Source: Treponemataceae bacterium
GTDB lineage: Bacteria > Spirochaetota > Spirochaetia > Treponematales > Rectinemataceae
NCBI GenBank assembly: GCA_963678065.2
Contig: CAXXVZ010000003.1
Coordinates: 1,056,001 to 1,120,000 of the forward strand
Length of the DNA: 64,000 nucleotides
Direction of reading: 5' to 3'
Positions 1 to 64,000 of the stretch are shown one piece after another. Numbering within the stretch: position 1 is the stretch's first letter; every line of letters begins with the position of its first letter. The notes beneath the pieces were generated by a model. That model was given only the letters and a program-made list of their open reading frames with translations, was not told where the DNA came from and searched no databases. The position numbers and the translations under genes are program-made.

Positions 1-1137
1 TCCACTACCATCGTCGAACTGACCGACCACATCATGCCGCCGGCCGACACAGAATTCGGAGCCCTCATAGCCGGCGCCTTCCATGAGGCTGGAGCCGAAG
101 TCAGGACAGGCGTATCCGTCGTCTCCATCGACGCGGAGAAAAAGACCGCGACACTCTCGGACGGTTCCACGGTACCGGCCGGAATAGTTCTCATCTCGGC
201 GGGAGTCAGACCCAACCTCGACCTCGCCCGCGCGGCCGGTCTCGGGATCGGCGCCGCAGGAGGCCTTTCGGTGGACGAAACCCTCGCGACGAGCGATCCC
301 CACATCTGGGCGGCGGGCGATATGGTTGAAATCAGACGCCTCGTGGACGGGCGGACTGTCCGCATTCCACTCGCCGGCCCCGCCAACAGGCAGGGACGCA
401 TCGCCGGAACCAACGCCCTCGGTGGCTCTGAAACCTACTCAGGCGCCCTCGGAACCTCGGTCTTCAAGGCCGTCGAATCGACCTTCGCGATGACGGGGCT
501 TTCGGAGAAGGCTGCGCGCGACGCGGGCTTCCCCGTGAAGACTTCCACGGTGTTCAGGGGCGATCACGCCTCCTACTACCCCGGCGCGCAGGAACTCGCC
601 CTGAAACTGGTCTACGACGGCTCTTCGGGCCGCCTCCTCGGAGCCCAGGCCTTCGGCAAGGCCGGCGTGGAGAAGCGCATCGACGTGGCAGCCACAGCCC
701 TCGCGGCGGGGATGAAGGTCTCGGACCTCGCCCGCCTCGACCTCGCCTACGCCCCGCCCTACTCCTCGGCGAACGACCCCATCAACATGGCGGCCTTCGC
801 CGCGGAAAACGACATGTCGGGATATTCCCCGAATGTCGCTCCGGCCGAGGCGCTCGCCGCGGCGAAGGAGGCGATCCTCCTCGACGTGAGGACCTACGGG
901 GAGTTCTCGAAACTCTCGCTTGCGGGTTCGGTCCACATTCCCCTGGACGAACTGCGCGACCGCCTCGACGAATTGCCCCGCGACAGAGCCATTCTCGTAG
1001 TCTCGAAGGCGGGTTACGAGGGCCACCTCGCCGCGAGAATCCTCGCGCAGTCCGGACATCCCGGCGTACGCTACGTCTCGGGCGGCATTTCCGCGATGAA
1101 ACTTTTCCCTTCTTTCAGATCGGCACAAGAAGACTGA
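1..1137 (+). CDS. CoA-disulfide reductase-like FAD oxidoreductase with C-terminal rhodanese domain (5' end outside window)
   Basis: IWAAGD FAD motif, PLAGPANRQGR, HASYYPGA, DLAYAPPYS of the CoADR/NADH oxidase family; C-terminal LLDVR...IPLDELR rhodanese domain. Confidence 0.9.
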   Translation, partial: STTIVELTDHIMPPADTEFGALIAGAFHEAGAEVRTGVSVVSIDAEKKTATLSDGSTVPAGIVLISAGVRPNLDLARAAGLGIGAAGGLSVDETLATSDPHIWAAGDMVEIRRLVDGRTVRIPLAGPANRQGRIAGTNALGGSETYSGALGTSVFKAVESTFAMTGLSEKAARDAGFPVKTSTVFRGDHASYYPGAQELALKLVYDGSSGRLLGAQAFGKAGVEKRIDVAATALAAGMKVSDLARLDLAYAPPYSSANDPINMAAFAAENDMSGYSPNVAPAEALAAAKEAILLDVRTYGEFSKLSLAGSVHIPLDELRDRLDELPRDRAILVVSKAGYEGHLAARILAQSGHPGVRYVSGGISAMKLFPSFRSAQED

Positions 1138-1169
1138 AGGGCAGCAGGTATACAGAAGAGGAGCATGAC

Positions 1170-1445
1170 ATGGCAAACGAAGTATCAAGGAAGATCGCGG
1201 CCGGCGCGGCCGTAGTCGACGTGAGGACCGCCGATGAATATGGGGACGGCCACTATCCGGCGGCGAAAAACATTCCCGTCAGCGAGATCATGGCGCGCAT
1301 GGGCGAAATCGGCCCCAGGGACAAACCTGTCATCGTGTACTGCGCCTCGGGCGCCCGCTCGGCTCTCGCGGCCAAGCTCCTCAAGGCCAACGGATTCACC
1401 GACGTCATGAACGCCGGCGGCATCGACGACATGCCCGCAAACTAA
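1170..1445 (+). CDS. Single-domain rhodanese (sulfurtransferase)
   Basis: VVDVRT..EY..GH, active-site loop YCASGARS; AGGAG RBS. Confidence 0.9.
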   Translation: MANEVSRKIAAGAAVVDVRTADEYGDGHYPAAKNIPVSEIMARMGEIGPRDKPVIVYCASGARSALAAKLLKANGFTDVMNAGGIDDMPAN

Positions 1446-1467
1446 AGACGACAGATCCGGCAAATAA

Positions 1468-1510
1468 AAAAGCCGCGCTCCCCGCCGAAAGACGGAAGGG
1501 CGCGGCTTTT
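1468..1510. terminator. Likely bidirectional intrinsic terminator between the rhodanese gene and potD
   Basis: AAAAGCCGCGC...GCGCGGCTTTT inverted repeat between convergent genes. Confidence 0.7.
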
Positions 1511-1599
1511 CGCCGTCCAGGAGGACTGCGCGGCGACTGGTGAAGCCCCGCATGCCATCAGTCCGGCACAGGACTGTCGGGCATTCGCGGGCCCGTCAC

Positions 1600-2667
1600 T
1601 CACTTGCCGACGCGGATCTCCTGCCAGACCTTGTTGTACTTCTCGAGGTCGGCTCCGACATCCTTTTTCAGCTCGCAGGTCGCGAGGGATTCGGCCGAAT
1701 ACCAGGTGTTGCCCTTCTTGAGGGCCCGGGCCGGGACGTTGCAGGTGGCGGGGAATCCGAAATAGTCCACGAACTCCGCGTAAACCTCGGGCCTGTGGAT
1801 GAAGTCCATGAACTTGTAGGCGAGATCTTTGTTCTTGGAGTTCTTGAGGAGGACCATGGAGTCGATGTACATGGGGCCGCCCTCCTTCGGGATGAAGAAG
1901 TCGACCTCGTTCCACTTGGTCTTGTCCACTTCAGCGTAGATGGACTCCGCGTAGCCTTGGGCGACGAGTACCTCGCCGGAGGCGAAGTTTTTCGCGAAGG
2001 CCTCGGCGTCGAACTTGAGAAGATTGGGTTTCCATCCTTTATTCACGAGGTCGCGGGCTTTGGCGAGCTCGCCCTCGTCCACCGAGTTGACCGAGTAGCC
2101 GAGGAATTTGAGTGCGTCCCCGAGGACCTCGCGCATATCGTCCAGCATGACCATCTTTCCGGCGAGATCCTTGCGGCTGAAGATGGACCAGCTCTTGTCG
2201 TATTTCGCGACTTTGGCCTTGTTTACGGCGATGCCGGCGGCGCCCATGTAGTAGGGAACGGAATACTTGTTTCCTGGGTCGAAGTCGCAGCGCGAAAGGA
2301 CTTCGGGGTCGATGTTCTTGAAGGTCGAAATCTTGTCCCGGCCAATTTCCTGGATCATGCCTTCCTTGATCATGATCGAGACATAGTCGCCCGAAGGGAA
2401 GGTGATATCGTAGTCGGCCCCGCCCGCCTTGAGTTTGGCGAACATCTCCTCGTTGGACGCGAAGGAGTCGTAGATGACGTCGACATTGAATTCCTTCTCG
2501 AATTTCTTGATGACCGAATCCGGAATGTAGTAAGTCCAGTTAAAAATATAGAGTTTTTTCTGGTTTTTCGCCGAATTCTTGCCGGAACAGCCGCCAAGCG
2601 CCAAAACAGTCAACAAAAGAATACATGCCGAAGCGGGGATAATAAGCCCGCGGAGGATTTTTTTCAT
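1600..2667 (-). CDS. potD: Spermidine/putrescine ABC transporter substrate-binding lipoprotein
   Basis: Lipobox-like LGGC, IFNWTYYI, SNEEMFAKL, PSGDY, PKEGG, FMDFI. Confidence 0.9.
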   Translation of the reverse strand: MKKILRGLIIPASACILLLTVLALGGCSGKNSAKNQKKLYIFNWTYYIPDSVIKKFEKEFNVDVIYDSFASNEEMFAKLKAGGADYDITFPSGDYVSIMIKEGMIQEIGRDKISTFKNIDPEVLSRCDFDPGNKYSVPYYMGAAGIAVNKAKVAKYDKSWSIFSRKDLAGKMVMLDDMREVLGDALKFLGYSVNSVDEGELAKARDLVNKGWKPNLLKFDAEAFAKNFASGEVLVAQGYAESIYAEVDKTKWNEVDFFIPKEGGPMYIDSMVLLKNSKNKDLAYKFMDFIHRPEVYAEFVDYFGFPATCNVPARALKKGNTWYSAESLATCELKKDVGADLEKYNKVWQEIRVGK

Positions 2668-2753
2668 TTTTCCTCCCCCTTATCGACCGATGATTCCGGA
2701 ACCCAGGGCTCCGGTTTCGGCCCGGCGGGACACGACCCTATCGGGCCGCACCC

Positions 2754-3635
2754 TTACCGGGCCGCGAAAGCTTTCAGGAAATTGCGCAGCGGGTACACGA
2801 GCAGGATGGTTCCAGCCACCATGACGACTGACAGCGCGTTGATGACGGGCGAGACACCGAAGCGGATCATCGAGTAGATGTAGAGCGGCAGGGTCGTCGC
2901 CCCCGGTCCCGAGACGAAGAAGGTGATGACGAAATCCTCGAGAGAGAGGGTGATCGCCGTAATGAACCCGGAAGCGATGCCAGGAAGAGCCACCGGGATT
3001 ATGACGCGCAGAAGGGTCTGCACCTCGTTGGCCCCGAGGTCCCTGGCCGCCTCGATGATGGTCGGATCGAATTCCTCCATCCTCGCCGACACGAGGAGAT
3101 AGACGAATGGCAGGTTGAAGGTGGTGTGGGCGATCCAGACCGTCGCCATGCCGAGCTTGAGTCCGACGCCGGCGAAAAACACGAGGAGAGAGACGCCCAC
3201 GACGATCTCGGGGAGAATCATGGGCAAAAAGCTCATGGCTTTCACGTAGGGCTTGAGTCGGAACGAGTAGCGCGCCGTCCCCACGGCGGCCAGCGTGCCG
3301 AGGACAGTGGCGGCGCAGGCTGAACCGAAGGCGACGACGATGCTGTTGCGGAAGGCGTGCCAGAGGTCGGGAGAATCGAAGAGGAGTTTCTCGTACCAGA
3401 CTGTGGAGAAACCCGTCCAGCTGCCGCCGCGGGAGGAATTGAAGGAGTAGATCAGGAGGACGACGAGGGGCATGAAGAGGAAACCGATCACGACCCAGAA
3501 CAGTATGTCGGAGAAGGTCGTCTTCTTCGGCATGATGGATGCGGCGAGTCTCGCACCCTTCCGGAGGGCGCGTCTCGTCTTCCAGATGGCGGCGACCCTC
3601 CAGGGGCTGATCCGGTGTATCCGGGCCGCGCTCAT
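2754..3635 (-). CDS. potC: Polyamine ABC transporter permease (start could instead be 3533)
   Basis: YSFN, PMILPEIV, EAARDLGA, TTLPLYIYS..RFGVSPVINA; ATGA overlap with potB stop. Confidence 0.88.
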   Translation of the reverse strand: MSAARIHRISPWRVAAIWKTRRALRKGARLAASIMPKKTTFSDILFWVVIGFLFMPLVVLLIYSFNSSRGGSWTGFSTVWYEKLLFDSPDLWHAFRNSIVVAFGSACAATVLGTLAAVGTARYSFRLKPYVKAMSFLPMILPEIVVGVSLLVFFAGVGLKLGMATVWIAHTTFNLPFVYLLVSARMEEFDPTIIEAARDLGANEVQTLLRVIIPVALPGIASGFITAITLSLEDFVITFFVSGPGATTLPLYIYSMIRFGVSPVINALSVVMVAGTILLVYPLRNFLKAFAAR

Positions 3636-4567
3636 CGTCCGGTCTCCGCGGCGGAGGATCTGGCAGAGACGATCCCGCGGGGGGTCCCTGTGCCGTCTCC
3701 GCTGTTTCTGATGCTCTCGGCGATGCGTTCCCGCGCCCGCGCCGACTGCGATCTCGACCGGAGGGCGAAGAGCATGGCTGCCACGGCCGTCATGAAGGTC
3801 ACCGACATGCTGATGGACGAGGCGAGCGGCCAGTTCCGCGTCTTCGTGACCTGGTCGGCGATGACGTTGCCGAGCATGTAGGAGTCTTTCCCGCCGACGA
3901 GGAGGGGGACGGCGTAGGCTCCGAAAATCGGGATGAAGGTGAAGAGCACGGCCGTCACGATGCCGCCCCTGATGTTGGGCAGCATGATGCGCAGGTAGGA
4001 CTGCATCCTCGTCGCCCCGAGATCGCGGGCGGCTTCTAGGAGTGTGAAGTCGAACTTGTCGATGGTGGAAAAGAGGGGGAGAATGGCGTAGGGAAGGTAC
4101 ATGTAGACGAGGACGATGATGACGGCGCCTTGATTGTAGAGGAACTGGATCGGCTCGGCGCGCAAGCCCGCGATGGCGAGGAGGTCGTTCAGAAAGCCCG
4201 TGTTCCCGAGGATGGCTATCCAGGCGTAGATGCGCACGAGGAAGTTCGTCCAGAAGGGAACGATGACGAGGAAGAGCTTGACGGTCTGATTGTGGCTCCG
4301 CGCGATGCTGTATCCGCAGGGAAGGGCTATGAGAATCGTCAGGATGGTCGCGGCGACGGAAACCCAGAGAGTCCTGAACGCGACGGTGAGGAGTGTAGGA
4401 TTGGCCAGGGCTGCGTAGGCGTCCAGGCTGAACTCGGACGTCACGCCGCCGTACAGCCCCTTCTGCAGAAATGAATATGCGACAATTATGAAGATTGGCG
4501 CCGCAAAAAAGAGGCTGAGCCAGAGAGCCTGGGGCGCGGCGTAGACCGCTCCGTAGTTGCGTTTCAT
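3632..4567 (-). CDS. potB: Polyamine ABC transporter permease
   Basis: PFWTNFLVRIYAW, YLPYAILP, EAARDLGA, RNWP; start set at MKRNY. Confidence 0.88.
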   Translation of the reverse strand: MKRNYGAVYAAPQALWLSLFFAAPIFIIVAYSFLQKGLYGGVTSEFSLDAYAALANPTLLTVAFRTLWVSVAATILTILIALPCGYSIARSHNQTVKLFLVIVPFWTNFLVRIYAWIAILGNTGFLNDLLAIAGLRAEPIQFLYNQGAVIIVLVYMYLPYAILPLFSTIDKFDFTLLEAARDLGATRMQSYLRIMLPNIRGGIVTAVLFTFIPIFGAYAVPLLVGGKDSYMLGNVIADQVTKTRNWPLASSISMSVTFMTAVAAMLFALRSRSQSARARERIAESIRNSGDGTGTPRGIVSARSSAAETGR

Positions 4568-4577
4568 CGGCGTATGT

Positions 4578-5675
4578 TCAATTTTCGACCACGACGGCGT
4601 CGTGGGCGCTGAAGGAGAGGTAGACTTCATCCTTCCACTCGATGTCGGGAACTCCCTCGGACCAGGTGGCGTGCTGCCGGAAAACGGCGATGGGAGTCGG
4701 AGCACCGACACCGACGAGGTACTTGGTCTGGAAGCCGGAATAGATCGGCTCGGCCACGATACCGCGCAGGATGTTCATGTCGCCGTGAACATGAGGAGAT
4801 TCAGGTGAAATCCTGATTTTTTCCGGCCGCACGGTGACACTCACCGCGCTTCCCTCGGTCAGGGGCCGGTCCTCCTCGACGAAGATCGAACCATAATCCT
4901 CGGTCGCGACCGTCAGGATCTGTCCGCGGCGGGCGGTGACTGTCCCGGAAAACATGTTTGTCTCGCCGATGAAGCGGGCGACGAAGTCAGAGGCGGGATT
5001 CTCGTAGATCTGTTGGGGACTGCCGACCTGGAGGATGTCGCCCGCGTTCATCACGGCGATCCGGTCCGAAACGGAGAGGGCTTCCTGCTGGTCGTGGGTG
5101 ACGTAGATGAAGGTGATTCCGACAGTGTCGTGGATGGCGTCCAGCTCCATGAGCATGTGTTGGCGGAGCTTGGCGTCCAAGGCGGAGAGGGGCTCGTCCA
5201 GGAGGAGGACGGAGGGCTCGTTGATGAGGGCCCGCGCAATGGCCACGCGCTGCTTCTGACCGCCTGAGAGCATGGATGGCTTCTTGTCCGCGTGTGCCTC
5301 GAGCTGGACGAGGGCGAGATGTTTGCGCACGAGTTCCCGGACCAGCTTGGGCTGCGTCTTCCTGATGCGCAGGGGAAAGGCCACATTCTCGAAGACGGTG
5401 AGGTGGGGAAAGAGGGCGTAGCTCTGGAAAACGGTATTGCAGTGCCTTTTGTCCGGAGGGAGACCGGAGACCTCGCGGTTGTCGATGCTGATGGTGCCGC
5501 AGTCGGGGTCTTCGAAGCCCGCGATGACCCGCAGAAGCGTCGTTTTGCCGCAGCCCGAGGGGCCGAGAAGGGAGAAGAACTCCCCTTTTTTTATAGTCAG
5601 CGAAACATCCTTCAGCGCCTTGAAGTCGCCGAAGGACTTGGACACGCCCGAAACGGTAACATCGGAACCTTTCAC
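4578..5675 (-). CDS. potA: Polyamine ABC transporter ATP-binding protein
   Basis: Walker A GPSGCGKTT, NTVFQSYALFPH, LSGGQ, LLLDEP, THDQ. Confidence 0.92.
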   Translation of the reverse strand: MKGSDVTVSGVSKSFGDFKALKDVSLTIKKGEFFSLLGPSGCGKTTLLRVIAGFEDPDCGTISIDNREVSGLPPDKRHCNTVFQSYALFPHLTVFENVAFPLRIRKTQPKLVRELVRKHLALVQLEAHADKKPSMLSGGQKQRVAIARALINEPSVLLLDEPLSALDAKLRQHMLMELDAIHDTVGITFIYVTHDQQEALSVSDRIAVMNAGDILQVGSPQQIYENPASDFVARFIGETNMFSGTVTARRGQILTVATEDYGSIFVEEDRPLTEGSAVSVTVRPEKIRISPESPHVHGDMNILRGIVAEPIYSGFQTKYLVGVGAPTPIAVFRQHATWSEGVPDIEWKDEVYLSFSAHDAVVVEN

Positions 5676-5714
5676 CGCTTCACGTCTCCTCGTCGGGTGG
5701 TATCTTCTTGGGAT

Positions 5715-5743
5715 GGTATAAGTAATGACGAATCATTCGTCAA
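5715..5743 (-). promoter_or_regulatory. Putative pot promoter with overlapping perfect palindrome (candidate operator)
   Basis: Minus strand TTGACG-17-TATACC; palindrome TGACGAAT-C-ATTCGTCA at 5726-5742. Confidence 0.5.
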
Positions 5744-5833
5744 TATACTTTGAGAAAAATATCCCCGATAATCCGTATATTCACTCGGAATCGCGGAGGA
5801 ATCCCCACCCGAGGCGGGCTCCCGGAGCCGCAC

Positions 5834-6985
5834 TCAGATCCGTGAATCATTCAGCCCGGCTTCGTAGCAGGTGAAGCACTCCCGGATCCTGAACCCTTCG
5901 GAGAGATAGAGGGCGAGGGCCTTCCCGTTTTCCGCGTTGACGGAGAGATCGACGCGCTGAAATCGCCGTTCTGCCACAGATGCCTCGCCATTGGCTACGC
6001 CGGATGCCTCGCCATTGGCTACGCCGGATGCCTCGCCATTGGCTACGCCGGATGCCTCGCCATTGGCTACGCCAATGGCGGCGCGGAGAAGGATCCTCCC
6101 GTACCCCCGCCCTTGAAATGCCGGGAAGACGGCGATTGGACCTATCGTGGCGCTCTGCGAATGAGGTTCCTCGAGATTGACGAGGATGCAGGCAAGGCCG
6201 GCGAGGCTCGCTTCTGCCAAGAGGAAAATGTAGGAGTCAGCAAATTCCGCTTCGGCGTGCAGGCTGCGCTCCAGGCCCTCAGGATCGAGATGGTTGTGGC
6301 CGGCCAGGGCCGCGAAGGCCTCGTTGATGATCGAACACCAGGCAGGGGCAGCGACGGGGTCGAGGCCTCCCGCCGGATCGCGAAGTCCGGCACGGAGCAA
6401 TCGCAGTCCGGGAGGAAGTCCACAGTGACTTGCCGGTGCGCGCAGAGAAGAGGCTTCCACGGTCGGCAGATCGGAAGGACAATGGATTGAGAAAGACGGA
6501 TTCAGCGGGTCAGGGTCAACGGGATAGTTCAATGTATACTGGGCGTCGGCGGGACCGAGAGGCCTGTCGAGAACCCAGGAATGGCGCTTGGCGGAAAAGC
6601 CGAGGGATTCCCATACTGCGCGCGCGGCGGTCGCCGTGCCGGGCAGGAAGGCGTAGACGCGGGGAACAATGCTTGCGCAGCACGAGCGGGCCGCCTCGAA
6701 AAGCATCCTGTAGTCTTCCCCCCTTCCGCCCGCCGAATGGAAGATTCTGAGCCGCGCGAGGCCTCTTTCGCGCGAGGCGGGGTCGAGCATGACAGAGATG
6801 GCGCCGAGGATTTCCCCTCCCCCTGCCCTCCTCCTGAGGACCCAGGCCCGGTCATGCTCGCCGAAATCGCCGAGATCGGGCTCGGAGAGCCAGGAGTCGT
6901 CGTGTTCGCCGCGGTGGGCGCGGCAATAGTCCAGGAGGCCTTCACGGTTTTCCGGCCCTACGGCCTCGATGTGGTATGATTCCAT
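5834..6985 (-). CDS. GNAT family acetyltransferase (probably two GNAT domains)
   Basis: V.PAFQGRGYGR acetyl-CoA motif, LSVNAENGKALALYLSEGF; N-terminal half ends WESLGF. Confidence 0.8.
   Translation of the reverse strand: MESYHIEAVGPENREGLLDYCRAHRGEHDDSWLSEPDLGDFGEHDRAWVLRRRAGGGEILGAISVMLDPASRERGLARLRIFHSAGGRGEDYRMLFEAARSCCASIVPRVYAFLPGTATAARAVWESLGFSAKRHSWVLDRPLGPADAQYTLNYPVDPDPLNPSFSIHCPSDLPTVEASSLRAPASHCGLPPGLRLLRAGLRDPAGGLDPVAAPAWCSIINEAFAALAGHNHLDPEGLERSLHAEAEFADSYIFLLAEASLAGLACILVNLEEPHSQSATIGPIAVFPAFQGRGYGRILLRAAIGVANGEASGVANGEASGVANGEASGVANGEASVAERRFQRVDLSVNAENGKALALYLSEGFRIRECFTCYEAGLNDSRI
5979..6073. repeat. 24-bp tandem repeat, about 4 copies (GATGCCTCGCCATTGGCTACGCCG), encoding GVANGEAS x4
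   Basis: Directly visible exact repeats. Confidence 0.95.
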
Positions 6986-7033
6986 ACGGTTTCCACGTCC
7001 TCCCGGAGCCAGGCTTCTCTCGGATTCCAGGTT

Positions 7034-8713
7034 TCAGCCGCCGATCGAGCCCGCGACCGTTTCGAGGACCCTGTCGCAGAGAGCGCGCGCCTCGGTCGTC
7101 AGTATCCCGATCCGGGACCTCATGTCGGCCTTGAAAGCCTCGTCCTTCACGGGAACAAGGTTGATCCAGATATTGAGCGCGGCCCCCTCAAGCCCGGCCT
7201 TGGCCATCAGGGCGCCGACTCCCGCGTCGGAGGCGGAGTTCCTGTTGCCGGAGTGCGCCGCATCATGACAGAGTCGGATCACTTCGAGGCAGGCCTCCGC
7301 GGTCGCGAGGGGCACGAGGGAGGCCTGCCGGTAGCCCGCCTGGATCGCGGCTTCGCGCGCCGCCGCCTGGACAGCGCCGGCCTTGGGAAGTTTCATGGCA
7401 TCCATCAGATCCTTGAAGGCGAGCGTGTCCTCATCCACGGCGCACAGCAGTCTGGCCTTGACTTCCTGGGCGCGGAGCGCGAGGGCCGCCATGTCCTTCC
7501 AGGCTGACTCGTAGCCCTTCTTGCCGACGGTCAGGTTGCCGACCATGGCGGCGAGGGCTGCGCCGAGGCTCCCTGCGAGGGCCGCCACCGATCCTCCTCC
7601 GGGCGCAGGGGATTCGGCGGAGACTTCGTCGACGAAGCCTGAGACAGTGAGCCCCGCGAGCCAGGCTGGTTTCGCGCAGGCGTATTCGATGATCTTCTTC
7701 CGGGGATCGAAGGCGGACACGGAGTCCAGCCCCATGGTCCTGCGCGCGGTCTCGACGAGTTCGGCCTCACAGAGGCCGGGGCTCTTGCCCATCTTCGCGA
7801 GATAGTGCCTTCCGGCCTCCAGCATGGGTTCGAGGGGGACGAGGCCCACGAGTTCGCTGCCGGTCACGACGAGTCCGAGCTTTTCGGCCTCGCGGCGTAC
7901 GGTATCGAATACCTCGTGCAGAGGGGTCGCGCGGTAGTCGACGAGGTTGATGGACACCTGGGCGCAGCGGTAGCTCTCGATGTACCAGCCAATGGCGCGC
8001 ACGGCGCGCAGAAGACCGGGAGCCTTCACGGTTTCGCCCTTCTCATCCTTGAGAATGTTCCCCGCCGCGTCGCGGGCCGCCCTGCCCCCCTCGCGGATCG
8101 AGAGGGCGATCTCGGTGGCGAGCCTTTTGTCAGTCGTGTTGAGGTTGACGTTGTAGGCGATGAGGAACTCGCGCGCGCCCGTGACCGTGGCGCCCCACCG
8201 CGGGACGAAGGAGGCGGGGCCGAAATCGGGCAGCCACTCCGGATCGGCGAGCTTCGCGGCGAGGCCCTCGTATTCGCCCGACCTGATGTCGGCGAGGCTC
8301 CTGCGCCCGGGCCTGCTCGCGGCGTATTCGTAGAGATAGACAGGGACGCCCAGTTCCGAGGCGAGCATGGCGCCGAATCGACGGGATACCTCTGCGCAGT
8401 CGTCCATCGTCGCGCCCGAGACGGGCACGAAGGGGCAGACATCGAGGGCGCCCATGCGCGGATGCTCTCCCGAATGCCGCGACATGTCGATGAGGGCGAA
8501 GGCCTTTCGGGCTGCCGCCACGGCCGCGGCGAGGACGGCGTCGGGATTTCCGACGAAGGTGTAGACTGTCCGGTTGGTGTCGGCCCCGTGGTCGACATCG
8601 AGGAGGCTCACGCCTTCGGTGCCGGAAATGGCGGCCGCGATGGCGTCGATTATCTGTCTGTCCCTGCCCTCCGAGAAGTTGGGGACGCATTCGATGATGG
8701 GCTGGAGGCTCAT
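7034..8713 (-). CDS. ftcD: Glutamate formimidoyltransferase / formiminotetrahydrofolate cyclodeaminase (bifunctional)
   Basis: IECVPNFSEGR, HPRMGALDVCPF, LIAYNVNL; C-terminal SPAPGGGS, SDAGVG..A.LN cyclodeaminase motifs. Confidence 0.93.
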   Translation of the reverse strand: MSLQPIIECVPNFSEGRDRQIIDAIAAAISGTEGVSLLDVDHGADTNRTVYTFVGNPDAVLAAAVAAARKAFALIDMSRHSGEHPRMGALDVCPFVPVSGATMDDCAEVSRRFGAMLASELGVPVYLYEYAASRPGRRSLADIRSGEYEGLAAKLADPEWLPDFGPASFVPRWGATVTGAREFLIAYNVNLNTTDKRLATEIALSIREGGRAARDAAGNILKDEKGETVKAPGLLRAVRAIGWYIESYRCAQVSINLVDYRATPLHEVFDTVRREAEKLGLVVTGSELVGLVPLEPMLEAGRHYLAKMGKSPGLCEAELVETARRTMGLDSVSAFDPRKKIIEYACAKPAWLAGLTVSGFVDEVSAESPAPGGGSVAALAGSLGAALAAMVGNLTVGKKGYESAWKDMAALALRAQEVKARLLCAVDEDTLAFKDLMDAMKLPKAGAVQAAAREAAIQAGYRQASLVPLATAEACLEVIRLCHDAAHSGNRNSASDAGVGALMAKAGLEGAALNIWINLVPVKDEAFKADMRSRIGILTTEARALCDRVLETVAGSIGG

Positions 8714-8830
8714 GGCATTCTCCTTGTGAGTGCAAAAGCTGGAGAACGCAATTCTATCATGTCGGCGGATTTTCCGGAACGCGGGATCGGAACAATACTG
8801 CCGGCCTGGATGGAGGACGGCCGGATCCGG

Positions 8831-9526
8831 TCAGACTGAGGGGCCGGAAGGCCGCATTTTTTCGGCGAGCACGATGAGGGAGGCCGGCCGGCCCGTCAGG
8901 GGAAGCGTGGGCTCTCTCATCTCTCTGATGACAAGCCCCTGCTCGGCGAAGAGCCGCACCCAGTCTCCGACAGTCCTGAAGTACCAGGGAGCGGGGTCGG
9001 TGAACTCGGGGCCGAATCCCGCCCAGGAGCCCTCCCGCCAGCCTGCGGCATAGGGGAGCTCGCCGCAGGCCACGACGGGATGCAGGGTCTGCACGACGAA
9101 GCTCCCTCCCGGCGCGAGGATACGGGGTATGGCGGAAAAAACCGCTTCGACCGACTCTTTACCGATGAGGGAAAAATTGCAGACGGCGAGATCGAAGGAC
9201 TCGACCGGAAATTCTCGGGAGAGCGCATCGTAGGGTACCTGTCTGAACTCGCCGCCACCCGAGCGCCGGGCCGCATCGACGAGGGACTGAACCGCGTCGA
9301 TGCCGATGACGGCGATGCCCCGCGAGGAAAGGGCGCGGGCCAACCAGCCCTCCCCGCAGCCTATGTCGAGGACCCGTCGCGGATTGCGCGAGAGGACAGC
9401 GTCCAGGACTGCCAGGTCGGTGACGGCGACCCGACTCGCTATCCTGCCCTCGCGCACCGCGGCGGTCCAGGCATCGGGATTCCTGTTCCAGGACCGGATG
9501 ATTCCGTCATCGCTCAGGGGCAGCAT
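8831..9526 (-). CDS. Class I SAM-dependent methyltransferase
   Basis: VLDIGCGEGW motif I, FDLAVCNF. Confidence 0.85.
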   Translation of the reverse strand: MLPLSDDGIIRSWNRNPDAWTAAVREGRIASRVAVTDLAVLDAVLSRNPRRVLDIGCGEGWLARALSSRGIAVIGIDAVQSLVDAARRSGGGEFRQVPYDALSREFPVESFDLAVCNFSLIGKESVEAVFSAIPRILAPGGSFVVQTLHPVVACGELPYAAGWREGSWAGFGPEFTDPAPWYFRTVGDWVRLFAEQGLVIREMREPTLPLTGRPASLIVLAEKMRPSGPSV

Positions 9527-9528
9527 GC

Positions 9529-11469
9529 TCAGGACCTTTTCTCGTCCTTGCGGTCTTTGCCCACCCTGGTTCTGGGGGCTTTCTTGGCGAATGGCCTGTC
9601 GGCCGGGGCCTTGTAGCCCTGAGGCTTATCCGCGTAAGGCTTGTCGACATGGGATTTGTCGCCGGCGTAGCCGGACTTCGCGTCGCGGTGAAATCCGGCT
9701 CCGGCAGAGCGACGGAAGGATCCCTCTGCATAGCCCGTGCGGGGACTGTCCTTGCCCGCGAACTCGCCCCGCGCCGCGCCATCGGGGAATTGTCCGCGGG
9801 GTGTGGCGAGCTTGACGAGGGGCATGCCGCCCGACTTGCGCGAACCCGCGATGACTTTCTCCGCTGCCTCGAAGGGCACGGAGACGAATGAAAAATTCTC
9901 GTAAATCTCGATGCTTCCGACGAGCCTGTCCGGAAGGCCCGAAGTCTTTTTGATCATGGCCGCGAGATCGCGGGGGCTGAGCCTGTCCTTGCGCCCGGCG
10001 CCGATGAAGAGTCGGACAATGGCGGTCGAGTCTACGGAAACCTCGGAAATATCGTGGTAGCGGGCCGGGTCGAGTTCCGAGCCGTAGGCCTCGAAGAGGA
10101 CGGAGGCGAGCGCCTCCCTCGACTCGAGTTTGTCGAGGATCTCGTCGGCGAGGGTGAGCCAGACCTTCGCCGTGGACGAGGGGATCTTGGCGGGGCTAGC
10201 GTCGGCCTCGAGCCTTCCCGGGAGCGCGCCCTCTTCTTCCGTGTTTTCGGCGCCGGAGCCCTCGGCTCCGATCTCGCCGGGCAGGAAATCGAGTTTCTCG
10301 GCGCGCGAGAATACTCTTCCCCGGAGTCTCTCGCGGCGGGCGGAGAGAACCTCGGAGACGGCGGGGACGGAACCCTTGCGGAAGGCGCTGCCGGCAGCGC
10401 GCTTGAAGCGGAAGAGCTTGCGGTATTCGTCGGGAGTGACGAAGGTGAGCGCAGTTCCCGCGTTCCCGGCGCGCCCCGTCCTGCCGACGCGGTGGAGGTA
10501 TGAGTCCGGATCGTGGGGCAAGGACCAGTTGACGACGTGGCTGAGGCAGTCGATGTCGATGCCGCGCGAGGCGACATCGGTGGCGACGAGAACGCGCAGG
10601 CGCTTGTCCCTGAACCTGGCGAGGATGCGCTCGCGCCTGTCCTGAGTGATGTCGCCGTGCAGGGCATCGGCCTCGTACCCGCGCTCTTCCAGGGACTTGG
10701 CCAGCTTCTCGGCCTCCACCCTGGTGGCAGTGAAGACGATGCCGTAGAAGTCCTCCTCGACATCCATGATGCGGCAGAGGGCCTCGAGGCGGTCGCGTTC
10801 CTGTATTTCCAGCCAGACTTGCTCGGCGAGCTCGGTGGCGACAGCCTCGGAAAAATCTTCGACAGTCTCGTAGGTGCCGAGGCGCCTGCGGACGATGTCG
10901 AGGATGGGGCGAGGCATGGTCGCGGAGAAGAGGACGGTGCGGGCTTCGGGGTTGCACATGCCCATGATGGTTTCGATGTCTTCGATGAAGCCCATGTCGA
11001 GCATCTCGTCGGCCTCGTCGAGGACGAAGAATTCGATCCTGTCGAGCTTGAGGCTTCCGCGGTTGAGGTGATCGAGGACGCGCCCCGGGGTTCCGACGAC
11101 GATGTCGATGCCGGAAGCTATGCGCCTGAGCTGTTCGCCCATGGAAGCGCCGCCGTACACGGGAGCGAGACGGGGGCGATCCGTGCTCTTGAGCGAGGCG
11201 ATTTCGCCTGTTACCTGGAGAGCGAGTTCGCGGGTCGGTACGAGGATGAGGGCCCTGATATGGTCGGAAGCGACGCTGAGTTTTTCAACGAGGGGGATGC
11301 CGAAGGCGGCTGTTTTTCCGGTTCCGGTCCGCGCGCGGGCGATGAGGGCAGGCCCCGGCTGCATGAGTTTGGGGATGGTGAGGCCCTGGATAGTAGTGGG
11401 TTCTTCGAAACCTTTTTTGGAGAGGGCGGTGAGGACGGCCTGCGAGAGGCCCAATGAGTCGAATGTCAT
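9529..11469 (-). CDS. deaD: DEAD-box RNA helicase DeaD/CsdA-like with C-terminal DbpA RNA-binding domain
   Basis: TGTGKT, PTRELA, DEAD, SAT, HRVGRTGRAG; C-terminal RLFIGAGRKD...IEIYENFSFV. Confidence 0.85.
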   Translation of the reverse strand: MTFDSLGLSQAVLTALSKKGFEEPTTIQGLTIPKLMQPGPALIARARTGTGKTAAFGIPLVEKLSVASDHIRALILVPTRELALQVTGEIASLKSTDRPRLAPVYGGASMGEQLRRIASGIDIVVGTPGRVLDHLNRGSLKLDRIEFFVLDEADEMLDMGFIEDIETIMGMCNPEARTVLFSATMPRPILDIVRRRLGTYETVEDFSEAVATELAEQVWLEIQERDRLEALCRIMDVEEDFYGIVFTATRVEAEKLAKSLEERGYEADALHGDITQDRRERILARFRDKRLRVLVATDVASRGIDIDCLSHVVNWSLPHDPDSYLHRVGRTGRAGNAGTALTFVTPDEYRKLFRFKRAAGSAFRKGSVPAVSEVLSARRERLRGRVFSRAEKLDFLPGEIGAEGSGAENTEEEGALPGRLEADASPAKIPSSTAKVWLTLADEILDKLESREALASVLFEAYGSELDPARYHDISEVSVDSTAIVRLFIGAGRKDRLSPRDLAAMIKKTSGLPDRLVGSIEIYENFSFVSVPFEAAEKVIAGSRKSGGMPLVKLATPRGQFPDGAARGEFAGKDSPRTGYAEGSFRRSAGAGFHRDAKSGYAGDKSHVDKPYADKPQGYKAPADRPFAKKAPRTRVGKDRKDEKRS

Positions 11470-11729
11470 AAGTATATTCTATGCCATATCATGCGTAATA
11501 TACCAGTGGATGTCGACGAATGCGGAGAAATATATTCGTACCGACAGTTTTTCCGGAATACGCAATGAACAAAAACTCTCTGCACTCGCGTCGCCCGGCT
11601 CCAAGAGGGGCGGCACGCGGCCATCCCGAGCGGCACCCTCGGAGGGGAAAGCGGGTATTTCCTCCCGCAATACTTGCTGTGCGGCTCTGTCGCGTTTATA
11701 GTCGCCTGCGGTCGGACCAGGGAGGAAGC

Positions 11730-12791
11730 ATGGACGAAAGGCGCACATCGAGAAGTTTCGCGAGCGATAACAATTCCGGGATCTGTCCGGAAATCCTCGC
11801 GGCGATCGCGGCGGCGAACAGCGGGCACGCCGTGGGTTACGGCGACGACGCCTGGACGGAAAAGACCAAAGCGCTGTTCCGGAAGGAATTCAACCCCGAG
11901 GGAAACGGCTATATCAGTACATACTTCGTCTTCAGCGGAACCGGGGCGAACGTCTTCGCCCTCTCGCTCGCAGCCGGCGCGGGTGAGAGCGTCATCTGCG
12001 CAAAGGGCGCCCACATCGGGGAGGACGAAACCGGTGCGGTCGAGGCCAGCCTGGGTTGCGTGGTCCTTCCCGTTGCGGAGGATCATGGGAAGATCCGCCC
12101 CGGAGCTTTGCGGGAAGCGCTGGGCTCCCTGGGATTCATCCATCAGCCGCAGCCCGTCTGCCTCTCTCTGACACAGCCGACTGAGCGGGGAGCCCTCTAT
12201 TCCATCGACGAAATCCGCGGCCTCTCACGCATCGCGCACGAGGCCGGCCTCGTCGTGCACATGGATGGGGCGCGCCTCGGCGTGGCGGCCGCTGCCCTCG
12301 GATGCGCCTTCAGGGAATGTACCGTGGATGCCGGAGTAGACATTCTGTCTTTCGGCGGCATGAAGAACGGAATCGGCTTCGGGGAGGCTGTCCTCGTATT
12401 CAAGCCCGAACTGGACAGGAAAGCCGCGTACCTGCAGAAAGCGCGGCTCCAGCTCAATTCCAAGATGCGCTTCGTCGCCGCCCAATATGAGGCATACCTC
12501 TCGGACGGAGTCTGGAGGCGCAACGCTCTCGCGGCGATCCGCACGGCGAGAAAACTCGAAGCAGGTCTCGCTGCTCTTCCCGGCGTCGAACTCGTGAAGC
12601 AGGTCGAAACGAACGCGGTTTTCGTCCGCTTGCCCCCCGGGACAGAGGAAAAATTGAGGAAGGAATGGTTCTTCTATTCGCTCGACAGAGGGGTGTCGCG
12701 TTTTGTCACGAGTTTCGACACGACTGACGACGACATCGAGAGTCTCGTGCGGGCGCTTGGTCGGATTCTCGGGCAGGAAACCGGTCGCTGA
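11730..12791 (+). CDS. ltaE: Low-specificity L-threonine aldolase (PLP)
   Basis: FASDN, YGDD, SGTGAN, HMDGAR, SFGGMKNG; GGAGG RBS before ATG 11730. Confidence 0.85.
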   Translation: MDERRTSRSFASDNNSGICPEILAAIAAANSGHAVGYGDDAWTEKTKALFRKEFNPEGNGYISTYFVFSGTGANVFALSLAAGAGESVICAKGAHIGEDETGAVEASLGCVVLPVAEDHGKIRPGALREALGSLGFIHQPQPVCLSLTQPTERGALYSIDEIRGLSRIAHEAGLVVHMDGARLGVAAAALGCAFRECTVDAGVDILSFGGMKNGIGFGEAVLVFKPELDRKAAYLQKARLQLNSKMRFVAAQYEAYLSDGVWRRNALAAIRTARKLEAGLAALPGVELVKQVETNAVFVRLPPGTEEKLRKEWFFYSLDRGVSRFVTSFDTTDDDIESLVRALGRILGQETGR

Positions 12792-12878
12792 AATCCCCGG
12801 GGACACATCGTCCGGGCGCACTATCTTTGCATGCGATCGCCTGCCCGTCCGCATTCCCCCGGACTCAAGGAGCCGCGC

Positions 12879-13616
12879 TCAGGCTTCGATTCCCGCCTCC
12901 ATTTCCAGCTTCGCCCGCCGCCTTCCCTGGACACGCAATATCGCGATGGAGAGCTCGAAGAGGCCGAGCATCGGAACCGCCAACAGAATCTGGGATACGA
13001 CATCGGGCGGTGTCACGATGGCGGCGACGATGAAGATCCCGAGAATGGCGATGCGCCTGGACCTGATGAGTATCTCCGCCTTCAGGATGCCCAGGGCTCC
13101 GAGCACGGCCGCGGCGATGGGCAGTTCGAAGGTGAGTCCGAAGGCGACGCAGAGGTCGGAGATGAAGCCGAGGTACTCTTTGATCGAGATCATGGGCTCC
13201 ACCATCTGGCTCGAATACGAGAGGAAGAACCTGATGGTGAAGGGGACGATGACGAAGTAGGCGAATGCCGCCCCGGCCACGAAGAAAAGTCCGCTGAAGA
13301 GGAGGGCCCCGAGTATGGACCGCCTCTCCGTCGCGCCGATCGCAGGGCGCACGAACATCCATATCTCGTAGATGATGACGGGAAGGGAAAAAGCGAGCCC
13401 CGCGTAGACTGAGAGCTTCACGAAGGCGATGAAGAGGTCGGGAGGGGAAAGAAAAACGAATTTCAGCCCTGAGGCGGGCTTCATGATAAAATCCGCCATG
13501 GGTTTCGTGAAGGAGAAGCTCGCGAACGTGGCGATGATGAATACAACCAGGACGACGATGATTCGCTTCCTGAGTTCGGCCAGATGGCTGTAGAAAGGCA
13601 TCACTTTATCGCTCAC
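12879..13616 (-). CDS. tatC: Twin-arginine translocase subunit TatC (start approximate)
   Basis: HLAELRKR, YEIW.F..P, FELP, TPPDVVSQ, LFELSI. Confidence 0.93.
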   Translation of the reverse strand: MSDKVMPFYSHLAELRKRIIVVLVVFIIATFASFSFTKPMADFIMKPASGLKFVFLSPPDLFIAFVKLSVYAGLAFSLPVIIYEIWMFVRPAIGATERRSILGALLFSGLFFVAGAAFAYFVIVPFTIRFFLSYSSQMVEPMISIKEYLGFISDLCVAFGLTFELPIAAAVLGALGILKAEILIRSRRIAILGIFIVAAIVTPPDVVSQILLAVPMLGLFELSIAILRVQGRRRAKLEMEAGIEA

Positions 13617-13653
13617 GGGAGCTTCCTGTCCGGCCTCGGGCGCGATCACTTTT

Positions 13654-13896
13654 TCAGGCCTTTCCGCCCTTGTCGGTCTTTTCGGCCTTGGCCGCGGTGT
13701 TCTCGATCTTGGGGGCGGCCTCGTCGGGACTCGTCGCCTTGTCGATTTCGTCGGTGACCTTCTCGGAAGTCTTGCGGAACTGGCGGATGGCCTCGCCGAC
13801 AGCCTTGCCGATTTCGGGCAGCTTCTTGGGTCCGAAAATGACAAGGGCAATTACAAGGATGAGTATGAGCTCCATGGGCCCGATTCTTCCGAACAT
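13654..13896 (-). CDS. tatA: Twin-arginine translocase subunit TatA
   Basis: IGPMEL..I...[27 protein letters not shown]. Confidence 0.93.
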
Positions 13897-13905
13897 GATG
13901 TCCTC

Positions 13906-14712
13906 CTACCGGATCCGCTCCGGCCGCGTATAAATGACGGGATCCCGGGATCCCATTCTTCCCACCAGCGTCAGACCGCCTCTCTGGGCTATTTCGTAGG
14001 CCGTTGTCGTCGGAATGCTTCGTGATACCACGATCGGAACGCCTGCGACAACGGCCTTGAGGGCCATATCGGCGGCGATCCTTCCGCTTGTCAGAAGGAT
14101 GCAGGAGCCGGGATCGACTCCGTCGAGCATCGCTCTGCCGATGACCTTGTCGACAGCGTTGTGCCTGCCGACATCCTCCCGCGCGACAAAATACGCTTCG
14201 TCGCCGCGGCCCGCGATGGCCGCACAGTGCATGCCGCCGGTCAGACGGTACAATTCCGCCGCCGCAAACATGTCCCGCGCGCGGGCCGCAAGCTCCTCTG
14301 TCGAGACGGTCCACCCGCACTCGACTGGCGGCCTGTACAGGAATTCCTGGGAAAACAGGGCCCCCGAGCCGCATCCGGAAGCGATGACCCCCCCGAGATC
14401 CAGGCCGGCGCCGACACTGATCGAGGCCGATTCGACATCGACGCGCGCCTTCGAGAGGCAGACCTTGATGGAGGGCGGAGGGCAGGGAGTCCCCGCCTGC
14501 CTTGCATCAGGGCCGGAGCTGAAATCGACCAGCCCCCTCGTGACCAGATGCCCCCATGCGAGCTCAGTCAGATCGCGCGGAGTACACATCAGCACGGCTA
14601 TCTTCCTGCCGTTGGCGTAGATCTCCACAGGCTGCTCAGAGGCCAATGGCGCCGCCGAAAGCGAGGCCGCTGGCGGAGTCCGGGATAGTGCGGCGCGTGA
14701 CTCCCCTGGCAA
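13906..14712 (-). CDS. fdhD: Formate dehydrogenase accessory sulfurtransferase FdhD
   Basis: MCTP.DL, SGCG, TGGMH.AA, EDVGRHNAVDKVIG, TSGR. Confidence 0.9.
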   Translation of the reverse strand: MPGESRAALSRTPPAASLSAAPLASEQPVEIYANGRKIAVLMCTPRDLTELAWGHLVTRGLVDFSSGPDARQAGTPCPPPSIKVCLSKARVDVESASISVGAGLDLGGVIASGCGSGALFSQEFLYRPPVECGWTVSTEELAARARDMFAAAELYRLTGGMHCAAIAGRGDEAYFVAREDVGRHNAVDKVIGRAMLDGVDPGSCILLTSGRIAADMALKAVVAGVPIVVSRSIPTTTAYEIAQRGGLTLVGRMGSRDPVIYTRPERIR

Positions 14713-14729
14713 TCCGCTACGTTCGGAGT

Positions 14730-15266
14730 TCAGGGATTCTCCTTCTGGATGACTTCGATGAATTCGGCCAGTCCCTGCGCGTGGTTCTCGCCGAGAAACT
14801 CGCTCGAATACAGGAACAGTACACCATTGGAAGTCCGACAGGTCTTTATGTCGGCCGTATCAGGCCGCATGGCGATCCGGTTGAGGGTTTCGCCGAACTC
14901 GTTCTGTCGCATCGAAAAAGGAGGCTCTAGGAAAGTCCGCGCGTAGGTAGGTCTCGGGTAGATGCGCGACTCGTCGCGGACCGTATCCGCCACGAGCCTG
15001 ACAGGATCCCTCTCCTCCACCCTGAAGAGGTGAAGCGCGTAGGCAGCCGTAATTTCCTTCTCGCTGAAATAGTATTCGTCCCGGGAACCGGCGATCTTCT
15101 TGATGTCGTCGGCCTGGGCCTGCGACACGAGGAGCGCTGGGTCATCCTCAGGGAACTCCCGCTTTAAAGCGGAGAGGCGCATGAGGGAGCCTGCGCGGCT
15201 CGTTTCGCGTATCCTTTCGGCAAGGGCGGCCGGATCTATCCGGCCGACTTTCGGTTCTTTGCTCAT
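14730..15266 (-). CDS. ydhW: YdhW-family oxidoreductase-system protein
   Basis: GS.D.YY.S, V.DTVR.E...YPRP, ADI....S..VL.LYS, GL.E..EV.Q.ENP resemble E. coli YdhW as remembered; lies directly after ydhV. Confidence 0.8.
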   Translation of the reverse strand: MSKEPKVGRIDPAALAERIRETSRAGSLMRLSALKREFPEDDPALLVSQAQADDIKKIAGSRDEYYFSEKEITAAYALHLFRVEERDPVRLVADTVRDESRIYPRPTYARTFLEPPFSMRQNEFGETLNRIAMRPDTADIKTCRTSNGVLFLYSSEFLGENHAQGLAEFIEVIQKENP

Positions 15267-15356
15267 GGCACTAGCTACAGGATACAGGCATCGGGTGTGA
15301 ATGCCAACCAGGACAAAAAGCCCGGTGGGCGGAGTCACTCCCCGATGCCATCACGA

Positions 15357-17474
15357 TCAAGGCAGAAGTCCGCGGGCTGCGAGATCGTCGGCTACGGCTG
15401 CGAGGCCGGCGGCTTCGAGTCCCGCGCGGGAGGGCGCGCCTGTCCTTTCGTCCCAGCCGAACTCGCGGTAGACCATGGTCCTTCCGAGTTCCAGGTCTCC
15501 GGCTTCCATCTGGATGGTGCCGGGGGTGAACTGCGGGATATCCACGCCGTTCTTGTCCTTGTCTGGCTTGGTCACCCACTTGGTGGTCTGATCGTGCTCC
15601 TTGCGGAGATCGGCTGTCCCCATCTGGCGCACCGTGATGGCGCGGAAGAGGGTGAAGTTCTTGGCAGCAGCCTCGTCGAGCTGCTTTTCCGTCATCTGGA
15701 TACCGGTCGCGAGGGAGTAGAATTTCGCCTCGAGGCCGGTGTCGCCGCGGTACTTGCGCTCCCTGAGGGGGCTCACGGACATCGGCCACATCCAGTTGCA
15801 GAGCGTGAGGCTGTTGTGCAACATCGCCCTCGAGAGGGCCCACTTGACGAATCTCGCCTTGTAGACATTCATCGGCTTGTAGTTCAGCGGTGCGTCGTAG
15901 GCGTCAGGAGATCCGAAAATTTCGCCGGCGATCTCCTTCTGGAGGGCGACGGGGAGTTTGGAGCCGACGAAGTTCATGTGCGAGTGGTTCTGGGAGTCGC
16001 GGTTGGAGAAGCAGGAGATGAGGGCGCCGACCTGACCGTTGGCCTCGTTGGAGTGGTGGACGGGATATCCGCCGTGAGTCCAGAGTTTGCCGTTCTTGTC
16101 GTTCCAGTAGTCGTCGCCGAGGTTCCAGCGCTCGGCGATCCAGTAGGAGCCGTCGGCGATGTGGGAGAACTCGCCGATCTTGAAGGCGACGCGCTTGTAG
16201 AAATCGAGGTAGAAGGTTGCATCGCCCTTGATGAGCTTGTCCCATGGAATGGAAGCGTACTCGTCGGCAGGCAGGACGCGCTTGAAGACGCCCTTGTCCC
16301 AGCAGTATTTGAGATCGCGGCCTATCTGGGCGTAGTTGCACCAGACGCCGTAGTCGTCGGCGAGCTTGGTGCCGATGGCGTTGCCGATGAGGGCACTGTC
16401 GGGGCCGTTGCCGTCGAATTCCTTGATGCCGTTGAACATGACGCCCTTGGGGCCGGACCATCCGACGCAGGTGTTGCCGACGTACTCATCGTAGCCATAT
16501 TTCTTCAGCGCAGGCACCTTGAGCTGGGAGTGGCAGCGGATCGGGCAGTGGGCGCAGCCGCCCATCCTGACCGTGAATTTTTCCGCTCCCGCGCCGAGAT
16601 CGAAGATGGCCTTCTGCGTGCGCAGGCCGACGGACTGCATGTCGTGCGGATCGCACTCGCCGGTCTCGACCGGAGGATTGGCGGCGCCCCAGTAGAGGCC
16701 CTTGCGCCCTGTCCACCTGGACGAGCTGTCGGAGTACTCGGCCCACCTCTGGGGGGTGGAGGGAACGACCATCTGGTTGTTCGCGCCGATGATAGTCATC
16801 ATGTATTTCTCGAGCTCCATCCAGTCCTTGCGGTCAGCCGCGATCTTGACGGATCCGGTGCCCTTGACTCCGATGGCCTTGAGGTTCTTGGCGCCCATGA
16901 CGCCGCCATGGCCGCCGGCGGAGTGCGAGGTTCCGGTGCGGATGACGGAGAGGTTGACCATGTTCTCGCCGGCCTGACCGATAGCCGCAACCTGGGCCTC
17001 CTTGCCCATGAAGGAGGCGACCATGGCCTGGGTGTCGAAAATGCCCTTGCCCCACATCCAGCGCGCGTCCTCGATGGTGACGACATCGTCCTCGATGCGG
17101 AGCCAGACAGGGCTCGATGCCTTCCCTTCGATGACGATCATGTCCCAGCCGGCGTATTTCAGTTCGACGGAGAAGTAGCCGCCCATGTGGGAGCTCGAGA
17201 CGCCGCCGAAGGGGCTGGAGGGAAGCAGGGAAGTGATGTTGGTCCTTCCGGAGCAGGGAGCGCCCGTGCCGCACAGGGGACCGGTTCCGAAAATGATCTT
17301 GTTCGCGGGATCGAAGGGCTTGGTGCCGGGGGCGACTTCGTCCCACATGATCTTCATGGCGATGCCTTCGCCGCCGATGAACTCGACATATTTGAGGGTA
17401 TCGTCAGTGGAGACTTCCCTGGTGTTGAGGTTCACGCGGAGAATCTTGCCGGTGTATCCGTATGTTGTGCTCAT
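15357..17474 (-). CDS. ydhV: YdhV-type aldehyde:ferredoxin oxidoreductase family enzyme
   Basis: GYTGKILRVNL, GTKPFD.ANK, IGANN..VVPSTPQ.WAEYSD..SRWT.RKGL.WGAA, C..CPIRC. Confidence 0.9.
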   Translation of the reverse strand: MSTTYGYTGKILRVNLNTREVSTDDTLKYVEFIGGEGIAMKIMWDEVAPGTKPFDPANKIIFGTGPLCGTGAPCSGRTNITSLLPSSPFGGVSSSHMGGYFSVELKYAGWDMIVIEGKASSPVWLRIEDDVVTIEDARWMWGKGIFDTQAMVASFMGKEAQVAAIGQAGENMVNLSVIRTGTSHSAGGHGGVMGAKNLKAIGVKGTGSVKIAADRKDWMELEKYMMTIIGANNQMVVPSTPQRWAEYSDSSSRWTGRKGLYWGAANPPVETGECDPHDMQSVGLRTQKAIFDLGAGAEKFTVRMGGCAHCPIRCHSQLKVPALKKYGYDEYVGNTCVGWSGPKGVMFNGIKEFDGNGPDSALIGNAIGTKLADDYGVWCNYAQIGRDLKYCWDKGVFKRVLPADEYASIPWDKLIKGDATFYLDFYKRVAFKIGEFSHIADGSYWIAERWNLGDDYWNDKNGKLWTHGGYPVHHSNEANGQVGALISCFSNRDSQNHSHMNFVGSKLPVALQKEIAGEIFGSPDAYDAPLNYKPMNVYKARFVKWALSRAMLHNSLTLCNWMWPMSVSPLRERKYRGDTGLEAKFYSLATGIQMTEKQLDEAAAKNFTLFRAITVRQMGTADLRKEHDQTTKWVTKPDKDKNGVDIPQFTPGTIQMEAGDLELGRTMVYREFGWDERTGAPSRAGLEAAGLAAVADDLAARGLLP

Positions 17475-17491
17475 GTTTCATTCCTCCCGCA

Positions 17492-18187
17492 TCACGCTGT
17501 CGCGCCTGAGACGACATCGGCTCCGTACAGGAGCTTTTCGGCATCCTCGAAGCTGTACATGCGGATGGCGCCCGTAGGGCAGGCCTTCGCGCAGGACGGA
17601 TCTCCGTCACAGGTCGTGCACTTCGTGGAAATGTTGGTTTCCTGGTCGACCGTGGGGATACTCCAGGGGCAGGCGCGTTCGCAGGTTCCGCAGCCTATGC
17701 ACTTGTCCTCGTCGACGACACGGGCACCAGTTTTGGCGTTGGTGCCGATCGCTCCGACCGGGCAGTTGATGCCGCAGGCGGGCTTGCCGCACTGGCGGCA
17801 GGTCTCGCCGACAATGCGGAAGTTGCCGAGTTGGCCATCGGCCACCGCATACGCGGAGCTTACGCCCTTCGGCCCGAAGTTCTGGTTCCGCGTGATCTTG
17901 ACGCGGGAAATATGGGAGGAGACCTTGCCGTCGTTCCTGGCGGTGCAGGCGTACTCGCACCTGCGGCAGGCGACGCAGCGGTTGGGGTCCTGGATCATGA
18001 CGCCGTTCGGTGTCGCCCAGACCATAACCTCATTTCCGCCCTTGATCTTGACTTTCGTCGCGCCACCGAGTGTGAGTGCAATGAATGCGGCGGCTAAACC
18101 GCCTCCGGTGACCTTGAGAAAGTCGCGTCGGGACTGACTTTTCCCGAAGAAAGAGCCCACTTCCGTTGTGTTGAAGGAGTCGCTCAT
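17492..18187 (-). CDS. ydhY: YdhY-type 4x[4Fe-4S] ferredoxin with Tat signal and C-terminal DVVSGAT motif
   Basis: SRRDFLK plus hydrophobic stretch; CVACRRCEYAC, CRQC..P.C...CP, CIGCGTC...CP, C..C....C...CP; AGGAG RBS. Confidence 0.85.
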   Translation of the reverse strand: MSDSFNTTEVGSFFGKSQSRRDFLKVTGGGLAAAFIALTLGGATKVKIKGGNEVMVWATPNGVMIQDPNRCVACRRCEYACTARNDGKVSSHISRVKITRNQNFGPKGVSSAYAVADGQLGNFRIVGETCRQCGKPACGINCPVGAIGTNAKTGARVVDEDKCIGCGTCERACPWSIPTVDQETNISTKCTTCDGDPSCAKACPTGAIRMYSFEDAEKLLYGADVVSGATA

Positions 18188-18248
18188 CTCTCCTGCCTCC
18201 AAATGATCCGCGTCGCGAGAACGCGGTATGGGGTGAGAAAACGATCGT

Positions 18249-18378
18249 CTCCTTTCCAATGCCGGAAAGGCGGGAGGCATGCCGGTTTCCCTGCATACCT
18301 TTCAGAAGGGGGACGACGCCCCCTCCTTAAGACCGCACTCCATGGCCCCGGAGGCCTGCAGGATGATGCGGTTCGGAG
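18249..18378 (-). ncRNA. Molybdenum-cofactor (Moco) riboswitch
   Basis: Minus strand CTCCGA...P2 ACCGCA/TGCGGT...P3 AGGAGGGGG/CCCCCTTCT...P4 GGTATGC-GG-GAAA-CC-GCATGCC...GCCTCCCG...TGGAAAGGAG; sits upstream of pterin-enzyme genes. Confidence 0.85.
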
Positions 18379-18423
18379 AACGATGCTCGAACCAATATCT
18401 GCACATCGGCTCAAGCTGTATTT

Positions 18424-18452
18424 TTTTTACCATACCTGAAGAGTATCGTCAA
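18424..18452 (-). promoter_or_regulatory. Putative sigma-70 promoter of the riboswitch-ydhY operon
   Basis: TTGACG-17-TAAAAA with extended TGn; AT-rich upstream tract. Confidence 0.5.
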
Positions 18453-18555
18453 GTTATTTTATATATATTATTATAGATACAGATTTCTATATTCTTACCA
18501 AACCAGTCCCATATGTCACCCGAGGGCTTGAGTATCGGCGAAGAGCCCGTTCAGC

Positions 18556-19314
18556 TCAGCCGGGGCTCTTCCCGGCGATGAAGGACGCGAGTTCCTCGCG
18601 GGTGTTGATGTTGTAGAACAGCTTCCAGTCGGGCGTGTATCCCCTCGCCTCTTCTTCCGGAATGCGCAGGTGGCTCACCCTGGCGAGGAGGTTGCCGATG
18701 GAGGGCGCGCCGCTCCCGGCCCGGCGCCCGCGGCGCCCCCGACTCTCGAGGCTTCCGGAGTTCTCTGGCGGCGGAATCGCTGCGCTCCTCTCGCCTCGTC
18801 CTTCGGATTCCGGATCTCGCACCGGGTACGCCGCGCACAGCGCCTCGATCTCGGAAAGAAGGGAGGTAGAATAGAAGGCGTGGAAAGGCTCGAAGTGGTC
18901 CCGGTAAGCCGCCACGCAGGCCCGCGCCTCTTTCGTCTCCATGATCCGCCTCATACAGTCTTTCATGAAGAGAGAATCGAAACCCGGCATGTCGCAGGCG
19001 GTGAGGAAGACCCATTCGGCCGATGAGGCCCGGAGCGCAGCATGGAGCCCGGAGAGAGGACCGAAACCGGGGAGAAAATCGGTGACTATCCTGATCCCCG
19101 GATACGCGTAGAGTTCCGGGCGATAGGTCACGACGATTATCTCCTCGAAATGCGCGCAAAGGGCCCGTATCTGCCTTTCCGCGAGCCTCTCGCCACCCAG
19201 GCTGATCGTCTGCTTGTCGAGACCCAGCATGCGCTCCGAGCGTCCGCCTGCGAGGATCGCAGCGGTCCCGAAGAGCCTCTTTCCGACTCCGGCCTCCCCT
19301 TCCCTTCCCCTCAT
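18556..19314 (-). CDS. mobA: Molybdenum cofactor guanylyltransferase
   Basis: ILAGGRSERM...DK, GPLSGL, ACDMP, EPFHAFY, NINT.EE; ATGA-coupled to the fdh stop. Confidence 0.9.
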   Translation of the reverse strand: MRGREGEAGVGKRLFGTAAILAGGRSERMLGLDKQTISLGGERLAERQIRALCAHFEEIIVVTYRPELYAYPGIRIVTDFLPGFGPLSGLHAALRASSAEWVFLTACDMPGFDSLFMKDCMRRIMETKEARACVAAYRDHFEPFHAFYSTSLLSEIEALCAAYPVRDPESEGRGERSAAIPPPENSGSLESRGRRGRRAGSGAPSIGNLLARVSHLRIPEEEARGYTPDWKLFYNINTREELASFIAGKSPG

Positions 19315-22136
19315 GAACTGGAATCTGCCTTCCCAATGCGGACGGCGCAGGCTTTGAGTTCGGGAATTTTTGCCATCGGGTCGAGGGCGAGTCCGTTGGT
19401 GAGAAGGTTGGCGGCCGCCTGTGCGTAGTGGAAAGGCATGAAGGCCACTCCGCGCTTCACTGAGGCCCGGGTTCTGACGATCGTCTCGAGGCTGCCCCTG
19501 CGCGAAGCGATGGTTGCCCTGTCCCCGCCGGCCAGTCCGTAGAGGGCGGCCGTCTCGGGGTGAATTTCGACGTAGTGCTCCCCGGCAATGCGCGTGAGTC
19601 CGTCGATCCTGCCCGTCATGGTCCGCGTGTGGTACTGGTAGAGATTGCGGCCCGTCGTGAAGACGACAGGGTACTCGTCGTCCTCGCTCTCGCGGGGAGG
19701 ATGCCATGCGGCGTGGACAAAGAGCCCCTTCCCCCTCGTCATCCTGTCGACGTGGAGGATGGGCGTACCGGGATGGGAGGCATCGGGACAAGGCCACTGA
19801 ATGCCATCCCCCTCGAGGCGCGCATACGAGATGCCACGGTACTGGGGCACGAGGGCGGCCATCTCATCGAAAACAGCGCCGGCATCTGTAGATACGACAG
19901 TATCGAAAGATGCCGAGGCATCTACAGATACAACAGCATCGAAAGATGCCGAGGCATCCGCAGACTTCCCGGCCTCTGTCTGCGAGAAGCCGAGCCGTCC
20001 GAGGATCGTTGCGAGGATATCGAGATCTTCCTTGGCCTCCCCTGGCGCGCCGAGCGCCTTCCGGACCCTCTGGACACGCCGCTCGGTGTTGGTGAAGGTG
20101 CCGTCCTTCTCCGCGAAGCAGGCGGCAGGAAGGACGATATCCGCGAGAGCCGATGTCTCGGTGGGAAAAATGTCCTGGACGACCAGAAAACCGACCTTCC
20201 CGAGGGCATGGAGGACGTGATTCGAATCAGGTTCCGAGAGGACAGGATTCTCTCCCATTATATGGAGGAAACCGATGCCTCCCTCGGCCGCACGGTCGAG
20301 AATTTCCGTGGAGGTGAGCCCGCGCTCGGAGGAGAGGGGGACGCCCCAGGCTTCCGAAAAGGCCGCGAGGGCTGCGGGATCGCTGGTCTTGCGGTAACCC
20401 GGCAGATCCCCGGGCAGGCAGCCCATGTCGCAGGCGCCCTGGACATTGTTCTGCCCCCGCAGGGGATTGATGCCGCAGCCCGGCCTCCCCAGTTTTCCAC
20501 AGGCAAGCGCGAGGTTGGACAGGCACATGACACCGTCGGTCCCGCTCGAGTGCTGGGTGACGCCCATCGCATAGAATATTCCCGCGCGCTCCGCCTTCGC
20601 GTAGAGGCGGGCCGCCCGCCTGATATCCTCAGCCGCCACGCCACAGACTTCGGCGCCTCGCTCCGGGGACCAGTCCGCGAGCGCCTTCGCCCAGGAATCG
20701 AAGTCCTCTGTCCTCGTTTCGACAAACTCCTTGTTCCAGAGTTCCTCGTCGACGATGACCGCGGCCATGGCGTTGTAGAGGGCGACATTCGTGCCCGGCT
20801 TCAGCTCGAGGTGGATGGAGGCGAGGCCGGCGAGTTCCGTCCTGCGGGGATCGGCCACGATGAGGGTGGCGCCCCGTTTGACCGCCCTCTTGATCCTGGA
20901 CCCGATGACCGGATGAGTCTCCGTCGTGTTCGATCCGGTGACGAAAATGACATCCTGTAAGTCGATGCCTTCTATCGGATCGGTCATCGCCCCCGATCCC
21001 AGGGTCGTGGCGAGGCCCGTCACTGTCGAGGCGTGGCAGAGCCGCGCGCAGTGATCGATGTTATTCGTGTGGCCGGCGAGACGGTACAGCTTCTGGAAAA
21101 GGTAGTTCTCCTCGTTGGTGCAGCGCGCGGAGGAAAGCCCGGCTATCGCATGCGGCCCCCGGGGGACCGCTCCCTCCCCTTCACCCTCAGCCGCTTTCGA
21201 TCCAGGCCCCTTTCCGTCGCGCGTCCGGAGAAAGGCATCGACGACGCGCCCGAGGGCTTCGTCCCAGGAAGCCTCGACGAGGACACCGTCGCGCCGCACG
21301 AGCGGCTTCGTGAGCCTCTCCGGGTGGTTCACAAAACTGTAGGCGAAGCGCCCTTTCACGCAGAGAAGCCCCTTGTTCGCGGGCCCGTCCGCAGGATCGA
21401 CACCGACTACCCTGCCGCCAGAAGTCAGAAGCTCGATGGAGCAGCCGACTCCACAGTAGGGACAGATTGTCCTCGTCCGTTTGACATACGAGTAGCCCGG
21501 AAAATGCCGTTCGCGGGGCATGAGGGCCCCGACCGGGCAGGCGGCTACGCAGTTCCCGCAGGACACGCAGCTCGAGGCGCCGAAGGAGAAGCCCCAATCC
21601 GGCGCGACGCGCGCCGACCTGCCCCTCCCCGCGAAGCCGATGACACCGGAGCACTGGAGGCTTTCGCATGTCCTCACGCATTTGCCGCAGAGGATGCATT
21701 TATCCGGATCGAAATTGAAAAACGGATGGCTGACATCAGGCTTGCGGAACTTTTTTTCGAGCCCGGTCTCGACTTTCACGACCCCATGGATGTGGCAGTA
21801 CTCGTGGAGGGCGCAGGCTCCCGATTTTTTGCAGTTGAAGCAGTCCGAAGGGTGCTCGGCGAGGATCATCTCGAGGACGGCTTTCCGCATCGCGACAGCC
21901 CCGGGAGAATCAGTGCGCACGACCATGCCTTCGGCCACCGGCGTGGCGCAGGCGGGCATGAAGCCCGTCTTCGAGCCCTCGACCTCCACCATGCACACGC
22001 GGCAGCCGCCGTGGGCCTCGAGGCCGGGGATGTGACAGAGAGTGGGAATCTCGATTCCAAGGCCGCGGGCCGCCTCGAGTATCGTCGCCGATCCTGGAAC
22101 GCAGGCCGCCCTGCCGTCGATCCTGAGTGTCGTCAT
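19311..22136 (-). CDS. fdhF: Formate dehydrogenase alpha subunit (Cys-type) with N-terminal [2Fe-2S] and [4Fe-4S] domains
   Basis: IPTLC..CRVC..C, H..DC..C..C, two ferredoxin motifs, CPYCGVGC, IDHCARLCH, PLRGQNNVQG, EKDGTFTNTERR. Confidence 0.88.
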   Translation of the reverse strand: MTTLRIDGRAACVPGSATILEAARGLGIEIPTLCHIPGLEAHGGCRVCMVEVEGSKTGFMPACATPVAEGMVVRTDSPGAVAMRKAVLEMILAEHPSDCFNCKKSGACALHEYCHIHGVVKVETGLEKKFRKPDVSHPFFNFDPDKCILCGKCVRTCESLQCSGVIGFAGRGRSARVAPDWGFSFGASSCVSCGNCVAACPVGALMPRERHFPGYSYVKRTRTICPYCGVGCSIELLTSGGRVVGVDPADGPANKGLLCVKGRFAYSFVNHPERLTKPLVRRDGVLVEASWDEALGRVVDAFLRTRDGKGPGSKAAEGEGEGAVPRGPHAIAGLSSARCTNEENYLFQKLYRLAGHTNNIDHCARLCHASTVTGLATTLGSGAMTDPIEGIDLQDVIFVTGSNTTETHPVIGSRIKRAVKRGATLIVADPRRTELAGLASIHLELKPGTNVALYNAMAAVIVDEELWNKEFVETRTEDFDSWAKALADWSPERGAEVCGVAAEDIRRAARLYAKAERAGIFYAMGVTQHSSGTDGVMCLSNLALACGKLGRPGCGINPLRGQNNVQGACDMGCLPGDLPGYRKTSDPAALAAFSEAWGVPLSSERGLTSTEILDRAAEGGIGFLHIMGENPVLSEPDSNHVLHALGKVGFLVVQDIFPTETSALADIVLPAACFAEKDGTFTNTERRVQRVRKALGAPGEAKEDLDILATILGRLGFSQTEAGKSADASASFDAVVSVDASASFDTVVSTDAGAVFDEMAALVPQYRGISYARLEGDGIQWPCPDASHPGTPILHVDRMTRGKGLFVHAAWHPPRESEDDEYPVVFTTGRNLYQYHTRTMTGRIDGLTRIAGEHYVEIHPETAALYGLAGGDRATIASRRGSLETIVRTRASVKRGVAFMPFHYAQAAANLLTNGLALDPMAKIPELKACAVRIGKADSSS
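19881..19958. repeat. Imperfect 36-bp tandem duplication within fdh
   Basis: GGCATCTGTAGATACGACAGTATCGAAAGATGCCGA / GGCATCTACAGATACAACAGCATCGAAAGATGCCGA. Confidence 0.85.
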
Positions 22137-22193
22137 GAGACCGGATTATGCACTCGCGAGGGGGCATGCGCAACTCGTCCGGACAACGCTTGA

Positions 22194-23183
22194 GTGCCGG
22201 ATTGCCGCGGTGCCACACTGTCGCGCGGCGGGGCCGGCCATCCCGCGTTGCCTCAACCAGAAATCAAACCGAAGGACGCCATCTTGCTCCGCGATGGGGC
22301 TCTGTGTAGACTCCGGTCCGTGATCGATACCTGGCTGACAGGACAGGACTGGACCGAGCCTCCCGAATGTATGGCTTTCCAGACATCCTACAGGAACGTT
22401 CTCGGCGAAATCGGCGTCCTCATCGGAAGCCTGCTCTCAGCCGTTCCGGGCGAGCCCAACCGTCACACGGAAGAGCGCGCGGCCGAACTCTACGTCCGCA
22501 TCCCGGCCATCGTCAACGTCATGCTCAACTACAAAATCTGCATCGAGCATGCCCTCCCTCTCCACCCGACCGTCTACTACGAGCTCAAGGAAGCGCGGCG
22601 CTACCGCATGGACCACTCCCTCGCGGACATCGAGGGTGCGAACCGTCTGTTCCGGGAATCCATAAACCTCGCGCGTTCGGCCATCCGGCTCGATCCGGGA
22701 TGGCAGTCCAAGGCTGACTTCTTCCTGTCGAAGCTGAAGGCGGAACTCTCGGGTTTCGTGTATTCAGGCATCAAGGATAATTATACATGGCGGGGCTCGG
22801 ATCCGGACAAACTGCACAGTCTGGCCGACAAGGTATCCGCAGACTTCGCGCCCGACCTCGTCATCGCCGCGGCCCACGGCTCCATCATGCCGGCCCTTCT
22901 CTTCTCGGAAATCCTTCAAAAAGATCTCTATTTCATCCGCTTCTCGATGTTCAAACGGAGGGACGAGGAACCCATCGTATCTTTTTCAGACGAGGCCTGG
23001 CTCCTCGGCTACGCGGACAAACGCGTCCTTTTGTTCGACGAGGATGTCGCGGGCGGCACGACCCTGAGCAAATTTTCGGACCGGCTCTCTCCGCTTTTTG
23101 CCGAAGTCAGGACAGGCTGCGTCATACGCCACGCGGGGGCGGAGTTCAGGCCCGACTACACCGCGAAGGTATGGTGGGACTGA
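22194..23183 (+). CDS. Protein with unknown N-terminal domain and C-terminal type I phosphoribosyltransferase domain (start uncertain, possibly GTG 22320)
   Basis: PDLVIAAAHG, VLLFDEDVAGGTTL PRPP-loop-like motif, PDY near C-terminus. Confidence 0.7.
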   Translation: MPDCRGATLSRGGAGHPALPQPEIKPKDAILLRDGALCRLRSVIDTWLTGQDWTEPPECMAFQTSYRNVLGEIGVLIGSLLSAVPGEPNRHTEERAAELYVRIPAIVNVMLNYKICIEHALPLHPTVYYELKEARRYRMDHSLADIEGANRLFRESINLARSAIRLDPGWQSKADFFLSKLKAELSGFVYSGIKDNYTWRGSDPDKLHSLADKVSADFAPDLVIAAAHGSIMPALLFSEILQKDLYFIRFSMFKRRDEEPIVSFSDEAWLLGYADKRVLLFDEDVAGGTTLSKFSDRLSPLFAEVRTGCVIRHAGAEFRPDYTAKVWWD

Positions 23184-23238
23184 TGCCCCGCGGGGGCTTT
23201 TCCGGAGCAGACATCCGTATGCGGGAAGAAAAAAGGTA

Positions 23239-23267
23239 TTGCATATTTTTTCTTCCGAATGTATATT
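23239..23267 (+). promoter_or_regulatory. Putative sigma-70 promoter of a short intergenic transcript
   Basis: TTGCAT-17-TATATT; overlapped by inverted repeat GGAAGAAAAAA/TTTTTTCTTCC. Confidence 0.6.
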
Positions 23268-23273
23268 TATACC

Positions 23274-23346
23274 GGAGCTTGTCAGGGCTCCACACTGTGC
23301 GCAGGCTCCGGGGTTTTCCCTCCTTTTTTCCCCGGAGCTTTTTTTT
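23274..23346 (+). ncRNA. Candidate ~73-nt sRNA with anti-SD (CCUCCUU) terminator loop
   Basis: Upstream promoter, 5' hairpin GGAGC/GCTCC, terminator GCTCCGGGG-loop-CCCCGGAGC-T8; no ORF start within it. Confidence 0.5.
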
Positions 23347-23395
23347 ACCCCACTTACCAGTAAAAACTGCTGGCCACTCCGGAAAAATCTTTTTC

Positions 23396-23423
23396 TTGAC
23401 TTTTTTATCGAATAGGATATAGT
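23396..23423 (+). promoter_or_regulatory. Putative rex promoter
   Basis: TTGACT-16-TATAGT. Confidence 0.5.
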
Positions 23424-23443
23424 TTTTTCCCTATGGAGCAGCC

Positions 23444-24097
23444 ATGACAAACAAAACCAAAGTTTCATACGCGCCTTCAGTCCGCCGTCTGCCCTCGTAT
23501 CTCCACATCATCCGCCATGCCGAGCGCAACGGCGACGCCTACATCTCCGGTACAGTCATAGCACAGGAACTCAACCTCGAGCCCATCCAGGTACGAAAGG
23601 ACCTTTCTATAACCGGCATCGCGGGAAAACCCAAGAAGGGCTATCCTGTCGAGCCTCTCATCGCGGCGATCGAGCGCTATCTCGGCTGGGATACCAACCA
23701 CAACGCCATCCTCGTCGGAGCCGGCAACCTCGGTTCCGCCCTGGTAGGCTATCAAGAATTCAAGCTCCACGGGCTCAATATCATGGCTGCCTTCGACACT
23801 GATCCCTCCAAGGTCGGCACGACGATTCACGGCATCGAAGTGGAAAACATGGAGAGACTCGAGTTCCGTCTCAAGGAAATTCCGATCGACATCGCCATAC
23901 TCACGGTTCCGTCTCCCTTCGCCCAGGCTACGGCCGACGCCCTCGTGAAGGCAGGCATAACCGCGATCTGGAACTTCACGAATGTCAAGCTGAAAGTCCC
24001 CTTCAATGTCATCGTTCAGAGGGAAGACCTCTCCTCGGGCTACGCCATTCTCTCCGTCATGATGCGCAGGCCGGCGGCGGCCCCCTCGGGCCCATGA
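23444..24097 (+). CDS. rex: Redox-sensing transcriptional repressor Rex
   Basis: RRLPSY, QVRKDLS..G..GK...GY, VGAGNLGSAL, IWNF. Confidence 0.93.
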   Translation: MTNKTKVSYAPSVRRLPSYLHIIRHAERNGDAYISGTVIAQELNLEPIQVRKDLSITGIAGKPKKGYPVEPLIAAIERYLGWDTNHNAILVGAGNLGSALVGYQEFKLHGLNIMAAFDTDPSKVGTTIHGIEVENMERLEFRLKEIPIDIAILTVPSPFAQATADALVKAGITAIWNFTNVKLKVPFNVIVQREDLSSGYAILSVMMRRPAAAPSGP

Positions 24098-25059
24098 CGG
24101 ACAAAGACCTCCGACAAGCGGAATATTTCCGCAACAGGCTTGCGAAAAACGAACATGCTCTCAGGAAATGGATACGGCGGGAGTCCATAGAGGCTCTCCG
24201 TCTCTACGATAAAGACATCCCGGAAATTCCTGTCGCCCTGGATCGTTACGGGACGGGAGCCGACGCGGCCCTCGTCCTCTATCTCTACAAGCGCCCCTAC
24301 GAAAAGCCCGAAGAGGAAGAGGCGGCGTGGCTCGACCTCATGGCCTCCACGGCCGCCGGACTCCTCGGAGTCAGTGAATCCCGTGTTTTCGTGAAGACCA
24401 GGGAAAAACAGCGTGGACTGTCCCAGTACGGGAAAATGGACTCGGATTCGACCGAGCTGGTCGTGCGCGAGGCGGGGCTCTCTTTCATCGTCAACCTCTC
24501 GGACTACCTCGACACAGGACTCTTTCTCGACCACAGGCCGACGCGCGCCATGGTCGGTGCTCTTTCCGCAGGGAAACGTGTCCTCAACCTGTTCTCGTAC
24601 ACGGGATCGTTTTCGGTCCACGCGGCGGCGGGGGGAGCGGCGGAAACCTGGAGCGTGGACCTCTCCAACACCTATCTCGCCTGGGCTGGCAGGAATCTCG
24701 CCCTGAACGGCCTTCGTTCCGAAACCTGTCCCCTCATCAAGTCCGACGTTTCGACCTTCCTCGACGAGGCTGGCGCGGCGGGCCGGACCTGGGACCTCAT
24801 CGTCGCCGACCCTCCGACCTACTCCAACTCCAAGAGCACGGACGCGGACCTGAACATCAACAGGGACTGGCCCTGGCTTGTATCCGCATGCCTGACAGTC
24901 CTCGAGCCGGGCGGAAGCCTCTTCTTCTCTTCCAACTCGCGCAAACTCGTCTGGGACGCGGACCTCGTCGGGGGAGGCTGCGAGGACATCAGCGCGAGCA
25001 CCATTCCGCCCGACTTCCGGAACGTGAAAATACACCGGACATGGCGTATTTTTAAGTAA
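24094..25059 (+). CDS. RlmK/RlmI-like rRNA SAM methyltransferase
   Basis: RLYD.DIPE, VNLSDYLDTGLFLDHR, LNLFSYTG, DPPTYSNSK, TIPPDF.N..IH. Confidence 0.85.
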   Translation: MTDKDLRQAEYFRNRLAKNEHALRKWIRRESIEALRLYDKDIPEIPVALDRYGTGADAALVLYLYKRPYEKPEEEEAAWLDLMASTAAGLLGVSESRVFVKTREKQRGLSQYGKMDSDSTELVVREAGLSFIVNLSDYLDTGLFLDHRPTRAMVGALSAGKRVLNLFSYTGSFSVHAAAGGAAETWSVDLSNTYLAWAGRNLALNGLRSETCPLIKSDVSTFLDEAGAAGRTWDLIVADPPTYSNSKSTDADLNINRDWPWLVSACLTVLEPGGSLFFSSNSRKLVWDADLVGGGCEDISASTIPPDFRNVKIHRTWRIFK

Positions 25060-25152
25060 AAAATCTGTTATCTGTGTTTTTCCCACAATCGCCACTTGCG
25101 TCGCCGCCGGGCTTGTCGTACATTAATAATCACTTATATCATTGGAGAAACA

Positions 25153-25683
25153 ATGCGCCTGACAACGAAGGGGCGATATGCACTGCGTTCCGTCATCTGT
25201 CTGGCCCGACGCTCGTCGGGAGGCGCTCCCGTATCCATCCGGGATATCGCCGAAGAAGAACGGATTTCGGCGGATTTTCTCGAGCAGATTTTCTATCGCC
25301 TGCGCAGGAAAGGTATCGTCTCGTCGGTGCGCGGACCCGGCGGCGGATTCTACTTTTCCCGTCCCCTGGAATCGGTGAGCCTCTTTGACATCCTGGAGGC
25401 AGCCGAGGAGGGCTTCGAGTTCTCTCCCTGCATGGAAGAAGATGCCGTTCCCTGCGACAGGGAAGCGAGCTGCGCCGCGCGGCCGGTCTGGCAGGAACTT
25501 GACGCGCTGATCCGCGACTTCGCGCGGACAAGAAGCCTCGCGAGCCTCATTGAGCCACGGAGCCGCGATGGTTCTCCTGACTCTGCGAAAACGCCCCCTG
25601 ATTCCGCTGAAGCCGAGGCAGTCGGAGCAGGAATCTCAGCCCCTGCTGCCGGAACCGCCTCCGTTCACTCCGAATCCACGTAA
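25153..25683 (+). CDS. Rrf2 family transcriptional regulator (IscR-like, three Cys)
   Basis: MRLTTKGRYA, FLEQIF..L, S.RGPGGG, C-x7-C-x5-C. Confidence 0.9.
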   Translation: MRLTTKGRYALRSVICLARRSSGGAPVSIRDIAEEERISADFLEQIFYRLRRKGIVSSVRGPGGGFYFSRPLESVSLFDILEAAEEGFEFSPCMEEDAVPCDREASCAARPVWQELDALIRDFARTRSLASLIEPRSRDGSPDSAKTPPDSAEAEAVGAGISAPAAGTASVHSEST

Positions 25684-27137
25684 CGCTCGAGTTCTTCCCT
25701 TCGCGCCGAATCCACGAGTCCCATGCCCTCACAGACCGCAAAGAGTTCCCTCACATGGGCGAAGGCGTGGAGTGCCACTCCGTTGGCCTCCATATCGGTT
25801 CTTCCCTGCTTTCCCCGCTCGATCAGCACGACGAGGTCTTCCACGACGAGACCTTCCCCCCGTAGGATGGCCAGGGCCTCGAGCTTGCTTGCGCCGGTGG
25901 TGATGAGATCGTCGAGCAGCAGGATGCGTTCGCCCGGGGCGTACTCGCCCTCGACGCGGTTGCCTGTCCCGTGTTCCTTCACCGGCATGCGGGGCCAGAT
26001 CATAGGGGAGCCTGTTTCAAGGCAGGCCGCCGTGGACAGCGGCAGGGCCGCCGCGGGAATGCCCGCGATTCTCGAGTAGGCTAGCCCCTCCGCGGCCCTG
26101 GCGTAGGCCTTTCCGGCCAGGGCGAGGGCCGCCGGATCGGAGACGAGGCGGCGCAGGTCGATGTAGAAGGGACTGCGCTTTCCGCTCTTGAGGATGAAAT
26201 CCCCGAGGCGGAAGCAGCCGGTTTGAATGAACGCGCGGAAAAGCTCTTCCTTGAGCGGGTCGGGGCCAGCAGGTCCGGAGTTGCCGCTGCCCGGGCTCGC
26301 GGCGGCCCGCCCGGCCTCTTCGCGGCGCTGCCGCATGAGCGCCTCGCGCGACGATTCGACAGTATCGCGCAGAGCCCTGGCCGCGGCGGCCGGGTCGGGG
26401 GCATCGGCCACCGAGCGGGCCGCCATCACGAGGACGCCGTATCCGTCGGCGCGGGCTCCCGCGGCCAGAGCTTCGTCGGCCTTTCCTCCCTGGGTTCCGA
26501 TTCCTGGAGCGAGAAACCAGGCAGAGGGCGCGACGGCGCGGACCTCGCGCAGGGCGGCCGGATCGTTGCCCGCGACGACGAGCCCCACTCTCTCCGACCA
26601 GGACGTGCACTCGCGGGCGACCCGGAGATGGAGGGATTCCGACCTGCCGCACACGCGCGTTTCCAGTCTCTGGAAAGCCGGCGAGCCGGGATTGCTCGTC
26701 TTGCAGAGCATAAAGACGGCGGCCCCTTCGTAGCGAAGGAATGGATCCGCCGAATCGCGCCCCATGTAGGGGCTCAGAGTGACCGCGAGGGCGTGGCCCC
26801 GGGACGAGAGCCTGCCGAGGATCGCTTGGGCGTAGGCCTCGGCAGTGGCATCGATGTCGCCCCGTTTTGCGTCGATGATGACGGGGATGTCGACGGGGAT
26901 GAGGGCGATCGTCGCCTCGAGGGCGCGGATGCCCTCAGGACCGTGGGCTTCGTAGAACGCCATGTTGGGCTTGAAGCACAGCGCGTAGGGAGCAGTCGCC
27001 TCGACGAGGCGCCGGTTGGCAGCCACTATCGCCGCAAAGGGATCGGGGGTCCCCGCGGGAAGGCGCGGGTCGAGTCCGACGCAGAGGCTCGTACCCTTCG
27101 ATCTGCAGAGCTCTTCAATCCTTTGCAAGAAACCCAT
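25665..27137 (-). CDS. pyrF: Bifunctional OMP decarboxylase / orotate phosphoribosyltransferase (PyrF-PyrE fusion)
   Basis: LCVGLDP, KPN.AFYE, DAKRGDI, LAPGIG.QGG; then F.LKSG..SPFYIDLR, LLDDLITTG.SK. Confidence 0.92.
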   Translation of the reverse strand: MGFLQRIEELCRSKGTSLCVGLDPRLPAGTPDPFAAIVAANRRLVEATAPYALCFKPNMAFYEAHGPEGIRALEATIALIPVDIPVIIDAKRGDIDATAEAYAQAILGRLSSRGHALAVTLSPYMGRDSADPFLRYEGAAVFMLCKTSNPGSPAFQRLETRVCGRSESLHLRVARECTSWSERVGLVVAGNDPAALREVRAVAPSAWFLAPGIGTQGGKADEALAAGARADGYGVLVMAARSVADAPDPAAAARALRDTVESSREALMRQRREEAGRAAASPGSGNSGPAGPDPLKEELFRAFIQTGCFRLGDFILKSGKRSPFYIDLRRLVSDPAALALAGKAYARAAEGLAYSRIAGIPAAALPLSTAACLETGSPMIWPRMPVKEHGTGNRVEGEYAPGERILLLDDLITTGASKLEALAILRGEGLVVEDLVVLIERGKQGRTDMEANGVALHAFAHVRELFAVCEGMGLVDSARREELERYVDSE

Positions 27138-27335
27138 TTTTCATCCTCCGACGGCGCCAGCCCGAACCCGTCCACAGGTAATCCGGACAGGACTCGCCCT
27201 TTCTTCAGTCTTGCAGGGAGACTAACCCGCCGTGCCAATCTTCGTCCAGATGCCGTATTTCCCGTGCATTTCCACGCGCGATTATGTATACTTAAAAAAA
27301 CAAGAGGCCGAATGGCCCTCAGGAGGTCCGAGGAC

Positions 27336-28688
27336 ATGAAAAAAGCGATCACTATCCTCATCGCCATCCTTTTCGCGCTTCCGCTCTTCGCCCAGGATGC
27401 CGGCCTTTTGCCTGATTCCTCGTCGGGATTCCAGGCCGGCATCAATCTCGGCTCCGATGTTCTGCCCACAGGCACGGGCGGGGCTCTCGAGAGCTGGACA
27501 CACCTCGGATTCACGCCTGACTTCGCGATCGGGAAATTCGGCATCGGACTGGACCTCAACATACGGTTTCAGCTCTACTCTTCGTCGACCCAGCCATTCA
27601 GGATCTATGAGGGCGACTGGATCCCTCCTGCGGGAAAAACCGTGTTCGACCTCTATCTGCCTAAAATCCTCTATGTGCGCTACGGTCTGCGCGGGATTGA
27701 TCCTCTCTACGTCAAACTGGGTTCGATAAAAGATTTCACTCTGGGCAACGGCTTCGTGGTCGGGGACTACTCCAACATGCGATTCCTGCCGGAAACCCGC
27801 ATGTTCGGGACCCAGCTGGGGATCGACGGCAGCCTCTTCGGCTTCCCCTACGCGGGCGTCGAACTGCTCACCGGCAACCTCGCCCGCTTCGACGTCATGG
27901 GCGGCCGCTTCTACCTGCGCCCCCTCGCCGGCACCGGCATCCCCATCCTCAAGGCCATGCAGCTCGGCGTCACCGGCGTCGTCGACATCGATCCCTACCT
28001 CTACAACATGCCCGACGGAGCCCCCGCAGGCAGCCCTGTCATGGTGCTCGGAGGGGATGTCACGGCGCCCCTCATCAGCGGGAGCATCTTCTCCCTCACC
28101 GCCCACGTGGATGGCGCCTACGAGCCCAACACCTCCATGGGATTCTCCACGGGCGTAGGAGGAAGGCTGATCGGCGTCTTCACCTACGACGCGGGACTCC
28201 GTCTCCTGCAGAAGGGATTCATTCCGACCTACTTCGACGAGAACTACGACATCTACAGGGCCAACAGGTACATCGTCATGAAAACTGTGGCTCCGGGCGA
28301 TTTCGTCCCCGGATGGCTCGCCGGCCTCGGCACCAGCCTCTTCAAGGACAAACTTTTCTTCAAGGTAACCCTCGACGGCCCCTTCTCCCCTATCCCGGCC
28401 ACGTCGACCGATCTCCAGGCCGACTACCCGCACGGGAAGGCAGTGCTCGGGCTCGGCGAGGGTGTGATTCCCAACATCTCATTCAGAGCATCGTACGAGA
28501 AATACTTCATCGGCAGGAAAACTACCTTCATGGCTGACCTCGTCGATCCGACGGACGCGATGGTCGGTCTGGCCGTCAGCTACAGGATCGGAGCCGCCGT
28601 CCTGACGCTCCAGTACGATGCGGTCTGGAATCCGACCACATCCGCTTTCGATATCCATTCCAGTCTCTTTACTTCGGTCAAATTCTGA
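27336..28688 (+). CDS. Secreted putative outer-membrane beta-barrel protein
   Basis: Signal peptide MKK...LFAQ, alternating aromatic/Gly strands, C-terminal Phe (TSVKF). Confidence 0.6.
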   Translation: MKKAITILIAILFALPLFAQDAGLLPDSSSGFQAGINLGSDVLPTGTGGALESWTHLGFTPDFAIGKFGIGLDLNIRFQLYSSSTQPFRIYEGDWIPPAGKTVFDLYLPKILYVRYGLRGIDPLYVKLGSIKDFTLGNGFVVGDYSNMRFLPETRMFGTQLGIDGSLFGFPYAGVELLTGNLARFDVMGGRFYLRPLAGTGIPILKAMQLGVTGVVDIDPYLYNMPDGAPAGSPVMVLGGDVTAPLISGSIFSLTAHVDGAYEPNTSMGFSTGVGGRLIGVFTYDAGLRLLQKGFIPTYFDENYDIYRANRYIVMKTVAPGDFVPGWLAGLGTSLFKDKLFFKVTLDGPFSPIPATSTDLQADYPHGKAVLGLGEGVIPNISFRASYEKYFIGRKTTFMADLVDPTDAMVGLAVSYRIGAAVLTLQYDAVWNPTTSAFDIHSSLFTSVKF

Positions 28689-28707
28689 CGGAAAACGGAG
28701 GCACACG

Positions 28708-30291
28708 ATGAAAAGGACCATATTGGCCGCATTCGCGGCGGCACTGATGCTTCCGGCTCTCCTGCCGGCCCAGACCCCCGGACCCGTGAGTCCCGGAGAG
28801 GCAGGAAGCATCATCGGTTCCGGACTCGGCAGCATGAGCGCGAAGGAGACCGGATCAGGCATCCTCAAGTGGTTCGGCGACATCATGGGCATGGAAGTCG
28901 GCACGATCATGATCAACGGCGTGAACTACTCCAAGCTCACCCTGACACCGGAAATCCGGATCGGCAGGCTCAAGCTCGGGCTCTACCTTCCGGTCATCTA
29001 CACCACGAACATCTTCGACCCCTCCGACTGGTACCATCCGGAAGGCAACGACGAGTGGTCCTTCGGCGGAGAATACTGGCAGACCGATCCTTACACGGCC
29101 GCGCTCGATGCCCTCTCCGACGTCGCGCTCAAGATCAAGTACCTCGAGTACGGCGAACAGCTCATCGATCCCTTCTTCGTCAAGATCGGCAATCTCGACA
29201 GCCTGACCATCGGGCATGGCCTTCTCATGAGCAACTACCGCAACAACACCGAGTTCCCGGCGGTCCGCAAGGTCGGATTCAACACGGGCATCGACTTAGG
29301 CGGTGCAGGTTTCGAGGCCCTCGTCAACGACCTCGCCCACCCGAGGCTCTTCGGCGCGAGACTCTACGTGAGGCCCATCCGCAACTTCAAGCTGGCCTTC
29401 GGCGCTTCGGCCGTCCTCGACACGAATCCGGGACGCGATCTCATCACGCCTCTCAACGATGTCGGCAACATGATGTTCCTGGGCGGCGGCCTCGACGCCG
29501 ACCTGCCCATCATCCAGGCAGGCGCTTTCTTCACCCTCAGGGTTTACGCGGGAGTCGCGGCGACCGTCCCCTGGGTCAGGGATGCCTTCGTCGGCCCCTC
29601 TGCCACGATCCAACCCGGACTCAAGTGGGATCTCGTCTGGAACAACGGCAAGCCCACCAACTGGGGCGCGTCCACCGGCCTCATGGGCAACATCCTCTTC
29701 CTGAAGTGGAAGGCCGAGTACCGCTACTTCACGGGACTCTTCAAGACTTCCTTCTTCGATTCACTCTACGAGAGAAACTCTGGCGTGGAGGCCCTGAACT
29801 ACGTGCCCTACCTGGACGGGACCAAGTCCATCGGAAACGCGCCGACATTCTCCGGCATCTTCGGCGAGGCCGGATTCGACATCTTCAAGGACAAGCTCGT
29901 CTTCACCGTCGGCTACCTGTGGCCCTTCACCCCTGGCCTCCCCATCACCACCTCCTCAGTCCTCGAAAACGACAAGCTCGAGGCCAGTCTCCGCGTGAAA
30001 AAGGGATTCATCCCCCTCATCGATGTCTCGGGAAGCGTGTATTACACGAGGCGGATGTTCGCGAAATCGATCCTGGACGGCGACTTCGCCTTCTTCGACA
30101 CGAATTCCATCCTGGCGGGCGAACTGGTTGTCCCCGTTCCCAAGACACCGAACCTCGATGTCGCTTTCATCTTCCAGACCGTGGTAGTGAGAGATGCGGA
30201 AGGCTTCGTGGTATACGTGGTTCCGCACGATCCGACCTCGGGCGTGAAAGTCAAACCGAGCATCGGCATCGAGACGCGGTACCATTTCTGA
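28708..30291 (+). CDS. Secreted putative outer-membrane beta-barrel protein, paralogue of the upstream gene
   Basis: Signal peptide MKRT...LPAQ; shared block KI.Y..YG....DP..VK.G.....T.G.G.....Y.N....P..R..G; ends ETRYHF. Confidence 0.6.
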   Translation: MKRTILAAFAAALMLPALLPAQTPGPVSPGEAGSIIGSGLGSMSAKETGSGILKWFGDIMGMEVGTIMINGVNYSKLTLTPEIRIGRLKLGLYLPVIYTTNIFDPSDWYHPEGNDEWSFGGEYWQTDPYTAALDALSDVALKIKYLEYGEQLIDPFFVKIGNLDSLTIGHGLLMSNYRNNTEFPAVRKVGFNTGIDLGGAGFEALVNDLAHPRLFGARLYVRPIRNFKLAFGASAVLDTNPGRDLITPLNDVGNMMFLGGGLDADLPIIQAGAFFTLRVYAGVAATVPWVRDAFVGPSATIQPGLKWDLVWNNGKPTNWGASTGLMGNILFLKWKAEYRYFTGLFKTSFFDSLYERNSGVEALNYVPYLDGTKSIGNAPTFSGIFGEAGFDIFKDKLVFTVGYLWPFTPGLPITTSSVLENDKLEASLRVKKGFIPLIDVSGSVYYTRRMFAKSILDGDFAFFDTNSILAGELVVPVPKTPNLDVAFIFQTVVVRDAEGFVVYVVPHDPTSGVKVKPSIGIETRYHF

Positions 30292-30313
30292 TCCGGAACG
30301 GCAACGAGGCGAC

Positions 30314-32161
30314 ATGGCCCGCATCAAAGTGCTACCCCCCGAAACGGCCCGCCTCATCGCCGCCGGCGAGGTCATAGACCGCCCGGCGGCCGCGCTCCGC
30401 GAACTCCTCGACAACGCCCTCGATTCGGAAGCCTCCGAAATCGAGGTGCAGGTCGAGAACGGCGGAATCGGCCTTATCTGTGTGATCGACAATGGCCAGG
30501 GAATGGATCGCGAGGATCTGGCCATGTCGATCCTGCCCCACGCCACATCCAAAATCTCAAACGCAGATGACCTTCTCACCGCGAGGACCCTCGGTTTCAG
30601 GGGCGAAGCGCTCGCATCCATAGCGGCGGCCGCCAGGCTCGAAATCGTCTCGAAGCAAGCCGGATCGCCCGCGGCCGCCAGGCTCCTCGCCGGGCCGGGA
30701 ATGGAGACCTCGGTCCAGCCGGTCGCGGGGCGGCAGGGAACATCGGTCACGGTTTCGGGCATCTTCGAGCGCTATCCCGCCCGCAGGCAGTTTCTCAAGC
30801 GTCCCCAGTCCGAGGCGGCGCTCTGCCGCCAGATATTCGCGGACAAGGCCCTCGCCCACCCCCAGGTTCGCTTCCGCTGGATCTCCGGTTCGTCGCGCGA
30901 AACCGCGACGCCTCAATCCCGATCCCGCAGGGTCTGCGACTTCCATCCGGAGATCCCTTTCTCCCTCGTCCACGAGATCAGGTTCTCGGGTAAAGGCTTT
31001 TCCGGCGAGATCGTCCTCTGCGGTCCCTCCTTCCACCGCACAGACAGACGCCTCCTCCAGGTTTTCGTGAACCGCAGGCGCGTCCAGGAGTGGGGACTCT
31101 CGGGAGCGGTCGAGCACGCGTTCTCGGGCTATCTTCCGGGCGGCATGAGGCCCTGCGCCTTCGTCTTCGTGGAGGTCGACCCATCTCTCGCTGACTTCAA
31201 CATCCATCCGGCCAAGCGGGAAGTCCGGTTCAGGAATCCCGACGAGATCCGCCACGCGATCATTTCGGCCATCCAGTCTTTCCTCGCGAGTCTTGCCCGG
31301 ATTCATCCGGAAGAGACTAACCTCTACCGGAACCAGGATCTCGCCCTTGAAAACCTGACACCCGATTCCTGGCAAAGCCGCGGGGAAGACTGCGCGGAAG
31401 AGGGGTGGAAGACCGCCCCCGCCACTCCAGACGGCGTCGGATTGCCGCGCGCTCGCGAGCGCAGCTGGGAACCCGAGCACAGCTGGAAGGATTACCTGGG
31501 GGCGGGATCAAGCCTCTCTCCCTTTCCCCGGCAGACATCCCCCGCGCAGGAGCAGGTATTTGCGGACGGCGTGGAAGCCCCAGGAGAGACGGAAAAGGAC
31601 GGAAGACCTGGAGGACGAAGGTTCAGATACCTCGGACAGGCCCTCGGACCCTTCCTCATTTTCGAGCTCGATGGCTTTCTCTACCTCCTCGACCAGCACG
31701 CGGCCCACGAACGGATCCTCTACGACAGGCTCTGCGCGGGCAGCATCGAGGTCCAGCCTCTCCTCGTTCCCCACCTGCTCGAGCCCGAGGACGAGAACCG
31801 CGACCTCCTCATCGGAGAGATGCGGTCCGAACTCGGGGCCGCGGGCTTCGGGCTTGCCCGCAGCGACGGAGCGTGGATACTCGAGTCGGTCCCGTCCATA
31901 CTCGGGGACAAGGCCTTCGGCCTCCTCGCCGAGATCATCGCCGATGGCAGCCGGGACGCCTTCCGGGGCCTGCGCGCGACCATGGCGTGCAGGGCTGCCG
32001 TGAAGGATGGGGACATTCTCGACAGAAACGCCGCCGAGGAGCTCATCGGCATGGCGCTCGGACTGCCGGACCCACACTGTCCCCACGGCCGCCCGGTCTG
32101 GACCCGTTTTTCCCGCGACCAACTCTACAGGCTCGTGGGAAGGATCGTGCAGGCCTCATGA
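30314..32161 (+). CDS. mutL: DNA mismatch repair protein MutL
   Basis: IAAGEVIDRP, DNG.GM, HATSKI, GFRGEAL, DQHAAHER, ACR, CPHGRP. Confidence 0.96.
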   Translation: MARIKVLPPETARLIAAGEVIDRPAAALRELLDNALDSEASEIEVQVENGGIGLICVIDNGQGMDREDLAMSILPHATSKISNADDLLTARTLGFRGEALASIAAAARLEIVSKQAGSPAAARLLAGPGMETSVQPVAGRQGTSVTVSGIFERYPARRQFLKRPQSEAALCRQIFADKALAHPQVRFRWISGSSRETATPQSRSRRVCDFHPEIPFSLVHEIRFSGKGFSGEIVLCGPSFHRTDRRLLQVFVNRRRVQEWGLSGAVEHAFSGYLPGGMRPCAFVFVEVDPSLADFNIHPAKREVRFRNPDEIRHAIISAIQSFLASLARIHPEETNLYRNQDLALENLTPDSWQSRGEDCAEEGWKTAPATPDGVGLPRARERSWEPEHSWKDYLGAGSSLSPFPRQTSPAQEQVFADGVEAPGETEKDGRPGGRRFRYLGQALGPFLIFELDGFLYLLDQHAAHERILYDRLCAGSIEVQPLLVPHLLEPEDENRDLLIGEMRSELGAAGFGLARSDGAWILESVPSILGDKAFGLLAEIIADGSRDAFRGLRATMACRAAVKDGDILDRNAAEELIGMALGLPDPHCPHGRPVWTRFSRDQLYRLVGRIVQAS

Positions 32162-32817
32162 AAATCCTCTGCGTATCCGACCAGATCGACCCCATCGTCT
32201 ACTCGACCCGGATGCGCGAGCGCTTTTCCGACGTCGATTTCGTGCTTTCGGCCGGCGATCTGCCGATGGAGTACATCGGATTCATCGCTTCCATGCTCAA
32301 TAAGCCCGTGCTCTACGTCGCGGGCAACCACGACAGGAAAAAGCGCTCCCCTGCAGACGGTCTGCCCGGTTTCGCGCCGATCGAACTCGCCCCGGGAGAC
32401 TCGGGGGCCACCGACATCGGGTTCAAGGTGGCCAAGGAGAGCGGCCTCATCATCATGGGAGTGCCGGGCTCCATACTGTACAACGGGGGAGACAACCAGT
32501 ACAGCGAAGGCGCGATGGCCTTCCACCTGGCCCTCCTCGTCCCGCGCCTTGCCTGGAACAGGATCGTCCACGGCAGGGCCGTGGACATCGTCCTCACTCA
32601 TTCTCCCCCCAAGGGGATACACGATCGCGAGGATCACTGCCACCGGGGATTCGCCTCCCTGCTGTGGCTCATCAATTTCGCGAAGCCACGATGGTTCGTG
32701 CACGGGCATGTACACCTCTACGACCTGAGCGATGTCCGCGTGAGCAGGCTCGGCCCGACGACCATCATCAATGCCTTCAGCTACTGGATCATCGATACCG
32801 AAGGGGAAAACCAGTGA
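32158..32817 (+). CDS. Calcineurin-like metallophosphoesterase
   Basis: VSD, AGDL, GNHD, THSPP, HGHVH; ATGA-coupled to mutL. Confidence 0.88.
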   Translation: MKILCVSDQIDPIVYSTRMRERFSDVDFVLSAGDLPMEYIGFIASMLNKPVLYVAGNHDRKKRSPADGLPGFAPIELAPGDSGATDIGFKVAKESGLIIMGVPGSILYNGGDNQYSEGAMAFHLALLVPRLAWNRIVHGRAVDIVLTHSPPKGIHDREDHCHRGFASLLWLINFAKPRWFVHGHVHLYDLSDVRVSRLGPTTIINAFSYWIIDTEGENQ

Positions 32818-33773
32818 ATCAATGGTATGAAAGCCAGGCCGACGGTGACTTTCTCCGCGCCCGCACGCTCGAGCTGCTCGGAAGGATCTCCGACATCCTG
32901 ACCCTCTCGAAGCACGAACTTCTTCCCCTCGAAGATGTTCTCTCCATCCTGAAACCGACGAACGAGACCTACCAGGGAATGCAGACTGTCCCCATCGACC
33001 TCATCGTAGGCAGCGAGGGACGGTACCGCGATTTCAACGGCCATTTTCTGCCGAGGCGCGAGCACCTGCGCGCGCGCTGGGTCAAAGTGAATATGGCCCA
33101 CTACGAAGACATCATCCTGCCTCCGGTCAAGCTCTACGAAATCGGCGGCGTCTACTTCGTGAGGGATGGGAACCACCGCGTCTCGGTGGCGAAACTCCGT
33201 GGACAGATGGCCATCGACGCAGAGGTGACGAGGCTGAGTTCCGAAATCGGGTTGAAACCCGGGATGAGCCTCGAGGAGATGCGGCAAGTCCTCCTCGCCT
33301 ATGAAAAAAGAATGTTCTACCTCAAGACCGAATACGATCTCATCACCGGAGAGCAGGATCTCGAATTCTCGACCCCCGGGCGTTTCGACACCATCTACGA
33401 ACACATCCTCGTCCACAAGTATTTCATCAACCAGAACCAGGCGGAGGAGCTCGACTTCGGGGCGGCTCTCCTCTCATGGCACCAGAACGTGTATAAGCCC
33501 ATCGTAGAGGCTATCCGGGAAAACGGACTCCTCGCCCGATTTCCGGGCAGGACAGCCTCCGATCTCTATGTGTTCATCTCGGCCCACTGGAACGAGTTGA
33601 AGGCGAAGTACGGCATCGGATTCGGAATCGACGAGGCAGCCCTGGATTTCAAGGAAAAGTTCGGTTCGGGCTACCGCGAGAGGATGGCCAAATCGCTCAG
33701 AAAACTCGGAGCCACGATCCGCAGTTTTTTAAGGCCACGTACCCTGAACGGGAACAGGAAGAAAAGAACCTGA
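32814..33773 (+). CDS. ParB/Srx-like N-terminal domain protein (DUF4032-like)
   Basis: I..IVGSEGRY.DF...F.P, LPPV.LY....YFV.DGNHRVSVA, C-terminal W...VY.P.V and FPGRT..DLY; GTGA-coupled. Confidence 0.75.
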   Translation: MNQWYESQADGDFLRARTLELLGRISDILTLSKHELLPLEDVLSILKPTNETYQGMQTVPIDLIVGSEGRYRDFNGHFLPRREHLRARWVKVNMAHYEDIILPPVKLYEIGGVYFVRDGNHRVSVAKLRGQMAIDAEVTRLSSEIGLKPGMSLEEMRQVLLAYEKRMFYLKTEYDLITGEQDLEFSTPGRFDTIYEHILVHKYFINQNQAEELDFGAALLSWHQNVYKPIVEAIRENGLLARFPGRTASDLYVFISAHWNELKAKYGIGFGIDEAALDFKEKFGSGYRERMAKSLRKLGATIRSFLRPRTLNGNRKKRT

Positions 33774-33921
33774 TGTGAACGGGGCCCTGGAATTCTCTGG
33801 ATTCCGGTGGATGTTTTTTGGCGGTTTGTACACCGATTTGTGTAACCTTCCGGAAGCGGATGCATTATCATCAATGTACACGGCGACGGACGTGATACAC
33901 TCTCTGCTTTCCATTTCAGTG

Positions 33922-33961
33922 CGCTTCCGGGGCATCCTCCTTCCCCGGGAGCGTTTTTTTT
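33922..33961 (+). terminator. Intrinsic terminator with anti-SD-containing loop
   Basis: CGCTTCCGGGG-CATCCTCCTT-CCCCGGGAGCG-T8. Confidence 0.8.
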
Positions 33962-33999
33962 ATCCGAGAGTGCCGCCCTAGGGATCAGCGCAAAACGGA

Positions 34000-34029
34000 T
34001 TGACAATACCTTCCTTCCTTCAGTATCTT
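34000..34029 (+). promoter_or_regulatory. Putative sigma-70 promoter of the small zinc-ribbon gene
   Basis: TTGACA-18-TATCTT. Confidence 0.6.
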
Positions 34030-34055
34030 TGCTCAGATAATTCAAGGAGTCATCC

Positions 34056-34226
34056 ATGGCAGCGGTATCGAAGAACTCCCGTACGACGAGCTCGACGCAA
34101 CGTTTCTATTGCCCTTGCGGTGGCGAGGTCAAGATGAAGACGCTTTTTGAGAACGGCAAGATCCGGAACATGGCCGAATGCGAGAAGTGCAAGCGGACTG
34201 AGCGCAGGCCGAGCGATTTCAACTGA
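34056..34226 (+). CDS. Small (56 aa) basic CxC...CxxC zinc-ribbon protein, not in the ORF track
   Basis: AAGGAG RBS; MAAVSKNSRTTSSTQRFYCPCGGEVKMKTLFENGKIRNMAECEKCKRTERRPSDFN; own promoter and terminator. Confidence 0.8.
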   Translation: MAAVSKNSRTTSSTQRFYCPCGGEVKMKTLFENGKIRNMAECEKCKRTERRPSDFN

Positions 34227-34245
34227 GATCGCTCCACTATGATTG

Positions 34246-34274
34246 AAACCGACCCGTTTTGGGTCGGTTTTTTT
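34246..34274 (+). terminator. Intrinsic terminator
   Basis: AAACCGACCC-GTTTT-GGGTCGGTTT followed by T run. Confidence 0.85.
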
Positions 34275-34326
34275 ATCGACTCGACCGCAGCACGCGCTCT
34301 GCCCCGCCGCGGAATGCAAAACGCAC

Positions 34327-35079
34327 TCAGCCGCCCCGCATCTCGTCGAGCGAGCGGGCGATTATAGCCCGGCAGCGCTCGAGGGCATCCAGGGTCTCCC
34401 GCCTCCCCACCGGAGCGGGCAGGACGGCCTCGAAACGCACCCGGTACGGCACCGTGCCAAAGGACGAGAAAAAGGACTTGAGCGTCACGGACTGCCAGCC
34501 GCCGTCCACAGTCGCGACGACGATGGGGAGGCTTTCCACCTCGAGCACCTTTCTGACTCCGGCCGAATGAAACTCGCCGAGAGCACCTGTGCGCGAGCGG
34601 GTCCCTTCGGGAAACACCATCGGACAGGTGTTCTCTCGGGCACAGCGTTTGGCAAAAGCGGTCACGAGGCGCATCGACTCGATGGGGTCGCCCGTCCGTT
34701 TCACGAGACAATGCCCCTGGAGACGCAACAGCATGGAAATCAGGGGAACACCCCATCTGAGCTCCTGTTTGGCCAGAAAGCGGGCGCTTCTTCCCGGAGG
34801 CATGAGCTTCATCATTATGGGGATATCGAGCAGACTTTGGTGATTTGCGACAAGGAGGAAGCGTTCAGGAAGATCCACACTTATCCTGTTCTCGATGGCT
34901 AAGTTGAAATGCCGGTACGCGCTGAAGGTCGAAAAAATGACGCTGACAGCTTTTGCCGCGTAGGTTTCGCATACGGCATTCATCCCTCTCCTGTCCAGAA
35001 AGAGAATTCGGATCGAGAGGAGAATCTCGAACCACAGGAAGGCCGACAGGATCGCAACGACGATGATGAAGTTGAGCAT
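34327..35079 (-). CDS. plsC: 1-acyl-sn-glycerol-3-phosphate acyltransferase
   Basis: NHQSLLD, FLAKQEL, FPEGTRS; N-terminal TM segment. Confidence 0.88.
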   Translation of the reverse strand: MLNFIIVVAILSAFLWFEILLSIRILFLDRRGMNAVCETYAAKAVSVIFSTFSAYRHFNLAIENRISVDLPERFLLVANHQSLLDIPIMMKLMPPGRSARFLAKQELRWGVPLISMLLRLQGHCLVKRTGDPIESMRLVTAFAKRCARENTCPMVFPEGTRSRTGALGEFHSAGVRKVLEVESLPIVVATVDGGWQSVTLKSFFSSFGTVPYRVRFEAVLPAPVGRRETLDALERCRAIIARSLDEMRGG

Positions 35080-35144
35080 CTGGTTACCGCTGCAGATGCT
35101 TATACTACGGAATGACTTCCCTGTGAAGTCGCTCTCCGGGAGTA

Positions 35145-35174
35145 TTGACATGGGGAAGGTCGATCTGGTAATTT
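35145..35174 (+). promoter_or_regulatory. Putative rpsT promoter
   Basis: TTGACA-18-TAATTT with extended TGn. Confidence 0.5.
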
Positions 35175-35245
35175 TTATGGCGATCGCCGAGTCAGGGTAT
35201 CGGCAGCTACAATACAGGGCTACGTTATAGTGGAGGGTAATTCCT

Positions 35246-35515
35246 TTGGATACCAAGTATACATCAGCAGAAAAACGCCAGAAGCAGAGCGAAAAGCGCC
35301 GGATCCGCAATAAGAGCGAAAAAAGCGCCATCCGCTCCACCGCAAAGAAGATCCTCGTTGCGGCGCAGGCCAGCGACAAGGCAGCGGCCGAAACGGCCCT
35401 TCTTCAAATGATCAGCAAGATCGACTCTGCAGCGCGCAAGGGCATCGTGAAGAAGAACGCCGCCGCCCGCAAAAAGTCCCGCATGCAGAAACTCGTCAAC
35501 GCTCTGGGCAAGTGA
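35246..35515 (+). CDS. rpsT: 30S ribosomal protein S20 (TTG start)
   Basis: SAEKR..Q.EKRR.RN...KS, ID.AARKG..KKN.AARKKSR. Confidence 0.95.
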   Translation: MDTKYTSAEKRQKQSEKRRIRNKSEKSAIRSTAKKILVAAQASDKAAAETALLQMISKIDSAARKGIVKKNAAARKKSRMQKLVNALGK

Positions 35516-35627
35516 TCTGCCCCCGTCGCCTGCCTTAATACGACAGCCCTTATAACCAATATCGTCTGTCACGATATCGCCGGTCGCTTGGTCGATCGGC
35601 GCAACTTTTTTACGGAGTCAGGGCACT

Positions 35628-35963
35628 ATGGCTGGAAAAATCACGAAAGCAGAACTGATCGAGGCGCTGCACGAGAGCAGTTCCCTCAATCGTAAAGAGA
35701 TCCATTCACTCATCGATTCCCTTTTCGAGGAAATCAAGAACGCCGTGCTCACCGGCAAAACCGTAGAGCTGCGCGGATTCGGCACCTTCGAGGTCAAGCT
35801 CCGCAAAGGGCGCAAGCGCGCGCGCAATCCGAAAACCGGCGAAATCGTTTCGGTCGAGGATCATGGCGTGGCGGCCTTCCGGCCCGGACGGGAGCTGAAA
35901 AAGGCATCCTGGGCGCTCAAGCCCGAAGACATAAACGGCAGCTCTCCTTCCGCTGCGGAGTGA
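35628..35963 (+). CDS. HU/IHF family DNA-binding protein (Hbb-like)
   Basis: TKAELI, VELRGFGTFEV..RK.R..ARNPKTGE, FRPG.ELK. Confidence 0.93.
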   Translation: MAGKITKAELIEALHESSSLNRKEIHSLIDSLFEEIKNAVLTGKTVELRGFGTFEVKLRKGRKRARNPKTGEIVSVEDHGVAAFRPGRELKKASWALKPEDINGSSPSAAE

Positions 35964-36078
35964 TGTGGGCGGCACGAATCTGGCCCGACAATGTCGGGTC
36001 GGATTTTTGTGCTTTATTGACAACTCCGCGGTACTGTGGAACAATGAATCCAGCATCCGGATATAACCGGATGGGAGG

Positions 36079-36795
36079 ATGGTTGCTCCGGTGAATTCAG
36101 AAAGCAAAAAAAGAATATTGATCGCCGACGACGAGAGGATCAACCTCGAGTTTTTCGACGTGATGCTCGCCAATCTTGGATTTGAAGTAAAAACCGCCGA
36201 TAATGGAATCGATTGCCTCGAGATTCTCTCCAGATGGAGACCCGACCTCATCCTCGTAGACAACGTCATGCCCCGGCTTTCCGGCTGGGAAGTCACGAAG
36301 AGAGTCAGGACTGATCCGGAATATGCCGAAATCGCCGATGTTCCCATCATCATGTTTTCGGCCATGGACGACGTCAAGGACAAGGTCGAGGGGCTGGAAC
36401 TCGGGGCTGACGACTACATCACGAAACCCTTCCACTTCACCGAGGTGCTCGCGCGCATGCGAGCCCTTCTCAGGACGCGGGAACTCGTCGGCCAGATCGA
36501 GAGGCGGGAAGCGCGGATCCAGGTGGCCGAGGATATAGCCGGACACGTGATAGCCTTCGCTGACAGTCTTCGCACGCCTCTGGCGGCCCTGGCCGAGGAA
36601 GCGACCCTCATCCTCCCCGAATGCAGCACGGCGGCGGACTTCGTCCAAAAAGCCCTCAAGGAAGTGACCGCGGCCCTCTCCAGACTTGAAACCCTCGACG
36701 AGGCGGTCTCGATGCTGAGGCAGCAGGCGGAAGAGATCAAGCGGGAAGAGACATCCCTCCCTGCGCTCAAAAAAAAGATATCGACAGCGCCCTGA
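36079..36795 (+). CDS. Response regulator (receiver domain plus coiled-coil)
   Basis: ILIADDE, PDLILVD..MP, GADDYITKPF. Confidence 0.88.
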   Translation: MVAPVNSESKKRILIADDERINLEFFDVMLANLGFEVKTADNGIDCLEILSRWRPDLILVDNVMPRLSGWEVTKRVRTDPEYAEIADVPIIMFSAMDDVKDKVEGLELGADDYITKPFHFTEVLARMRALLRTRELVGQIERREARIQVAEDIAGHVIAFADSLRTPLAALAEEATLILPECSTAADFVQKALKEVTAALSRLETLDEAVSMLRQQAEEIKREETSLPALKKKISTAP

Positions 36796-36814
36796 CGGGC
36801 TGTCGATTCACTCG

Positions 36815-37273
36815 ATGCGTTCCAAAGGTCCATCAGGCACTATCCGCGTGTTCGGCAAAAAAAGGAAAAAAATCCCCGCCGCGAGTCCGACCGTCTTCGG
36901 GCGGGAGATAGTCTTTGAGGGCGACCTCGTCTGCTCGAGTTCGCTGAACATCCGCGGCCGGTTTTCTGGTTCCATCAGTTCAACGGGAGACATAGTGACC
37001 GAAAAGGCTTCCGAACTCTCGCTGACGAGTCTGACCGCACGAGGGCTCGTCATCAAGGGCATGTTCGCTGCAGGAAGCGTCGACGCAGAGAGCGTCGAGC
37101 TCCAGGCTTCCGCCCGGGTCCAGGCGGACATGAAGGCCCGAAGCTTCTGCGCGGCCGGAGGGGCCAGGCTTTCCGGCCGCCTCGACATGGAGTCATCGCG
37201 GCGCGGACCAGGCTCCTCCGGGGGTTCTGCGGGAGCCGAGTCCGCACCCTCCCCGGCTCGAGATTCTCCGTGA
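36815..37273 (+). CDS. Bactofilin / polymer-forming cytoskeletal protein (start may be GTG 36848)
   Basis: TVFG....FEGDL....L.I.G.F.G.I, V.A..VEL...ARV..D......GA...G. Confidence 0.7.
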   Translation: MRSKGPSGTIRVFGKKRKKIPAASPTVFGREIVFEGDLVCSSSLNIRGRFSGSISSTGDIVTEKASELSLTSLTARGLVIKGMFAAGSVDAESVELQASARVQADMKARSFCAAGGARLSGRLDMESSRRGPGSSGGSAGAESAPSPARDSP

Positions 37274-37785
37274 GGGCTCAGGCGGAAGGAAGGCCGGAGC
37301 AATCCGAGCTTCGGGATCTCGCGGCGACACTCGTGGCCGTTCTGTCGGGAAAGGGATGCCGCTTCGCCTGCGCCGAATCCTGCACAGGAGGCCTTCTCGC
37401 GGCGGCGATCACGGCCATCCCGGGCGCTTCGGAGGTTTTCTGGGGTTCGATTGTCTCCTACACGGAGAAAGCCAAGGCGGATGTTCTCGGCGTCGACACC
37501 GACACGCTTGCCCGATACGGAGCGGTATCCTGCGAGACTGCGCTCGAAATGGCGCGGGGAGTCTCTGCCCTGAGTTCGGCCGACCTCGCTGTATCCATAA
37601 CCGGATACGCGGGTCCGGGCGGAGGAGAGATCGGCAAGCCGGTCGGTACGGTGTGGATCGGACTATGCCCGAAAAACCGCGACCCAGAGGCGCAGAGATT
37701 CCTTTTTCGGGGCAATCGCGCCGAGATCCGAACGGCGGCGGCTTGTTCGGCGATCTCCATGGTTCTGGATCGATTCTCCGATTGA
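37270..37785 (+). CDS. pncC: CinA C-terminal domain / NMN amidohydrolase PncC
   Basis: AESCTGG, PGAS, YGAVS, SITG.AGPGGG...KPVGTVWIG. Confidence 0.88.
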   Translation: MRAQAEGRPEQSELRDLAATLVAVLSGKGCRFACAESCTGGLLAAAITAIPGASEVFWGSIVSYTEKAKADVLGVDTDTLARYGAVSCETALEMARGVSALSSADLAVSITGYAGPGGGEIGKPVGTVWIGLCPKNRDPEAQRFLFRGNRAEIRTAAACSAISMVLDRFSD

Positions 37786-37810
37786 CATACTGGCCCGGTG
37801 AGTCTATAGT
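37782..37810 (+). promoter_or_regulatory. Putative rho promoter (about 210-nt leader)
   Basis: TTGACA-17-TATAGT. Confidence 0.65.
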
Positions 37811-38027
37811 TTATAGCAACGTATTGTCGTGCAATTAATCCCGCCAGGCACGGACTCCGGATGTGTGCCGGATATCCGTTCATGATTCTGAAATACCGCC
37901 TTCGCGGTACCCCTTTTTGCGGGCTCGAGCATCCAATATGAATCACCGACAGTCAATGAGCAGAAAAACCGGATCACAAGTCCGTGAAAGAATATGAGCA
38001 ACCCAGTTCAGCGTATGGAGTGAGCCC

Positions 38028-40415
38028 ATGGCAATGATTCGCAAGCGCAAAGCCGCGGCTTCGGCCGCAGGAGACGGACATTCCGAACAGGAATTGCCCC
38101 TTGTGGCTGAAAGCGCCCCGATCGAAACAGCAAAACCGGAAGAGCAGCAAAAGAACGAGCCAGCCGAAACCGCGACAAATCCGAACCAGAATATCGAACA
38201 GAAAAGCCTCACCGCACCGGAGACCGAAAAACCTGCCGAGAGTCGTCAGGAAGGTCTATCGAGCGAGAGCGAGGGTCGCAGTCCTGTCAGGATCCGTGTG
38301 AGACGCCGTGTCCCGCGCACGGTCCAAAGCGACGATTCAGCCGCCATACCGGCTTCGGCAGCGGCGGCAGTGCCCGAGCAGGCCTCCCTGCCCATTGTCC
38401 CAGGTTCCGCGGGCCTGGCGGCACCGAATCAGGGCAGTGTGAATGCTTCGGCCATCGCGGGACAATCGGGCGGCCCTGCGCCCGCTCTGTCGCCGTCAGC
38501 GGGACTTCCCTCGCAGGGAAGTCCGGAGCTTCAGGCGGCGGTCGTCCCAGCCCTCGCTCCCGCCATAAACCAGCCGCCGTCAGTCTCAGGCCAGACAGCG
38601 GGCCAGTCACCCTTCCCTGGCAGGCAGAACCAACAGGGTGGCAACCCCTTCTCGGGACCGGCGAGTCCCGGCCACAACGGTTCCTACAACCGGGGCGAGG
38701 AGAGGCAGCGTTCCGACGATCGCCCGAGAAACGATGACAGGGCCCGCGGCGACAACCGCCAGAGGAATGAGAACCGCTACAGGAACGAGGACAGGCCGGG
38801 GAACGAGGACCGCGATCAGGGTTTTGTGCGGAGGCAGGAGAATTATGCCCGCCAGGCCCAGGACAGGCAGATGCCCGACAGGAACGGTGCGACGAGGGAG
38901 CCTGGCCAGAACAGGGAATCCGGTCAAGACAGACAACCCTTTGGCCAGTCCGGCTTCTCCGGTCAGCCACGGGATTCCGGTATGGCCAGAGATTCGGGCC
39001 AGGACCGTTTCGGAAACCAGGAACGCCTCGCCGGCCAGGACCGCACCGCGCCTTTCCCCTCCGCCGACAGACAGCAGGATCAGTCGCCCGAGAAGCAGCA
39101 GCCCGAGGGCAAGGCCGAGTACACTGAGAACAGGGCCCGTATATCGATCAACGACCTTTCCGAGACCGGGCTCAAGGAACTGCGGGATCTCGGCGCCAAA
39201 TACGGAATAAACCACGACGAGATGATCTCCTACAAGAAACAGGAAATCATCTTCTACATCCTGAAGAGCCACACGGACCGCGGCGGCATCATCTACGCCT
39301 ACGGATCGCTGGAAATACTTCCCGACGGCTACGGATTCCTCCGCTCGCCCCAGAACTCCTACCTGCCTGGAACCGACGACATCTACATCTCCCCCTCCCA
39401 GATCCGCCTCTTCAATCTGAAAACCGGCGATACCGTCTATGGCCAGATCAGGAGCCCGAAGGAGGGCGAGCGCTTCTTCGCCATGCTCCGCGTCGAGCAG
39501 GTCAACTACGACGAGCCCGCTGTCGCGCAGAACCGCATCCCCTTCGAGAACCTCACGCCGCTCTACCCCAACCGCAAGCTCAACCTCGAGACGGTCACGG
39601 AAGAGACTTCGACCCGCGTCATCAACCTCTTCTGCCCCATCGGCAAGGGGCAGCGGGCCCTCATCGTGTCGCCGCCCAGGACGGGAAAAACCATCCTGAT
39701 GCAGAAGATCGCCAACGCGATCACGACGAACCACCCCGAGGTCATCCTCATCGTGCTCCTCATCGACGAGCGCCCCGAAGAAGTCACCGACATGGAGCGC
39801 ACCGTCAAGGCCGAGGTCATCTCCTCGACCTTCGACGAGCAGGCCACGCGCCACGTCCAGGTCGCCGAGATGGTCCTCGAGAAGGCCAAGCGCCTCGTGG
39901 AGCACGGCAAGGACGTCGTCATCCTCCTCGACTCGATCACCCGCCTCGCGCGCGCCTACAACCAGACCGTTCCCACCTCGGGCAAGATCCTCTCGGGCGG
40001 CGTCGACTCCAACGCGCTGCACAAGCCCAAGCGTTTCTTTGGCGCGGCGCGCAACATCGAGCAGGGCGGATCGCTCACCATCATCGCTACGGCCCTCGTC
40101 GATACCGGATCGAGGATGGACGAGGTCATCTTCGAGGAGTTCAAGGGCACCGGCAACATGGAGATCAACCTCGACAGGCGCCTCTCCGACCGCCGACTTT
40201 TCCCCGCCATCAACATCAAGAAGTCGGGCACACGCAAGGAGGAACTCCTCCTCACGGACGAGGAACTCCAGAAAATCTGGGTGCTGCGCAAGGTCATCAA
40301 CCCCATGGACGACGTGGAGATCATGGAGCTCCTTATTGACAGGATGATGAAAAGCAAGAATAATGACGCGTTCCTCAGGTCGATGAATACGCCCTACACG
40401 GGCGGCAACGATTGA
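38028..40415 (+). CDS. rho: Transcription termination factor Rho with long disordered N-terminal extension
   Basis: [55 protein letters not shown]. Confidence 0.96.
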
Positions 40416-40489
40416 GGTAAATTATACTGACACCGTCCATGTGGCCGGTTTTCAGGCATGAACTTCAGGCGGATTTTCAAGGAGATGTT

Positions 40490-40708
40490 ATGAAGAGCGG
40501 TATCCATCCCAAGTATGAGCCCACCACCATCACCTGCGCCTGCGGAAATGTCATCGAGACCCGTTCGACGGTAAAGAACATCCAGGTCGAAATTTGTTCG
40601 GCCTGCCACCCTTTCTTTACCGGCAAGCAGAAGCTCGTCGATACCGCAGGTCGAATCGATCGTTTCAACAAAAAGTACGGAATCAAGCCGGCGGCAGAGC
40701 CGAAGTAA
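40490..40708 (+). CDS. rpmE: 50S ribosomal protein L31 (zinc-binding type)
   Basis: [13 protein letters not shown]...[21 protein letters not shown]. Confidence 0.97.
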
Positions 40709-40734
40709 TTCTTCCTTCTGCGCCTTCCGTAATG

Positions 40735-40763
40735 AAAAACCGCCCATCCGGGGCGGTTTTTTT
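40735..40763. terminator. Intrinsic terminator, likely bidirectional
   Basis: AAAAACCGCCC-ATCCG-GGGCGGTTTTTTT between convergent rpmE and rdgB. Confidence 0.85.
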
Positions 40764-40781
40764 ATGTCCGGAGCCTGCGAT

Positions 40782-41384
40782 TCAGGGCGAGGCGGCGAGG
40801 TCGTCGAGGATGCGGGCCATGCGGGAAGATGCGCGGCCGCGGTGGGAGACGCGATTTTTTTCTGCCATGGTCAGCTCGGCGACAGTCTTGCCGAATTCGG
40901 GAAGGTAGACGACAGGATCGTAGCCGAAACCACCCTCGCCCCGCGGCGCGCGTAGAAGTTCACCCTCGCAGGTCTCCTGGACGGAAAAAAACCTCTCTCC
41001 GGAAAGCGCGAGCACGAGGCAACAGACGAAGGCGCAGGACCGGTCCTCCTCTCCTTCCATCTCCGCGAGGAGGATGGCATTCCGTTCCGGCGCCGTCAGC
41101 TTCGTCCTGCCGTCCGCCGAACCGTAGCGTGCGGAGTGGATGCCGGGCCTGCCGCCCAGTGCCTTGACGGCGAGACCCGAATCGTCCGCGAGGCTCGGTC
41201 GCCCCGTGAGCCGGTACAGGGCCATGGCTTTGAGGAGTGCGTTGGCGTGGAAGCTAAGTCCGTCTTCGACTACATCGAAATCGGAGAAGCCCGCCTGGGC
41301 GGGGGTTTTGAGGACATGTCCCGGAAAGAGGGGACCGAGTTCGAGGAGTTTGTGCGCGTTCGACGTGGCCACCAGTAGTTCCAT
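40782..41384 (-). CDS. rdgB: Non-canonical purine NTP pyrophosphatase (Ham1 family)
   Basis: ATSN.HK, ADDSGL.V.AL.G.PG.HSARY, GFGYDP, KN.VSHRG. Confidence 0.94.
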   Translation of the reverse strand: MELLVATSNAHKLLELGPLFPGHVLKTPAQAGFSDFDVVEDGLSFHANALLKAMALYRLTGRPSLADDSGLAVKALGGRPGIHSARYGSADGRTKLTAPERNAILLAEMEGEEDRSCAFVCCLVLALSGERFFSVQETCEGELLRAPRGEGGFGYDPVVYLPEFGKTVAELTMAEKNRVSHRGRASSRMARILDDLAASP

Positions 41385-41393
41385 GACGGCACT

Positions 41394-42284
41394 CTACACG
41401 GTTTTGTCCGTGAGGGACAAGGCAGAGTGCCGTTTCATGTAATACAGCCCCGAATCGATAGTTCCCTTGGGAACCCCGAGGACCAGGGAGATGACAGAGT
41501 TGGGCACAGTCGGATTGAAGCGCATCACCCTGGACTGCGCGCCAGCGTAGCGTTCCTTTTCCCTGACGAGCCTCTCGGTCATCTCCTTCCTCCTCTCCGG
41601 ATCGAATTCACGGCAGAGCCGCGCCTCGAGGTTGTAGATTCTGACCCAGGCCGCGTTCCTGCTCTCCGCGATGTTCCCGAAACGGAGCCTCTCCCCTTCC
41701 ATGCGGAAGCGGATGCTTGCGACCATGTGGGAGAGCCAGGGCGCAGGCACTCCCGCACGCACCGCGACGCAGTTCAGGTCGGAATCGGATGTCTGGAGAA
41801 CACATTTCAGGAACAGGTACACAAGCCGTCTTCCACGGGGACCGGCCGCGGCGAGTATGTCACGATTCGGTGTGCGACTCCCTTGCTCGTGTCCGACCGC
41901 CTTCAGCGATACCGCAGGGCATGAATCGGGAAAACTAGCAACGCACGATCCGTCATACTGCCAGAGTTCGGGACACTCGCAGACGAATTCCTTTTCGGCA
42001 ACCTTCCGATTCTCTCGCCTGATGGATTTTGCCATGTACAGAAGGCTCGTTTCGATGTAGCGGTCATAAGGATGGCCGCATTGCAGATATCGATCTATCA
42101 GGACATCGATCCTGCTCCGGTAACGCAGGAGCGCGTCCGCCGCGTCGTCTGCCGAATCGAAGCCGTAGCGGAGTGGATCCCTGTAGACCTCGCCCGATAT
42201 GAAATCGACTATCGCCCGCTTTTCCGGATACACCGCGGCGCCGAATTTTTCTGTGAGCGACTCGAAAAGCCCCTTGCTCCGCAT
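41394..42284 (-). CDS. Hypothetical protein with C-terminal sigma-region-4-like HTH
   Basis: Long ORF in line with neighbours; C-terminal PNS.IS.VLGVPKGTIDSGLYY. Confidence 0.6.
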   Translation of the reverse strand: MRSKGLFESLTEKFGAAVYPEKRAIVDFISGEVYRDPLRYGFDSADDAADALLRYRSRIDVLIDRYLQCGHPYDRYIETSLLYMAKSIRRENRKVAEKEFVCECPELWQYDGSCVASFPDSCPAVSLKAVGHEQGSRTPNRDILAAAGPRGRRLVYLFLKCVLQTSDSDLNCVAVRAGVPAPWLSHMVASIRFRMEGERLRFGNIAESRNAAWVRIYNLEARLCREFDPERRKEMTERLVREKERYAGAQSRVMRFNPTVPNSVISLVLGVPKGTIDSGLYYMKRHSALSLTDKTV

Positions 42285-42400
42285 GCAGTTTCCCCCATGG
42301 GAGGACAACATGCACGAGCCGTGCCTGCGGGGCCGATACGATGGCGATTCCGGAAATAGAGTTCGGCATGTACTGTGTTCACAAAGACTTGCGGTTCATG

Positions 42401-42439
42401 AAAAACCGCTTCCGCCTCAGACGGCGAAGGAAGCGGTTT
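42401..42439 (-). terminator. Intrinsic terminator after nrnA
   Basis: Minus strand AAACCGCTTCC...GGAAGCGGTTTTT. Confidence 0.65.
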
Positions 42440-42502
42440 AGTTCTTTAAGGTATCTTTACATTCAGTGTGGCCAATGGAGAGCAGGGCTGTGGCCGGCAG
42501 CC

Positions 42503-43474
42503 TCATCCGGAAAAGGAGGGGGCGAAAGCCTCGATCAGCCGCGCCTTCACGTCGTCGATCCTGCCGGGTATCGTGAGGCCGGCCGCGAGACGGTGGCCGC
42601 CGCCGCCGAACGCCGCAGCGAGCTGGGCGACGTTGACGCGGTCGCGGGAGCGGAGTCCGACCGTGCATCCCGCCTCGTCCTCCTGCCTGATCATCATGAC
42701 GGCCTCGCAGCCCGCGACGCCCATCATCAGCTGGTAGATGACGTCGGGGTCGCGGCTGGCCTTGCCGTACTTCTGCTGGTCCTCGAGAGTGACCCACGAC
42801 ACGAGGAGGCGCCCGTTGAAGTAGGGGGTGATCCTCGCGAGAATTTCGCCCATCATCATGCGGGAAGCGAGAGTCTTGCCGCCATACATGGCCGCGTGGG
42901 CCTTTTTGGGCGAAGCGCCCGCGCGCACGAGCCTCGCGGCGATCTCGAATGCCTCGGCTCCCGTCTCGTCGGGATGGCGGAAGAAGCCCGTATCGGTGCA
43001 CAGGCCGTAGAAGAGCAGCTCGGCTTCCTCCCGCGTGGGTGTGCTGCCGAGGGTTTCGATGAGAACGAGTATCATGGCGGTCACCGAGGCCGCTCTCTCG
43101 TCGACCCAGGCGACGTTGTTCCTGATATCGGCCGCCGAGTGGTGGTCGATGAAGGCGACGGGGACGGGTGGCAGGCGATCCGCCATGTCGCCCGTCCGGG
43201 AGAGGGAAGAACAGTCGACGACGATGGCGGCCGAACGCTCCCAGGTCTTCTCCGGAGGAGGGGAATCCGCAAAACGGTTCTCGAAGGCGATGACTTCGGG
43301 TTTCGTGAAGGGGCCCGCGGAGAGCGGGAAAGCCGTCTTGCCGATGCGGCGCAGGAAGGATGAGAGGGCGAGCTGGGAGCCGACGCAGTCGCCATCGGGT
43401 TCCTTGTGCCCGACGATGTAGAAACTGTCGTGCATGTCGATGAAGTCGAGAAGATCGCGGGAAACTTGTTTCAT
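42503..43474 (-). CDS. nrnA: DHH family bifunctional oligoribonuclease / pAp phosphatase
   Basis: H.EPDGD, VVDC, IDHH, DTG.F, LRS, GGGGH..AAG. Confidence 0.88.
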   Translation of the reverse strand: MKQVSRDLLDFIDMHDSFYIVGHKEPDGDCVGSQLALSSFLRRIGKTAFPLSAGPFTKPEVIAFENRFADSPPPEKTWERSAAIVVDCSSLSRTGDMADRLPPVPVAFIDHHSAADIRNNVAWVDERAASVTAMILVLIETLGSTPTREEAELLFYGLCTDTGFFRHPDETGAEAFEIAARLVRAGASPKKAHAAMYGGKTLASRMMMGEILARITPYFNGRLLVSWVTLEDQQKYGKASRDPDVIYQLMMGVAGCEAVMMIRQEDEAGCTVGLRSRDRVNVAQLAAAFGGGGHRLAAGLTIPGRIDDVKARLIEAFAPSFSG

Positions 43475-43501
43475 GGGAAAATCCGCCTCGTGATACCGTC
43501 T

Positions 43502-44446
43502 TCAGGGTATGGTGGCGAGCATTATCGCCTTGATCGTGTGTTTCCGGTTTTCAGTCTGCAGGAAGACCCTGCTCCGGGGGCCCTCGATGACATCGAGGGT
43601 AACCTCTTCGCCTTTATTGGCGGGAAGGCAGTGCATGAAGATCGAGTCGGGTTTGCCCGTGGCCTCCATGACGGAGGAATCGACGCGGAAATCCGAGAGG
43701 AGACCGACGCGGGCTTCGCGCAGATGCTCTTCGCCCATGGAGGCCCAGACGTCTGTGTAGACGGCGTCGGCGCCCCTGACGCCTGAGCTCACGGAATCGC
43801 TCACCTCGATTTTCGCCCCGGAATCGCGGGCGATCGGGAGGCAGATGTCGAGAATTGCGCCGTCGGGTTGGAGTCCGGAGGGGGCCGCGATGCTGTAATT
43901 CACGCCGAGCTTGGCGCAGATCGCCATGAGGGAGCGCGCCACGTTGTTCCGGCCGTCGCCCACGAAGCAGATCTTCCGTCCCTCGCAGGGGCCGAATTCT
44001 TCCTCGAAGGTGAAGATGTCGGCGAGGACCTGGGTAGGATGAAATTCGTCGGTGAGGCCGTTGTAGACCGGGACTCCCGCGTACTTCGCGAGCGCGCGGG
44101 CCTGTTCCTGGCTGAAGCCGCGGAACTGGATCGCGTCGAACATGGTGCCAAGGACGCGCGCCGTGTCCTCGATGGACTCTCCGGAACCGAGCCTCAAATC
44201 CTGACTCGACAGAAAGACGGGATGACCGCCCTCCTCGCCGAAGGCGGTCTCGAAGGCCGCGCGGGTTCTGGTCGAGCGTTTCTCGAAAATCAAGGCGAGG
44301 GTTTTGCCCCTGAAGCGCTGCAGACGCCGGCCCTTGATGGATTGTGCCTTGGCCTTTTTTGCGAGGCCGAGAAGGAATCGTATCTCCTCGGGAGTATAAT
44401 CGATCCAGGTAAGCAGGGAACGGCCCTTGAGCGATGCGGGTTTCAC
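43502..44446 (-). CDS. argF: Ornithine carbamoyltransferase
   Basis: FEK.STRTR, NGLTD..HPTQ, DVW.SMG, MHCLP. Confidence 0.92.
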   Translation of the reverse strand: MKPASLKGRSLLTWIDYTPEEIRFLLGLAKKAKAQSIKGRRLQRFRGKTLALIFEKRSTRTRAAFETAFGEEGGHPVFLSSQDLRLGSGESIEDTARVLGTMFDAIQFRGFSQEQARALAKYAGVPVYNGLTDEFHPTQVLADIFTFEEEFGPCEGRKICFVGDGRNNVARSLMAICAKLGVNYSIAAPSGLQPDGAILDICLPIARDSGAKIEVSDSVSSGVRGADAVYTDVWASMGEEHLREARVGLLSDFRVDSSVMEATGKPDSIFMHCLPANKGEEVTLDVIEGPRSRVFLQTENRKHTIKAIMLATIP

Positions 44447-44600
44447 GCACCTTCCTCCTTGCGCGGAAAAGAAAAGTCATCGTACCGCAAAGAGTCCTGG
44501 CGGTCAAGTTTGGGGAGATTTTCAGGAGAGGGATATCGGGAGGATCAGGCGGGATTCCCCGGTATGGGCAATCCACGGGGGAGGAGGTTAGAATAGGTCC

Positions 44601-45284
44601 ATGGATGAAACCCTGTCCGTGGCCCTTGATCCGGAACAGATCCGGTTCCGGGCGATATTCGGAATTCTGAAGCCTCTCTGGCCCTCGGCCGAGCCACTCC
44701 TTGCCTGGAAAAACCCATTCGAACTCTTGTGCGCCGTCATACTTTCCGCCCAGTGCTCCGACGATCAGGTGAACAGAGTCACGCCCGAACTCTTCGACCG
44801 CTGGCCCGACGCCTTCGCCCTCGCAGAGGCCCGCCCGACAGAGGTCGAGTCGGTCATCCACAGTGTCGGCTTTTTCAGGACGAAGGCCCTCCACCTCGTG
44901 CAGACGGCGGGCATCATCGCTTCGGCCCATGCCGGGAGGGTTCCTGACAGCATGGAAAGCCTTCTCGCTCTGCCCGGCGTCGGGCGGAAGACTGCGAACC
45001 TCGTCATCTCGGCCTCGTATGGAGTGGCCGGCATCATCGTCGATACCCACGTCCTGCGCGTGGCCACGCGGACCGGCCTGCACGGCAAGCGCGATCCGGC
45101 TGCGGTGGAAAAGCGGATTGCGACCCTCATCGAAGAACGGGATTGGACCGCTTTCTCCCACGCAGTGAACCGGCACGGCAAGTTCACCTGCACGGCGCGC
45201 AGGCCCGCCTGCGTTCTGACGGGGATCTCCTGTCCGATAGAGGCTCTCTGTCCGAGAATCGGTGTCGATTGCACGGGGAAGTGA
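44601..45284 (+). CDS. nth: Endonuclease III
   Basis: LSAQC.D..VN, LPGVGRKTAN, VDTHV.R, C-terminal Cys cluster. Confidence 0.93.
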   Translation: MDETLSVALDPEQIRFRAIFGILKPLWPSAEPLLAWKNPFELLCAVILSAQCSDDQVNRVTPELFDRWPDAFALAEARPTEVESVIHSVGFFRTKALHLVQTAGIIASAHAGRVPDSMESLLALPGVGRKTANLVISASYGVAGIIVDTHVLRVATRTGLHGKRDPAAVEKRIATLIEERDWTAFSHAVNRHGKFTCTARRPACVLTGISCPIEALCPRIGVDCTGK

Positions 45285-45340
45285 CCCCAAGCCCTCTCAC
45301 GGGGAGTCTGCATCCAGGTTCCGTTCGCGGCGCGCCAGCA

Positions 45341-45565
45341 TCAGCCACCACCCACCGGAGGAAAGAGGGAGATGCGGTCACAATCCGCGAGGGCTGCGTC
45401 GATCCGCCCGTCCCTCCCGTTTATGAGGAGGATGGCGACATCCTTCTCTCCGATGCCCAGGAAGGTCATGATATCGCGCGGCACCGAATCGGGCGGCAGC
45501 TCCAGTTCCTGTTCCCTGCCCCTGCCCTCGCGCAGAGTGGCGAAGAGCCTGACTGTGATCCTCAT
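45341..45565 (-). CDS. MoaD/ThiS family sulfur carrier
   Basis: VRLFATLR...NG...FPPVGGG C-terminus; downstream of aor. Confidence 0.88.
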   Translation of the reverse strand: MRITVRLFATLREGRGREQELELPPDSVPRDIMTFLGIGEKDVAILLINGRDGRIDAALADCDRISLFPPVGGG

Positions 45566-45673
45566 GGCCTTCCTCGTTCATGGACACGGCATCAGCCGCA
45601 ATCGCGGCCTGCGCCCGCGGCAATCCGCCGGGGCATCGGCGGCGACCTCCTGCCCCGGCGGTCCGGCATTTTC

Positions 45674-47473
45674 TCAGGCACCCACGCCGAGGGCGGCGAG
45701 TTTTTCCTTTGTCGGAATGCCATCCGTCCCCCAGCCCCGGAGCCTGTAGTATTCGGGAAGAAGCTGGTCCAGCTTGTGCGTCCAGCCGGCAGAGGGACCT
45801 TCGGGGATAGGATCTTCGAGGAGGCGTTTGGGCAGGGTGTCCTGCTCGGATCCGATGCCCGCCTGCTGGTTGAACACGCGTTCGATATTCCAGATGCGCT
45901 CGCCGGATGTGATGAAATCGGCGCCGGTCAGGGAGAATCCGCATACGGCGTTGTAGAGGTCGGCGTAATCGTCGGCGTTCATGGCGAAGGATGTGAAGAG
46001 GCAGAGGCCGACCGAGTCGATGGCCGCGGTGAAATCCTGGAAGATCTTTGTCCAGTTGCTCTTGCCGTCCAGCGCGAAGCGGTCGAGTTTCTCCGGGAGG
46101 CCGAGAATCTCGGGGGATATCATGTAGCCGCGGACGTGGCAGCCGCCGCGGTTCGAGGTGGCGTACTGAACACCGTGGCCCTGGATGCCGCGAGGATCGT
46201 ATGCTGGGAGTTCCTGTTTCTTGACCGTCATGGAAACCTCCGGGGCGCCGTAGAGTTCGGCGAGCCTGAAGGAGCCGAGGGCCAGCTTTGCCCCGAAACC
46301 GGTTCCCCAACCCATGCGTCTGGTCCATTCGACAACCGATTCCACGTTGCCGAATTTCAGTTCAGGCCCGTCGCCGAACTCTGACTTCTTGATGAGCCCG
46401 CGCTGGTAGAGTTCCATGGCGGCCGCGAGGGTTGAGCCCGCGGAGATGGTGTCCAGGCCCAGTTCGTTGCACCAGTAATTCGCCTTGATGACGGAAGCGA
46501 GGTCGGAGATACCGCAGTCGGAGCCGAATGCCCATATGGTCTCGTATTCAGGGCCGCCGCCCTTGATGTCGTCCACCTCGCAGTAGCGGCCGCAGGCGAT
46601 GGGACAACGGAAGCAGGGATCTTTCTTTTTCAGATATCTGGCGGCGAGGGTCTCGCCGGAGATCTCGTCGGCGGCGGGAAAGACGCTGGTCTGGAAGTTG
46701 TTGGTCGGGAACACGCCGTTCTCGTTGATGATGTTCACGAGGATCGCCGTGCCGTAGGCCGGAAGGCCGGAGCCGGTGACCCCGTTCTCCTTGATCTTTT
46801 TCATACAGCGGGTGAAGGCGACTTTGAGCTTCGCCTCGTCGGCGACAGCCACCTTGCCGCTGCCCTTGACTACGACTGCCTTCAGGTTCTTGGAGCCCAT
46901 GACGGCGCCGACTCCCGAGCGGCCGGCAGCGCGGCAGCGGTCGTTCATGATCGCCGCGAGGAGTGACAGCCTCTCCCCCGCGGGTCCGATGGTCAAGACG
47001 CGATGCTTATCGCCGTGGCGCTTCTCCAGTATGTCCGTCGTCTCCGAAACGACCTTGCCCCAGAGCTCCCCGGCCTCCCTGAGTTCCACTTTATCGTCCT
47101 CGATCACGAGGTATACGGGCGAGGTCGCCTTCCCCTCGAACACGATCGCGTCGTAGCCGGCGAATTTCAGTTCGGCGCCGAAATAGCCGCCCGAGTTCGA
47201 ACTGGCGATCGTCCCCGTGAGCGGAGATTTTGTCACGGCCATATAGCGGCCGCCCGTCGGCGTAGCCGTTCCGGTGAGCGGGCCCGTGACGAACATGAGC
47301 TTGTTGGCCGGACTCAGAGCGTCGACCGCGGGATCGATCTCCTTCATGAGCATCGCGGTTCCGAGGCCTCGCCCGCCGACATACTTCTTCGCGACATCGA
47401 TATCCAGGGACTCGGTCAGAACCGATCTCTCGCTCAGGTCGACCCTGAGTATTTTCCCCATGTAGCCGTTCAT
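45674..47473 (-). CDS. aor: Aldehyde:ferredoxin oxidoreductase (tungsten AOR, clostridial type)
   Basis: GYMGKILRVDL, KSPLTG, AGRSGVGAVMGSKNLKA, C..CPIAC, GPEYET, YDPRG, EYY.LRGW. Confidence 0.93.
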   Translation of the reverse strand: MNGYMGKILRVDLSERSVLTESLDIDVAKKYVGGRGLGTAMLMKEIDPAVDALSPANKLMFVTGPLTGTATPTGGRYMAVTKSPLTGTIASSNSGGYFGAELKFAGYDAIVFEGKATSPVYLVIEDDKVELREAGELWGKVVSETTDILEKRHGDKHRVLTIGPAGERLSLLAAIMNDRCRAAGRSGVGAVMGSKNLKAVVVKGSGKVAVADEAKLKVAFTRCMKKIKENGVTGSGLPAYGTAILVNIINENGVFPTNNFQTSVFPAADEISGETLAARYLKKKDPCFRCPIACGRYCEVDDIKGGGPEYETIWAFGSDCGISDLASVIKANYWCNELGLDTISAGSTLAAAMELYQRGLIKKSEFGDGPELKFGNVESVVEWTRRMGWGTGFGAKLALGSFRLAELYGAPEVSMTVKKQELPAYDPRGIQGHGVQYATSNRGGCHVRGYMISPEILGLPEKLDRFALDGKSNWTKIFQDFTAAIDSVGLCLFTSFAMNADDYADLYNAVCGFSLTGADFITSGERIWNIERVFNQQAGIGSEQDTLPKRLLEDPIPEGPSAGWTHKLDQLLPEYYRLRGWGTDGIPTKEKLAALGVGA

Positions 47474-47507
47474 ATCGTCCTCCCTTCACGTAAGGTGCGG
47501 ACGATGG

Positions 47508-47524
47508 TGCAAGTTTCGTGCCAA
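47508..47524 (-). promoter_or_regulatory. Sigma-54 (-24/-12) promoter of aor
   Basis: Minus strand TTGGCACGAAACTTGCA; AT-rich tract upstream. Confidence 0.88.
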
Positions 47525-47584
47525 ATAATTAATTCATTATATTATATATAAATAAAATTGCCAGTAGCAAAAGACAATAAGGAT

Positions 47585-47654
47585 CGTTTCAGAATGGAAC
47601 AGTCATCGCTTCCAGCGATTGTTCCAAATCGGTACAGTGTCTCAGAATGGGGCA
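47585..47654. promoter_or_regulatory. Three 17-bp putative upstream activator boxes
   Basis: CGTTTCAGAATGGAACA (47585-47601), TGTTCCAAATCGGTACA (47620-47636), TGTCTCAGAATGGGGCA (47638-47654). Confidence 0.6.
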
Positions 47655-49574
47655 GTCGATATTCAGAGCCTCAATCTTGCGGTATAGAGTCGTCCGGCCT
47701 ATGCCGAGTGTCCGGGCCGCGAGGCTCATATTTCCCCGGTGGATCTGGAGGACGCGCCGGATATGGCGCCGTTCCATTTCCTCCAGACTCACGATCTCCT
47801 CTTCCATGGCACTTTCTCCCCGGTACAGAGCCATGCCGGCAATCGCGCGCGGCGTCTCCGTTTCCCGCGACGAAGGGAAGGAGACGACCCTTTCGGCGTT
47901 GATGATGAGTTCGATCAGGTTTTCCAGTTCGCGGACATTGCCCGGCCACTCGTACTCGACGAGGGAACGCAGGTAGGCATCGGGAAGTTTGATGGGTTTC
48001 TTGTTGAGCTTCCGCGAGATGCGGTTCATGAAGAAATCGATGAGGAGGGGAATGTCGTCCTTTCGCGAGCGAAGGGGCGGGAGGACGAGGGGCAGGACAT
48101 TGAGCCGGTAGTAGAGGTCTTTCCGGAAATTGCCTCGCTCCACCTCGATCTGCAGATTCTTGTTCGTCGCCGCGATGATGCGGGCATCTACCACGGTGTC
48201 ACGCGATCCGCCGACGCGGCAGATCGTCCCCTCTTCGATGACTCGCAGAAGTTGAGTCTGCAGGTCAAGCGGCATTTCACCGATCTCGTCAAGGAAGATG
48301 GTGCCACCATCCGCGATCTCGAACTTGCCGGGCTGCCCCGAACGCTTGGCGCCGGTGAAGGCGCCCTCGTCGTAACCGAAGAGTTCCGATTCGATCAGGG
48401 TGCGCGGCAGAGCCCCGCAATTGATCGCGACAAAGGCCTCATCCTTCCGGTCGCTCAGGTTGTGCACCGACTGGGCGAAGAGTTCCTTCCCCGTCCCGCT
48501 CTCCCCCAGAATGAGGATGGTCGAGCGGCTGTCCGCCATCTTCCTGGCAAAATCAATTGTGCGCAGAAAGTCCGGGTTCCGGCCTATGATCTTGTCGAAG
48601 GTATAGATGGCGCGGCGTCCGACAATCCTGTTCGCGAGTTTGCGCACCTTGCGCAGTTCCTTGAACACGAGGATCGCATCCCTGACCGAGCCGTGCTGAT
48701 CCACTATGGGATAGGCGCTCAGACTGAACTGGATCTTGTTCCGTCTGGCATTCACGGAGACATCTTCCTCCTGGAAAGAACGTTTCTCCAGGAGCGCTTC
48801 GCGGACTCTCTCCCAGCCTTCAAAGATTCCTCCGATCCGCATCCGCCGCATCTCGCCGGCATCGTATCCGAACATTTCGGCCGCCTGCACGCTCACTGTC
48901 TTGACTGTCCCGTCGAGGTCCGCGGTCAGTATGCCAGCAGTCAGGGAATCGATGATCGTCTCCGTATACCGTTTCGAGAGAGCAAGTTCTTCTACATACC
49001 GCCCGATGCGGAGGATTTTCCCGATCGCGTCGACTGCCGCCACGACCATGCCAAGAGTATGAGAGTGGACGCTCTCGCAATTCCCCGTCAGATCCAGTGC
49101 ACCGACGATCCTGCCACTCTCGTCCAGAATCGGCGCACCCGAGCAGGTCCATCGGTGGTAGGCTTCGACGAAATGTTCCGTACCGGAGATCTGGACGGCC
49201 ATCCCTTCGGCAAGAGCGGTGCCCATGGCGTTCGTACCGATGCTCCGCTCGTCCATGTACGCGCCAGGGATCATCTTGAGCGCGAAGGCCCTGGAAAGGA
49301 TGTCCTCGTCCCCCATGACCTTGAGGATGCAGCCTTCCTCGTCGGTGAGGATGGCAAAGAATCCGGATCCCTTCACGAAGCTGTAAAGTTGGTTGATGAA
49401 AGGCTCGGCCCCGACGATGAACTCGCGTTTCGCTTCCAGTTTTTCAAAAAGTTCGGATCCGGAAAGGATGCACGAGCTGAAGACACGATCCATCTCGATC
49501 CCGTAACTCCGGCATCGTTCGTGCGAACGGGCGACATATTCCCGATGGCCCATGTTCTCGCAATGCGCTTCCAT
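47589..49574 (-). CDS. Sigma-54-dependent activator, AcoR/AorR type (GAF-PAS-AAA-HTH)
   Basis: GTNAMGTAL, H..WTCS.API, GESGTGKE, GAFTGA, FLDEIGEMP, WPGNVREL, LGI.R.TLYRK. Confidence 0.92.
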   Translation of the reverse strand: MEAHCENMGHREYVARSHERCRSYGIEMDRVFSSCILSGSELFEKLEAKREFIVGAEPFINQLYSFVKGSGFFAILTDEEGCILKVMGDEDILSRAFALKMIPGAYMDERSIGTNAMGTALAEGMAVQISGTEHFVEAYHRWTCSGAPILDESGRIVGALDLTGNCESVHSHTLGMVVAAVDAIGKILRIGRYVEELALSKRYTETIIDSLTAGILTADLDGTVKTVSVQAAEMFGYDAGEMRRMRIGGIFEGWERVREALLEKRSFQEEDVSVNARRNKIQFSLSAYPIVDQHGSVRDAILVFKELRKVRKLANRIVGRRAIYTFDKIIGRNPDFLRTIDFARKMADSRSTILILGESGTGKELFAQSVHNLSDRKDEAFVAINCGALPRTLIESELFGYDEGAFTGAKRSGQPGKFEIADGGTIFLDEIGEMPLDLQTQLLRVIEEGTICRVGGSRDTVVDARIIAATNKNLQIEVERGNFRKDLYYRLNVLPLVLPPLRSRKDDIPLLIDFFMNRISRKLNKKPIKLPDAYLRSLVEYEWPGNVRELENLIELIINAERVVSFPSSRETETPRAIAGMALYRGESAMEEEIVSLEEMERRHIRRVLQIHRGNMSLAARTLGIGRTTLYRKIEALNIDCPILRHCTDLEQSLEAMTVPF

Positions 49575-49679
49575 TCTCTTGCTCCTATATTCCCACAAGG
49601 CGTTGACAGTATTCTGCCGCAACGTCGTTTTTGTCAAATCATATGAATCGGAACCGCTTCCTGCGGACGATACGGGTAC

Positions 49680-51323
49680 GTGGACAATACAGAAACATCG
49701 GCCCCGAATGCCGCCGGTCCCGCGGAGCATGACCACACAGGTCCTGACCCGGTCGCGGCGCTCGCGGCGGAACGCTTCGGCATCCCCTGCCTCATGCCCC
49801 TGCAGCGCTTTGTCGTGGCGAACATTCTCGACTCCGTAGAGGGTGAGAAAATGCGTCAGATGGTTCTTCTCCCCACAGGCTTCGGCAAGTCGCTGTGCTT
49901 CCAGCTGCCTTCGCTCCTCCTCCCCCGGCCGACCCTCGTCGTGTATCCCCTTCTCGCCCTCATGGCAGACCAGAAGCGGAGCCTCGACGCGAAAGGAATC
50001 GGTTCGGCGCTTTTCCGCGGCGGGATGGAATCCGATGAGCGCAGGCAGGCCGAGAGGGATGTCGAATCGGGAGCGGCCAAAATCATCATCACAAACCCCG
50101 AAAGCCTCGCCCGGGGGCAGCTGGCGGATTTCCTCAAATCGGTCAAGCCCTCGCACGTAGCGATCGACGAGGCGCATTGTGTGTCCGAATGGGGCGAGAC
50201 CTTCAGACCATCATATCTCGATCTCGGCCGTATCGTCGAAGAGCTGGACCCTCCCGCCGTGAGCGCCTTCACGGCCACAGCGAGTCCGACGGTTTCCGAA
50301 GCCATTTCCCGCATCATCTTCGGCGCGGCCCCATACAGGCTCGTGGCGGGGGACCCGGACAGACCGAACATCCACTTCTCGGTCGTGAGAACCCTGTGCA
50401 GAGAACACACGGTGACGAGACTCGCCGCCTCGATGCGAAAACCTCTCATCGTATTCTGTTCCTCGCGCGAGACGACCCAGATCCTCGCCCAAAGCCTCCG
50501 GGAACGCATTGGCCCGGAAGTCCGCTTCTACCATGCCGGCCTCGAGTGTGCAGAAAAGAAGACAATCGAAAGCTGGTTCATGGAGAGCAAGGCCGGCATA
50601 CTGATAGCCACATGCGCCTACGGAATGGGCGTCGATAAAAGCGATGTGCGCTCGGTCATCCACTACGAGGCGCCGCCCTCGGTGGAGGCTTATCTGCAGG
50701 AAGCGGGACGGGCGGGGCGGGATCGGGAGAATGCGGAGGCAGTACTCATCGTCCAGGAAGGGGGCGGCGCGGGCCGGTGCGCGGAAACGGACCCGGTGAG
50801 GGAAAAACGAAGGAGATTGATGGCGGGGTACGGGAAGGCGGAGGGATGCAGGAGGGAGGAACTCATGCGCATGATGGGAGTCGAACCGGGCAGCGTTCTC
50901 TGCTCGGGCTGCGATGTCTGTGAAGGCAGAGCCCGGAACTCTGCGGAGGGGATGGAGGAACTGCTCGATTTTTTCGGAAGGAACGGCAGGCGGCACAACA
51001 AAAAGGCCTCCATCCTCCTGCTTTCAGGAAAGGGAAAGGCCGGTCTGCGGCGCTGCGCGGGCTCGGGCAGCCTCTCCGGATGGGAGATGCGGGACCTGGC
51101 CCTCCTCGTGGCATCGGGGAAACAGGCTGGAATCCTGGGAGAGTCCGGGTCTTTCCCGTGGAAGGGAAAACTCTTCCTGACACGGCGGGGCCTCGCTCTC
51201 AGACGGGATCGACGGGCCGGACATGAGTGTCAGGAGCCTGTGTTACAGGAGAAAGGGAGAGCTGATACTGCGTTGACGATGGAAGTTTCGCCAGACGGGC
51301 CCGCCCCGAAGGCGAGCCCGTGA
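49680..51323 (+). CDS. recQ: RecQ family DNA helicase
   Basis: PTGFGKSLCFQLP, DEAHC.SEWG..FRP.Y, TATA, YHAG, YLQEAGRAGRD, CR...C..CD.C. Confidence 0.88.
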   Translation: MDNTETSAPNAAGPAEHDHTGPDPVAALAAERFGIPCLMPLQRFVVANILDSVEGEKMRQMVLLPTGFGKSLCFQLPSLLLPRPTLVVYPLLALMADQKRSLDAKGIGSALFRGGMESDERRQAERDVESGAAKIIITNPESLARGQLADFLKSVKPSHVAIDEAHCVSEWGETFRPSYLDLGRIVEELDPPAVSAFTATASPTVSEAISRIIFGAAPYRLVAGDPDRPNIHFSVVRTLCREHTVTRLAASMRKPLIVFCSSRETTQILAQSLRERIGPEVRFYHAGLECAEKKTIESWFMESKAGILIATCAYGMGVDKSDVRSVIHYEAPPSVEAYLQEAGRAGRDRENAEAVLIVQEGGGAGRCAETDPVREKRRRLMAGYGKAEGCRREELMRMMGVEPGSVLCSGCDVCEGRARNSAEGMEELLDFFGRNGRRHNKKASILLLSGKGKAGLRRCAGSGSLSGWEMRDLALLVASGKQAGILGESGSFPWKGKLFLTRRGLALRRDRRAGHECQEPVLQEKGRADTALTMEVSPDGPAPKASP

Positions 51324-51325
51324 CC

Positions 51326-53065
51326 TCAGCGTTTGCCCGCGAAGAGGGCCGCGATGCGCGCGAAAAGGCCTGGCTTGACGGAGGGAACCACCGCGGAAGC
51401 CGGAGTGGAGGGATGCGCGACGCCGTCTCCCGACGGTTTGCCGGGGCCGCCTTGGCTTCTGTCCGGGGACTGGGCCGCGGGGCGGGGCTGATTTGGCCTG
51501 CCGGCGCCCATCGGGTGCTTCGAAGAATCGGGTCCGACAAGGGGTGCCGGCTCTCCTGCCGGGCGGACGTTTCCGCCCGCCGCGTATTTTTCTCGGTACT
51601 TCCGCATCCGCTCGTCCTGTGACACGGAATACGGATCCCCCCCGCTCCGGACCGGAGCCCCGGTGACCGGCACACTCCGTTTTTCGGGAAATTCCTGTCC
51701 GTGGGCAGTCTGAACGGCTTCGTTCCTGACCTGAGCGTGTCGGGGGCGCGGAGGCTGCTGAGTGCCCCGGCGCTCGGGTTCGCGATCGACTCCGCGTCCG
51801 CCATCCCTCCGTCCGGGGAGCTCCGGGGATCGGCGGCGCGAGTCCTGACCGCCCCGGTCAGGACCGCGTCGGTCGGAACCGGGTCTGTCGTGGCTGTGCC
51901 GGTACTGGATGCGGGCGCTCTTGTCCTCGGGAAGGAGCTCCTCCCCGAAAGACAGCACGGGCACCTTGAATCCGATGAACTTCTCGACCGCGGGCAGACC
52001 GTAGACGAACTTTTCGCAGGCGAGGGTCACCGCCTTGCCCGACTTTCCGGCGCGGGCCGTCCGTCCGATGCGGTGAACGTAGGATTCGGCCTCGTTCGGA
52101 ACGTCGTAGTTGACGACGAGGTCGAGGGCATCGATGTCGAGACCGCGAGCCGCGACATCGGTCGCGACGAGGATCTCGAGCTTGCCCTCTTTGAGGTTGT
52201 TTATGATCGCGAGCCGCTTGCTCTGGGGCAGGTCGCCCATGATGTAGTCGCACTCGATCCCGTTCACGTGGAGGCGACGCGCCACTTCCTCGACCATGTT
52301 CTTCTGGTTGCAGAAGATGATGGCGCTCTTCGGCTTCTCCCGGTCGAGAAGGCCGAGGAGGAGGCGGAACTTCTCGTGGGAGCCGACGTGGTAGAGTTCC
52401 TGGGTCACGAGCTCGACGGTGACGTGTTCGGGCTCGATGACGATCTCCGTGGGCTTGTCCATGTATTCCCAGGCGAGATCCTTGACCCGAAGGCCCAGGG
52501 TGGCGGAGAAGAGGAAGGTCTGGCGGCGGCTCGCCTGGGGGAGATAGCGGAGGAGTCGACGCAAGTCGTCGACGAAGCCCATGTCGAACATCCGGTCGGC
52601 CTCGTCGATGACGAGGAAACCGACCTCGTTGAGCTTCATCCGGCCCTGCTGGAGAAGGTCGGTGATGCGTCCGGGAGTGCCGATGATGAACTGGACATCG
52701 TCCTTCAGCATGTCGAGCTGGGGGCCATATCCGACGCCGCCGTAGAAGGCACCCATTTTGATGCCAAGATATTTGCCGAGGCGGTCCGCCTCTTCTTGTA
52801 TCTGGACGGCGAGTTCGCGCGTGGGCGCGAGGATGAGGGCCTTCTTGTGGCCGAGTTCGGGGACTGTAAGGATGCGCTGAAAAATGGAAACGAGGAAAGC
52901 GGCTGTCTTGCCCGTGCCCGTCTGGGACTGGGCGTAGATGTCTCCGCCCTGGAAAGAGTGGGCGAAGACCTTTTCCTGGATCGGCATGCAGGTGATGTAG
53001 CCGGCCTCGTCGAGGCCCCTCTGCAGGTCGGGAGGAAGATGAAGTTCTGTGAATTGCATGTACAC
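51326..53065 (-). CDS. DEAD-box RNA helicase (RhlB-like)
   Basis: QSQTGTGKT, PTRELA, DEADRMFDMGF, FSAT, YVHRIGRTARAG; disordered basic tail. Confidence 0.88.
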   Translation of the reverse strand: MYMQFTELHLPPDLQRGLDEAGYITCMPIQEKVFAHSFQGGDIYAQSQTGTGKTAAFLVSIFQRILTVPELGHKKALILAPTRELAVQIQEEADRLGKYLGIKMGAFYGGVGYGPQLDMLKDDVQFIIGTPGRITDLLQQGRMKLNEVGFLVIDEADRMFDMGFVDDLRRLLRYLPQASRRQTFLFSATLGLRVKDLAWEYMDKPTEIVIEPEHVTVELVTQELYHVGSHEKFRLLLGLLDREKPKSAIIFCNQKNMVEEVARRLHVNGIECDYIMGDLPQSKRLAIINNLKEGKLEILVATDVAARGLDIDALDLVVNYDVPNEAESYVHRIGRTARAGKSGKAVTLACEKFVYGLPAVEKFIGFKVPVLSFGEELLPEDKSARIQYRHSHDRPGSDRRGPDRGGQDSRRRSPELPGRRDGGRGVDREPERRGTQQPPRPRHAQVRNEAVQTAHGQEFPEKRSVPVTGAPVRSGGDPYSVSQDERMRKYREKYAAGGNVRPAGEPAPLVGPDSSKHPMGAGRPNQPRPAAQSPDRSQGGPGKPSGDGVAHPSTPASAVVPSVKPGLFARIAALFAGKR

Positions 53066-53293
53066 ACTCGGTTCGTTCTAGGATTTTCTGCTTCTATTAT
53101 AATGGAAACGCCGGAAATTGTAAGGACGTCGCGGGAGGACCCCGGCCCGGCCTCGCCGCGCAAGCGCGACTGTGCTTGTTAAAGCCCGGATGGCGGATTA
53201 TTATGTGTCGAATGGGTACAATCCCGTATCGTAAAGAAACAGACCGGAAATAGCCGCGGAAGGCTCAGGCTGGAAGCGATGCCGCGGGAGCCT

Positions 53294-53336
53294 CCAGAGG
53301 CCATGCCAGAGGCAAAGCCAGAGGTGCAGCCAGAGG
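53294..53336. repeat. Four CCAGAGG direct repeats at 12-bp period upstream of pgi
   Basis: Copies start at 53294, 53306, 53318 and 53330. Confidence 0.8.
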
Positions 53337-53386
53337 CAGTGTTTCCAGCATGGCCAGAACGTAAGGCCGCGGGCAAGGAGTCACAC

Positions 53387-54958
53387 ATGATCCAGTTCAA
53401 AGACCTCGACAAGTGTAAATCATACCACGACCTCGCAGCTCTCCCCGTTCCGAGCGTCAACGCCATCCTCGACGCGGGGCGCGTCGCGTCCTGCGACATA
53501 CCTATCGGCGGGGGCCTCACCTACAACTACGCCGCGGCGCCCCTCGATGAAGCGGTTCTCGCCACTCTCGCGGCCCTCGCCTCGGAGCAGCAGCTCGTCG
53601 CCAAATACCGCTCACTCGCCGAAGGCGAAATCATGAATACCGGCGAGGGTCGCATGGTTCTCCACCACCTCGCGCGCGGCCAGCTCGGGGCCACCGTCCT
53701 CGTCGGGGACAGGGACATGAGGGCCTTCTATGAGTCCCAGAGGCTGAAGGCCACACAATTCGCCGAAGCCGTGCACGCAGGCGACATCGTCGGATCGACC
53801 GGCAAGCGCTTCCGGACAGCCGTCCAGATCGGCATCGGCGGCTCCGACCTCGGCCCCCGCGCCCTGTACATCGCCCTCGAACGCCAGGCCCGCGCGGAAG
53901 GCAGCCTCCGCATGGAAGCCCGCTTCATCTCCAATGTCGACCCGGACGACGCGGATGCCCTTCTCGCCAGGCTCGACCTCGCGACCAGCATCTTCATCCT
54001 CGTCTCCAAGAGCGGCACGACCCAGGAAACCCTCGCCAACGAGTGCCTCGTCCGAACGAGGCTCGAAGCGGCGGGGCTCGATCCCGCGAAGCACATGGTC
54101 GCCGTCACGAGCGAGACGAGCCCGCTGGCGAAGAACCCCGCCTACCGCGAAGTCTTCTTCATGGACGACTACATCGGCGGTCGCTACTCCTCGACGAGCG
54201 CCGTCGGCGCTGTCATCCTGAGCCTCGCCTTCGGCGGCGAAACCTTCGCCAGGTTCCTCGAAGGCGCCGCGGATGCCGACCGCGCGGCCATGGAGGAAGA
54301 CATCACGAAGAACGCCGCCCTCCTCGACGCCATGATCGGCCTCTACGAGCGGAATGTCCTCGGCATGGGCTGCACCGCCGTCCTGCCCTATTCGGAAGCC
54401 CTCTCGCGCTTCCCGGCCCACCTCCAGCAGCTCGACATGGAATCCAACGGCAAGAGGGTGAACCGCTCCGGCAGCCCCATCGGCTACTCCACCGGCCCCG
54501 TCGTCTTCGGCGAGCCCGGCACCAACGGCCAGCACTCCTTCTACCAGCTCCTCCACCAGGGGACCGACATAGTGCCTCTCCAGTTCATCGGCTTCCGGAA
54601 GAACCAGCTCTCCTCCGACCTCGAAGTCGAAGGGTCGACGGGCAGGGCCAAGCTCTGCGCCAACCTTGCGGCCCAGATCGTCGCCTTCGCCCGGGGAAAG
54701 GACGATGTGAACCCCAACAAAAAATTTCCCGGCGGCAGGCCCTCGACCCTCGTCCGGGGAGAGAGCCTCGGGGCCAGGGAGCTCGGGGCCCTCCTCGCCT
54801 TCTACGAGAACAAGGTCATGTTCCAGGGCTTTGCGTGGAACATCAACTCCTTCGACCAGGAGGGCGTCCAGCTCGGGAAGCTCCTCGCGAAGAAGGTCCT
54901 CGCAGGCGCGAAGGACGATCCGGTCCTCGCGGCCTACGCCGGGCTCTTCCTCTCCTGA
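53387..54958 (+). CDS. pgi: Glucose-6-phosphate isomerase
   Basis: IGIGGSDLG, SKSGTTQET, GGRYS, QQLDMESNGK, GTNGQHSFYQL, FDQEGVQLGK; AAGGAG RBS. Confidence 0.96.
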   Translation: MIQFKDLDKCKSYHDLAALPVPSVNAILDAGRVASCDIPIGGGLTYNYAAAPLDEAVLATLAALASEQQLVAKYRSLAEGEIMNTGEGRMVLHHLARGQLGATVLVGDRDMRAFYESQRLKATQFAEAVHAGDIVGSTGKRFRTAVQIGIGGSDLGPRALYIALERQARAEGSLRMEARFISNVDPDDADALLARLDLATSIFILVSKSGTTQETLANECLVRTRLEAAGLDPAKHMVAVTSETSPLAKNPAYREVFFMDDYIGGRYSSTSAVGAVILSLAFGGETFARFLEGAADADRAAMEEDITKNAALLDAMIGLYERNVLGMGCTAVLPYSEALSRFPAHLQQLDMESNGKRVNRSGSPIGYSTGPVVFGEPGTNGQHSFYQLLHQGTDIVPLQFIGFRKNQLSSDLEVEGSTGRAKLCANLAAQIVAFARGKDDVNPNKKFPGGRPSTLVRGESLGARELGALLAFYENKVMFQGFAWNINSFDQEGVQLGKLLAKKVLAGAKDDPVLAAYAGLFLS

Positions 54959-54970
54959 AGACAGACGAAC

Positions 54971-56209
54971 GTGAAAAACGAGGATTCGGTGGCGACAAAA
55001 AATAATGAAGGCGACCTTTTTGCAGGCGATCCTCTGGTCTCCAGGAGTACGGCTCCCGACATCCCGGGAGCGCCAAAGGCCGGGCCGGTCGTCGCGTTCA
55101 CGGGAGGGGGAACGGGGGGACACATCTACCCGGGACTCGCCGTCATCGAAGCCATGCGCGAACTAGGCTTTGTCGGCCGCGTCGTCTGGATCGGCTCGAA
55201 AAAGGAATCCGACCGGAAGGCGGTGGAGGGTTCGGGAGTGGAGTACATCGCCATTCCCTCGGGCAAGCTCAGACGCACACTCTCGCTCGAGAACCTTGTC
55301 GACTTTTTCAGGGTGGCCGCGGGGTATCTGCGTTCCCGGCGAGTAATGAGACACCTGAAACCCGATCTCCTGTTCTCCAAGGGCGGCTATGTGAGTGTTC
55401 CGCCCTGTCGGGCCGCGGCGCGACTCGGCATCCCCTTCTTCACCCATGAATCAGACCTCAGTCCGGGACTTGCGACGCGGCTCAACTCCCGGCAGGCAGA
55501 GGCCATCTTCACGAGCTACGACCAGACGCGGGACTACCTGCCTGCCGCCCTGCGGGATCGCGTCGTCGCTGTCGGCAACCCCGTGCGCGCCGCTTTCCGC
55601 CGCGCCGACGCCGCGCAGGGACGCCGTTTCCTGAAAGTTCCCGAAGGACTGCCCGTCGTCCTCTTCGTGGGAGGAAGCCAGGGAGCCCGCCAGATCAATG
55701 GAATCGTCGCCGCCATCCTCGGAGCCCTGACGGAAAAAGCCTTCGTGGTCCACCAGACGGGAGAGTCGGCGGGGAGCTTTGCCGGAATGGCGGGCTCGGC
55801 CGCGACGGTGGGCGCCGGGGTGCCGGGGCGCTACGCTCCGTTCGTCTACATCCGGGAGGAAATGCCCGAGGTGCTCGCCGCGGCTGACATAGTCGTCGGC
55901 CGTTCGGGCGCAGGCACACTCTGGGAGTGCTCCGCCCTCGGAAAACCCATGGTCCTCATTCCCCTGTGCGGCTCCGGGACGCGGGGAGACCAGGTCGACA
56001 ACGCCCGCCTCTTCGCCGACGCGGGAGCCGCGAAGGTGCTGGTCGGCGAGGAGGCCAGGCCGGAGGCCGTCCTCGCGGCCATACAGGACTACATCGAGCA
56101 TCCGGAAAAACGCGCAACGGCGGGCCGCGCGGCGTCCGCCCTCGCGGGGGCCGACGCCGCCCGCGAGATCGCGCGCATAATCATCGACAGAGTGGGAGGG
56201 CTTCCATGA
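54971..56209 (+). CDS. murG: Undecaprenyl-PP-MurNAc-pentapeptide GlcNAc transferase
   Basis: GGGTGGHIYP, KGGYVS.P, HE.D..PGLA, GNPVR, GGSQGA, DQ..NA. Confidence 0.95.
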   Translation: MKNEDSVATKNNEGDLFAGDPLVSRSTAPDIPGAPKAGPVVAFTGGGTGGHIYPGLAVIEAMRELGFVGRVVWIGSKKESDRKAVEGSGVEYIAIPSGKLRRTLSLENLVDFFRVAAGYLRSRRVMRHLKPDLLFSKGGYVSVPPCRAAARLGIPFFTHESDLSPGLATRLNSRQAEAIFTSYDQTRDYLPAALRDRVVAVGNPVRAAFRRADAAQGRRFLKVPEGLPVVLFVGGSQGARQINGIVAAILGALTEKAFVVHQTGESAGSFAGMAGSAATVGAGVPGRYAPFVYIREEMPEVLAAADIVVGRSGAGTLWECSALGKPMVLIPLCGSGTRGDQVDNARLFADAGAAKVLVGEEARPEAVLAAIQDYIEHPEKRATAGRAASALAGADAAREIARIIIDRVGGLP

Positions 56210-56802
56210 ATGTTCTGGACTGGATCCTTGCTGCCATCGTCGTTCTTCTCGCCATCCGCTGCCTCGTGCGCGGCTTCGTCAGGGAGGTCGCCTCCATCGC
56301 GGCCGCGATCGTGGGCCTGGCCTGCGCCCTCCTCTTCTTCAAAAAGGTGGGAATCTTCATCGGCTCGAAGATACCCCTGGGGGGATTCGCCGAGTTCGTG
56401 GGCTTTTTCACGGCCTTCCTCGCCGGCTTCATCGTCGTCCTCATCGTCGGAAGACTCCTGCGCGAGGGCTTCGAGGCCGCCCACCTGGAGAAGCTCGACA
56501 GCTTCCTCGGCTTCATCGGCGGAATCGTGGAAGGCATAGTCGTCGCCTCTGTCATCCTGGTGGTGGTCCAGATCCAGCCCCTCTTCGATACGAAAAAAAT
56601 CCTCGCGGAATCCCTGTTCGCGAAAAACATCCTGCCCGTCATCGGCCCCACCGTGGACGCGACCCTGAAGCCCATTCTCGGTTCGGATGGGAAGAAGCTG
56701 CCCACGATCACGCTCCCGAAACTCGTGGCGCCGGAGACGCCGAAGACTGCTCCGGCAAAACCGGCGACTCCGACCAGGACGACGACATCCGTGAAAAAAT
56801 AG
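56206..56802 (+). CDS. cvpA: CvpA family membrane protein
   Basis: MN.LD.I...RGFVRE, LD..LG...G..EG. Confidence 0.85.
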   Translation: MNVLDWILAAIVVLLAIRCLVRGFVREVASIAAAIVGLACALLFFKKVGIFIGSKIPLGGFAEFVGFFTAFLAGFIVVLIVGRLLREGFEAAHLEKLDSFLGFIGGIVEGIVVASVILVVVQIQPLFDTKKILAESLFAKNILPVIGPTVDATLKPILGSDGKKLPTITLPKLVAPETPKTAPAKPATPTRTTTSVKK

Positions 56803-56812
56803 AGGACCCGAC

Positions 56813-58141
56813 GTGTTCGAAAATCTCCTGGCCCAGGACGAAGTCCGCGAGAGGCTGAAATCCGACATCACTCTGGACCGACTCCCCCCCACACTCCTCT
56901 TCACCGGGCCCGCGGGCTCCGGAAAGACGACAGCCGCTCTCGAGCTCGCGCGGGCAGTCTCTTGCACGAAGGGGGCTGCCTGGAACTGCGCCTGCCCCTC
57001 CTGCGCCCGCCATCGGGTCCTCGCCCACCCCGACACCCTCCTTCTGGGAGGGCGGAGTTTTCCCGAGGAGATCGCCGCGGCGGCCCAGATGCTCGACAGG
57101 TCGTGGGGAAAACCCTCACTGTACTTTTTCGTCCGGGCGGTCCGCAAACTTCTCCGGCGCTTCGATCCCATCCTGTTCGCCGGAGAGGAGGCGCGACTCG
57201 CCAAGGCTTCCCCCCTCGTCCGGGAGATCGAGGAAGATCTCGGCCTCTTCACGCTTGAATCGGCGCCGGAGAAGCCCGGGCCTGCCATCTCGAAGGCCGT
57301 GGCCGGAATAGCGGCCGCCTGCGCGAAACTCGAGGCCTTCGCCCCCGACATGCCCCCCGTCTTCATGGTGCGCAACGTGGAATCCTGGTCCCGACTCGCC
57401 CCCTTCGGACGGAGAAAGACGGTGATCATCGAGAACGCGGACCGAATGCAGGATTCGCCGCGCAACGCCCTCCTGAAGATTCTGGAAGAGCCTCCGGAAA
57501 CGGTCCGCTTCGTGCTTTGTACCTCGAGAAGAGGCTCGGTGCTCGCGACCATCCTCTCCCGCTCCCGCACCTACCCATTCAAGGCGAGGAACGCCGCGGA
57601 GACGAAGCTCGTCATCGGAAGGATCTTTCGCTCGGACGAGGAGAGCGCCTCGGTGGAGGATTTCCTCGCGGCGAGACGGAGCTTCACGCCCGCCGCAGCG
57701 GAGGGTCTCGCCCGCAGCTTCCTCGGCGCGGTGCTCTGTACCCTCTCGGCCACCCACAGACTCGACCCGCCCATGGCACGGCTCGCGTCCACCTTCGCCT
57801 CGCAGGGCGAAAGCCGGAACGAAGGAAACTCAGGCGAGGGTTCAGGGCAGAGTCGCGGGGCGGGACAGGGATCGGCAGTCCTCGCGTCCATTCTCGAGTC
57901 GACGGCCGAATTCGGGACGAAGAACGAAAGCTACGCCTCATCCTTCGAGAGCTTCCTCGGCGCCCTCCAGCGCCTCCTGTCGGGACTGCTCGCCGAGCCG
58001 GAAACGGGTCCCGATTCCGTCCGCCTCGCCTCGGCCTGGGCCGAGCTCCTTCGCGACGCGCGCGTCCAGAAACAGACGTACAACCGCTCGCCCTCGCTTC
58101 TCGCCCAGGCGCTGATGTACTCCATGGAGGCCGTCCGGTGA
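56813..58141 (+). CDS. holB: DNA polymerase III delta-prime-like clamp loader subunit
   Basis: LLFTGP.GSGK, C.C.SC, HPD, NALLKILEEPP, TILSR. Confidence 0.8.
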   Translation: MFENLLAQDEVRERLKSDITLDRLPPTLLFTGPAGSGKTTAALELARAVSCTKGAAWNCACPSCARHRVLAHPDTLLLGGRSFPEEIAAAAQMLDRSWGKPSLYFFVRAVRKLLRRFDPILFAGEEARLAKASPLVREIEEDLGLFTLESAPEKPGPAISKAVAGIAAACAKLEAFAPDMPPVFMVRNVESWSRLAPFGRRKTVIIENADRMQDSPRNALLKILEEPPETVRFVLCTSRRGSVLATILSRSRTYPFKARNAAETKLVIGRIFRSDEESASVEDFLAARRSFTPAAAEGLARSFLGAVLCTLSATHRLDPPMARLASTFASQGESRNEGNSGEGSGQSRGAGQGSAVLASILESTAEFGTKNESYASSFESFLGALQRLLSGLLAEPETGPDSVRLASAWAELLRDARVQKQTYNRSPSLLAQALMYSMEAVR

Positions 58142-59328
58142 GGCGTTTCGTCGAAAGGGCCCTGGCCAAATCCTCCAAGATGACGCCGGAGCAGCTCAGG
58201 GGCCTCCTCATCGCCCTCGCGGAGGAGAACGCACAGCTCGACGCGGCCCTCGACTCCATGCTGGACGGCATCATCGTCTGCGACCTCGCCCACCACCCCA
58301 TCATCTTCAACAAGTCGGCGGAGCGCATCCTGCGGTTTTCCGTCGTCGATCCGACGGACAGACCTCTCTGGCTCGGCATTCCCGACAGCGAACTGGCCAC
58401 CTTCTTCCGGGACAGCCTGACCTCCGAGGACACCGTCCTTGGGCGGGAGTTCGGGCTCGACTCGGGATCGGGCTCGACGCGCGTCATCGCCGCGAGCATC
58501 ACGCCTCTCATCTCCTCGAAGAAGACGATCGCGGGGACCCTCATCCACCTCGACGACATCACCGAGAAGCGCAGACGGGAAGGCCAGCTCCGCAGGGCGG
58601 AGAGCCTCGCCTCCCTCACGACCCTCGCGGCCGGCGTGGCCCACGAGATCAAGAACCCCTTAGGATCGATCAGCATCCACATCCAGCTCATCAAGCGGGC
58701 CCTCAAAGCCCGTAGTCGCCCTGACATAGCCTCGGTCAACCGCCATCTCGGCGTGGTGGACGAAGAGATCGAGAGGCTCAACAAGATCGTCGTCGACTTC
58801 CTCTTCGCGGTGAGACCGATGGACATCCAGCTCATCCTCTCCGACCCGCGCGATCTCATGCGGGAAGTGGCCGAACTCATGCGCTACGAGGCCGAGAAGA
58901 ACGACGTCGAGCTCGTGGTAGAAATCCCTGACAAGATTCCTCTCATCCCTCTCGACAAGCGCTACCTCAAGCAGGCTGTCCTCAACCTCGTCAGCAACGC
59001 CCTTGCAGCCATGCCCGAGGGAGGAAAACTCGTCCTCGCGGTCTCGGGAGACGACAACGAGGTGAAGTTACGCGTGGAGGATACGGGTGTGGGCATCCCC
59101 GAGGACAAACTCTCCAAGATCTTCGAGCCCTACTACAGCACGAAGGAGAACGGCACGGGTCTCGGCCTGACGATAACCTTCAAGATCGTGAAGGAGCACT
59201 CAGGAGAGATCGCCGTCAGCTCCAAACCATCGCAGGGGACGATCTTCACCATCACCCTGCCCGTTCCGCAGAAAGACCGCAAGCTGCTCGGGCGCGCGGA
59301 GAGCGGCGCCGTGGCGGCGAGGGAATGA
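58138..59328 (+). CDS. PAS sensor histidine kinase (Hk2-like)
   Basis: PAS region, AGVAHEIKNPL, NL..NA, DTG.GI, GTGLGL; GTGA-coupled to holB. Confidence 0.9.
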   Translation: MRRFVERALAKSSKMTPEQLRGLLIALAEENAQLDAALDSMLDGIIVCDLAHHPIIFNKSAERILRFSVVDPTDRPLWLGIPDSELATFFRDSLTSEDTVLGREFGLDSGSGSTRVIAASITPLISSKKTIAGTLIHLDDITEKRRREGQLRRAESLASLTTLAAGVAHEIKNPLGSISIHIQLIKRALKARSRPDIASVNRHLGVVDEEIERLNKIVVDFLFAVRPMDIQLILSDPRDLMREVAELMRYEAEKNDVELVVEIPDKIPLIPLDKRYLKQAVLNLVSNALAAMPEGGKLVLAVSGDDNEVKLRVEDTGVGIPEDKLSKIFEPYYSTKENGTGLGLTITFKIVKEHSGEIAVSSKPSQGTIFTITLPVPQKDRKLLGRAESGAVAARE

Positions 59329-59329
59329 C

Positions 59330-60697
59330 ATGCTCTACACGATTCTGATAATCGACGACGAGAAGAACATCCGCGAAGGGCTGGCCGAATACCTCGCGGG
59401 CGACGGCTACCGGACCCAGATCGCGGGCGACGGCGAGGAAGCCATGAAGATCATCGAGTCGGGCGACATCGACCTCGTCATCACCGACTTGCGGATGCCC
59501 AGGCTCTCAGGGCGGGAAGTGCTTGCGAAGGTGGCCTCGCGCTATCCGGGACTACCCGTCATCGTGCTCACGGGCCACGGCACCATCGAGGACGCGGTCG
59601 CAGCCATGCGGGGCGGAGCCTTCGACTTTCTGACAAAACCCGTCAACATCGACCACCTCTCCCTCCTCGTCAAGCGCGCCCTCGAGAGCCGGGAACTCGC
59701 CCGGAAAAACCGGGAGCTCGAGGCCGAGGTCGAAGTCCAGCGCAGCACGAGTTCCATCATCGGATCGAGCGAGGCGATGAAAAAAATCTTCGACCTCGTG
59801 CGCAAGGTCGCGCCGACGAAGGCCTCTGTCCTCATCACCGGTGAATCGGGCGTCGGCAAGGAACTCGTCGCGGACGCCATCCACAACCTCTCCCCCAGGC
59901 GCGACAAGCCCTTCATCAAGGTCCACTGCGCGGCCCTCGCGGAAACCCTCCTCGAGAGTGAGCTTTTCGGCCACGAGAAGGGCGCCTTCACGGGAGCCCA
60001 GGCCAAGAAACGCGGACGCTTCGAGCTCGCCCACGAGGGGACCCTCTTCCTCGACGAGATCGGGGAGATCAACCAGAACGTCCAGATCAAAATCCTGCGC
60101 GTCCTCCAGGAAAAGAAGTTCGAGCGTGTCGGCGGCGAGAGCACGGTGGAGGTCGACGTCAGGGTCGTCGCGGCCACCAACCGCGACCTCAAGAAGGAAA
60201 TCGCCGAGGGACGGTTCCGCGAGGACCTGTATTACCGGCTCGACGTCGTCAACATCCACATCCCCCCCCTGCGCGAGCGGAGGGACGATATTCCCCTTCT
60301 CGCCATGGCCTTCCTGCGGGAATTCGCCCAGGAAAACGGAAAGAAGCTCGATGGCTTCGAGCCCAAGGCGCGGCAGCTCCTCTACGCCTACCCCTGGCCG
60401 GGCAATGTCAGGGAATTGCGCAACTGCATCGAGAGCTCCGTCGTCATGGCGGCCGGCCCCCTCCTCATGGTGGACGACCTGCCGCCCGGCATCAGGATCT
60501 CGGGAGAAAACCACGATCTGCGCCTGCCCGTCGGCTCGTCGCTCGCGGACGCGGAGAAGCTCCTCATCCGCGAGACCCTCGCCGCCAACGGAGGAAACAA
60601 GAGCAGGACGGCCGAAATCCTCGGGATTGGCCGGAAGACGCTCTATCAGAAGATCGAAGATTACGGCATCGAGGAAAAACCGGCCGCCTCGCAGTGA
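59330..60697 (+). CDS. Sigma-54-dependent response regulator (Rrp2/NtrC-like)
   Basis: Receiver IIDDE...DLRMP; GESGVGKE, GAFTGA, WPGNVREL, Fis-type HTH. Confidence 0.93.
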   Translation: MLYTILIIDDEKNIREGLAEYLAGDGYRTQIAGDGEEAMKIIESGDIDLVITDLRMPRLSGREVLAKVASRYPGLPVIVLTGHGTIEDAVAAMRGGAFDFLTKPVNIDHLSLLVKRALESRELARKNRELEAEVEVQRSTSSIIGSSEAMKKIFDLVRKVAPTKASVLITGESGVGKELVADAIHNLSPRRDKPFIKVHCAALAETLLESELFGHEKGAFTGAQAKKRGRFELAHEGTLFLDEIGEINQNVQIKILRVLQEKKFERVGGESTVEVDVRVVAATNRDLKKEIAEGRFREDLYYRLDVVNIHIPPLRERRDDIPLLAMAFLREFAQENGKKLDGFEPKARQLLYAYPWPGNVRELRNCIESSVVMAAGPLLMVDDLPPGIRISGENHDLRLPVGSSLADAEKLLIRETLAANGGNKSRTAEILGIGRKTLYQKIEDYGIEEKPAASQ

Positions 60698-60801
60698 GTC
60701 CTGAGGGCTTTCTGCCGGGGCGCAGGGCTCCGGGAGCATCGTCGCCCGCCCCAGGGATGACCGGGCTTCGTGACATTTATGTGACCTCATGGAGGTGGAA
60801 T

Positions 60802-61383
60802 ATGGAAATACTGCCCGAATTGCAGGAACGGAGGGCGCGCCGCTCTCTGAAAGAAGAAGCTCTGCCCGCCGAAGTCCTCGAAAGGCTCGCGAAGGCGGCG
60901 GTTCTGGCTCCCTCCTGTTTCAACAACCAGCCCTGGAGGCTCGTCTTCGTCTCGCGCTCGACCTCCCCTGAAAAGCACGCCGCAGTCGGCGCGGCCCTCA
61001 CGGCGGGCAACGCCTGGGCCCTCACGGCGCCGGCCTACTGCATCCTGTGCACGAAGCCCTCACTCGACTGTCGCCTCGACGAAGGCAGGGATTACGCCGC
61101 CTTCGATCTCGGACAGGCAGCGCTGGCCCTTCAGCTCCAGGCCTGGAAGGAAGGGTTGACCGCCCACCCCATGGCCGGTTTCTCGGTAAAAAAAGTCAAA
61201 TCGGCCCTCGGCGTTCCCGAGGACATGCTCGCCTTGTGCATGGTGGCCATCGGGTATCGCGGCCAGCCGGAAGACCTTCCCGAAGCCATGCGCGAGAGGG
61301 AAAGGGAGGGCAGATCGCGCAAACCCCTCGGAGAGACTGTCTTTCTGGACGCCTTCGGCTCCCCCTTCCCTACCAGAGAATGA
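60802..61383 (+). CDS. Nitroreductase family protein
   Basis: RR.RR, APS..N.QPW, FDLG.A, GL.AHPMAGF, IGY, RK.L. Confidence 0.88.
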   Translation: MEILPELQERRARRSLKEEALPAEVLERLAKAAVLAPSCFNNQPWRLVFVSRSTSPEKHAAVGAALTAGNAWALTAPAYCILCTKPSLDCRLDEGRDYAAFDLGQAALALQLQAWKEGLTAHPMAGFSVKKVKSALGVPEDMLALCMVAIGYRGQPEDLPEAMREREREGRSRKPLGETVFLDAFGSPFPTRE

Positions 61384-64000
61384 GCTTGCCGCGGTCGCGG
61401 TCGAAGCCCGCCTCCTCCATGGCCGGAGCGAAGGGCGACAAGGCCGCTGGCCCCCCGTTGATCTTCTCGAGCGTGATCCTTCCCCCCGCGGTCCGCCCCG
61501 CCCCGCCTGAGGCCCTGAGCCTCTCCCGGAACGAAACAATTCCGGCGAGGATGACGGAGAGGGACTGATCACGTGAGTCGGGTATGATGTCCAATTCCTT
61601 TCCCGAACGGGACAGGACGGCGACAATCTTTCCCGACATCGCGCAGATGCGGTTGGCGGCCGATCTCGCCGGCATGAGAGCCGGTCTGTCATCAAAGGGG
61701 AATCCCGCCGGGCTCGCCGGGTCCAGGGCGGAAATCCAGAAGGGTCCGGCCGGGCTGGCCGTCTCCAGGTTCATGAACAGCTCGAGGGCGGCGGGCGTCA
61801 TGAACTGCGGCCCCTCCACTCCCTCGAAGAAGCGGCCATAGAGGAGTTCCCCTGCGAGTTCCATTCTCCGGATGGCAGGGAAGAGCCTCTTCCAGGTGAC
61901 GCCGGGCATCTCTCGCTCGAGAAGGGAGCGGCTGAGGATGCCGTAGCGCGAGGCGAGGATGCGCACGAGGTCGCGGTCTGCCTCCTCGAGATCGAGAATA
62001 TCCTGGGCCCGCGGGCCTCCATCCTCCCCGTCGAGGAGGCTGAACCAGCGGCCGGAGAGGGGCAATCCAGGTATCCGTCCGCGCCTCATGGACGCGGTCG
62101 CGCGCATGGCCGCGGGTATGCGCCGGGACGCGGCACCCCGGAGGGCGGGGATTCCGGCGAGGGATCCGTTCGAGGCGGAGTCTTTTGCGGCTATTCCGCC
62201 TCCTCCCGTTTCGGGCAGATCGAGCCCGAACCTCGTCCTCAGTCCCTCTCGCAGAGCCTCGAATCCCTCGGAGGAGAGTCTGCCCTCCCACACATCGTTC
62301 CAGATGGCGCGAACCGTCGCGCGGATATCCAGGCCCGAGCGGTCGTGGATGGTCCAGAAGTCGAGGATTTCGCCCTTCGCGCCGAAGGCGGAGAGAGCGG
62401 AACCGCCACCACCGGCGGTCACAGCCTCAAAGCCAAGCTGGTCCAGGCCAGCGATGCCGTCGATCTCCCCCTCGAAGTCGGAAAAGAGTCCGTAGTCCCA
62501 GACCGGACAAAACGCGATGATGCCCTTCCCCGCCCCGAACCAGAGCCGTGTACCCTCCGAAAGGAGGGCATCGAGCCGCGAAGGGGGAAAGTCGCCGGCC
62601 CGCGCGGGAAGGATTTCCGTCTCCCAGAGCCAGGCCGGGGCGGGATACCCGGAGAGCCTGTCGAGAATCGAGGCGAAGTCCGGGGCCCTCCCCCGATCGG
62701 GCCCTGCCCCGATTCCCTGAACCGCCGAAACGAGGCGAAAAAAATCTTCGGGCGGGCGGGCGTTCACGACGGGACGGGACTTCTTTCTTCCGAGGCGGAG
62801 AAGGATTTCAAGGTTGTCGACTTCGATGAGAAGGGACTCCGCCTCCCCTTTGAGAATCCTGTCGTAGACGGCGATGCCTTCCTCGACGAGGGAAGCCGTG
62901 AGCGCCATCACATCCGGAAGCGAAAGACCGAAGACCTCTCCGATCCGGGCAGGGCTCACCGCCCCTTCCCTCCGGAGCCATTCGGCCACGAAGTCGGCGG
63001 GGGCGGCGCTCAGGGCTTCGAGCCGGGAGACATGCACCCGAACAGGGACACAGGCTCCCGGAAGCCTCAGGTTCGCGAGCCTTCCGCCCAGTTCCGGGTC
63101 CTTCGCCAACTCCTTTGCAATCTCCTGCGGGAGGGCGGAGGCCAGGGCATCCATCTCGTCCTCGGGCACGAGAACCCTCTCCTCTATCCATGCGGCCAGG
63201 TCGGGGATGGAATCGGGAGCCCATCCGGGAAGCAGCCGTTTGCGTCTCGCGACGAAATCCGCGACGAGGGCCGGATCGACCTGGGGTCTGAGCCGCGAGG
63301 ACTCGAGAGCTTCGGCGATCACGCGGTCGGAGAGCGAGGAAGCGATTCCGCCAAGATCGTCGCCCTTGTAGAGCAGGTTTCCCGTCGTCCTGTAGATCGC
63401 GGAACCGGCGAAGGGGGATGGGGCGAAGCCTCTGAATGTGCCGACGAGTATCCGCCCCCGCGCTATCCCCTCGAGCCAGGCCGAGAACCCTTCCATGTCG
63501 AAGAACTCCGCGAAACAGCTGCGCCAGGTCTCCGCGGTGACCGGAAAATCGGAGAAGCCCCTGACCGCTTCGTAGAGCCTGCGGGCGCGCAGCCGCGTGA
63601 CCCACAGGGGTGTGCGCTTGCCCGGCATTCCCTTGGGCAGAAGGAGCGACCTGCCCGCGTTTTCCCTGAACTGGGCCGCGAAGAGCCCGGAGCCTTCGAG
63701 CCGGGAGCGCAAGAGCCGGTCGATCTCCGTCAGGTCGCCCGGGACCTGGCTCGCCCTGGCCGACGCGGCCAGGCCGCGCAGGATGGCTTCGAGAGCCCGG
63801 GCGCAGGCTTCGGCCCCGTCATCCCCGAAGCCCGCGGGCAGATCGCCGTAGGCCGCGGAGGGGAAGAACAGCGCCACACCCTCGTCGTCAGCCACTGTTT
63901 CCGGAGTCAACCCGCCCGAATCCTCCCAGGCCGCGGAGAGGACCATGGCCAGGGCCTGGTTTATCCTTCCGCCTCTGAGAGTGTGGAGCACGAGGGTGGC
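61370..64000 (-). CDS. lhr: Lhr-family ATP-dependent helicase, C-terminal part (5' end outside window)
   Basis: F..QFRENAGR.LLLP....GKR.PLW..R, WE..ILPAR, RYGI, ME..GE...G.F.EG..G.QF, .A.DPA. Confidence 0.85.
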   Translation of the reverse strand, partial: ATLVLHTLRGGRINQALAMVLSAAWEDSGGLTPETVADDEGVALFFPSAAYGDLPAGFGDDGAEACARALEAILRGLAASARASQVPGDLTEIDRLLRSRLEGSGLFAAQFRENAGRSLLLPKGMPGKRTPLWVTRLRARRLYEAVRGFSDFPVTAETWRSCFAEFFDMEGFSAWLEGIARGRILVGTFRGFAPSPFAGSAIYRTTGNLLYKGDDLGGIASSLSDRVIAEALESSRLRPQVDPALVADFVARRKRLLPGWAPDSIPDLAAWIEERVLVPEDEMDALASALPQEIAKELAKDPELGGRLANLRLPGACVPVRVHVSRLEALSAAPADFVAEWLRREGAVSPARIGEVFGLSLPDVMALTASLVEEGIAVYDRILKGEAESLLIEVDNLEILLRLGRKKSRPVVNARPPEDFFRLVSAVQGIGAGPDRGRAPDFASILDRLSGYPAPAWLWETEILPARAGDFPPSRLDALLSEGTRLWFGAGKGIIAFCPVWDYGLFSDFEGEIDGIAGLDQLGFEAVTAGGGGSALSAFGAKGEILDFWTIHDRSGLDIRATVRAIWNDVWEGRLSSEGFEALREGLRTRFGLDLPETGGGGIAAKDSASNGSLAGIPALRGAASRRIPAAMRATASMRRGRIPGLPLSGRWFSLLDGEDGGPRAQDILDLEEADRDLVRILASRYGILSRSLLEREMPGVTWKRLFPAIRRMELAGELLYGRFFEGVEGPQFMTPAALELFMNLETASPAGPFWISALDPASPAGFPFDDRPALMPARSAANRICAMSGKIVAVLSRSGKELDIIPDSRDQSLSVILAGIVSFRERLRASGGAGRTAGGRITLEKINGGPAALSPFAPAMEEAGFDRDRGKLILW

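Follow-up and report, generated by a model that had tools for sequence, protein, structure and literature searches.

A putative natural flavin tag at the C-terminus of the Tat-signal ferredoxin subunit of a spirochaete YdhV-type enzyme

The ydhY operon

The window (the whole stretch of 64,000 nucleotides analysed here) comes from a genome of 5.27 Mb that is 99.9% complete with 6.7% contamination. On its minus strand lies an operon with the order Moco riboswitch, ydhY, ydhV, ydhW-like gene, fdhD, tatA, and tatC. The riboswitch at its head (RF01055; 18233..18390, minus strand; cmscan 53.2 bits against a gathering score of 36, E 6.8e-10) fits the Mo/W bis-pterin cofactor predicted for YdhV. The catalytic subunit gene ydhV, or worL (15357..17474, minus strand), matches PRK09849 with 1065.9 bits (cut-off 868); its product is 54% identical to E. 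coli YdhV and has no signal peptide, the AFOR_N domain beginning at residue 9. It is followed by a ydhW-like gene (14730..15338, minus strand; PRK09947 at E 1.2e-37, below the cut-off; 30% identity to E. coli YdhW), a gene for an FdhD-like sulfurtransferase (13906..14712, minus strand; TIGR00129 above the cut-off), tatA (13654..13896, minus strand; PF02416), and tatC (12879..13850, minus strand; PF00902), the true start of which is probably located downstream of 13850. A mobA-like gene upstream (18556..19317, minus strand) and, farther upstream, a gene for an FdhF-type formate dehydrogenase (19311-22136) probably do not belong to the complex described here. A promoter and terminator scan gave matches at the consensus level only. 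One RNA run contained a 0.12 share of words and yielded no more than scattered short contigs, none of which covers the C-terminal motif of ydhY.

A YdhV-type large pterin subunit, a Tat-signal Fe-S small subunit, and a gene for a further subunit (the ydhW-like gene) together match the description of class V WORs. In a tree, YdhV groups with E. coli YdhV, apart from two other AORs of the genome (which contains nine AFOR_N matches in all); the assignment to clade 41/YdhV is thus made by the PRK09849 score and this grouping, not by placement on the published 92-clade tree. The fdhD gene also accompanies ydhYVW at many loci devoid of a formate dehydrogenase gene (L028, L029, L035, L041, L045-L050, L054, L065, L069, and L202), an association also remarked in PMC13328260. 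Because fdhD travels with ydhYVW at such loci, it is suggested that its product matures the YdhV cofactor.

The first gene, ydhY or worS (17492..18187, minus strand), is preceded by a good ribosome-binding site (GGAG...ATG) and encodes a Tat-signal polyferredoxin of 231 amino acids with four cysteine groups; an alternative start at 18280, giving an ORF of 262 amino acids, was rejected because it falls inside the riboswitch. YdhY is 41% identical to its E. coli counterpart, scores 195.8 bits against PRK09898 (below the cut-off of 213), and is most similar in fold to 8c0z_C and 6x1o_B, which are small subunits of AOR/WOR5 enzymes; a search of the PDB found no close relative of YdhY or YdhV with a solved structure. 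Matches to Fer4 families predict that cysteines between Cys71 and Cys203 (17579..17977, minus strand) ligate four [4Fe-4S] clusters, and 14 cysteines are invariant across an alignment of 60 sequences.

A sequence-only reading of this DNA had reported a twin-arginine motif near the start of YdhY and a flavinylation motif at its end, and both are present. The former, SRRDFLK (residues 19-25; 18113..18133, minus strand), precedes a hydrophobic stretch. The TAT_signal profile matches at E 5e-4, below its cut-off, and of eight crude twin-arginine candidates in the genome, YdhY is the most clear-cut. Tat export, as proposed in that reading, is supported by the only tatC found in the genome being in this operon. 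Five of the 32 tagged homologues have RK or RL in place of the twin arginine, and E. coli YdhY likewise has RL at this site. Half of the close homologues (16 of 32) have a lipobox cysteine, which is replaced by glycine in the copy of the window, so anchoring varies.

The C-terminus reads LYGADVVSGATA-stop. Beyond the last Fe-S cysteine (C203) a short tail ends, as the sequence-only reading had it, in the candidate ApbE flavinylation tag D224-V-V-S-G-A-T230 (17498..17518, minus strand), with Thr230 as the predicted acceptor; after the motif DVVSGAT, there is only an alanine before the TGA codon. E. coli YdhY (NC_000913, b1674) aligns to about residue 215, which leaves a spirochaete-specific extension of about 14 residues; [ST]GA[ST] is absent from the E. 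coli protein, which bears out the earlier statement that it has no such tail. The AlphaFold model (mean pLDDT 64.7) places the tag on a tail of low confidence that appears unstructured: residues 224-231 have pLDDT below 50 and follow a helix at 213-221; the flexible part would be a short tether of about nine residues. No match of YdhY to PF04205 (FMN_bind) was found at E 0.1, and in the model the motif is a bare tail.

Conservation of the C-terminal tag

In 15,538 six-frame ORFs of at least 100 amino acids from the genome, the strict motif has a frequency of approx. 1e-5 per residue. For the last 15 residues this corresponds to approx. 9e-5 per ORF, with 1.35 occurrences expected and four seen. 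As approx. 1.35 C-terminal motifs are expected genome-wide, a single match proves little. Conservation is far more informative. Each of the 32 homologues with at least 56% identity (P0002-P0033 of 108 matches, P0002 being the window's own cluster) keeps the tail, as the sequence-only reading required of close homologues: 26 are exact, four have Glu for Asp, and two are degenerate, having lost the Gly. None of the next 30 matches (P0034-P0063) is tagged; 19 of them end in CxxCH and 11 have neither motif, two of the 11 being apparently frameshifted. Moreover, in all 13 genes for which genomic copies were compared, the tag codons vary synonymously, with TCN/AGC switches at Ser and changes at the third positions of Gly and Ala, and the DNA 3' of the ydhY stop codon is not conserved. 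Together, the synonymous changes and the unconserved DNA past the stop indicate that selection acts on the peptide, and conservation excludes chance as the origin of the tag.

The variation of the tag also fits the published seven-residue rule, since the x positions are free, Ser and Thr are exchangeable, and loss of Asp had a mild effect in mutational work (PMC12052999). According to the same source, seven-residue tags function best at protein ends. Sixteen of the 32 tailed homologues carry a further S-G-A-[ST] copy. In such doubled tails (e.g., L032, L033, and L045), the second copy mostly lacks the Asp, its position being taken by the acceptor Thr/Ser of the first copy; as a speculation, the FMN phosphate on the first acceptor might replace the missing Asp. 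The single tag of the window has the appearance of a doubled tail that has contracted by six residues.

Named relatives are Spirochaetaceae, Rectinemataceae, and Treponema MAGs. A 50%-cluster search gave no tag outside this one clade among the 150 matches listed, a metagenome scan gave no tagged locus among the best 13 of 80 loci, and a phylum-wide YdhV search added only one further genome among 400.

Three putative redox devices at the small subunit of YdhV-type enzymes

For comparison, 73 loci were retrieved, 40 of the YdhV family (L040-L071, L073-L079, and L081) and 33 with more distant AORs, the small subunits of which lack the tag. Neighbouring genes were annotated from 150 ORFs, mostly drawn from 249 candidates. 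Among the 40 YdhV-family loci, five have a tagged YdhY, 13 have a YdhY with a CxxCH tail, and eight have a tail-less YdhY beside a gene for a protein with a flavinylation-type motif (seven of these proteins score above the FMN_bind cut-off and that of L051 below it). Eleven have none of these devices (two being cut by contig ends), two have no ydhY on the contig, and one is frameshifted. The CxxCH motif on the C-terminal extension of YdhY (L052, L054, L056-L065, L071, and L123-L131; 19 proteins within P0042-P0062) is likely to represent a mono-haem c tail. The occurrence of three redox-cofactor devices at the same subunit is the best indirect sign that the spirochaete tail is a redox handle. 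The FMN arm of the sequence-only reading thereby gained support from other YdhY clades, which carry a CxxCH tail or an FMN-site neighbour. The 11 loci devoid of all three devices indicate that the enzyme apparently also works without a dedicated one.

In the window's family, 11 of 13 YdhY proteins are tagged; the tail-less ones are those of G002 and G022, the latter being cut off. In G002, an FMN_bind gene is located between ydhV and ydhW. At L047:1015-11490 (Anaerosolibacter), ndh2-DoxX is divergent from genes for an FMN lipoprotein, ApbE, and a prenyl synthase, followed by ydhY, ydhV, ydhW, fdhD, tatA, and tatC; here a class V WOR operon is directly preceded by a cluster of the extracellular-electron-transfer type. 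The haem-tailed gut locus L124 keeps genes for a cytochrome c and for NrfC-like and NrfD proteins. Two loci, in a spirochaete and in Geobacter, have in common a 92-aa ORF of no known family just before ydhW (L037:7008-7283 and L053:9153-9428).

A quick tree was built from YdhV only, i.e., without the tail, omitting fragmentary or frameshifted rows (L030, L031, L036, L043, L054, L059, L064, L077, L078, and L079), duplicates (L038, L040, and L042), and G500. The 11 tagged rows form one branch (SH-aLRT 100) and ten haem rows form another (99). The tag therefore arose once, and its co-occurrences count as one evolutionary event. Tail-less loci that lack ydhXU surround the tag clade, and XU was thus probably absent before the tag appeared.

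These comparisons bear on the proposal that the tag replaces the YdhX/YdhU membrane module of E. coli. The absence of this module, as originally stated, was confirmed: no homologue of YdhU or YdhT was found in the genome by tblastn and phmmer, and the best YdhX match is YdhY itself. However, specific replacement is not supported by the comparison, as no ydhU or ydhT match occurs at any of the 40 YdhV-family loci, tagged or not. It is further weakened by the 11 loci devoid of any device and by the haem-tailed gut locus, which keeps its NrfC-like and NrfD genes.

ApbE and candidate electron partners in the genome

The genome encodes an ApbE protein (PF02424, 306 bits) with a lipoprotein-like N-terminus, its gene being located at G000:C2:85992-87071, on a different contig from ydhY. 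When aligned to the structures of Treponema Ftp and Listeria FmnB, it has residues corresponding to Asn55, Ser240, His256, Asp284, and Thr288 of Treponema Ftp, and hence the catalytic and metal-binding residues (roles as described in PMC4436053 and PMC12052999); the expectation of an apbE/ftp gene in this genome thus held. Treponema Ftp has FMN transferase activity (PMC4436053). The apbE gene is present in all 13 tagged genomes examined (G500 left out) and in 32 of 36 family genomes, and an apbE match is missing in 6 of 13 haem-tailed genomes, which are drafts. It adjoins no tagged operon examined; only the tail-less L047 has apbE at the locus. Similarly, the 13 ydhY genomes of the family all have tatC (44 of 69 family genomes overall), an Ndh2-DoxX protein (52 of 69), and a two-domain FMN_bind protein (47 of 69). 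Co-occurrence with these four genes was dropped as a statistic, the backgrounds being 64-89% and the genomes kin. Of the proposed co-occurrence of the tag with apbE and with loss of ydhXUT, the first part is thus seen in 13 of 13 tagged genomes, whereas the second is uninformative, as tail-less loci also lack these genes.

Modelling with ESMFold2 of ApbE, FAD, and Mg with YdhY residues 186-231 scored 0.43, against 0.02 for the best control, which lends weak support; at least 83% of contacts agree between runs, and the partner pLDDT is at least 45. Among 78 solved complexes, just five had scores of 0.60 or less, as did all four passing mismatches; a value of 0.43 therefore adds little, as it lies in the range shared with mismatches.

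Since a flavin on a soluble tail cannot cross the membrane, a membrane partner encoded elsewhere in the genome is needed. NrfD was not found in the genome, and PF01292 gave just one match, below the cut-off and elsewhere than in the operon. Several candidate partners are present. The first is a secreted two-domain FMN_bind protein encoded at C3:232868-233740, which carries D-A-x-S-G-A-S words. The second is an Ndh2-DoxX fusion (G000:C2:49808-53139; L214 and L215), encoded beside a polyprenyl synthase gene. Its Ala/Thr-rich loop ahead of the DoxX helices repeats S-A-A-[ST], with a leading Asp in 6 of the 11 copies listed, and these words may possibly be flavin sites devoid of Gly. A NarI-like cytochrome b (G000:C5:473329-474237; L229) is a further candidate membrane partner: it matches PF02665 above the cut-off, carries E-V-V-S-G-A-S in its N-terminal tail, and its gene lies upstream of one for an Fe-S/CCG-type protein. 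Rnf is also among the candidates, as an rnf-like cluster with RnfD and FMN_bind genes and a second RnfD/NqrB-like gene. Genes of the futalosine-type menaquinone pathway are present.

Motif-like words were also noted in three small proteins of the genome. A predicted lipoprotein of 136 amino acids with a low-complexity body (G000:C5:641428-641838; L208) has four such words, two of them exact, and no match in Pfam or NCBIfam; its sequence would be compatible with a possible fold-less carrier of several flavins. A three-helix membrane protein of 118 amino acids (G000:C2:422502-422858; L207) has an exact motif five residues from its end, and its gene follows those for another AOR and a probable regulator. 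A secreted protein of 235 amino acids and no known family (G000:C5:1206739-1207446; L209) has one exact motif at residue 60. As a separate observation, cytochrome c assembly genes adjoin a gene for a multihaem cytochrome.

Proposed mechanism and alternative readings

The preferred reading, to which a probability of approx. 0.62 is assigned, is that the tail of YdhY is a natural flavin tag that provides the Tat-exported YdhY-YdhV pair with a flavin-tipped arm. The twin-arginine signal of YdhY would take the folded pair through the Tat system encoded in the operon; co-export of YdhV is deduced from its lack of a signal and from the known behaviour of Tat heterodimers, and such export is very probable. 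The tail would then face the same compartment as ApbE. Periplasmic ApbE would attach FMN to Thr230, and this step is considered probable. Unrelated proteins bearing a C-terminal F1 tag were flavinylated completely (PMC9400968). On the other hand, the motif is not always enough, as Ftp of T. denticola failed to modify TP0171 (PMC4436053), and a lysine of the substrate plays a part in the flavinylation of NqrC (PMC4767422). Electrons would run along a wire from the Mo/W-pterin through the Fe-S clusters to FMN, the flavin being the exit or the entry point. Provided that FMN is attached, it is rather likely that it mediates electron exchange of the four Fe-S clusters with an external partner. In this role, it would correspond to the haem c at the C-terminus, or to the separately encoded FMN_bind protein, that seem to do the same job in other clades. 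As ydhU is absent whatever the tail type, the tag is better regarded as a fused, minimal version of the flavin-binding subunit described for class V WORs of gut Clostridia (PMC13328260) than as a replacement of YdhXU.

As for the membrane route, a first but tentative choice leads through the Ndh2-DoxX protein, which is linked to menaquinone, and uses the two-domain FMN_bind protein of the periplasm as a relay; this route would make YdhV a periplasmic terminal reductase. The ydh operon of E. coli is subject to anaerobic regulation. Both this regulation and the gene arrangement of L047 would favour the Ndh2/menaquinone route and the reductase role, the latter being slightly preferred over an oxidase that feeds the membrane.

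Among the alternatives, one accepts flavinylation and differs in where the flavin goes: FMN might fold back into a pocket of YdhY or YdhV and serve as a fixed one-to-two-electron converter. The flavinylated extension of FMN_red does adjoin a conserved flavin pocket (PMC11334425), the tether of YdhY is short, and the distance from the last Cys to the start of the motif is 21 residues in each of the 13 genomic copies. However, no flavin-binding family matches YdhY or YdhV in a profile search, and the tail changes by whole repeats (16 of 32 are doubled), which is better suited to a free tail; such a fold-back is considered improbable.

A low probability is also given to a tail that is conserved for a purpose other than flavinylation, e.g., as a docking peptide, a protease or turnover signal, or a site of another Ser/Thr modification. 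The Gly is indeed lost in two of the 32 homologues, and ApbE enzymes may be substrate-selective (PMC4436053). Nevertheless, the conserved positions exactly match the ApbE rule while the free positions vary, related words occur in the FMN_bind protein of the same genome, and relatives carry other redox-cofactor motifs at the same spot.

It is still less likely that the flavin arm was gained directly as ydhX and ydhU were lost, with no other membrane module needed. The tagged operons examined all lack ydhXUT, the genome has no match to YdhU, YdhT, or NrfD, and E. coli has XUT and no tail. This pattern loses its force with the complete lack of ydhU among the 40 loci whatever the tail type, with the tail-less, XU-less loci that surround the tag clade, and with the NrfC-like and NrfD genes kept by L124. 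Finally, a chance match or a DNA/RNA constraint beside the ydhV ribosome-binding site is hardly credible: even with approx. 1.35 ORFs with a C-terminal motif expected genome-wide, the peptide is kept in 32 of 32 homologues, while the codons change freely at third positions and between Ser families, and the DNA past the stop is unconserved.

Relation to known systems

The flavin-tag reading combines two known kinds of system, a class V WOR and an ApbE substrate, and the conserved feature itself is real. Class V WORs with a Tat-signal WorS have been described in PMC13328260, including the Cetobacterium somerae CsWOR41LSW operon, which resembles that of the window in having WorL, a Tat-signal WorS, and a W subunit, followed by tatA/tatC and fdhD, and in lacking XU. 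Its large subunit showed no activity on 46 aldehydes, and according to the same source a substrate is not known for any class V WOR. An unknown flavin-binding subunit is reported there for class V WORs of gut Clostridia. In contrast to WOR clade 41 of that study, the spirochaete enzyme carries the flavinylation motif on WorS itself; the main text of PMC13328260 contains no mention of FMN, flavinyl, ApbE, or spirochaete. The spirochaete genome also differs from E. coli, with its YdhYVWXUT system, in the absence of YdhX, the cytochrome b YdhU, and YdhT.

The closest parallel for the tail is found in FMN_red proteins (Huang et al. 2024, PMC11334425), in which one or two motifs are located on a flexible, unstructured C-terminal extension devoid of the FMN_bind fold and for which flavinylation was shown experimentally. 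Unlike FMN_red tails, which feed an existing flavin pocket, the tail described here is carried by a Tat-signal four-cluster ferredoxin of a Mo/W enzyme. Engineered Flavin-tags (PMC9400968 and PMC12052999) are likewise C-terminal motif tails, but artificial. In PF04205 proteins (NqrC, RnfG, PplA, and TP0171), by contrast, the motif is part of a folded FMN_bind domain, which does not surround the motif of YdhY.

Covalent FMN or c-type haem links to the respiratory chain have been compared for Listeria FrdA and Shewanella FccA (Meheust et al. 2021, PMC8238504). As in those reductases, flavin and haem appear to be alternatives in YdhY, and membrane components are encoded elsewhere. However, whole domains are exchanged in the fumarate-reductase-like and alcohol-oxidase systems of that study, compared with a seven-residue tag versus a single CxxCH here, and no apbE lies beside the tagged operons, unlike in the apbE-clustered flavinylation systems. 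No match for molybd, 4Fe-4S, or aldehyde was found in the text of PMC8238504. Surveys keyed on FMN_bind domains or on proximity to apbE would miss YdhY because it has neither. A literature search in which subscription papers were mostly out of reach gave no description of YdhY, WorS, or any other Fe-S subunit of a Mo/W enzyme as carrying a flavinylation motif. The sequence-only reading knew of no description of this arrangement; for the combination this agrees with the literature found, while Tat-exported YdhYV without XU and flavinylated tails are each already in print.

Possible significance

A broader generalization, which is doubtful at present, is that class V Mo/W enzymes have an interchangeable plug on their Fe-S wire (a flavin tag, a c-haem, or an FMN protein) and that in this organism a network of fold-less flavin tags leads to menaquinone. 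Such a periplasmic network would include the fold-less tags on the Ndh2-DoxX loop, the NarI-like cytochrome b, and small exported proteins, and flavin-to-flavin hops would join a Tat-exported metalloenzyme to the menaquinone pool without a dedicated membrane subunit.

If the flavin-tag reading is true, a fluorescent covalent flavin on the small subunit would provide a direct handle on the electron path and the partner of the enzyme. It would add Fe-S subunits of Mo/W enzymes to the list of ApbE substrates and would represent a natural counterpart of the engineered Flavin-tag. Moreover, the YdhY family would offer a minimal flavin/haem swap, in which seven residues in one clade and a CxxCH in another occupy one and the same tail position.
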